Below, piece by piece: positions 1 to 57,960 of a DNA stretch of 57,960 bases. Numbering within the stretch: the stretch's first letter is position 1; every line of letters starts with the position of its first letter. Under the pieces are notes generated by a model. That model saw only the letters and a list, made by a program, of their open reading frames with translations, was not told the DNA's origin and made no database searches. The stretch lies in contig BFEA01000019.1 of NCBI GenBank assembly GCA_003427395.1, positions 735,889-793,848 of the forward strand, given 5' to 3'. Origin of the DNA: Chara braunii. Taxonomy: Eukaryota; Plantae; Charophyceae. The position numbers and the translations under genes are program-made.

Positions 1-707
1 GTATGCCATAACAGCCCACTTGCACGCTGTGAGAGAGGCAAAGTGAAGGGGAAGGTGTTAAACACAGGGAAAAGCTCAAGAATGAGGCTGTCCTTGACGA
101 CAGAAAGGACACACATTGTAAGGATGGGGTGGATGTATATCGTCACATGAATATCAGAGCGCAAAAGCGAAAAAAAAAGAAAACGAAAAAAAAGAAAAGA
201 ATGAATTCGGTTTTTATCTTCTTCCTTACAACTCCACCGTCAGAACCTCTTGCGTACAAGGCCGCCCACGTGGATGTAGGTTGAGTGGCGGCTGCCCCCA
301 CCCCCGTGTGTTGACTAAGAGCGCAAGCACGTGAAGTAGAAGAAGAAATAAGATGAGCAAAGGAAGAAAAATGAAAGGACAGACAGGCAAAGAGAAACAA
401 ACTAGAATGACACAAAACAGTGTCCTCTTCTTCTTTGTTACACTGTATTCTTACTTCTTTCAGTGTTTTACAAAATGTTTTTACACTGAACAAAGGACAA
501 AAATAAAAAACAAAGACACATTGACATCATTCAATTTCTCAGTCTTCTTAAGACCTCCACCGTGCCTCTAACGTACAAGGCCCACCACGTTGATGAAGTT
601 GAGCGCGAGCTGCCCCCTATAGTCATAGGGTACAACCCGGTGAACCACAGGCATGAAGGGATTAAAGGATAAGAAACCGGAGGCCGCGACACTGCCGATA
701 ACCGTAC

Positions 708-869
708 CTTGGTGAGCATGACCACAATGAATCCACTTTCTGTGATGTTGTTTTCCACCAATGACGTCTCATCCTTCAGAACCTTCCCCTGATATATCAG
801 CACTTGGTTTTCCATCGGGTACATCTCCTTCCCCTGAGAATCTTGAATTTTCTCCTTCACATTGCGCAC
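708..869 (-). CDS. RAD23: RAD23 coding exon 2 (ubiquitin-like domain); gene continues beyond window start
   Basis: Translates VRNVKEKIQDSQGKEMYPMENQVLIYQGKVLKDETSLVENNITESGFIVVMLTK, a plant RAD23-type UBL. Acceptor ctgtAG and donor AAG|GTACGG; 162 nt, phase 0. Confidence 0.93.
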
Positions 870-1287
870 CTACAGCACAAGACCGCACACAAAGTGACGA
901 GTCCTTATCCATCAGCCAAATACATCCTGGGCAGACTCTGTTAGGGTTTAACCTCCAGACGAGTCGATGAAAGTCCAACAAATCAATCTGGAACAGTCAT
1001 GGTCTATGGAGCTGTCTATACCGAAAAAGACAAAACACAACCGCACACGCACACAAACACTCTCTCTCTCTCTCTCTCTCTCAAAATCAGCGGGGGGGGT
1101 ACACCGTTGTCCAGTTAAACCATAAAGCACCCACTCTGTCAACTTGCACAAATAGACAAATGTTTGTCTGCTACTTGCGGGCAATATCCAAAAGGGAAAA
1201 CTAACTTTGGCACTCTTGTTACCGCATCTCCCCGTTGTTGTGGCCAGATACATTCACTGACGTCCTACTTTGTGTATGCCTACACAT

Positions 1288-1746
1288 CAGAGATGAGCAA
1301 CGGGTACCCAGACCCAGACCCACCCCACCCACGAGGGATTGGGTCAGGTGTGGGTCTTGATAAAGCTGGCATGGGTGGGATGAGGGTGAGGGTCTAGGCA
1401 AGCCAGCCTGGGTGAGTGACGGGTGGGTCAATGTTAGGCCTGGGTCACCCGAATGGGTGGGTGACAGGCGGGTGAGCGCTAGGCCTGGGTCACCCGACCC
1501 ACAGACCCAGGACAACCCATAAGAACAAGCCCACCCTCAAAAAAAAATTAAAAAAAATAATCAAGGTGACCCAACCCATCGAAGCGTTTTTTTGAAATTT
1601 TCCTCCCACACCCAACCCGCCCGTCACCTGTAAAAAAAACTTCACCCTGACCCACCCACACCTACGAGAACAGGATTACCCGCCCGCACCCTGGACCTAA
1701 TTATTTTCCACCCACACCCACCCCTTCCCCATTGTCTGCCCCTTTG
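1288..1746 (+). mobile_element. Non-autonomous DNA element with hAT-like terminus; inverted sister copy at about 3040-3397
   Basis: CAGAGATGAGCAACGGGTACCC start with ACCC/GGGT subterminal motifs; the reverse-complement end gggtacccattgcgcatctctg is at 3376-3397. No clear TSD. Confidence 0.5.
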
Positions 1747-2305
1747 AACATTTACACGCACCATAGCCGCATAGCAACATGACATCCTTCAATGACAGCG
1801 CAAAAATTCAAAGCAGCTGCACCTTGCGCCATCCTTGAATGACGGTGCAAATTTTGAAGCACTCCACAAGTTTGACATTTGGGAGCGAACCTTGCCACCT
1901 GCTGTGGTTAGGTTGGGAGCTATGTGTGTCTGGCATACCTAAAAACAACAAAAAAAAAAGCACTCGCATACAAATGTGGTTAGGTTGGGAACTAGGTGTG
2001 TCTGGCATACCTACAAAAAAAAAAAATGTACTCGCATACAAAGCATTGTACACAAGTACAAGACAGGCTTTGTACTCGTATGTGCGCGACCCGCGCCAGT
2101 AGTTTTCACGGGTTGTTAGGGAATGAAAAAAAGAAAAAAACATTGGGTGACAGCCCCGTGAGGGCAGTATCAGGAGGGAAAAAAAAAAAAGAGAGTATTC
2201 TTAGGATTTTTTTTTCCTTCCGAAAATAGGTTTTTTTGTGGCATAGGCATCGATAGCGCCCACAGCCCGGAACTTTGGTGGAGGCTCTGGAGGGCGTTCC
2301 CTCTG

Positions 2306-2368
<63 letters not shown>

Positions 2369-4949
2369 TCTGTCCCATAGAGTGATCAGATAGATCGGAT
2401 TGATCGGTCCAATCAACCAATCAATCAATCAACCAATCTATCCATGATCAACCTTTTCTTTTATTTAATAATAAATGAGTCAGACCAAGGAAAAGAAAAA
2501 GGGAAATTGTTGAAATGCCCCTGAGAGTTGGGTATTTCGTCTCATCCCCCTAAAAGGCATGGTTATGGCAAAATGCCCCTATGACAGTGGTGAAACTTTG
2601 TGAAATACCCCACTCGCCAATTGCACCTGTCATCTTTTGCATATACCCCTACAGGACCCTGGGCAACTTGTCTATATGCCCTGGCATTTCTGGCCGTTGG
2701 ACCCTGCAAATGGCAAAAGAAACACACACTGGCAGCCCAGGGACATGGCATATGGCAAAGTTGCCCATGAGCGGGATGGGCGCACATGCAGAAGTTTGTG
2801 CTGAACAGGGCAGTTTGTGCACTGGCCCAGTCAGCAGATTGGCCAATCTAGGTCTGTAATCCCCAACAACCCGCAACAGAACCCCCCCCCCCCCCCCCCC
2901 CCCCNNNNNNNNNNNNNNNNNNNNNNNNNNNNNNNNNNNNNNNNNNNNNNNNNNNNNNNNNNNNNNNNNNNNNNNNNNNNNNNNNNNNNNNNNNNNNNNN
3001 NNNNNNNNNNNNNNNNNNNNNNNNNNNNNNNNNNNNNNAACTTGCGTGGCTCTTTTTTGGGGGGGGACCACCACTTCGTTTTTCCAGGGGGTGGAGACTT
3101 TCTGTTTCCTGGGCTTCCAACTTTTGAAGTCCACAGGTGGACCGCAGCTCGAACATATGCATGTGTGTGGGGGGTGGGGGGGAGCGGGGGGGGAGGGGGT
3201 TCTTATGTGTTGTCCTGGTTCTGTGGGTTGGGTGACCCAGGCCTAGTGCTCACCCACCTGTCACCCACCCATTTGGGTGCCCACCCTTAGCCCACCCATG
3301 CCAGTTTATCCAGACCCACACCTGACCCAATGCCTCGTGGGTGGGGTGGGTGCAGGTGGGTGTGGGTGTGGGTCTGGGTACCCATTGCGCATCTCTGTGC
3401 AGCGCATACTGCTCCTGCTTTTCTTCATTCACGGGTTAAGTGAAACAAACATGGGGCCTAAGGAAAATCACAAGCAGCATTCTCTCCTCTCCTTTTGCTA
3501 CTCTCCTTCTCTCCTTCTCTTCTCATGTTTCTCTCCTCTCTCCTCTCCTTCTCCTCCTCTTCTTTCTTTTCTCTCCTTTACTAACTTTAACATTAAAAAT
3601 ATCAACGACAAGCATGCGAACCATATATAACTACTTTAAGACGGATTAGCAAACCACGTTTAAGGAGTTACTCTAGTTATCAAGATATACCTAAACTGCT
3701 GGGAGGCATCAATCTCCTTTCTCTACTTTCTCTCTTTCTCTTTCTCACCTTTCTCCCCTACTTTCACTTCTCCTTTCTCTTTCCTTTCTCTCTCCTTTCT
3801 CATCTCCTTATCTTCTCTCATCTCCTTATCTTCTCTCATCTTCTTTCTCTCCTCTCCTCTCCTTTTTCTTCTTCTCTCGCCTTTCCTCTCCTCTCCTTTC
3901 TCTACTTCCTCTCTCCTTCCCCTTTCTCTTCTCTGCTCCCTCCTTTCGCTCCTCTCCCCGTTCTCTCCTCTCTCCTTCTCTGCTCCCTCCTTTCGCTCCT
4001 CTCCCCTTCCTCTCCTCTCCCCTTCCTCTCCTCCCTTCTTTCTCTCCTTCTCTCCTTGTCTCTCCTGCTTTCCTATCTCCTTTCCTATCTCCTGTTCTTT
4101 CCCTCCTTCCTCCGTTTTGTCTTCTTTCTCTCCTTGTCTCCATTATCCTCTCCTTCTCTCCTTTCCCCTCCTCTCTCCTCTCGTTTCTCCTTTCCCTTTG
4201 TCTCCTTTCCCTTCCTCTCCTTTCTCCTTCCCCCTTCCTCTCCTTTCTCTCCTCTTTCTCCTTTCCCTCTGCGTCCACCACATTTCACCATCCCGCTTGC
4301 ACAGGCAGCAGACGAGAAACACCATTGCGACTGTAAGTTCTCTGTCAACAGACCCGATGAAGTCCATCTCGACACAGTGGGGAGGGACAGGAGGGTTAAA
4401 ATAAGCTGAACGCTATAAGACGCAGACGTGAGAGAAAGAGAAAAGCAGCAGGAGAAGACCCGCATGAGGCCATAACGAGGAAACGACGAGGAAAAGGGAG
4501 GCACTAGTAGCGCCTCGACGCATGGAGGGAACGAGAGAAAAGAGAGACTCGAAAGAAACAGATGACATAGAGGCATGCAGGGAGAGAGAAAAAAAGAGAG
4601 AGGGTAGACGGAAGAGCCCATGAGAAAAGAGCCATGGGACAGAGAGAGAGAAGAGAAAGGTAGAGAGACCGAGAAAGGGAAAAGGGGAGGAAGACGTAAA
4701 CGGCGCAAAGAGGGTGCGAAACGAGAGACATGGGAGAGAGCAGGAATGACAGAGCAGGATGAGACAGGCAAGGGTAGGAATGACAGAGCAGGATGAGAGA
4801 GGCAAGGGTAACGGCGATTGGAGAACCGAAACAGAAAGGAGGGGGGAGGGGGGGGCAGGAGAGAGAGAGAGAGAGAGAGAGGTGGAAAAAGGAAAGGTGG
4901 TTGAGAAAAGCAGGAGAGATCGAAATAGCAAACGAGTTGACGGAATAGC

Positions 4950-6370
4950 AAACGGATCAGATGCATCACGACTGATCTGACATTTCGAATGAATCGTGAT
5001 CAGTACTAGCTCCAGATGCATTCAGAATGCTGTTCAGTGGAGCGAGGCCCAAAAGGAGAGGCCCTGATGCAAGGAAGGTAAGGGATTGCAACATTGGACC
5101 GACAAAGGGGAGAGAGAGAGCGAGAGGGGAAAGAAAATGGAAAGAAGAGGGAAAGAAAAGGGAAGGAGAAGGGACAGAAAAGGGAAGGAGAAGGGGAATG
5201 ACAATACGGAAAAAAAAAANNNNNNNNNNNNNNNNNNNNNNNNNNNNNNNNNNAAATACAGCTATAATGACCCCGCCCACGACTACACCTGTCTCTTATA
5301 CACATCTAGATGTGTATAAGAGACAGGGATAAGGTACCGTCATCACCCCTTCAACGACAACAGCGAGGTCTTTTTCCTACCCGGGAACGCGAGAAAGGAA
5401 CGTATCCTAACCGGGATCAACTGAAAAACGAAAGACGAGGGTAAAACCGTAAGTAGAGAAGTTAACCTTGTAAGCAGATGATGACAAAAAAAAAGAGCTG
5501 AGAACGCAACAACGATCGGATAAGGACAGGGAAAAAGAAGAGCGGAAAAAACGACATGGACAAGGAGTTGATGAATGCAGATAAACGGCTATAAGAATAT
5601 AACAAGCTGATAAAAAAAAGCACGGGGAAAAAAAAAAGAACAGCTGATGAAGTACATCAGAGAGGAGCGAATTACGTGCAAGTGAAAGTGCTAGACGACA
5701 TTCTACATTCACCTTTGGCTGTAAAACGGATCAGATGCATTACGACTGATCTGTCATTTCGAATGAATCGGAATCAGAACCCGCTCCAGATACATTTAGA
5801 ATGTTGTCCAGCAGAGAGCGATTCCCAAACAGTGGATTGAGTAGTAAGCCTAATATTGTAAATATACATCAAAGCGCGCAAAAGTCAGTCGGATCGACAG
5901 CAGCGAAAAAGAGGAACTTGGCAGTGAAACGGATCAGATGCATTGCCACTGATCTGACACTTCGAATGAATCGGGATCAGAACCAGCTCCAGATACATTC
6001 AGAATGCTTTCCAGTGGAGCGAGGCCCAAACAGTGGGGATTTAGTAAGCAAGCCTAATAAATAAATCCCCAAGCATACATCAAAGCGCGCAAAAGTCAGT
6101 CAACAGCGGCGAAACAGAGGAACTTGGCCGTGGAACGGGTCAGATGCATTTACGGCTGACCTGACATTTCAAATGAATCGAGATCGGGATCAGTACCAGC
6201 TCCAGCGGCGAAACAGAGGAACTTAGCTGTGGAACGGGTCAGATGCATTACGGCTGATCTGACATTTCGAATGAATCGGGATCAGTACCAGCTCCACATA
6301 CATTTAGACTGTTGTCCACTGGAGTGACGCCCACTAAACCAAAATATACATCAAAGCGCACCAAAGTCAG
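4950..6370. repeat. Local repeat cluster (aacggatcagatgcatt..gactgatctgacatttcgaatgaatcg..atcag) x5
   Basis: Copies at about 4951, 5725, 5928, 6134 and 6233. Confidence 0.85.
5289..5326. other. Nextera mate-pair junction adapter (assembly artefact)
   Basis: Exact CTGTCTCTTATACACATCT+AGATGTGTATAAGAGACAG next to an N gap. Confidence 0.97.
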
Positions 6371-7823
6371 TGGACTTGAAATCGTCGAAACAGAGGAATC
6401 GTCCTCAAAAAGTCATACCGTCTTTCCCCGAACACAACGCACCCCGATCACGAATGCATACGAAGCACTTTTTCCCAGACCAACACAGCCACAATGACGG
6501 TGCGTTCTATTCGGGGGAAGACAGCAGTGATGGGAAGAGAAAAGGGGACAGGAGAGTTATGGAACACGACGACCAGAGAGCAAGCAGAGAGAGCTTTAAA
6601 TAACACAAAAAAAAAGGCCGTGAACTCGCTAGCTAGAGAACGATTAGTCACATCAATGATACTTTTTTTTTTTTTTTCAATACAGAACCTTGTGGTCCTG
6701 GCCCCTTTTCCATTATGGGGAGCATCAGTCCGGTTAATGATACTTTTTTATATTTTTTCAAGCATCGATTTAGTTTCTGACACTATCAGAGACGAAGATG
6801 GGTCACAGAGTAAGAAATAGACGGATAGAGAGGGAAAAGAGAGAGAACATTTTGATCTCGACAGCATCTGCTCTGGATCCTGCTGTTATGATAATAACAA
6901 AATCATCAGCATATCTTACATGGAAGAGTCTTTTGAAACCCGGCCGGATCCATCGGATCTGAGGAAAAAAAATAAAAGGAGAAGATGAGAGACAGAGAAA
7001 GCAATCTTAAGGAAACACGACGACCAGAGAGCAGAGAGAGCGGAAGATAACACACAAAGAAGAGCCGTGGGCTCGCTAGCTAGAGAAAGAGTAGTCACAG
7101 CAATGATACATTTTCCTATTTTTTCAAGCATCGATTTAATTAAATTAATTTAGATTACTCACATCAATGATACATTTTTTTTATTTTTTCAAGCATCGAT
7201 TTAATTTCTGACACTATCAGAGACGAGGATGGGTCACAGAGTACGAAAGAAATAGACGGATAGAGAGGGAAAAGAGAGAGAAAAAAAAAGAAGAGGAGAG
7301 AACCTGAGAGAAAGCAATCTTAAGGATTAAAAAAAAAGGCGCAGAGAGAAAATGAGATGAAGGTGGAATGCAACGAAACGAGGGGGAGCACGTAATCGTC
7401 GCCGGCAATGAAATCAAAAAAGAAATCACAGAAGAACGACAAAATTGCAGGTCTGCCACGAAAACAGCAGGCAAATCACGAAATTACCCCTCCAAGAGAC
7501 GAACGAGCAGATGCATTACCCCGTCTTCTTCACTCAAACAGAACGCCCGGTCAGTATAGCTATATTTGGGCCAAGTTTCAGTGCAGATGCAGCGATAATG
7601 ACCGGGTGGTCAATTCGGGCAAAGACGGTAATGCGGGGGGGAGCTAGGCTGCCCAATCGAAAATGAAGACAGTGAGACATGGGCTGTGACTAACATACGA
7701 GTCGCCAAGAAAAGGTTTCTCTCTCTCACCCTCTCTCTCTCTCTCTCTCTCTCTCGCACACACACACACACACACACACAAACATACACATGGATGATCA
7801 AAGTGCGATTCACTCCTCGCCGG

Positions 7824-7905
<82 letters not shown>

Positions 7906-8819
7906 TACACATGGATGATCGAAGTGCGATTCACTCCTTTCTGGACATGGTAGAACAGGCGGGAACAAAAAGGAAAGCGGGAACAATTGAAGTGGGGGCG
8001 GTATTGACGTCCGTCTTCCTCCGAACAGAAGACGAGTGGCAAATATGCACAGGTAGAAGTGATGGAACTCGATTCCGGCATTATTGAGCACATACAACGA
8101 CCAAAATTGAAAAAAAAAAAAAAAAAAAAAAAGCACATCCGACGACCAAGATTAAAGCCTCCGGAGGAGTGCAACGCCCTCCTGCTCTTGCTGCCAACCA
8201 GCCGGCAGCAGCTGCCGAAGAAGTTGGACGACCGCACTATCCCAGTCAAAGCAAGAAAAAGGCAACCTATACCTGTTCACTGCCAGTTCCAACGTCTTCT
8301 TGCGAATAGACCGTATGGTGATTATGACTGAATCTAGACCATAAGTGGGCCCAAATACAGCTACAGTGACCATACGTTCGCGGGAAAAAAGACGGATGTC
8401 GAGACGCATTCTCCCTTTGCGCTCAGTTCGACGCTGGAGGCCGTATGGTCATTATGACAATCTAGACCAAAAGTGGCCCCAAATACAGCTACACGGACTG
8501 TATCTAGACCAAAAAGTGGCCCCAAATACAGCTACAATGACTGTATCTAGACCAAAAGTGCCCCCAAAATACAGCTACAATGACCGCTCTGTTCGACGCG
8601 GGAGGAGTGCGGCCGACGAGACAGCAGGGGCTGACTGACAACACTGACCATCCTTCCCCCGAATGGAACGCAGGTCGCACGTCTTGTCTCCCGAACAGAA
8701 CGCAGATTACAACACCCTGCCCTGTCTCCCGAATAGAGCACAGGTTCCATATCCTACCTCTACGCATTAACTACGGATCAGTGAACTTAACGACTACCGA
8801 TTTTTTTCCCACAGCAAGA

Positions 8820-9470
8820 CATGCTCAATACATGTGTGCGTGTTCATCACCTCTTACGTACAAGGCCAGTCACGTGGATGACATCGTCACATGAATATCA
8901 GAGCGCAAAGGGGAAAAAAACAAAAAACAACAAGAAAAAAATAATTCGTTTTTTTCCTTCCTTACAACTCCCCCTGTTCAGAACCTCCTCTTGCGTACAA
9001 GGCCGCCCACGTGGATGTGGGTTGAGCGGCGGCTGCCCCCACCCCCGTGTGTCATATCGACCCACTTGCACACAGCCAAAGGATATATCCAGCAACAGAA
9101 AGATGTCTCTCCACTCCCAATAATCTAAATGCACATATATATCGTCTATGCATATATATTGTCACAAGAATATCAGAGCGCAAATGCGAAAAAAAGAAAA
9201 AAAGAAAGAAAAACAGTCTATGCATATATGCATATATCATCACATGAATATGAGAGCGCAAAAGCGAAAAAAAAAAAAAAAAGAATAAATACGTTTTTTT
9301 ATATCTTCTTCCTTACAACTCCCCCTGTTCAGAACCTCTTGCGTACAAGGCCGCCCACGTGGATGTATATATATATGCATATAATTGTCACATGAATATC
9401 AGAGCGCAAAGGCGAAAAAAACAGAAGAAAACAACAAAAAATAATTCGTTTTTTTTATATATGCATACAT
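8820..9470. repeat. Clustered copies of a second interspersed family (tatcgtcacatgaatatcagagcgcaaa...cttacaactccccc...gtacaaggccgcccacgtggatg)
   Basis: Repeated at about 138-310, 8880-9070, 9160, 9240-9365, 9385 and 9735-9830; diverged copy at about 21170-21510. Confidence 0.8.
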
Positions 9471-9477
9471 GTATACA

Positions 9478-9725
9478 TATCGTCCTAGAGAACTGCCCGG
9501 TGAACCGTAGGCAGAGAGGGAGAGGAGGACAACGAAACCGAGGGGCTGTGACAGACTTTCGTCGGAGCTTCACCCACTCATCAGGAGGTTGAACCCTCTA
9601 CAGTCTACAGGGGTCCCTTCACCGACGATGATACGGTAATCATAATCCACCATAACCACGGTCGCGGTTGAGCATCAACGACTGCCCCAGAACTGATACC
9701 CCGAAGGGAACAACCACTATACACC
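9478..9725 (-). mobile_element. Dispersed copy of the hammerhead element (2-nt deletion after GAAA)
   Basis: AGACUGUA GAGG..CCUC CUGAUGA GUGGG..CCGAC GAAA GUCU at about 9552-9606; flanked by TA-rich runs. Confidence 0.75.
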
Positions 9726-9967
9726 CATATATATCGTCACATGAAATACATATACATATCGTCACAAATATATCGGAGCGCAAAAGCGAAATATGTATAT
9801 ATATTGTCACACTGTGAATCGGAGCGCAAAGGCGGAAAAAGACTAAACAAAAAAGGGAAAGAAGGAAGAAAAAGCTCCGCCTGTTCATCACCTCTTATAC
9901 ACGAGCATATACATATACACATATATACATATATATACGCGCGTACGCATATGTGCATCTACATATA

Positions 9968-10085
9968 TCTCTTGATGAGTCGTTGAAGCTCCCGATGAAA
10001 CAGTTTGTCACAGCCCCTCGTTTGTTGTCCTCTTCCCCCTCCCTCTCTGCCCCTACGGTTTACCGGACAGTTCTGTCTGACGATA
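9968..10085 (+). mobile_element. Inverted, 5'-truncated copy of the hammerhead element
   Basis: ttgatgagtcg...gaaacagtttgtcacagcccctcg...cctacggtttaccggacagttctgtctgacgatata. Confidence 0.7.
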
Positions 10086-10154
10086 TACATGACTGCTACA
10101 CGATTTGACCGACATTTTCTCTCCCACTCCCCTCTCCCAAAGCACCCCCTATCC

Positions 10155-10195
<41 letters not shown>

Positions 10196-10264
10196 GTCTC
10201 CCAAAGAGCGCCCTATGCATTCTCTCTCTCTCCCTCTCTCTCGTCTCCCAAAGAGCGCCCTCTG

Positions 10265-10315
<51 letters not shown>

Positions 10316-10368
10316 GTCTCTTATACCCACCCCGCCAGATCAGACCTAGCTTTCCAGTGGTGACNNNN

Positions 10369-10445
<77 letters not shown>

Positions 10446-11087
10446 GCATAAGATATACATATGCATACACAATATACCTCTCAAACAAGATCGACCTACC
10501 CATCTCCATCACGATCTTGTAGGTATGCGTACCGCACCTCTCACACACACATGCACGACGCATACTCGGACGCACACAGACCCCACTCCCCCCCCCCCCC
10601 CCCCCACCCCTCTCTTACAAATTCTCCCTAACCTAACAGGGAATGTAAAGGTGGGGGTCGGGACGGAGTACACCCTCCCACCTACTCCTGCCTTCTCCCC
10701 TGACGAGAAACATCTACTCCCCAAACCCCTTCACGACATGGTCGTACCCTCATTACCGTCCCCCATTCCAAAACAGATAGCACCTCGTTCACCTCCATTC
10801 CCCCTTCGCTCCCTTCCCATCTCAAATCCACAATACCAATCTCAATGTCTTCTCCTGGATTTACATTATCACCAACTCATTTAAACGAACTCTTTTGAGG
10901 CCCAGCCTCCTGCATTCCTCCACAAGAAATAATCAATCAATCAATCAATTCTTTCCTTAGCGCTGTTAGTTAACATATTCAACCACCTCAGAAGACATAC
11001 TATAGAGTGACACTTACAGACACATCTTTAAGAGCAGAGCAGTTACGGTTTCCAAAATTTTTCGACAATAGGAGACAGAGGACACTA

Positions 11088-11192
11088 CTGTCTTCCCCCG
11101 AACACAACGCACCCTCAGTATGGCTGTACCGGGCCAGAAACGTAGCTTGTATACCTTCGTTATCAGGGTGCGTTATGTTCGGGGGAAGACTG
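11088..11192. mobile_element. Same MITE family; further copies at about 6418-6524, 7521-7628 and 11767-11874
   Basis: TA|ctgtcttcccccgaacacaacgcaccct...agggtgcgttatgttcgggggaagactg|TA. Confidence 0.8.
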
Positions 11193-11920
11193 TAGGAGAA
11201 TACTAGAACCACATAGAGAAGACCACCTACAGGACACTACTGTCCGTCTTCCGCCGAAGATAACCCCTCATCTTGACTGTATCGGACCGGAAATCGAGCT
11301 TGTATACCTTCACGATGAGAATGCGTTATTACATGTTAAATGACACAGCACTTAAAGAGGACAATTGCAGGACACCTAGAAAGCACTTACAGAACACTTC
11401 GAGCGCGCAGAGGACACTTGAGCACAGAAAACTTAAAAAAAAAAAACCTAGAAAGCACTTACAGAACACTTGGAGAACGCAGAGGATATTTGAGCACAGG
11501 AAACTTCACAAAAAAAAACTAAATAAATAAATAAAATCCATATAGAATACAATCTTATTTTTGGGTTACTAGAATTAATTAAAATTCTACAATAATTAAT
11601 TTTATTCAATCTCGAATAATCAATAAAGGATAGCCTATGTGTACTGAGCAACAACAGGCTCGAGCGGGCTAGCTGCCACCATATACCAATTAAAATGCCG
11701 TGAGACAGCTCGCTTCATATCTACCGTTGGTGATTTTTAAGAGAACTTTTTTTGAAGTCATCCCTACCGTGTTCACCGGAATAAAACGCCCGGCCATTAC
11801 AGCCGCGTATCTGGGCCAATTTTCTGTCCAGATGCAGCGATAACGACCGGGCGGTTCTATTCGGGTGACGACGGGAGTCCCGAGTGATTTGAAGAGAAAT
11901 GTGAGAAGCCATACCTAGGC

Positions 11921-12260
11921 TTCTTCCCCCGAATACACCGCGTACGGTCATTATATCTGTATATCTTGACTGAAAGGTGCCTCAAATACAGCTATAATGA
12001 CCCCCCCGAATACACCGCGTACGGTCATTATATGTGTATATCTAGACTGAAAGGTGCCTCAAATACAGCTATAATGACCCCGCCCACGACTACACCGTAC
12101 GGTCATTATATCTGTATATCTAGACTGAAAGGTGCCTCAAATACAGCTATAATGACCCCCCCCCGCGAATACACCGTACGGTCATTATATCTGTATATCT
12201 AGACTGAAAGTGCCTCAAATACAGCTATAATGACCGTACGTTGTATTCGGGGGAAGAAGG
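11921..12260. repeat. MITE with internally amplified units of about 75 bp
   Basis: cttcccccgaatacac...tattcgggggaag ends enclose four copies of cgtacggtcattata..tgtatatctagactgaaaggtgcctcaaatacagctataatgacc. Confidence 0.75.
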
Positions 12261-14118
12261 TAGCACGAGTGATTTGAAAGCACCACTACCTTTGCAAAAG
12301 TCAACCTCAGGTGGGCCTCCCATCTGTTAGGATTGGCCGAAACGAAACGACCGCCGCCGGATAGATTAATCGGCAGCCCGTCGTCGGGCGCAGCCCCAGA
12401 TTTTTTTTTATTTTTTTTTTTCCGCCCCAGATTTTTTAGAAATGGGATATGTTTTCGCGTTTTCCGAACAGCGGCGAAGTAGTGATGCTTGAAGAAAACG
12501 GAGAGAGAAGTCATCCCTAACGTAGTACGAGAGAACTGGGATGGGTCAGGGGAGGGATGAGTCACTTAAGAACACTTAAGAGCATCTGCAGACTTCAAGA
12601 CACCTGAGAGACAAGAGGACGCTCCGTGCAGTTAGTGGAAATTAGAGCACTCAGAACACTCAGAGCACTTGAGAGCACTCAGAGCACTTAAGAGCACTCA
12701 GAGCACTCAGAGCACTTCAGAGCACTCAGAGTACTCAGAGCACTTCAGAGTACTCAGAGTACTTCAGAGTACTCAGAGTACTCAGAGCACTCAGAGTACT
12801 CAGAGCACTTAAAAGAGGACACACGTAAGATCACTCAAGCACTTAAGAAATCTATGCGGCGGCGGTCGCTCAGTTATGTAAACGAGCAACTTAAAGAGGA
12901 CACACTTAAGATCACTCAAGCACTTAAGTGCATCTTGTTACGGGCACTCACAGCACTCAAAAGAGGACACTCAAAGAGAACACTTAAGAGAACAACACTC
13001 AAGAGCACTCAGAGGACACAGCAGACAAACCGAAAGACTCGCTTGCAGAGCACCTTAGCGGCACGTAGAGACTCAGAGGAGACACTTAAAGAGTATAGAC
13101 ACTTATTCCTCTTCCTCTTCATTCATTAATGACTACTTAGGTCCAATCCACCTCGATTCCTACCGACTGAATTCAGCGAGAACGGACCTGATTCCAGGGT
13201 ATTTAAATAAGGGCATGCGGATGCATCTGACCGGAAAAAGGACATGATTCGGTTGGGACAGAGTCGTAATGTCAGTCTGCCCTAATTGTTAAACCTTGTG
13301 AGTTTTTACATAACCTAAAGGACCACGTGTACGCTTCACTCATCCGATTCACGGACTTACAACGTTTTGCCACCTGTAAGACTGGGGAGAGGAGACTGAA
13401 GGACTGGGGGGACCACCACCACGACACCCCACGTGTCCTCCGCTCGAGCATCATCAGTTCCATACCACTGCGCGCCAAATTCGATTCTACAGTGCAGTGT
13501 GGCATGGGAAAAGCGAAAACTCCAGTTCAATAAAAGACTGCGCGCCAAGTTCGGGATAGCAACAGTTAAACACACTTCAATGCCACTGACACGCCAAGTT
13601 CGGGATAGGAACAGTTAACACACTTCAATGCCACTGCGCGCCGAAAGATTGACGATTGCCTGTCAGGTACAAGCCTGACCGTGGATTGCGCACCGCCTTG
13701 CCCATAACAGAGTGCAGGGGCATTACATCCATCTATGCATCCGGACTAACATCCGGACAAAGTTCAACATCAGATAGAGAAGAAATGATAAGGCGCGCGA
13801 ACGACGTTCCATTCGGGGGAAGACGATGGAGACCTGTCATCGGCCGCGATTGGTAATGTCGTAGAGGAGGAAAGACGGTGGACATTACATCTGTGTCCCA
13901 ACCAAATTTAAGATCAAATACAGAAATGAGAAGCAACAAATAAAGAGAAAGTCATAGAGCGATCGACGTTCACGGGAGCCCATGAGCACTCTAGACGCAG
14001 ACGGGAAATCATTAAACGCATCGTCAAGCGACTCACAGTGTCTGCTCACCTCCAGGACCTTCGATGACCGCACCTGATTGATTGTATGCAATGATTAGTT
14101 GCTCGCTTGCTTGCTTGC

Positions 14119-14154
<36 letters not shown>

Positions 14155-14590
14155 NNNNNNNNNNNNNNNNNNNNNNNNNNNNNNNNNNNNNNNNNNNNNN
14201 NNNNNNNNNNNNNNNNNNNNNNNNNNNNNNNNNNNNNNNNNNNNNNNNNNNNNNNNNNNNNNNNNNNNNNNNNNNNNNNNNNNNNNNNNNNNNNNNNNNN
14301 NNNNNNNNNNNNNNNNNNNNNNNNNNNNNNNNNNNNNNNNNNNNNNNNNNNNNNNNNNNNNNNNNNNNNNNNNNNNNNNNNNNNNNNNNNNNNNNNNNNN
14401 NNNNNNNNNNNNNNNNNNNNNNNNNNNNNNNNNNNNNNNNNNNNNNNNNNNNNNNNNNNNNNNNNNNNNNNNNNNNNNNNNNNNNNNNNNNNNTGTGTGT
14501 GTGTGTGTGTGTGTGTATGTGTGTGTGGAGGGGGGGGAAGGACAGACGGGGACGGATACCTACCTTTCTCCACAACCACTTACCTACAGA

Positions 14591-14668
<78 letters not shown>

Positions 14669-14808
14669 TTTTCGGGTGTGCATATGGTCGTGATTGTGTC
14701 TGTGCATGCGTTTGCATGAGCGTATATATATATATATTATATTATTGTTGTGGATGAAAAACTCATGCGATTGCATACTCGAGAGATGAAATGAATGACC
14801 CGACCTAC

Positions 14809-14874
14809 CTTGTCTTGGCTGTCAACTTCAAGATTGAAGGTGTTCCCCTTCAGAGTCTTCACAGTTATCTTCAT
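14809..14874 (-). CDS. RAD23: RAD23 coding exon 1
   Basis: MKITVKTLKGNTFNLEVDSQDK, then donor AAG|GTAGGT. Joins exon 708-869 in frame to complete the UBL domain. Confidence 0.92.
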
Positions 14875-16728
14875 TGTTGCAGCCTCTACAAAATACACAG
14901 CACCAAAACAGCGACGAAGTCCGCTCAACCTACCTCCTCCCCTTTCCGCACTCCCTCACCCCCACTTCTCCTTCACACAGACTCCCCCCCAACCTCTCCC
15001 ACTCTGAGGCTCTTTTCGCACGACTCTCGCACCGTCTCCAAGCTCCAAATGCTTTTTTTTTTCTCTCCCGCCCTCCTCTCCGGACTCCAAATGTTTTCGC
15101 TCTCCCGCTCTCTTCCGCCACACACGCGGCGCAAGAAATTCTCTTCCCCGCCCACCCTTCGCACGAAAAGCAAATATAGCGAATCAACAAAACACAACAA
15201 GTGCGCGCGCGTGCGTGTGCGTGTACGTGTGCTCAGGGTAAACGCTTTTTGAGCGCATCTCTGAACCCAATGACGACCAGATTCTGTCCAAAAACGTGCG
15301 CGCCAGTGGTGTTTGTTCCTGCCCTCAGCCGGCAATGGCGCCGGAACGGTGCACCGGCGCCGTAATCGAGAACGCCCAGAACACGATTCGATATTCAATA
15401 TGGTGTTCGACTTGTTGTTGGACTTGAGTGCTTCTGCAACTTTGGTGGCCGGAGTGGGTGCGGGAGCGGGGGAGCAGGAGCGGGAGCGGGAGCGGGAGCG
15501 GGAGGGAGCGGGAGAAGATGAAATCGATGGGGGATGAAATTGTGACGGGCAAAACAATGCGGGGCGCGGTGGGGCGCGGTGGGGCGATGTGGGGCGCGGC
15601 GGGACAGGCGGGGNNNNNNNNNNNNNNNNNNNNNNNNNNNNNNNNNNNNNNNNNNNNNNNNNNNNNNNNNNNNNNNNNNNNNNNNNNNNNNNNNNNNNNN
15701 NNNNNNNNNNNNNNNNNNNNNNNNNNNNNNNNNNNNNNNNNNNTTCGTGTAAGTGGGACCTAGCCCCGGGGCGCGGCGGGGCGGGGCGGGGCGGGACGGC
15801 GGAGACGGACGGGCAGGCCCCGCTCGTGCTTCCGGGCCTGGCGCTCATATGCCACAGGCCTGCTGGGATCCCCAGTTGGAACGGGCTTGCTGGAGCGAGA
15901 ATTGCTTCAATGAATTGGACCGGGCCTTTTTTTTTTGTTGTTGTTTTTAAGGACCGGGCTTTTGGGGCCAATTACGGTAACAAAAGTCATCAGGGTATGT
16001 CCCGAGACTCTCTCGAGACTGCATAAAATCAAACAGTCCCGTCATGGAAGGGAGGGAAGAGAACTGTTGACGTCATCGGTACACGAAGTTGTTGCCTGAG
16101 CAGCAGGGCTAAACCCAGCCCGTGTGGCTAATTGGTAGTCGCAGCCGTGAAGGCTGCGGCCTCGGTTTCTTCTCCGTTCAGACGAGAGGGGTTGTGAATG
16201 ACTGGGAGTGGTTGCTCTTTTTTAGTCAAGGGTTCAGGCTAGAGGGGTTGTGAATGACTGGAGCTGGTAGCTGATGGTTCTGAATTCTTTTGACCATGCA
16301 GGACGGGGCGTTCTCCAGCAAATTCGCAGCCGAAAGGCTGTGGTATGTGTGTTGAAAATCTTCGCCGAGGCTCGCCAATGTTGGATTTATTTATTTTTTT
16401 GCCTCAAAATTCTAATTTCCATTTCATCGCCAAAATTCAAGGCCCGGGCCCTCGACATCACTCCCAAGTAAAGTTAGTGGAAGCATCATCCAGCTCAGTC
16501 TGTGGGTCTGTATGCAAGACCCCACTGTTCTTTGGCTGCCACCTACACTATCCTACCCTTACTGCTCTACCAATCCCGCTAAAAGACTAACGTCTACCCT
16601 TACTATCCTCTACCAATCCCACTGAAAGACCAACTTCTAACTAACAGCCACCTATTGTATTGTCGCCTCCTATCGATACGCTCCCTAAGATGAGGGCATG
16701 GAACCTGAGGCTCCAAGAGGCTAAATCC

Positions 16729-17847
16729 TTATTGTCTACCGCGTGGGCGCGGGGAACGCAGCCCTAAGGTAGNNNNNNNNNNNNNNNNNNNNNNNNNNNN
16801 NNNNNNNNNNNNNNNNNNNNNNNNNNNNNNNNNNNNNNNNNNNNNNNNNNNNNNNNNNNNNNNNNNNNNNNNNNNNNNNNNNNNNNNNNNNNNNNNNNNN
16901 NNNNNNNNNNNNNNNNNNNNNNNNNNNNNNNNNNNNNNNNNNNNNNNNNNNNNNNNNNNNNNNNNNNNNAAATATGGGTCAAATTGCGGCCGCAATCTAT
17001 TTCACAGTTGGAATGATTTTTTTTTAATTTATGTAACGTTTTTCCTGGAAAGATCACAACAAAATCTACGAGTACTCCCATTTTCAGGTTTTTTCACGCA
17101 TTCTTCTGAGCGCAAAAATTCACTGAATTTGGAGTATTTTTTTAGTTGGCCCGGGCATGGCAGCAAAAATGGAAAATGTGCTGAATCGGCGCGATGATTA
17201 TTTCGCAGTCCAAATGATTTTTTGTAAATGTTCTATTATTATTTATGAAAAGAACACGACCTCATCTATGGATTCTCAAAATTTCATATTTTTGTGCATG
17301 TTCATCTGAGCGCAGAAAATCGTCAAAGTTGCCTCTTGCAAAACACTTGTTTCGTTGTGCCTGACCTCCTTGTTTTGACAAGACGGGGCTCAACGCCTGG
17401 GTATGAGGGCTCTTTTGCAGTTCACATGCCCTCACTTCTTTTTGGGGTCCGTTTCTACCCGAGGACCGGTCCAATGCCCCCCACTTCTTTTTGCGGTCCA
17501 CTTCCACCCGAGGACCGGTCCTTCATTTTTCCAAAAGTCCCGGTTCTACCAGAGCTAGTTGTAGGTAGTTCACAATTTTGACAAGGACCGGTCCCCCAAA
17601 TTTCTTTGCCCCCTAAGAAACCACTTTGCATCCTGGTCGCCCGCCGCCAAAAATGCGACACCTTGACACAGACGTAGAAGCCCACTATACCGCAGCCTAA
17701 GGGCTGCGAACATAGTACCAGTCTCTTGAACCGGCCCCTAACCCAGGGTTGTAGACCCTATTTGTCTACCGCGTGGGCGCAGGGAATGCAGCCCTAAGGT
17801 AGCCAAAGCAATAGGACTAAGTGCGCACTAGCGCACACGAGCCAGCA

Positions 17848-17882
<35 letters not shown>

Positions 17883-19572
17883 AAAAAAAAAAAAGTTGAA
17901 TGGCAAACACGGCATATGGGTCAAACTACGGCCTCGATACATTTTTATTGTTGAAATTATTTTTTTATTTATTTAATATTTTTCCTTGAGAGATCACTAC
18001 AAAAATTGTGAGCACGTCCTTCGGGACATCCGTTAAAATTGAAACGATACATAAAACATTGCATGGCCCTAAGGATGACACGAATAAATTGAGGAAAAAA
18101 AAATGCAAACACTTCAATTTATCATTTTTTCATACATTCTTTTGAGCACAAAAAATCACTGCAGTTGGAGTATTTTTTCCATTGGCCTACATGTGGTCGA
18201 GTGGCAAAAATGGCAAATGTGTCGAATCGACACGTTCATTATTTAACGGTCTTAACGATTTTTTTTAATTGTTTTTAGATTTTTTATTAAACGATCACGA
18301 CCTAGTCTATGGATTCCAAACTTTTCAGTGTTTTTTGCGAAGTCCTTCGAGCAAAAAAATCGTCAAAGTTACCTCGTGCAAATAGCAAGACTGGACCTGT
18401 CGGCACCATCCGCCTTAAATAGTTTGCGCATGAAACTCCCGAACACGCCACCCCTTCTTGCTTTCTTTTTGGGTCCACTTCCACCTGAGGACCAGCCGTT
18501 CCATTTCCAAAAGTCTCGGTTTTACGAGAGGTAGTTCTAGGTCATCCGCAATATCGCCAAGGACGGGTCCCGCAAAAACTTTTGCCCCTAAGAACCCACT
18601 TGCGTCCTGGCCGCCCGCAACCAAAAATGCAACACCTTGACACATATGTTGAAGCCCGCTATATTGCCGCCTTAGGGCTACAAATTGTCTACCCCGTGGG
18701 TGAGGGGAAAACAACTTTACGGTATCTATAGCAATGAGACCAAGCGCCCGTACAAAAGAGAGAGAGGGGGGGGGGGGCGGGAGCACCAGAGAGAGAGAGA
18801 GAAGGAGGGAGGTTGAATGACAAAATTGAAATATGAGTCAAATTGTAGCCGTGATCTATTTCACAGGTAATATTTTTTTATGGTTATTTTTTTAATGGAA
18901 AAAATCACAACAAAATTTACGAGCATCGCAATTTTTATATATATATATTTTTTTTTTTTTTTGCGTGAAAAATCACTGAAGCTGAAGTTTTTTTTTCGTT
19001 GGCCCACACATGGCTGAGTGACAAAAATGGAATATAGGTCTAAAAGACGAAATGATTTTCGAAAAATACTTTGATATTTTTCTTGAAAAAAACACGTTTT
19101 AATCTATGAATTCTTAAATTTTAATTTATAATTTTTTATGCAAATTCCTCCGAACATAAAAAATCACAAAATTTGTCTCTTGCAAAATGTTTGTTTTGTT
19201 ATGCCTTCCCACGCCTTTCCAGCGTTGACCTCCCTGTTCTTAAAAAACGAACCTCAACGTCTAGGTCTGAAGGCCCTTTTGTAGTTCACATGCAAGGAGT
19301 ACTGGTCCTCCAATTTTTTACCGCGCCGGTTCCAGGCGCGATCGTTGTATGTAGTCTGTAAGAATGTGATGGACCGGTTCCCCAACAACTTTCACCCCAT
19401 TAAAACCCACTTATGTGTCGATCCCCCGCCGCTGATAATGTGTCACCTTAACACAAACGCTGAAGCCTAATCTACCACATCCTTAGGGTTGCGAATTACC
19501 AATTGTCTACTGTGTAGGCACAAGGAACACAAACCTAAGGTAGCTAAAGCAATAGGACTAAGCGTTTGCACA

Positions 19573-19615
<43 letters not shown>

Positions 19616-19985
19616 TATATATATATAGAGAGAGAGAGAGAGGGAGAGAGAGAGAGAGAGTAAGAAAGCGAAAAAGAAAGAGAGAGAGAGGTTGAATGAC
19701 AAAAATATAATATGGGTCAAATTGCGACCACGATCTACTTTGTACTCGAAATGAGTTTTTTTTTTTTTTAATATATATTTTTAAAATAATATTAAAACAT
19801 TTATAAGCAGTGCAATTTTCATTTTTTTTTTAGGTATTCTTATGAACGAGAAAAATCACTAAAGTTTGACTACTTTGTCTGTTAGCCCATACATGGCCGA
19901 GTGACAAAAATTGAAATTGTGTCGAATAAGCGTAACGATTATATTTCGGTCCTAATGATTTTTTTGAATTTTTTTGATATTTTTT
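16729..19985. repeat. Diverged tandem repeat, four units of about 0.8-1.0 kb
   Basis: The ttgtctacc...cctaaggtag unit start recurs at about 16732, 17762, 18684 and 19503, with shared internal blocks. Confidence 0.8.
18016..18103 (+). pseudogene. U6: Decayed U6 snRNA retrocopy
   Basis: gtccttcgggacatccgttaaaattgaaacgatac...gcatggccc..aaggatgacacgaataaattgagg plus an A tract; absent from the sister tandem-repeat units. Confidence 0.8.
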
Positions 19986-20369
19986 TATAAAAAGAGAGGG
20001 AGGGGGGGTAGAACATCATTAATATCAGGAATACTAGGAAGAGCAAGAGAATATCTCATCATTGTATTTCATACAAAAATCCGAATATGTTTGAAGGATA
20101 AACTACTAAAAAAATCAAGTGAGCTCAAATAAGTCATTTTATGCAAAAAACAATATAAGTTTTTCCCACTATGCATTCATCTAACAAAGTTGGCTTTATT
20201 GAATGGTAATAAAACTAGCCTTATTAGCATCTCAAAACAACAAATCATACAAAGAGGGGGGCAAAAATTTTAATTTAGGAAGTGAGTTCAATTGCGATCT
20301 CTCTTTTTCTCATATGTTTGGTGCTTTATTTTTCAGCTTTCCGCTTGAGCCCGTTCTCTGTCTTCTCAT

Positions 20370-20580
20370 GTATTCCTGTGTATATATACGTTGTTATGTT
20401 TGATATGTACGACTCCACGAAAAAAATAATAATTGTTCAAGAATGTTTCGTTTTTCTTTCATCGACTCATTAGGAGGTTAAACCCCAACGCTCTACCTAT
20501 GATGCATTTGACTAATGGATAAAGACTCACCACATCGCCCAGAGTTAGCTATACCCCTAAGAAACTGGTTGACTTCACTT
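20370..20580 (-). mobile_element. Hammerhead element subfamily 2, older decayed copy
   Basis: gactcattaggaggttaaacccc...catttgact...caccacatcgcccagagttag aligns to the 26.4-kb copy. Confidence 0.55.
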
Positions 20581-23500
20581 CCATCCACCTTGCAATGCTC
20601 GTAGACTGTTGGTCCAAACCCTTGATAAGAAACTAATTTATCACAACAATAAAACCCACTCTACACACATATATTCAACCATGGATTTGTGTGTGTTTGG
20701 GTTGTGTGCTCGTACGTACGCCATGCTGCGAATTTTGTGTAGGGCCGAGTTCAAGAGTTGAAGCCGACACATGAGGAATTTTGGCAGAGATGACATGTTT
20801 CTTCGGGTGACGTGAATTTTATTTCTTTTATTTTCCCAAGGGTTTGTGGGCTTCTCTTGCTGTAGATTATGACATTGTACGGGGAAGAAATAACAAATCT
20901 TCAATAAAAAACTTTGCATGAATTTGAACTTTGGGGCAGGGGAGAAAGTTAGGGTGTTCAACCATGATAGGGGAGGAGATGGAGACATTAAGAGTTTTGT
21001 TTTTCAGAATTTATTATCTATGTTTAAGAGTTATGCCACTAGAAGGGTGGGATTGTTTTAGTATTTTTTATATAAGTTGTCACATATGTCTGAACTAAAA
21101 AAACTCACTTTGAGAAACAAACTGTAAAACTACACTAAGAAATATGAGGAGCACATTTAAACCATTTGTTTTTCTCCTTCTTCTTTTAACTCCCCCTACA
21201 CTGTACCTCTCATGTACAAGGTTCATTATTTTCATAAAATTGAATGCGAGTTGCCCTCATCCTCGTATGCCATAACGACCTATTTGTACACTGTGAGAAA
21301 GAGACAAAGTAAACTGGAAGGGGATAAACACAAAGAAACAAGATAGAAATAAAACAAAACAAATAAACGACAAAGAGAAAATAACGAGAGTGGAAAAATG
21401 ATATGGGCGAAAATAGGATAAGAAAAAACTCAGGAATCATCTGTCATTGATGATAGAGAGCACATGCATTGTAAGGAAGAAGTGGGCGATACGTCGATGA
21501 CCTGATATTCACAGTACAATAATTGCCACGATGATTAATATTGAGTATCGACATTGTGTTGATGAACCAATTGTTTATAAGCCGTATTGGGATAACGAAG
21601 GTTCTGTCGGTGGGAGAAGTACACTCAACTTATACCACGAAGGAATATCATGCTTAAATATCGAAGTTAAAAAAACAGTGCTTTATTATCTCTTACCCAT
21701 GCTAACTAGGCTCTTTAGGTTTTATATCGGTAGTGGTTAGGATATTTAATATAATTTCTCCCGTTTTCTAGTTACACATAGCCTAAGATGTTTCTTTGCT
21801 GAAGTTATACTAATATAAGATCTCTTAACTATTCACCTTTATTAAGTATTGCATACTACACCCGATTAATTTCCTAAGAACTGTAGCGAACAAATCTATA
21901 AGAGCAAGTGTCGATGCCGCAAAATGAGTACGTAGAAAAATATTTGGCCATTTTATTGAGATAGGAGTTAATGCAGAAACAATTTTACACGCATAATTTA
22001 TCTCCCACTTACATTTATAAGATTTTTTTTATTTTTTTTTTTTTTTTTTTTTGTAAAAAAATATACTTGCATTTTTTTTTTTACCTACCGAAGATGAATC
22101 CATAGCAAAGAAATGTGATTGTATCCCTAGGTAGAGGTGTCAAAGCAGAAACCCTTACGAGGGCATTTGCTCGGTATTTTAAATGTCAGATGGTGTCCGA
22201 AATTTGTTAATTTTTTTGACTTTATGAGGTTGATGCGTTTGCCATACGTTTATTCATACCTTACCTATGACTAAGAGGCTAAAACTATTTTTAAAACTTA
22301 AATCCGGATGTATGCCGACGTTCGGGATAAGAAGTGTGACTTGTTCTATTCCGTTTCTAACAAGGCCGCATAAACACACGACCGGTGAAACAATAAATCC
22401 TATAACCTATATTTAAAAAAAAAAAAGGTTGTGCAGTTGTACAACCGCGCTATCAGGGCCTAAGTAGGCTAAAATAACAGCTGCACTGCGTATGGGGCTG
22501 CACCGCGGAAGAAATGGGTTGCCTATTTTGTTTATTATTATAGATTATTTGACCGTAGGGTTTTTTTCCGCAACGAGGGTCGGGAAACCTGCACCATGGT
22601 CTCCCCAATTGGGTAACCTTTAAGCCGTGGATGGGTAACCGTCCATGGGAAATGGGTAGACAGGCAGGGTCTTCTCAGCCACAAGCAGGCAGATTACGTT
22701 GGACAAAGCTCTTCATATAGAAGTGTTGCTCCTGCTTCACTAGAAGCAGAGGCTAGCCAAGTAGGTAAATAAGCCAACCTGATATGCCAGAGATGCGGGG
22801 ATCGAAGCCCGGATGCCCTGTTGGGATAGCTCCTTTTGAAGTCGACCATCATGATGGAGCATTAAGTAGCAGTCGATTTCGACCGTGGGTTCGATGTGAT
22901 AACGTGACTGGTATTAGTCGCGCGAACGTGAAAGGAAACCCTACGCAAGGATGACATAAGTAAATGGAAAAAAAGAAGAAAATAAAAGTGTTGAAGTCGA
23001 TCTCCTTTAGGAATCGAACTTGGTTTGTATTTCAATTGTTCGTGGCTGAAAGCTATAAAAAATGATCATTCAATTATTAGGTTCAAGCCAACGGAAAATG
23101 GAAAAACAAAAAATCTAACTAAAAACAAAGCGTCAGATGACGCGATTCGAAGTGGTTGGGAGTTGCAACTCCCAACAGTCAAAACAAACGTCTGGGTTCA
23201 CGGACAACCGTTTCGTTTATAATGTAAGATCATTTGTTTATTTTTTGTTTTTTATTGTTACATTCTTTTGTTTATTTCTATTTAGATTTTATCTTGGATT
23301 TTTTTTTTTTTTTTTTCTTCTCTAGATGCCCCCTCCCCGATCTGAGTCGGCAAGTTACATCGTAGGAAGGGGGCAACAACATGGCGGTGTATCTTTCCAT
23401 GTTTTACCAGAAGGTTCTTCCTCATTTTGCACATTTGACGAGTACTGGAACGTGGCCTATCCTCGTGTTGGTGACCCTCCACTTTGATTACCTCATAACT

Positions 23501-23595
23501 TAAACTCGGGTTTGTATTTCAACAATNNNNNNNNNNNNNNNNNNNNNNNNNNNNNNNNNNNNNNNNNNNNNNNNNNNNNNNNNNNNNNNNNNCAC

Positions 23596-23626
<31 letters not shown>

Positions 23627-23635
23627 AACACACAC

Positions 23636-23673
23636 CTGTCTCTTATACACATCTAGATGTTTATAAGAGACAG
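23636..23673. other. Nextera mate-pair junction adapter (assembly artefact, 1 mismatch)
   Basis: ctgtctcttatacacatctagatgtttataagagacag beside an N gap. Confidence 0.95.
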
Positions 23674-26394
23674 CCACAACACGAAGGTAAGTGGTTCGTT
23701 TTCATCTTTTTTTTTTTTTTTTTTTTTTTTTCCTTCCATAAATTTTGTTTTTTTTCCCTTCCTTTTCTTTTTAGACCTAATGTTTCCATTCGTTTGGAAA
23801 CAGCAACAATTTTTGGAGGATCAACTGAATTGAGTACTCCTACGTGAGCTACGAACGCGCATTAAGGGGGGTAAAAGAGCACCCTCTTGAGTTCGGCTCT
23901 AGTTCGGCTCTGTGATAAGACTGGGGGGAGCGACCGTTTATTTTGAACGACGAGCTCCTGCACACAAGGGAAGACAAGTTATGCCCCGCGGGAACCTATC
24001 CTATCGTAGGGGACTGAGGGAAGTACAACTGGCGCACTCGGCTAAAACGACGAAAGGACGATGCGACCATGCCCATCTTGATGGTTGGCGTTTTGCGTTA
24101 TCCCCAAATTGTCTCTTGTGTTGTGTTTTTTTTTTAACACCTGCGTGACATTGCTCGGAGAACTCTCACCTTTTGCTAAAAAGGCGAGAGCTGATACGAT
24201 CGACAGGTGGGGCCGTTGTCGGGGATCGAACCTGGGTCTCATACGTGATATGACCGGGAGGATTCTCGCCTTTCGCAAAAAGTCGGGAGTTGATGCGCTC
24301 AACAACGACTCCACTTTAAAGGAGAATGTTTAAAGTCGTAAATAACATGGATTTAACTAAAAAATTTCATAGCAATTTATTCAGTATTTTTACCCATTAT
24401 TAAGAGCATGAAAAAACTTTGAGAAGACGACCCAAATGAGAGATGGTTAACAAAAGTATGTTGGATAAAATCCGCAAACAACATACGACATCAAGCTCAT
24501 TTAGAACAATTTTCATTCAAATAGTAACCTCGTATCAAAAACATGTAATTTTTTTGAAAAAAACAACAAACAAATACAATCAATATGTCAGTGGTAATAA
24601 AAAATCCTAAAAAACTTCAGCACTCTATAGGCTTAGTCAGAGCATACATTTGAAAACTTATATTGTGAACAAAATATATACAACAAAACAAAAGAGAGGC
24701 AAACAATAACACTTCATATATACCATCTTTGAGATACTGGGAGACCTTATGAAAAAGCTTGCACATGCTATAGGTTCAAACGAATAGATTTCATCCATAC
24801 TTAAAAGAAATATATACTGCATGAACAATCCACACTCCAAGAAAGGAAAGGCAAGTAGTAGAGATTGACTCGTATTATACCCGAGGTATCTGGAAAAAAA
24901 ATCCGAGATCCTTATGAAGAAAGCTCACACGGAAAAAAGTACATTCCGAACAATGAAAATAGGGCGATCCTCCCATTTTTTGGAAACACGCTTGTGATAG
25001 AGAAGGGAAGGGGGAAGGGGTGAAGGAGCGAGAAATGTATTGCGAAGGCCTGCGTTTAGCCTTTCACAAGACTTATATCATGCGTCTCTATACGCAAAAT
25101 CCGTTGACCCACTTGGAGGAGGGTATGATATATCCCCCAAACCTTTCTATTGTCGCCATCAACAACGTCAACATATGAGGTTGAGGAGAGGGAGGGGGGA
25201 GGAGGTGGGAGATCGAATGCCAGGGTTCGGATTCCAAAAGGAGTATGAGATTGGGTGGCAGTGGTGTAGCGAATGTGGGGGAGTCTGAAGGTCTTAAGCA
25301 ATATTTGGCGTGTACTGGCTCCATTGGGGCATGTGAAGTGGGCGCGGGTGTATGGTGGAGGCCAGAGATAAAAAGTAGAAAGATGCGAAAAACGAGAAGA
25401 GCAAAGAAAGTCAATAAGCTGCAAGTTCTTAGTTTCATGTTGGTTATTCCTCCATCCCTTTCCTCCACCACTCTTGCAGAAACACTTTTCATTCCCTCTC
25501 CACTATGAGTGTCAAACTAGTTGCCCTTATTGCGCAACAAAAAATTAGTGTTGCGACCAGAATCACATAGCAGATAGCGGCGTTGAGATAAACCGCATAG
25601 AGTTGAGCTCGTGCTAGTTATGCATCATACTGATATATTATGACGAGTACGACCTGAGTAGCAAGTTCTGGAAGAGCGTTAGGAAGTATACGACTAGCAT
25701 AGCAAGTCGGACGAGAAAACGGTCTAGGTCCAAGGAAAAATCCAAAATTGTCATCGAACGTATCTGAAGCCTGCAGAATGTTGTTTGTACCACTGCTTGG
25801 TTTCTAAGCACTTACTTCAGGGATAGATGCCTTGCTCTGTCTCGTTCCTTCTATCTGCTCCTATGCCTAAATCAACACTATCTATGTTCTTGAAATCGAT
25901 TCTTGGCTATTATGAAAAAGACGCCCGATATTGTCATCCGTGCTTATCAAAACTGATGGAGTGTGAGAAAGGGGTTGGTTTTTTCACAAGGGAAAAAACA
26001 TCATGCGGTTGATATGGACCAGGAGGGTTTGTATTGCTACCGCTCTTTTCGGTATGTGAGCCTTTTCCGCCTTGCAGGGGAGGGTTTTCCATGCATCAAT
26101 CCTTGAAAGAGACAAAATAGAAAAGAAAGAAAAAAAAAGAAGGAACAAAGGGGGGGGNNNNNNNNNNNNNNNNNNNNNNNNNNNNNNNNNNNNNNNNNNN
26201 NNNNNNNNNNNNNAAAAAAAAAAAAAAAAAAAAAAAAACACAAAAAAAAGGGGGGAAAAAAAAAAAAAAACACACCAAGTTTTCCATTGACCCTTTTTCA
26301 GTTGTTATTGGCTTTCGGTGGATTCTCAATGCCCCGACCCTTACCCTTTCACGCTTCTCGCTGGGCTCGATTCCCTTTGCCTGCAGCACCTGCC

Positions 26395-26600
26395 CTGGTC
26401 TCCTGTGAGTGTGTATGTTGTCATATTCGCTATACACTCAAAAAAAGCACGACTGTGCCAGATTGGTTCGTCGGACTTTCAATGACTCATCAGGAGGTTG
26501 AACCCCGACAGTCTGCCCAGGATTCATTTGACTGAAGGTTAAGAATGCACCACATCGTCCAGAGTTAGAGATAGCCCTGAGAATAGTGGTAGACTTTACT
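26395..26600 (-). mobile_element. Hammerhead element subfamily 2 (degenerate core)
   Basis: CAGACUGUC GGGG..CCUC CUGAUGA GUC...GAC GAAC at about 26459-26515. Flanks are shared with the 20.4-kb copy; adjacent to (TG)n. Confidence 0.65.
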
Positions 26601-26601
26601 C

Positions 26602-26673
<72 letters not shown>

Positions 26674-29600
26674 TTCAATTCCCCCCACAACAACCCCAAT
26701 TCCACACAGATGAGAAGATTTAGAATCGAAGCAGTTTTTGTCCTATTGCAAACCATGAGACCACCAGTACCTCCTAAAAGTGCTCCGCTTGGCTGAACCG
26801 GGCCAAAGACTGGAAATCACGCCGTTTCCACTTGGCTGAACCGGGCCTACCGGCCCAGGCCCGTTCGTCCCAAAAATCATGCTCGTTAGACAATTTTTTG
26901 GTTTTCCTTTGGGTACGGTAGCCCTTCCATTTGTTCTTGCAACTTCCCTTTTACTATGCTCGCACGCACAAGGTTGCCCATGTTGATTGTGGTTGAGCAA
27001 CAACGGCCCACATCCCTTCGTCTCTTAATGGCCGACTTGCACCTCATGAAAGGAAGTAGGGTAAAGAGGAAGGTACAGTCCTGTTTATTTCATTTAGGAT
27101 CTTGAGCTCACTAATTTGTTTGTTCTCTCAATGATGCTCATCCATCTGTGATCTGCTAGCACCACGTAAGAGGAGGGTAAAGGGAAAGGGGTAGGAAGCG
27201 GAGTTCTATAGGGAGTGAGGAGCTAGGGAGAGAAACAGGGCAGGAGAGGAAGGGGAGTGCAAATGACATGACAAAGATATGATGAAGTTCACAAGAGTCA
27301 AAACACTCATCACTTGAGCAAACTACTCTAGAATGACACATGAGGCTAGTCAGCGTTTATGTTGCATAATATCTTGAGTTGAGTAGTCGTTGCCTCTGGT
27401 ACATGACCACCCCTACAAACCTGACAAGACCAGTTCGGGGTGAACTGCGGAAGCACCACATTCAGATCTCGCAGCTGAAGTTGCTGCACCAAATGGCAGG
27501 GTGTAAACAAATGCCATAGGCTACGTGGTTCCTACACACTAGGAACACGGAGGCATGCCAACCGCAATTGTAAAGATATTGTCGTTTCAGACCCTGTCTA
27601 CAGAGTGGGCAAAACATGTCAGGGTGCCATACATGAGTGCAGTACTATCATAGTGTTTCTCGCATGGGTTATCCCTTCATAGTCCTCATATGCTAGCCGG
27701 ATCTCAGGCGAGTAATCACTGAGAGGCATTGAGTAGGTTTCATAGGTTTCCATAGTATTTACTCCCTCTCTATGGGCAAATGGCGATGGGAATTTATCCA
27801 AAGCAAGAGTGCGTAGCTGCTGCAGGATTTGGCCTGCAACAATTTATCCTGATGGTGATATCCTTTCAGTATAGCGCTTTGCAGGTGATTTATATGCTAG
27901 TCTATTACCCACTTCAGGATGTTGCGCCTATTGTTTGTCTGGCGAGTGTCCAACAGTGCATGCGGGACATGCTAGGAGAGGATGTAATAGATGATGGCAT
28001 TGGGGATAGTCCACGCAGTAGAGATACATACTTTCTATCATAGCTTCCCAAAAGCATTGACGACACATGGCATGTTGCTTACATGTCAGCAAAAACGCAA
28101 GTTGATGCTCACAACTGTTTACACATGCATGTCGAGACCATGACGGCATGCTGGGTAAGCAATTAGAGGGTGGGAAAGATGAGTTCAAGGTAACGATGAC
28201 AGTTTTCGTGGTAGCGACTAGCAACGATCATCCCTTCATAGTGTTCGAAGCAGAGACTGCGATGTATGTATGCTAACCAAACTGTAGTTGTGTAACGACA
28301 GAATGGGATGACATAACCATCATCCTCTGGAGAGCCCCCCTCACTATCCGTGCTAAAATCTGTTCGATCTATACGGGGAGGACTCTTTGCTTGGCCATGC
28401 ACAGTGAAAGGAGGTGGTTCAACCGGATTGCTGTCCCAAGGTTGTAGAGCTTGCGGGTGCACATCAACACTCTGTCCTGGATGAACGAGCCAGACCGAGT
28501 GATGTTCTACCACTTGGTGATAGAAAGAGTTAATGTTTCTCACCATGTGCCCCTCACCACTATTGTCCCACAAAGCCCATGAATTATCTGCGAAAGTAAC
28601 AACCCCGAAATGACCTGGACCATGTAGGATGTATGCAAGAAAATTTGCATCTGCAATGACACGTGATTGTGCGGGGCATACTATAGTTGTAGTTGCCTAC
28701 CCATGAATGCCATAGAGAGAACTTCTATGTTCATGCCAGGTGCTACACTGTCGTAATCTGGGCAGATAACACGGTGATCTTCTTCTTTACAGCGGACAAT
28801 GTCTGCAAAACCGGATACAGTATAAGGGTTGCAATTGTAAACGAGGAGATATACATAGTGACATAGTACGCTGGACCTGTTTTCCAGCAGGTGATGCTCC
28901 CCACCAATAGATGGAGCCTCTCCCCAGGTGCTACCGGAGTCTGGTCTTATTAGCACCACTAGCACTGGTGGGGGCGTGTTAAAAAAAAAAAAAAAAAAAC
29001 ATAGTGGCCTCGTTTTAGCACTATGATATCATCTGATTCTACAGCCTGTGCGATCGAGGAAGGTTCATTCAGTTGTATAGATTGCACAGTTGGCGGAGAT
29101 TCATTGCCCTCTTGGCAATTTTCGCCAGGTGCCTTTGATTGTATGAACTCCATTGGTTCTAGTACACGCTCCAGAGCGAAATCACCTTCAGTCGGGGGCT
29201 CCATCAAATCACCAAAAGGTGGGTCATTGTCAATTCAGGCAAGGGAGCAGGTGGGGTTAAGTAGATAAGAAATTCGTAGGTCAGATGCAAGAAGCAGAAG
29301 CTGATCATCCGCAATTGTGCTCAGAGCGACTGCTAGTCGTGCGAGTTCTGCACAAGTAGCTGCATCTCATATCCGGTGCGCAAGCAGGCCTACAACACTG
29401 TCCTGGCTAGTGTGTATCAAGAACGATGATGTCGTTCCGTATAGCTGCAAGCACGTCGTCAAAGTAGATCTCGAACTTCTGCAGGGGGCATAGTGATCAT
29501 GCTACTGACCGCTGTTTCGGAGGTGGCAGTGAAGATGGGGAATGTCTCCGTCGAAGAAGTATTTGTAAAGGTCGATCTAACAACAGATGCCTCGACCGAT

Positions 29601-29790
29601 AGGGCCTTTGTGACGACCGATCTGAACATGAATGTGTTGATGATGAGGTGGATGACGAGGAGGTATCAAAGGAGGAAAAAGAAGAGGGAGAAGACAAAGA
29701 GGAAGAAAAAGAGGAGAAGGTACATAGTGGAGAGAATGCCGTAGTAAAAAAAGTCTGTGGGGTTGGGGGTAATGATGATGGTAGTGGTGG

Positions 29791-29825
<35 letters not shown>

Positions 29826-30229
29826 GCAGCGGTGGCGGCGGTGGTGGTGAGGGGTTGATGGTAATGGTGGTGAAGGAGGCGGCAACTTCGGCGGTGGTGA
29901 CGGTGAAGGTATATTTTCAGCAGCAGCAACAATCACCGTATTGGTAGGATGCAAACCTTCATCCCTTGCAGCCACTTTGGTAACGTTTACATTGTTTGTT
30001 GCGGCTGGCATGGTCTCCAACTGAGTTGGCATATCCACATTAGTGTCTGCCATTTCAGCAGAAATAATAGCAGAGGGCAGACCCGCTGCATTCGATTGTG
30101 TGGATGGCTGATGCTGCCCGTGGTCAAAATTGGTGTTGGCCACTGGTGGTGATCTATTGTGTGAAATTGTGTGGAGGACCTGTGCACAAATTAGCATTTG
30201 CCCAGTGCACCATGCTTTGAAACCAGTTT

Positions 30230-31020
30230 GAAAGTCATGTAGCATGAGTAGCTAGCCAACGCTGCCAGCCACGCACATATGCAGTCCATCCTCTAGCCAG
30301 GAGACTGGGAGGATGGCCCCTAACAAGCATATGTTGTGTCAGGGAAGTCACTGTTGTTTTTAAGTCGGTGGTATCGTTTCATATATGTTGTCCCATGAGC
30401 ACACATGCAAATTGGTAAGCTGGAGTACTAGAGGAAGCACTGGGATAATATATGACAGAGAATGTCCAATACTCATTCTTATCAAACACGCCAATGTGAG
30501 GTGAGCCATCTGGCCAAACCAGGATTCTTGCCTGAGGAAATACATGACCCATCTTGCTTAGTAGTGTCTTTGTACTCAAAACCATATCGAGCAGGAGAGG
30601 GTGATGATGTCTTCCAACATAGAATGTCATCAATGAATCGGTATGTGAATGCATAAGCTTGCGCAACGCGCAGATCTTGCTAACGAAGATCAGCGATGAG
30701 CTGTGTTTCATCCCAATGAATTACTTTGTTTCATCCCAATGAATCATGAGGTTGGCAATTTCTGGTCCGACACTAGTGCCCATAGGGATACCAACCACCT
30801 GATGGCCCAAACTGCCTTCCCTTGTGTAAAGACAAGTATTAGAGACCACAAACCGAACAAGCTGCTCTATAGTTGACACTAAAAAGGTGTCTGACCCATG
30901 TGAAGTGACCCACTCCCCATGGTGAGGACATCCCGCAATCATGACCATCTGTACTGGCCTTCTTCCCTGTGGGCCCCGTACCAAAGCATAATCATGTGCT
31001 TCATGAACAACGTTTAGACG
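30230..31020 (-). mobile_element. Decayed Penelope-like element RT, catalytic and thumb part
   Basis: QVVGIPMGTSVGPEIANL, TYRFIDDILCW (about 30612-30645) and GVFDKNEYWTFSVIYYPSASS...VLMGQ. Confidence 0.8.
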
Positions 31021-31890
31021 GCGCCTTGGTGATGGGGTAGTGATGAGGTAGAGATCGGACAGCGGGAGGGCAGGAGGATGGACCGTGACTCGATGTTGCC
31101 TGCCTTTTGAAAACACTTCAGTGTCATCTCCAACTTTGTGCTTCCTCCAGTAGTGTTACAGGTTAGCACGTTGGGTGAAGGGGAACTTGCCTTCGAGAGG
31201 AGGTGGGTCTCCTTGAGAAGTTCAGCCTTCTTATGACTTTTGGTCCTTGGTCTGTGTAGTGTTGTGGTAGGCGGTTGGTATGACGCGGACGGAAAGGAGG
31301 AACGCGTGCTTACGTGGAGCGGGAGGAGGATTGGAGGCGATATCGAGTGCCTTGATTTCGGTTTTTGTATACATCTCTGTCATCTACGGCACTCTCGCTG
31401 ATCACCACCAGCACCAACATCGGTGTCATCATCATTAGAGTGTCGCTCGTCACCATCATCATCAACAGGGCGTGATTTGACAGCATCATCACAGTAATGG
31501 TTTGTCATCATCATCAGGGCGCTGCTCGTCGGGCCGTGCATCAGGGGCGCAGCTCGTCACTCATTGTTGTATCTCCATCGTCAAATATCTCTCCATCATA
31601 TAGCACGGTTGGCAAAGCTTGACGTCATCATAGGACGTTGCTCATCATCATCATCTTTAGGTTATCATCGAAGGTGCTCGTCATCACACCATCATCATCT
31701 TGTAGTCGTCTAGGGCGCTGTGCGTCATCATCTTCATTATCATTATTGCTGACATCACCATCAACATCATCATTATTATGATGATCATCATCAGTACGTC
31801 ATCAATATCATCAACATCAACATTATCATGATCTTCATCATCATCATCATCATCATTATCGACATCACCATCATCATCGCTATCATCATT

Positions 31891-31922
<32 letters not shown>

Positions 31923-33619
31923 TTGTTTGTAATCATAGGGGATATTGGTGCTGCTCTTTGGTATAATCATCATCATTATTCTGTTTTCATTCTCATCATT
32001 ATCATCATCATCATCATCTTGTTTTCATTAGATGTTGCTCTGCATCAACAGGTGAGTTGGTTGTCACCATTATTCTCATTATCATCATCTTCAGGGTGAT
32101 GTCCATCGTCATCAACAAAATCCAACAAAATCCAAGCAAATGATATTTTGTTAAGTGTGTCATCAATAACTGTAGTCGGTTGGATCGGGTTATTCCCGGA
32201 GGGCTGAAAGGTGGGAAGGGGGTGGGGGGAGCTCTATCCTGCAGGGGCATCGCAAGGTGGGGGGGGAATGTCTCAAAGAGGGTAGGGGCGGAGTAAGGGG
32301 TTGCCTTATTCTGGGGCAAGGATTGTGTGTGGGTCAACATCAGTCCCTGCGGAGCCGAAAATGGGCAAGGGGCGGGGGGGCATGCTCTAGGTGGGAACTG
32401 CGTGCTCCTGGGGAAATTGGGGGAGAGGATTGGTCCTATATTGGGGCCGAGGGAGAGTGGGTGACTCTCCTCGGCGAAGGCAACGTAGGGTTGAGGGGGG
32501 AGGGGTAAGGGGAGGGAGAGGCGATCTCTCTCGAAGAAATCTATCATCCAATTTACTATAGCTTTCAATTTGGTTGCCTCTCGAGGAGGTTGTAGGAATA
32601 GGTGTTATCTAGCAAGCCATCTGTGATCCTGCGAGGGGTGGTCGAAAAGTCGATGGCCCTCGAAGACCGATGCTGGAGCAGCACTGGCCAGAGTCGGAGC
32701 CAGGTGGCGCAACTCTATGACCTAGCTTAGGGGGGGCGTGAGGCCTGGTAGAGAGCTCTTGGGGGCTGTTTGCGGGGGCAGTCCCAGTGGTCATCGAGGG
32801 TCATAACTGGAGCGGCAATGTGGATCGGTGTTGGAGCAAGGTGGTGCAACTCTGTAACCTAACCTGATGGGAGCATGAGGTCTGGAAGAGCTTCGGTTCG
32901 TGCTGAAATTAGCCATGCTGGTGGTGGTCGTAGGTGGATTGAATAAGTTTCACTTATCTGATTTGTGATGGGGAAACTTTTTGACACACATATTCTATTG
33001 ACTTTGTAGAGTCTAAAAAAAAAAAAAAGTCGGTTGTTTTTATGAATGTCTTAGGACTTTAGGGTTTCTTAGCAATCCATCATAGGCGGTTTCGATGCTG
33101 TTGTACTTAGTGATCCGTGGCCGTTCGATGTCAGAACGGCGCTGGCTGGTGCTGGGGTGTTGCCCTGTAACTTGCTGATGCAGGAGCGTGAGGCCTGGTA
33201 GAGAGATCTGGGGATGCTTTGGGGTGGGCATCCCAAGGGACGACCAAGGGTTGCTGCTGGGATGACGCTGGTCGAAGCTGGGGCGAGTTGTGTGGTGGGG
33301 GCGTGAGGCCTGGAAGAGCTCAGCAGGGAGTAAGACTGTGTTGGAAAGTCTTAGAAGGGCTTGTTAGGGATCCTGAGGGTTGTGAGCATTCATAGGACCT
33401 CTGTGGCAGCCTATTGCATGAATAATTCCTTAATGGGTCATTAAATATTCACAGACTGATCTTAGCGGAAGTCGTGTAATGGCCCCGATATCTCAAATGA
33501 TCTCAAATTTCTCAATGATCTGTACAATTCAATATGGGACGCTGGGCCTGGTTCCCAGCACGTGCTGCTCCCCACGAATAGATTGGAGCATTTGTTTGGA
33601 AAAAAAAATAATAATAATA

Positions 33620-34260
33620 AAATCTTGTCATGTGGAAGGTACGAAGTGCACAATTGTAAAATCCGTTAAATGAGGCGCACAACCTGGAAGGGATTCATGC
33701 ATTCTGCTTGAGATCCAGAATGAACTCCTCAACACTTTGCACAATCCAGCAACATTGTACACCACTTTCTTGATAAATGTCATTGTCCTTACTGCAGAGG
33801 GAGTTGATCACACCTTCAACGGCATAACTACGCAAGCGGGAGGCCATTGTTATACTTGCACACGAGGCTTATGCAAGGGCCCGTTGTGCAAATACAAAAC
33901 TGAAGGTCGGCAAGGTGTTGTGCAAGGTGCAAATCTGGAGTCGTTTTGCCAAGTAACTCCAAAAATTTGACAAAGGGCGGGTGAAGATTTGAGTGCTTTG
34001 AAGGCTGTCAGTAGGTCGATAGCCCCCGTGTTGGTCGAAAAACGCATGATGTTCGAGGATGCTGGCCCCAAACTCTAATGCTTGATTGTAGGTGGGACTA
34101 TCAGGAAGCCGTGACAACTTATACACGTACCAACACTTGCAACAAATTGCCAAGTTGTGCGATGTTTTACCCACAGGTCCTATGGCGAAATGCTGTTGTA
34201 GCTGCCGAAGAGATGTGTTGGCATCAAGTAGGGTGTGCAACATCTGTGCAACTTAGAGAG
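33620..34260 (-). mobile_element. Decayed Penelope-like element RT, N-terminal part
   Basis: Frameshifted motifs LQQHFAIGPVGKTSHNLAICCKCWY, LHKP, CWIVQSVEEF and DFT..LPHDKI. 5' end lies near a (TG)n tract at 34320. Confidence 0.7.
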
Positions 34261-34317
34261 ACTGTCAGCAATTATAAACTCGTTATGATGTTGATCTCAT
34301 GGTTGCTCTAAGCTTGG

Positions 34318-34369
<52 letters not shown>

Positions 34370-34703
34370 ACTAACGTCATATTGCACGGCCCAGGTTGCG
34401 GGCCGGTCACCACCTGCGGACGGCCCAGATCGCAGGCCGATGATCTGGCCCATCCGCAGGTGGTGACCGGCCCGCTATCTGGGCCGTGCGATACCGGTTC
34501 GGCCCGCCCAAACGACCCTTCTGCACGCGCGCCCGCACCCAGCCCTAAAATCGCCCTTCGAAGGGTTGTATATTTGCCCACCATTCGAAGGGGCGCGCTT
34601 CTCAATTGTCTCGCTACGGCATGCGACGTCACAGTACGACACACTACGGTGCGCGACGGCACGCGACGGCACGCGACGGCACGCGACGACACTCCCTCCT
34701 ACC

Positions 34704-34741
<38 letters not shown>

Positions 34742-34766
34742 GGCGCGCTACGGCACTCCCTTCTAC

Positions 34767-34821
<55 letters not shown>

Positions 34822-34828
<7 letters not shown>

Positions 34829-35180
34829 CTACGTGCTTCGGTGATCAGTGCTCCACGGACATTGGTGAACGTATGTTGGTGCTCTACGTGCTTTGGTAAT
34901 GGGTGCTCTACTTGCTTTGGTGATCGGTGCTCTACGTGCTTTGGCGATCCGTGCTCTACGTGCGTTGGTGAACGTGCTTTGGTGATCGGTGCTCTAGATG
35001 CGTTGGTGAACGTGCTTTGGTGATTGGTGCTCTAGATGCGTTGGTGAACGTGTGTTGGTGCTCTACGTGCTTTGGTGATCGGTGCTCTACGTGCGTTTGG
35101 TAAATGTGCGTTGGAGCTCTATGTGCTTTGGTAATCGGTGCTCTACGTGCTTTGATGATCGGTACTCTACGTGCTTTGAT

Positions 35181-35241
<61 letters not shown>

Positions 35242-36080
35242 NNNNNNNNNNNNNNNNNNNNNNNNNNNNNNNNNNNNNNNNNNNNNNNNNNNNNNNNNNN
35301 NNNNNNNNNNNNNNNNNNNNNNNNNNNNNNNNNNNNNNNNNNNNNNNNNNNNNNNNNNNNNNNNNNNNNNNNNNNNNNNNNNNNNNNNNNNNNNNNNNNN
35401 NNNNNNNNNNNNNNNNNNNNNNNNNNNNNNNNNNNNNNNNNNNNNNNNNNNNNNNNNNNNNNNNNNNNNNNNNNNNNNNNNNNNNNNNNNNNNNNNNNNN
35501 NNNNNNNNNNNNNNNNNNNNNNNNNNNNNNNNNNNNNNNNNNNNNNNNNNNNNNNNNNNNNNNNNNNNNNNNNNNNNNNNNNNNNNNNNNNNNNNNNNNN
35601 NNNNNNNNNNNNNNNNNNNNNNNNNNNNNNNNNNNNNNNNNNNNNNNNNNNNNNNNNNNNNNNNNNNNNNNNNNNNNNNNNNNNNNNNNNNNNNNNNNNN
35701 NNNNNNNNNNNNNNNNNNNNNNNNNNNNNNNNNNNNNNNNNNNNNNNNNNNNNNNNTCTCTGTGTGTGTGCTCTAATTCCTTCGGTGATCGGTGCTCCGA
35801 GTCTACGTGCGTTGGTGAACGCGCATTGGTGCTCTACGTGCTTTGGTGGTCGGTGCTCTACGGGCTTTGGTAATCGGTGCTCTACGTGCTTTGGTGATCG
35901 GTGCTCTACGTGCTTCGGTGATCGGTGCTTTACGTGCTTTGGTGATCGGTGCTCTACGTGCTTTGGTGAACGGTGATTGGTGCTCTATATGCTGTGGTGA
36001 TCGGTGCTCTACGTGCTTTGGTGATCGATGTTGTACATGCTTTGGTGATCGATGCTCTACGTGCGTTGGTGCTCTACGTG
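34822..36080. repeat. 24-bp minisatellite (gtgctctacgtgctttggtgatcg), interrupted by (CT)n and an N gap
   Basis: Many near-identical tandem copies. Confidence 0.9.
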
Positions 36081-36944
36081 TGTTGCGTACAACGAAGTTC
36101 TCCAAAGGTAGTTCGTAATAATTTTCAGGGCTAAACAAAGAAATGTATTCACTGTTTTTGGAAAATTTATAGATACTCATTTTTTTAGTAATTTGGGTTT
36201 CTTTCAATATTGTCATGCAGGCGCGACGCTCCAAAAGGACAATGCAGCCAATACACCTACCACGAGCAAGAGAACAAATGGAGACGAAACGCACGACAAC
36301 TCGCCACCGTCCGCAAACATTGCTGATCAAACGCCAAACAAACTGCCATTTACTACTGCTCCTACTGCAAACCTTGCAGATACTGAAACATGTCAACCAC
36401 TTCCTCCTTCCACAAACATAAACGCCTCTAATACTGCTCCTACTGAAAACCTTGCAGATGCTGCAACCTGTGAAGAACTTCCTCCTTCCACAAACATTAA
36501 CGCCTCGCAAAATAGTGTCGCCGCGCTTACCTAACTCACACCGTTGACAATTGTCAATCTAGATGATGATACCGCTTTGGATGATGCTCTGTGTAGTGCG
36601 GATATTCACGGTCTAAAATATGCACGAGCGAAAGTTGGCCCTTCACCATTCTCCCAGACCATGCTTACTTCTCCATCATTTTTACCTTCTACACAACATC
36701 GAGTTTGCCCACGCACACTGCAATTTCTCACTCCGCAGTCTACCACTTCACCGTCTTCACCGACCCAATCCCCGAGTTGGCATCACATGGTGAAGATCAC
36801 CGGTTTGCCAAACCTTATTGAATGCCTGCTTTGGGAAAATTTCTTTCCGACTACTTTGCATGTTCTTATATATCGTTACAAACAGAACTGCCCGGTAAAC
36901 CGTAGGCAGAGAGAGAGAAAAGGACAACAAACGAGGGGCTGTGA

Positions 36945-37002
36945 CAAACAGTTTCGTCGGAGTTTTACCAACTCATCAGGAGGCTGAACCCTCAACAGTC
37001 TG
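36945..37002 (-). ncRNA. Type III hammerhead ribozyme, intact core
   Basis: CAGACU-GUU^-GAGG guucag CCUC-CUGAUGA-GUUGG uaaaacu CCGAC-GAAA-CUGUUUG; one U-U mismatch in stem III. Confidence 0.8.
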
Positions 37003-38294
37003 CAGAATCCCCTCACTGATTACACTATAAATGATAATCTACCTTAACCAAAATCAAAGTAGACTATCACTCACCCACACCAGATGGAAAACTCTACAGA
37101 CTGTCGGTTCACACCCCATCACAAGCCAGCAAAACATCCACNNNNNNNNNNNNNNNNNNNNNNNNNNNNNNNNNNNNNNNNNNNNNNNNNNNNNNNNNNN
37201 NNNNNNNNNNNNNNNNNNNNNNNNNNNNNNNNNNNNNNNNNNNNNNNNNNNNNNNNNNNNNNNNNNNNNNNNNNNNNNNNNNNNNNNNNNNNNNNNNNNN
37301 NNNNNNNNNNNNNNNNNNNNNNNNNNNNNNNNNNNNNNNNNNNNNNNNNNNNNNNNNNNNNNNNNNNNNNNNNNNNNNNNNNNNNNNNNNNNNNNNNNNN
37401 NNNNNNNNNNNNNNNNNNNNNNNNNNNNNNNNNNNNNNNNNNNNNNNNNNNNNNNNNNNNNNNNNNNNNNNNNNNNNNNNNNNNNNNNNNNNNNNNNNNN
37501 NNNNNNNNNNNNNNNNNNNNNNNNNNNNNNNNNNNNNNNNNNNNNNNNNNNNNNNNNNNNNNNNNNNNNNNNNNNNNNNNNNNNNNNNNNNNNNNNNNNN
37601 NNNNNNNNNNNNNNNNNNNNNNNNNNNNNNNNNNNNNNNNNNNNNNNNNNNNNNNNNNNNNNNNNNNNNNNNNNNNNNNNNNNNNNNNNNNNNNNNNNNN
37701 NNNNNNNNNNNNNNNNNNNNNNNNNNNNNNNNNNNNNNNNNNNNNNNNNNNNNNNNNNNNNNNNNNNNNNNNNNNNNNNNNNNNNNNNNNNNNNNNNNNN
37801 NNNNNNNNNNNNNNNNNNNNNNNNNNNNNNNNNNNNNNNNNNNNNNNNNNNNNNNNNNNNNNNNNNNNNNNNNNNNNNNNNNNNNNNNNNNNNNNNNNNN
37901 NNNNNNNNNNNNNNNNNNNNNNNNNNNNNNNNNNNNNNNNNNNNNNNNNNNNNNNNNNNNNNNNNNNNNNNACCAAAATCAAAGTAGACTATCACTCACC
38001 CACACCAGATGGAAAACTCTACAGACTGTCGGTTCACACCCCATCACAAGCCAGCAAAACATCCACTAAACAAAGAAAGGTCTGTCACAGCCAAAANATA
38101 CACTCCAGACAAGCCGCTGGGACTAGAGGCACAGCATGGCCGCCTAGTAACGGCCCCGACCACTGCCGCTCAACCTGACCGAAAAAAACCGTAGCAGGCA
38201 GATTGCGAAGTCGTAGTATATATCGTCACAAACAAAACTGCCCTGTAAACCGTAGGCAGAGAGAGAGAGGAGGACAACAAACGAGGGGCTGTGA

Positions 38295-38351
38295 CAGACT
38301 GTTTCGTCAGAGTTTCACCGACTCATCAGGAGGCTGAACCCTCAACAATCT
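38295..38351 (-). ncRNA. Type III hammerhead ribozyme, intact core
   Basis: AGAUU-GUU^-GAGG guucag CCUC-CUGAUGA-GUCGG ugaaacu CUGAC-GAAA-CAGUCU; all three stems pair. Confidence 0.85.
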
Positions 38352-50577: not shown

Positions 50578-50760
50578 TATTGTTGCAGACAACTGCCCCG
50601 TGAGCTGTCGACAGAAAGGGAGAAAAGGACAAGAAGTAGGGTGCTGTGCCAGACTGTTTGTCGGACTTTCACCAACTTACCAGGACGCTGAAACCTCAAT
50701 AGTCTGCACAGTCCCCTAACAGGTGGAAGATAGTATATGAGTTAATTCACCTTAACCCCA
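50578..50760 (-). mobile_element. Decayed hammerhead element copy in a HOS1 intron
   Basis: aactgccccgtgagc...gctgtgccagactgtttgtcggactttcacc...gaaacctcaatagtctgca; core mutated. Confidence 0.6.
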
Positions 50761-51002
50761 GTTGAAGTTGGGAAGCACCATAACAGTTAGTAGGGAAGGA
50801 AGAGACATTTGTGCAGCTGAAGTGCAGTGAAACACAGTGTGTTACGACCTCAGAGTTGGGTATCCTTTGGGATGGGATGGGGTGCGATGGGGTGGGATGG
50901 GGTAGGGTGCGGGGGGCAATCTCAGGGTTTGGGGTATTCCAGTTCAGCCCAGTGGCGATGATGCAAGGGTGGGAGAGGAAAAGGGTGCAAGCAAGGCCAT
51001 AC

Positions 51003-51137
51003 CACAATCTTCGTTCTCTGCTTTCTGGCCTCCATCATTCTCCCAATGATTGGAAGGTTTGGATTCTGTTGAATACACTGTTGTTCCAGCTCTAGCAACT
51101 TCGCATGCGTCTTCTCTGCCTCTATGTATCGACATCT
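51003..51137 (-). CDS. HOS1: HOS1/ELYS-like exon (not called in this frame by the ORF track)
   Basis: Manual translation RCRYIEAEKTHAKLLELEQQCIQQNPNLPIIGRMMEARKQRTKIV; ggcAG acceptor, GTG|GTATGG donor, 135 nt. Continues the HOS1 'YxxRxRYIxA' motif. Confidence 0.85.
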
Positions 51138-52108
51138 CTGCCACGATAGAGTTTCAGAGTCATCACAACAACACAGTTACTCATATCAGAAAATGTGTAG
51201 GAAGAAAGCACCGAACGGGGAAAGAGAACAGGAAAGATATGGGCAAACAGATGAGAAGATAAGAGGAGAGGACAGAAAGATGGGATGATGACACAACAAT
51301 GACGGATGACACATCACCTCTCCAAGTCCCATATGGTTGTCACGGTCAGAAGTGGATTCGATAACGGTGGACGAGGAAGCAGAAGGATGTTCACGCTGAC
51401 TTACTGACCCAGATGTGCACTTCCAGTTATTTTTCTCATGATTCTTGTTTAAAATAGCAAAGCTGACAGGTTCCGATGTGGAACCTGAGAGAAACCCATG
51501 AGAAAGGCAAGCTAACAGTCAATCCCGTCAGCTGAACAGAAGGAAGTGTGAGGGCGTAAACATTGTATGATCATGACTTGCCAGGCGAGAATGAAGCAGT
51601 CTAACGCTCCCGAGAATGGGTTTGCCGCCAGGACCAAACAAACAAACAAACAAACAAACAAAACAAACAAACAAAACAACCAACCAACCAACCAACCAAC
51701 CAAAACCCACCCACCCACCTGCCCGACCCAGTCACCGACCCACCCAGTCACCGAACCCCCCCCAAAACAACCAAACAACCAAACAACCAACCAACCAAAA
51801 CCCATCCACTCGCCCGACCCACTCACCAACCCACCCATTCACCGAACCCCCCCAAAAACAACCAACCAACCAACCAACCAACCAACCAACCAACCAACCA
51901 ACCAANNNNNNNNNNNNNNNNNNNNNNNNNNNNNNNNNNNNNNNNNNNNNNNNNNNNNNNNNNNNNNNNNNNNNNNNNNNNNNNNNNNNNNNNNNNNNNN
52001 NNNNNNNNNNNNNNNNNNNNNNNNNNNNNNNNNNNNNNNNNNNNNNNNNNNNNNNNNACCGACCAACCACCCAACCAGAGACAGGAAAGAGGGCAAGCAG
52101 AGACATAC

Positions 52109-52639
52109 CAAGATGTAGTAAGTGACCAGGAAGGCACCAGCCTTGCCGTGCGGTTCTCTCAATGCTTCATTCATCAAGTACTGGCTTAAGATACTCTCCT
52201 CCTCCTGGCTCCAAGGGAGCTTTATCAGGTTCCCAAGCCATCCATCGCGGATGCAAATCCAGCATATCTCGGTGACAAGAACCTCCATCTCCTTCTTCCA
52301 ACCAAGCCGTTTACCATCGTCTACTCCGTCTCCTTCCATAATCTTCTGTCCATTGATGCCAATATTTGGGTTCTCCTCCATTTCCCGTACTCTTCGCCAG
52401 TGATCGTATTGATACAGGTAGCCATCTGCAAGCAGTCCACTTTGGATAAGCACTCGCAGGGCGATGATGGCTTTTGACAACGGGATCTGGGAATGGCATT
52501 CGCTGCCCAAGATACCCCCGCTCCCGCTTGCTCGCAAAGCATCGAGTGCGACGTGTGGTGCACCCCTCTCCACCAATGAGCCCAGAACTTTGGGGTGCAA
52601 AGATGGTCCTGCAATCACGGGAATCCACTGACATGCCTC
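52109..52639 (-). CDS. HOS1: HOS1/ELYS-like exon
   Basis: EACQWIPVIAGPSLHPKV...MEVLVTEICWICIRDGWLGNLIKLPWSQEEE...AGAFLVTYYIL; AG/GT ends, 531 nt. Confidence 0.9.
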
Positions 52640-53388
52640 CTGCACCAATCAAAAGACGTACCACGACAAGGAGAAAATTTTCAGGAAAAAAAGGGGTTAG
52701 GTGAGGCGGGGAGGGCGGGAGGGCGGGGCAGGGGGGGGAAGAAGGCAAAACGGACAAGCTGCAGATGCAGCAGTCTTGTTGTCCAGACTCTGACCATACT
52801 TTTCTTCATTGAAACACTGCCTTCGCCCATCTGCAACTCAGATTCTAACAAATTCCCTCACTTTCGTTGAAGTCCCGCCGTAGCTACCGTCTTCGCTTGA
52901 ACACGATGCACATGCACTCCAATGTAGGTCGTTCAAGCACAATGCATAGGTTGTGATCTATCCATTTAGTTCACATATGTTCTATTTCTGGTGTACACGG
53001 ACCAACTTTCGGGTTCGTTGATGGGCTGATTTCGTTGGAGCAGGCCTTGTTTAAGTATGGATGGTTCTGCGTTCTCTGGCACCAGTAGCTTTGTTTGCTG
53101 GCCTTTCTTTTTCTCGCCAATTGCACGTTGTGACACATTGGCAACAACCACCAGGCTGCAGCACACCAAAGGCAGACAGAAGACTCCCTGCCCGACTTAG
53201 CTGCCTGCTTGCCGGGAACATTTCGACTTGGCACAATTCCGAATGGATACGGTTCAGAAGGTATATTGATCCAGAAAGGGAGAACCACTGCCCTGCAATA
53301 GCAGCAAGAAAGCTGCTGCCTGAAATAGCAGCCAAGAATGCACAGGATGTCCCAGGAGCAGACAGAGAGAGAACCGGGGGCGGGCGCG

Positions 53389-53464
<76 letters not shown>

Positions 53465-53679
53465 NNNNNNNNNNNNNNNNNNNNNNNNNNNNNNNNNNNN
53501 NNNNNNNNNNNNNNNNNNNNNNNNNNNNNNNNNNNNNNNNNNNNNNNNNNNNNNNNNNNNNNNNNNNNNNNNNNNNNNNNNNNNNNNNNNNNNNNNNNNN
53601 NNNNNNNNNNNNNNNNNNNNNNNNNNNNNNNNNNNNNNNNNNNNNNNNNNNNNNNNNNNNNNNNNNNNNNNNNNNNNNN

Positions 53680-53749
<70 letters not shown>

Positions 53750-54095
53750 CCCGCTTGCACCTTTGTGCCATTCTTGGCAAGTTTTTTTTTTTCTGTTCTT
53801 TCTCCTCCTTCTGCCCAACATAGCAGCCAGAGAGCCGCCTAACTTCGCAGCAAGAAAGCTGCTACCGTGCGGGTACATGCAGTAAAAGTTAAGAATGGTT
53901 GTCCACTCAAATAGAACCTCCTTTTTGGGTTGCATTTGACTTCAAAAGAGCCCCCAAACAGAGACCACCATCTTTCACAGACACTTAGGGCATACAGTAG
54001 GACTTTTCGGCATGCATTTGACCTCAATTACGGTGAGATTCAGCCCATGATATCCTGGTATGAATATGGTCTTAGAAGAGCAGGCAATGACTAAC

Positions 54096-54254
54096 CTGTA
54101 GAGCTTGTTCCGAGGTCTCATCCAAGAGAAAGAAGACAAGACACTCCGTGCGAGGATTTCGGGTGATGCCCAGGAACGCACAGTAGTCATCGATTGTTTC
54201 AAGCCAGCTAGAATGCGAGATCCCCCAAAATCGATCAAACAGGTAGTAGAGAAG
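54096..54254 (-). CDS. HOS1: HOS1/ELYS-like exon (ELYS domain)
   Basis: LLYYLFDRFWGISHSSWLETIDDYCAFLGITRNPRTECLVFFLLDETSEQALQ; canonical AG/GT ends, 159 nt. Confidence 0.9.
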
Positions 54255-54799
54255 CTGCAGAGCTTTATGAGTCAAGGAGAACATTTCCTAAACGCGTTTA
54301 TCGACATTGCCACCACCACCCAGAAATGAAGAACTTCCAGGCACATTCACTTACCCCTGCCATAACCGACCTCACCTTACTGCCCCAGTTAAAAAAAAAA
54401 AGAAAAAAAAAAAAGAGTTACCCATGATTCCAAAATCAAGAAACAACGTATGCACACGAAGAGCAGTGCTTGCCTTGCCTACTCACTACATAGTACACAC
54501 TCGAGTGTGCACCGGAGCAGCAAATGCGATACAGGCTCTATCGACAGCAGCCGATCGAGGGAAGCACTGCCTTTGCCATTCAGTTCACCAATTCTAGTCA
54601 TTCTCTGATTCTGATACAGTCGCTATCCTTTTTCTTTTTTTTCTTCTCATATATGGGGGACAGCTATATTTCTACTACACTATTTTCTTCTCTCAAGTAT
54701 CCTTACACTAGCTACCCATCCAACCGGGACCAGCCAGCAATCCCGCATATCCATACCTACATCTAGTGAGGCTAGCTTAGGGTTATGGATTTTTTGCCT

Positions 54800-54940
54800 A
54801 TCCCCTCAGGGTTGAACCTGTCCCCTCAGGGTTGAGCCTGTCCCCTCAGGGCTGAACCTGTCCCCTCAGGGTTGAGCCTGTCCCCTCAGGGCTGAACCTG
54901 TCCCCTCGGGGTTGAGCCTGTCCCCTCAGGGCTGAACCTG
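54800..54940. repeat. 20-bp minisatellite (cctgtcccctcagggytgar) x about 7
   Basis: Direct tandem copies visible. Confidence 0.9.
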
Positions 54941-55063
54941 ACCACTGGCAACGACTGGGAGGGACTGCATGCATCCCTCCAGCTAGACCAGGAGGGGCGG
55001 GCTAACTATATCAGTTGGGGAACCCGCAGTGCCCACCACAACAGGAGCCCATGGGAATTCGAA

Positions 55064-55135
55064 TGGAAGGCGCGAGGAATCCAACCTGCGGCCTCCCGAA
55101 TGCAACTCGTCCTCTACCAACTGAGCTACACAGTC
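55064..55135 (-). pseudogene. tRNA-Ala(TGC)-like sequence, probably a SINE head
   Basis: tgtagctcagttggtagag (A box), ttgca loop, ggttggattcc (degenerate B box), ends CCA; acceptor stem unpaired. Confidence 0.55.
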
Positions 55136-56610
55136 ACTATCTGATTTTGCATTCGGTCACTTTTTCCGGTTTTGCCAGATAACGGGAACCACTGCTCTTT
55201 CCGTTCAGTCCACCATACTGAAATGAACCGTGTTCAAATTCAGAACAGACACATTTCTTTTGACACATTTCTTTTGAATTTTTTGAAAGATTGTACAAGC
55301 AGAACAGGTCAGCAGGGTCCCAGAGTTCATCAAAAGGGGCCCTCGTTCCAGTACAATATGGCCCAATCCACGTCTTAGTCAAGAGTCTTCGGCTAAACCC
55401 TACAAAGTCGGAGAACGGCTAAGAAACAGCATACAGAAATTTCAAGGGTCGTGACCTTTGGCCAGTCTGAGTCCGATTTCTGGGGTCGAAAGACAGGTCG
55501 AGGGCCAAAAGTCGTCTGTGATGTGCCTCCAGTCAAAAGGTCCAGGGGGAGTCTGGGGCTCCAAGACACCACCAGGGACTGGACTAATTAACCCAGGACT
55601 CAGGAAAGCCAACAGTCAGGCGCTACCCCCGGCACAGTACACTTAAGAGAGTCCAGGATTTTTCGAGAAGTCAAATTTGGCCACACGTCTCACACCATCC
55701 AAAGGCTCAAGTACAATGGAAGATTCCAGATGGGGCCAGGTACACTCAAAAGGCGCAACAGAATCCTGGCCACACAAATCACGAAATATAAGATGTTTTC
55801 AGGAGGCAACCCAAGGCAGGCCAGACTAAGATCATGCTCCAAAAGCCGGGCATGCTCCAGTTCGTGCATTCAGTTTCTGCCCAGCAAGTCGATGCCAACA
55901 CTCACGTCCTGGAGGACCTGCGGCCATAGCTGTAGTGGAGGCTGCATGCAGAGGAAGGGGAGGCTGCTGCCTCCACAGCTTTCACGGGCATCCAGAGCTG
56001 AAGTGACGGTTGCATGCAGAGGAAAAAAGACTGCTGCATGGACAGAATGCTGGAGGTAACGTCCGGCATGTGGGGAGAGAGTGATGCTTACTTGGCGTCT
56101 TCATCCTGACACTCTATACTATTCTTGACTTCCGTCCTGCTCAAGATGTGCTGCATCGCTGTTTCCATGCCTGTTTACATAGGCGCTTGCTTCGGGGAGC
56201 AGTGCTTGCCATGTTGCTTGGTGAGAGACACTGTGGTGAGTGGTGAGACAGAGGCAGTGTTGGGCGTCGACTGAAGAAGCTTGTTGATGAGAAGGCGAGA
56301 GAAGTCACAGAGCCCAGAACTGGAAGAAAGAGAAGAACGAGTTTTTTTCTTTTTCTTTTTTTTTTTTTGGTTTAGAAGAACGAGTTTGTAACTTCGTAAT
56401 CTTTGATAATTAATGAGCCTCCTGATTATCTTTGATAATTAATGAATGTTCTGATTCTTTCCTAATCATCTTCCTGTCTTATGAATTTTCAATTTTCATG
56501 CATTGAGTTTTACTGGCAATATTTGATGACGTGCACATCCAAAGAAACGAGGTAGCTCACATGCAATTGCACAGTTGGATTACACAGGCAAGACGTTTAT
56601 TGGAGGATAC

Positions 56611-57039
56611 AATCGCCTTCTTCGCCTGCTCATCATCAGAGCTTCCACTGAGAAATAAGATGTCAACAGCTGAACGAATGCTCAGGAAAGGGTACAACTC
56701 TCCCTCCTCCCCTCTACAGCCGTCAGAGGAGGAGCCCCATAACATCTGGCGTGCCCCTCTTCGGTCCCCTGCACCGGACTCAACAAGATCCTCAAACCAC
56801 TCACTCTCATCCTCATCCTCCTCCAGACCGAGCCGATCAACAGCATCCTGAATAAACAAAGTCGCAGACTCCTTCGCAAATGGAGGGTCCTCAAGTCCAT
56901 GTGGCCCAGGCCACTGCCGTTCCTGAGCCGCAACCTTCCTTTCGTGGACAGCATTAGACCAGTCCTCTGAGCTGCTGAACCTGCAGGGAAGGTCCTCCAG
57001 AAACCGGTTTCGCATACACCACATCATCAACCTTGCATG
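56611..57039 (-). CDS. HOS1: HOS1/ELYS-like E3 ligase/nucleoporin, internal exon
   Basis: HARLMMWCMRNRFLEDL...WSNAVHERKVAAQERQWP...YPFLSIRSAVDILFLSGSSDDEQAKKAI resembles plant HOS1. AG acceptor, GTATCC donor, 429 nt. Confidence 0.85.
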
Positions 57040-57318
57040 CTACTCACAGCAAGAACGAAAAAACACAGAAGCCAATCAACCAATCAACCAATAAACCATT
57101 AGCCAATGATTGCAACTGCCTCTTCTTTCACCAACATGGGCTGGAAAGATCAAGAACGCTCTCTCTCTGTTGCATACCGTATCGGTGCAGACCAGAACAA
57201 GAACCGACCTTTCAATACAAAGTATAAGATAGCACAGCGGAAGACTTAGATACCAGTGATCCCAACAATCAATGTTGTAATGCAGCCCTGAACACACATC
57301 ATCATCATCGTTTCACAG

Positions 57319-57960
57319 TGTGAATGGGTCTGGCGCTTCACACAGGAAGACAGCGCCAGCCCAGAACATGCACAGACGAGGAGGAAGGGGATAGACGAAG
57401 AGGAGGGGGAAGATGGGAATGTCTTGAGTCAGCAATTCCCTGTACTTCCGGACAGAAGAGGGAGAGCAGGCAGCGTCAATGTCGGCTGGTCGAGGGAGGA
57501 GAAGGTCGGCGAAGATCCGGCCTTTCCGTCCACCGTGGTGCAACTCGAATGGAGTCACGCCGATCGCCGAATGCACCGAAGTGTTGTAGGCGAACTCGAT
57601 GTCGGGGAGGCGGTCAACCCAATCTTTCTGGTCCGGACGGATGAGCGTACGAAGCATCATTTGAACGGTCTGATGTGCCCACTCCGTCTGCCCGTCTGTC
57701 TGAGGGTGTCGAGCCGAACTTGGTTTCATTGTTGTGCCGGACTCCTGCATGAGAGCAGTCCAAAACGCCGACATGAAACGAGTGTCGCGGTCGCTGACAA
57801 TGTCTTCTGGTACACCGTGGCCACAAATCCAACCAGTGTGCAGGAGGCGTGCCAGCTCGGGAGCCGTGGAGTAGTACTTGCAAGGGAGAAAACGCGTGTA
57901 CTTACTCAATCGGTCCACAACCGTGAGGATGCCGTCGTGCCCGAGCCGGTCGCGAGGAAA
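57319..57960 (-). mobile_element. Ty3/Gypsy LTR retrotransposon integrase (rve) fragment plus a probable LTR end, in a HOS1 intron
   Basis: VDRLSK...HGVPEDIVSDRDTRF...SSARHPQTDGQTE...DWVDRLPDIEFAYNTSVHSAIGVTPF. Integrase similarity stops near 57425; the element strand ends ...TTCACA at 57319. Confidence 0.9.

Follow-up and report, generated by a model that had tools for sequence, protein, structure and literature searches.

A non-coding 425-nt repeat of Chara braunii, probably a Chlamys-type Penelope-like element, whose hammerhead ribozyme is predicted to be clamped by an inverted copy of itself

The repeat described here is probably a non-autonomous Penelope-like retroelement of the Chlamys type, with a unit of 425 nt and a type III hammerhead ribozyme that is predicted to be clamped, in a rod of ~110 bp, by a decayed inverted copy lying upstream of it. 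It is found in a 57,960-nt stretch of the Chara braunii genome (contig BFEA01000019.1 of assembly GCA_003427395.1, positions 735,889 to 793,848), which we refer to as the window. The original prediction of a built-in off-switch is supported by the predicted folding, by a 23:2 bias of G·U pairs towards the ribozyme strand and by the presence of the arm across the family.

The repeat is non-coding (the longest ATG frame of the unit has 61 codons), has a period of 425 nt and occurs as tandem units with one hammerhead each (Table 1). On the ribozyme strand, the order of its parts would be 5' domain, antisense arm, tip hairpin, hammerhead and 126-nt tail. This order, like the reading of 38217-38423 as a 5'-truncated leader copy, is based on the 3' end and 5' start motifs and on the insertion pattern with its fixed boundary (see below). 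The leader is 93% identical to 36867-37073. The 830-N assembly gap likely represents collapsed units, about two of them as we infer.

Table 1. Coordinates of the repeat, its parts and related copies in the window
Feature	Positions	Strand	Remarks
Chlamys-1/-6_cBra 3'-region fragment	560..617	-	exact 19-mer at 588-606
Decayed hammerhead copy	920..1000	+	family model 44.7 bits; not among the copies used to build the model
Subfamily copy, 5'-truncated, insert at hairpin tip	9474..9730	-	short inverted stub at 9969-10087 (+)
Divergent subfamily copy	20427..20672	-	decayed hammerhead 20427-20507 and likely its own arm 20590-20672
Subfamily copy, GUC-triplet hammerhead	26447..26603	-	truncated at the tip hairpin base
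3'-most unit	36867..37141	-	part of arm, tip hairpin, second hammerhead 36946-37001, tail ending on TATATA
Assembly gap, 830 N	37142..37971	.	95 identical bases on both flanks
Antisense arm	38012..38092	-	minus-strand RNA pairs the entire hammerhead; plus-strand reading is a decayed hammerhead
5' domain of unit	38093..38216	-	first ~60 nt: short motifs in common with Chlamys-1/-4/-6_cBra 5' ends, by eye
5'-truncated leader copy, pseudo-LTR-like, 207 nt	38217..38423	-	tip hairpin, hammerhead and 126-nt tail, without upstream arm
3' end motif AGTT..TGTGACG against TATATA, junction of tandem units	38217..38239	-	loose ends and Chlamys comparison
Type III hammerhead	38296..38351	-	RF00008, 39.9 bits, E 1e-6
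Tip hairpin, 21 bp, axis of the inverted repeat	38378..38423	-	circular fold; same hairpin in contiguous 36925-37141
Short 3'-end copies, direct (38423-38437) and inverted (38453-38492)	38423..38492	.	beside the 5' end of the insertion, within TA runs
Decayed copy, mutated core	50577..50757	-	comparison of window copies and family model

Within positions 36800-38600, Rfam detects two hammerheads on the minus strand, that of Table 1 and a second at 36946-37001 (33.5 bits, E 7e-5), and none on the plus strand; neither of the two (39.9 and 33.5 bits) reaches the RF00008 gathering score of 48.5. Both have the type III layout, with a CUGANGA and GAAA core, an NUH triplet, closed stems I and II and an open stem III. 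At 38296-38351 the CUGAUGA and GAAA core is intact and the triplet is GUU. Cleavage is predicted after GUU, between 38344 and 38343 (36994/36993 in the second hammerhead). Over seven partly decayed copies, 84% of the cells in the hammerhead stems are paired and covariation is not above that of shuffles. The cleavage triplet is polymorphic at 36994 and 38344, a GUC form amounting to ~6-12% of the DNA depth. This form makes up 4-11% of presumed sense RNA reads versus 35-46% of antisense reads, and a GUA form has the opposite strand bias in run X23.

The arm was originally noticed as two patches complementary to the hammerhead of the same unit. The complementarity is real, but the patches are parts of one longer arm of ~110 nt, which extends from the tip hairpin through 38012-38092 and pairs the whole hammerhead. 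The patch at 38080-38092 is indeed the exact reverse complement of 38287-38299 and forms the end of this arm. A match at 13 of 13 positions holds for this copy, whereas A is the base at 38297 in ~95% of the DNA depth and makes one minus-strand pair a G·U. Exact inverted repeats of at least 13 nt occur in 3 of 200 shuffled monomers. The other patch, 37093-37111, recurs near 38018 as had been noted (it is identical to 38018-38036), although the two copies are not independent evidence because the gap is flanked by 95 identical bases. Its match to the hammerhead at 11 of 12 positions stands as well, except that the partner is 36995-37006, one base off the 36996-37007 first given. In contrast, GAAA at 38075 was wrongly taken for the counterpart of the ribozyme GAAA. 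The homologue of GAAAC is 38067-38071, which is followed by a 7-nt insert and reads TAAAC in this copy (G is found at 38067 in 98.6% of the DNA depth).

Alignment of 38287-38398 with 37978-38092, scored by identity only, yields 70 identical positions out of 107 and a score of 78, while the maximum among 1000 shuffles is 39. The transition mismatches are markedly one-sided: 23 of the 25 give G·U pairs on minus-strand RNA and 2 do so on the plus strand (p 2e-5). The corresponding ratio is 21:1 in the contiguous copy and 12:3 in L005, a copy from a metagenome. A mutation bias that would match this skew is absent among current DNA variants (A>G 8, G>A 7, C>T 4 and T>C 3 in run X2), which makes selection for RNA pairing on the ribozyme strand the likely cause.

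Folded as a circle, the minus strand of the 425-nt unit reaches −159.8 kcal/mol with 72% of its bases paired (z −6.2; 0 of 40 shuffles as low), and the plus strand −89.9 kcal/mol (z −1.0; 9 of 40 shuffles as low). This folding of the monomer had been proposed as a check on the pairing, and in it the minus-strand hammerhead is wholly paired with 38012-38092. The contiguous stretch 36925-37141, folded as linear RNA, gives the same rod. To adopt the ribozyme fold, the arm-less leader is predicted to need 3.0 kcal/mol, as against 36-39 kcal/mol when the arm is present; both values disregard tertiary contacts, and the latter is for a modelled complete unit, none being contiguous in the window. Since the arm lies upstream and is joined to the hammerhead by the 21-bp hairpin, it would trap the hammerhead during transcription. 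Even when the upstream arm is half-taken by the cut upstream tail, the downstream hammerhead is still 19 kcal/mol from its active fold. Release of monomer circles by a cascade of cuts is not supported by folding. In a monomer that runs from cut to cut, the two ends pair with neighbouring positions of the arm and leave a 3-nt bulge where they meet.

It had been proposed that the arm is a relic ribozyme of opposite polarity. As to descent this appears correct. A family model built from 7 hammerhead copies detects the plus-strand arm as a weak homologue when sequence alone is used (12.9 bits, E 0.005; 15.9 bits, E 5e-4 for the arm of L005) and scores it at 13.1 bits when structure is included. 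Since the score stays at ~13 bits with or without structure, the arm is a decayed homologue to which the hammerhead fold adds nothing. As to a working ribozyme, the plus-strand arm has no functional core (AUCACAA, with 3 of 7 positions kept) and no Rfam match; its stem I lacks 3 nt, stem II is unable to pair on this strand and stem III is interrupted by the 7-nt insert. The plus-strand fold has a z-score of 0.33. The differences between the stem II of the arm and that of the hammerhead are of the wobble type, as for a copy of the same sequence. An intact plus-strand core, which was to be sought in other copies, is present in neither of the two sequenced arm copies (window and L005) nor among the variants listed for 37093-37141 (40 of 72), all of which are under 3% of the DNA depth.

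Lack of conservation in other family members had been named as a result that would speak against the arm; in fact, the arm is family-wide. In DNA run X1 the depth, which is not a copy number, is ~1.0-1.2 million over the arm and 1.0-1.8 million over the hammerhead side, and this similarity indicates a high-copy family whose units normally include the arm. One contig of run X20 has 4 differences over the entire stretch. A metagenome scan yielded 17 loci, namely one family member, L005, which is 93% identical and possesses the arm, and 16 unrelated hammerheads that match in the core only. With regard to variation in the rod, 11 of 14 common family variants preserve the pairing, where 61% would be expected to do so (p 0.14; the 5 variants located at unpaired positions are excluded), and 4 of these 14 only revert private changes of the window copy. 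Rare variants keep rod pairs in 10 of 21 cases, and 8 of the 11 rod differences of L005 break pairs. No two-sided compensation between arm and hammerhead is shown among the variants compared.

The window holds eight hammerhead copies at seven loci. The copy at 20.4 kb belongs to a subfamily and is identical to the main family at 47 of 72 hammerhead positions. At a distance of 123 nt from its cut site, as compared with 111 nt in the main family, lies a plus-strand segment to which the family model assigns 14.3 bits (E 0.018). This segment, at 20.6 kb, is identical to the main arm at 50 of 77 positions, a value attained by 0 of 1000 shuffles, and ranks in the top 1% of 1254 window tiles, where A/C-rich tiles score equally (joint 8th-10th). 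Its comparison with its own decayed hammerhead is not significant, 190 of 1000 shuffles being as high. Because of this null result and of the equal A/C-rich tiles, its assignment as an arm rests on position, strand and the model match. On the plus strand its relic core reads UUGAUAA, and A8 is common to both arms. The antisense arm thus likely has a homologue in a subfamily that is 65% identical. Beside the copies at 0.9, 9.5 and 50.6 kb, no arm scores above shuffles.

Several further forms were encountered. In 165-170 contigs that depart at 36951, a sister hammerhead family has (ATG)n and an A-run adjoining the hammerhead, and a sister family diverges at 37009-37012. In another, seen in 70-74 contigs at 37050, the hairpin tip holds an insert similar to 9660-9720 and to part of the 5' domain; contigs with this insert that match on both sides point to another sister form. 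Copies of three subfamilies have a common 5' end at the tip hairpin base (38423, 9730 and 26603, with UGAGUG, UGGGUG and UGAGUA, respectively), which may be a second preferred RNA start. The main-family site, G/GUGAGU, resembles a 5' splice site. Among the metagenome loci, L001, L002, L007-L011, L015 and L016 represent a recurring hammerhead family with near-identical flanks that has only the core in common with the Chara unit. The flanks of the L005 copy (L005:1-390 and 977-1110) start with CAGGGT on both sides, in opposite orientation, which suggests DNA transposon ends.

The reading of the repeat as a circle or a two-polarity replicon had overlooked that its ends and insertion pattern are of the Penelope (Chlamys) type. 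The 3' boundary of the unit is fixed at 38217-38229, where it runs into (TA)n, and many boundaries occur on the opposite side. Loose ends with (TA)n ahead of 38217 and 38229 were found in 4 of 4 runs, TA runs are present at both ends of the insertion, and reads and contigs contain back-going as well as opposite-strand joints. Truncation at the 5' end, partial tandems or pseudo-LTRs and inverted truncated end copies are all seen in the window, in L005 and in the joints; insertions that are truncated, tandem or inverted at the end are marks of Penelope-like elements (PMC8557442). L005 has the same pattern of short 3'-end copies beside its 5' end as the window.

The terminal sequences point in the same direction. 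Chlamys-1/-6_cBra prefer (TA)n and end in AGTT(C/A)TGTGACAA (PMC8557442 supplement), and the Chara unit ends in AGTT..TGTGACG followed by ATAT. At its 5' start (minus strand from 38216) are GCTAGCT (family majority) and TTGAGCGGC, which by eye are also found at Chlamys-1/-4/-6 starts; the supplement of PMC8557442 contains TTGAGCGGC at three places, two of which are the starts of Chlamys-4 and -6_cBra. The similarity to autonomous Chlamys elements consists of short motifs at both ends, compared by eye and without an alignment score. Of five motifs of the 425-nt family, four had no match in that supplement and the fifth matched Chlamys-2 in the core only. Elsewhere in the window, the 19-mer at 588-606 matches two consensus sequences of that supplement and no others, those of Chlamys-1_cBra and Chlamys-6_cBra. 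Chlamys elements that are non-autonomous, arranged head-to-tail and similar to their helpers at the 3' end have been described (PMC8557442), and Chlamys-1/-6_cBra are the likely helpers of the 425-nt unit. Another fragment that resembles a Chlamys_cBra 3' region lies at ~9339-9365. Two plus-strand motifs within 38124-38175, AGAGGCACAG and CTGCCGCTCAACC, are shared with the 3' region of Chlamys-1 or -4_cBra, so that the unit RNA is complementary to the helper 3' region at these points; more speculatively, it could pair in trans with the helper RNA.

An LTR or TRIM reading, based on the purine run and on TGTGACA..TGTCACA as plus-strand LTR ends, was rejected since there is no primer-binding site and the insertions end elsewhere. 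On either strand of the unit, no tRNA-Met primer-binding site is found within 3 mismatches, and the sole purine run of at least 10 nt is on the non-ribozyme strand. There is no 4-bp target duplication, the ends being located in TA runs. On the plus strand, the insertion lies between ORFs of 140, 150 and 177 codons (36112-36870 and 38583-39116) for which no family was found; they are possibly one degenerate gene or element split at a TA run. The idea that flanking ORFs encode the element's own RT and endonuclease was discarded, as Pfam gives no match for three of four ORFs and one chance-level match. The 177-aa ORF has no Atlas match.

We propose that, at nicked (TA)n sites, an RT and endonuclease of the Chlamys-1/-6 type would copy the unit RNA starting from the 3' end. 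The arm would have originated as a head-to-head inverted copy of the kind that such elements make, and would have been retained because it keeps a complete unit from losing its 126-nt priming tail to its own ribozyme. Truncation ahead of the arm would leave leader copies with a free ribozyme able to cut read-through transcripts and thereby to set the 5' end of the template. The ribozyme of the R2 element has a similar trimming role. Inverted copies are routine in Penelope-like insertion and pairs of opposite-strand hammerheads 100-700 bp apart have been reported in Penelope-like elements (PMC4209133), which makes inverted duplication followed by selection the simplest origin of the arm. The remnant of a two-polarity replicon is less likely than such a duplication.

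Both arms are transcribed and both strands are found in poly(A) RNA, which is explicable by genomic copies; the RNA data consist of oligo-dT raw reads and contigs and are blind to circles either way. Signs of cutting are indirect and weak. TA-flanked 5' ends lie at 36992, one base off the predicted cut, in 54 and 65 contigs (DNA runs X2 and X4; among the six loose ends listed, with 616 further rows), a count that may be inflated because this position is T and TA microhomology favours T. In run X22, 303 reads have 5' ends at 38342. The listed TA-type truncation points are on the 3' side of the predicted cut, and truncations could also result from stalling of the RT in the rod. Across the cut, the depth drops 9-15-fold in presumed sense RNA and 3-7-fold on the other strand, as compared with 0.8-1.1-fold in DNA (strandedness being assumed). 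The RNA drop comes for the most part from a small number of truncated copies that are expressed, with 800 reads ending at 36965. On the upstream side of the cut, the sense strand is covered at 0.8-1.3-fold the depth of the arm (three runs of one study), a weak hint that only locked copies stay uncut. No sharp RNA start was called at the predicted cut. An RNA joint from 38396 to 37972 (52 and 211 reads) was considered as a tandem or circle junction and rejected, as it is internal to the unit.

An alternative model assumes a circular retrozyme, in which tandem transcripts are cut by one hammerhead after another into 425-nt monomers, the arm holds the monomer ends together for ligation and protects the circle, and rolling-circle reverse transcription at (TA)n produces tandems. 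The arm would make a good ligation splint, as it holds the ends of the cut-to-cut monomer on adjacent positions with a 3-nt bulge. The extent of pairing in the circle resembles that of plant retrozymes (about 70%, with the hammerhead blocked; PMC4918200), the TA junction is identical in the window and in L005, and Penelope-like elements have been suggested to use a circular template (PMC4209133). However, folding predicts that an upstream arm keeps a hammerhead 19 kcal/mol from its active fold even if half of that arm is occupied by the cut tail, and the RNA joint mentioned above does not span a unit junction. We consider this model unlikely. A neutral fold-back, left by a past inverted insertion, with the hammerhead as a passenger and a pairing that serves no role, would agree with the non-significant polymorphism and covariation tests and with the L005 differences, which mostly break pairs. 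Neutral decay, however, predicts G·U and A·C in equal numbers and not the observed 23:2 (p 2e-5), the inverted part ends exactly at the end of the hammerhead stem III extension, and the arm is uniform across the family, so that we regard this explanation as very improbable indeed.

The hammerhead and the arm could also derive from a viroid-like RNA with ribozymes in both polarities that was captured between Chlamys ends, its second ribozyme having since decayed. The hammerhead is of type III, whereas the Chara Chlamys hammerheads of File S2 have the type I layout (open stem I) and none is listed there for Chlamys-1/-4/-6. The arm is likely older than a subfamily split of about 35% divergence, and the UUGAUAA of the 20.6-kb arm is the U3-A8 core variant of PMC4209133, with A8 in both arms. 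Against this origin, no intact plus-strand core exists in the two sequenced arm copies or in the listed variants (<3% of DNA depth), and the wobble-type changes of the arm stem II are those expected of a copy of the same sequence. U3 is present in one decayed copy only, and a C-to-T change is common; searches for a related viral contig gave 0 matches in one case and 6 core-limited matches in the other. Such a capture seems quite improbable to us. A broader version, in which the family is the chromosomal fossil of a two-ribozyme viroid-like rod whose arm was once an active U3-A8 hammerhead, the replicon having been either captured or built by inversion, has in our opinion a small chance of being correct. 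If it were true, it would link Penelope retroelements, plant retrozymes and Avsunviroidae-type RNAs directly, in the algal lineage next to land plants.

The Chlamys-type element with a clamped hammerhead, which we favour, shares features with several known systems. Chlamys elements (non-autonomous ones such as MRC1, and Chlamys-1/-4/-6_cBra; Craig et al. 2021, PMC8557442) have the same 5' truncation, partial tandems, inverted 5' copy, (TA)n targets and head-to-tail copies, and Chlamys-1/-4/-6_cBra share the short motifs at both ends. In that source no hammerhead is listed for Chlamys-1/-4/-6, and those of Chlamys-2/-3/-5 and PLE-X1 have the type I layout, whereas the Chara unit is non-coding, with a type III hammerhead and a blocking arm. 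The plant LTR retrozymes (Cervera, Urbina and de la Pena 2016, PMC4918200) are likewise non-coding, of type III and about 70% paired, with the ribozyme blocked by a highly complementary arm, as is predicted for the Chara unit. Unlike them, the Chara unit has no tRNA-Met site, no polypurine tract on the ribozyme strand and no 4-bp duplication. It has Penelope-type ends, measures 425 nt and resides in an alga, while plant retrozymes have Gypsy-type ends, measure 600-1000 nt, occur in flowering plants and form circular RNA (PMC4918200). Metazoan non-LTR retrozymes, proposed to be non-autonomous Penelope-like derivatives (Cervera and de la Pena 2020, PMC7229834; Li, Clavereau and Pollet, bioRxiv 10.64898/2026.07.22.740005), also have tandem units (150-450 bp) with one hammerhead each. 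Their hammerheads are of type I and mostly free to fold (PMC7229834), whereas that of the Chara unit, in a streptophyte alga, is of type III and predicted to be locked.

The retrozymes described in this literature are thus of two kinds, the plant one being LTR/Gypsy-dependent, of type III and self-blocked, and the animal one tandem, Penelope-derived, of type I and unblocked. The Chara element combines the ribozyme and lock of the plant retrozymes with the ends and insertion pattern of the animal kind. Through its habit of inversion, a retroelement could give rise to a rod that sets a hammerhead opposite its own complement, which is the layout of hammerhead viroids. The Avsunviroidae, two-polarity viroid-like RNAs and the carnation retroviroid-like element share a G/U-rich rod of about 400 nt in which a hammerhead lies against a hammerhead-like complement (PMC6563258); by comparison with these RNAs, the Chara unit has one intact polarity, is a high-copy chromosomal sequence with retroelement ends and gives no sign of RNA-to-RNA replication.

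What hammerheads do in Penelope-like elements has been stated to be unclear (PMC8557442). The arm-less leader and the complete unit form a natural on/off pair, which makes one answer to this question testable. The 425-nt family is not described in the literature searched on Chara or charophyte hammerheads, type III retrozymes and Chara Penelope repeats; nor was a blocked type III hammerhead found described there in a Penelope-like element. Isolated algal hammerheads are listed in Additional file 1 of PMC4918200.

A few other features of the window deserve mention. A full plant-type U6 gene is present at 48751-48851 and a decayed U6 copy at 18016-18108. U6-like pieces are located on opposite strands at 42880-42985 (minus) and 43320-43387 (plus), and are contained in, or adjoin, a 99-nt, 92% inverted repeat (42930-43028 / 43250-43348). 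One exon matches plant HOS1 (E 3e-24). A G+C-rich hairpin of about 79 nt at 34397-34475 adjoins a 24-nt tandem array (34878-36071) that spans another gap.
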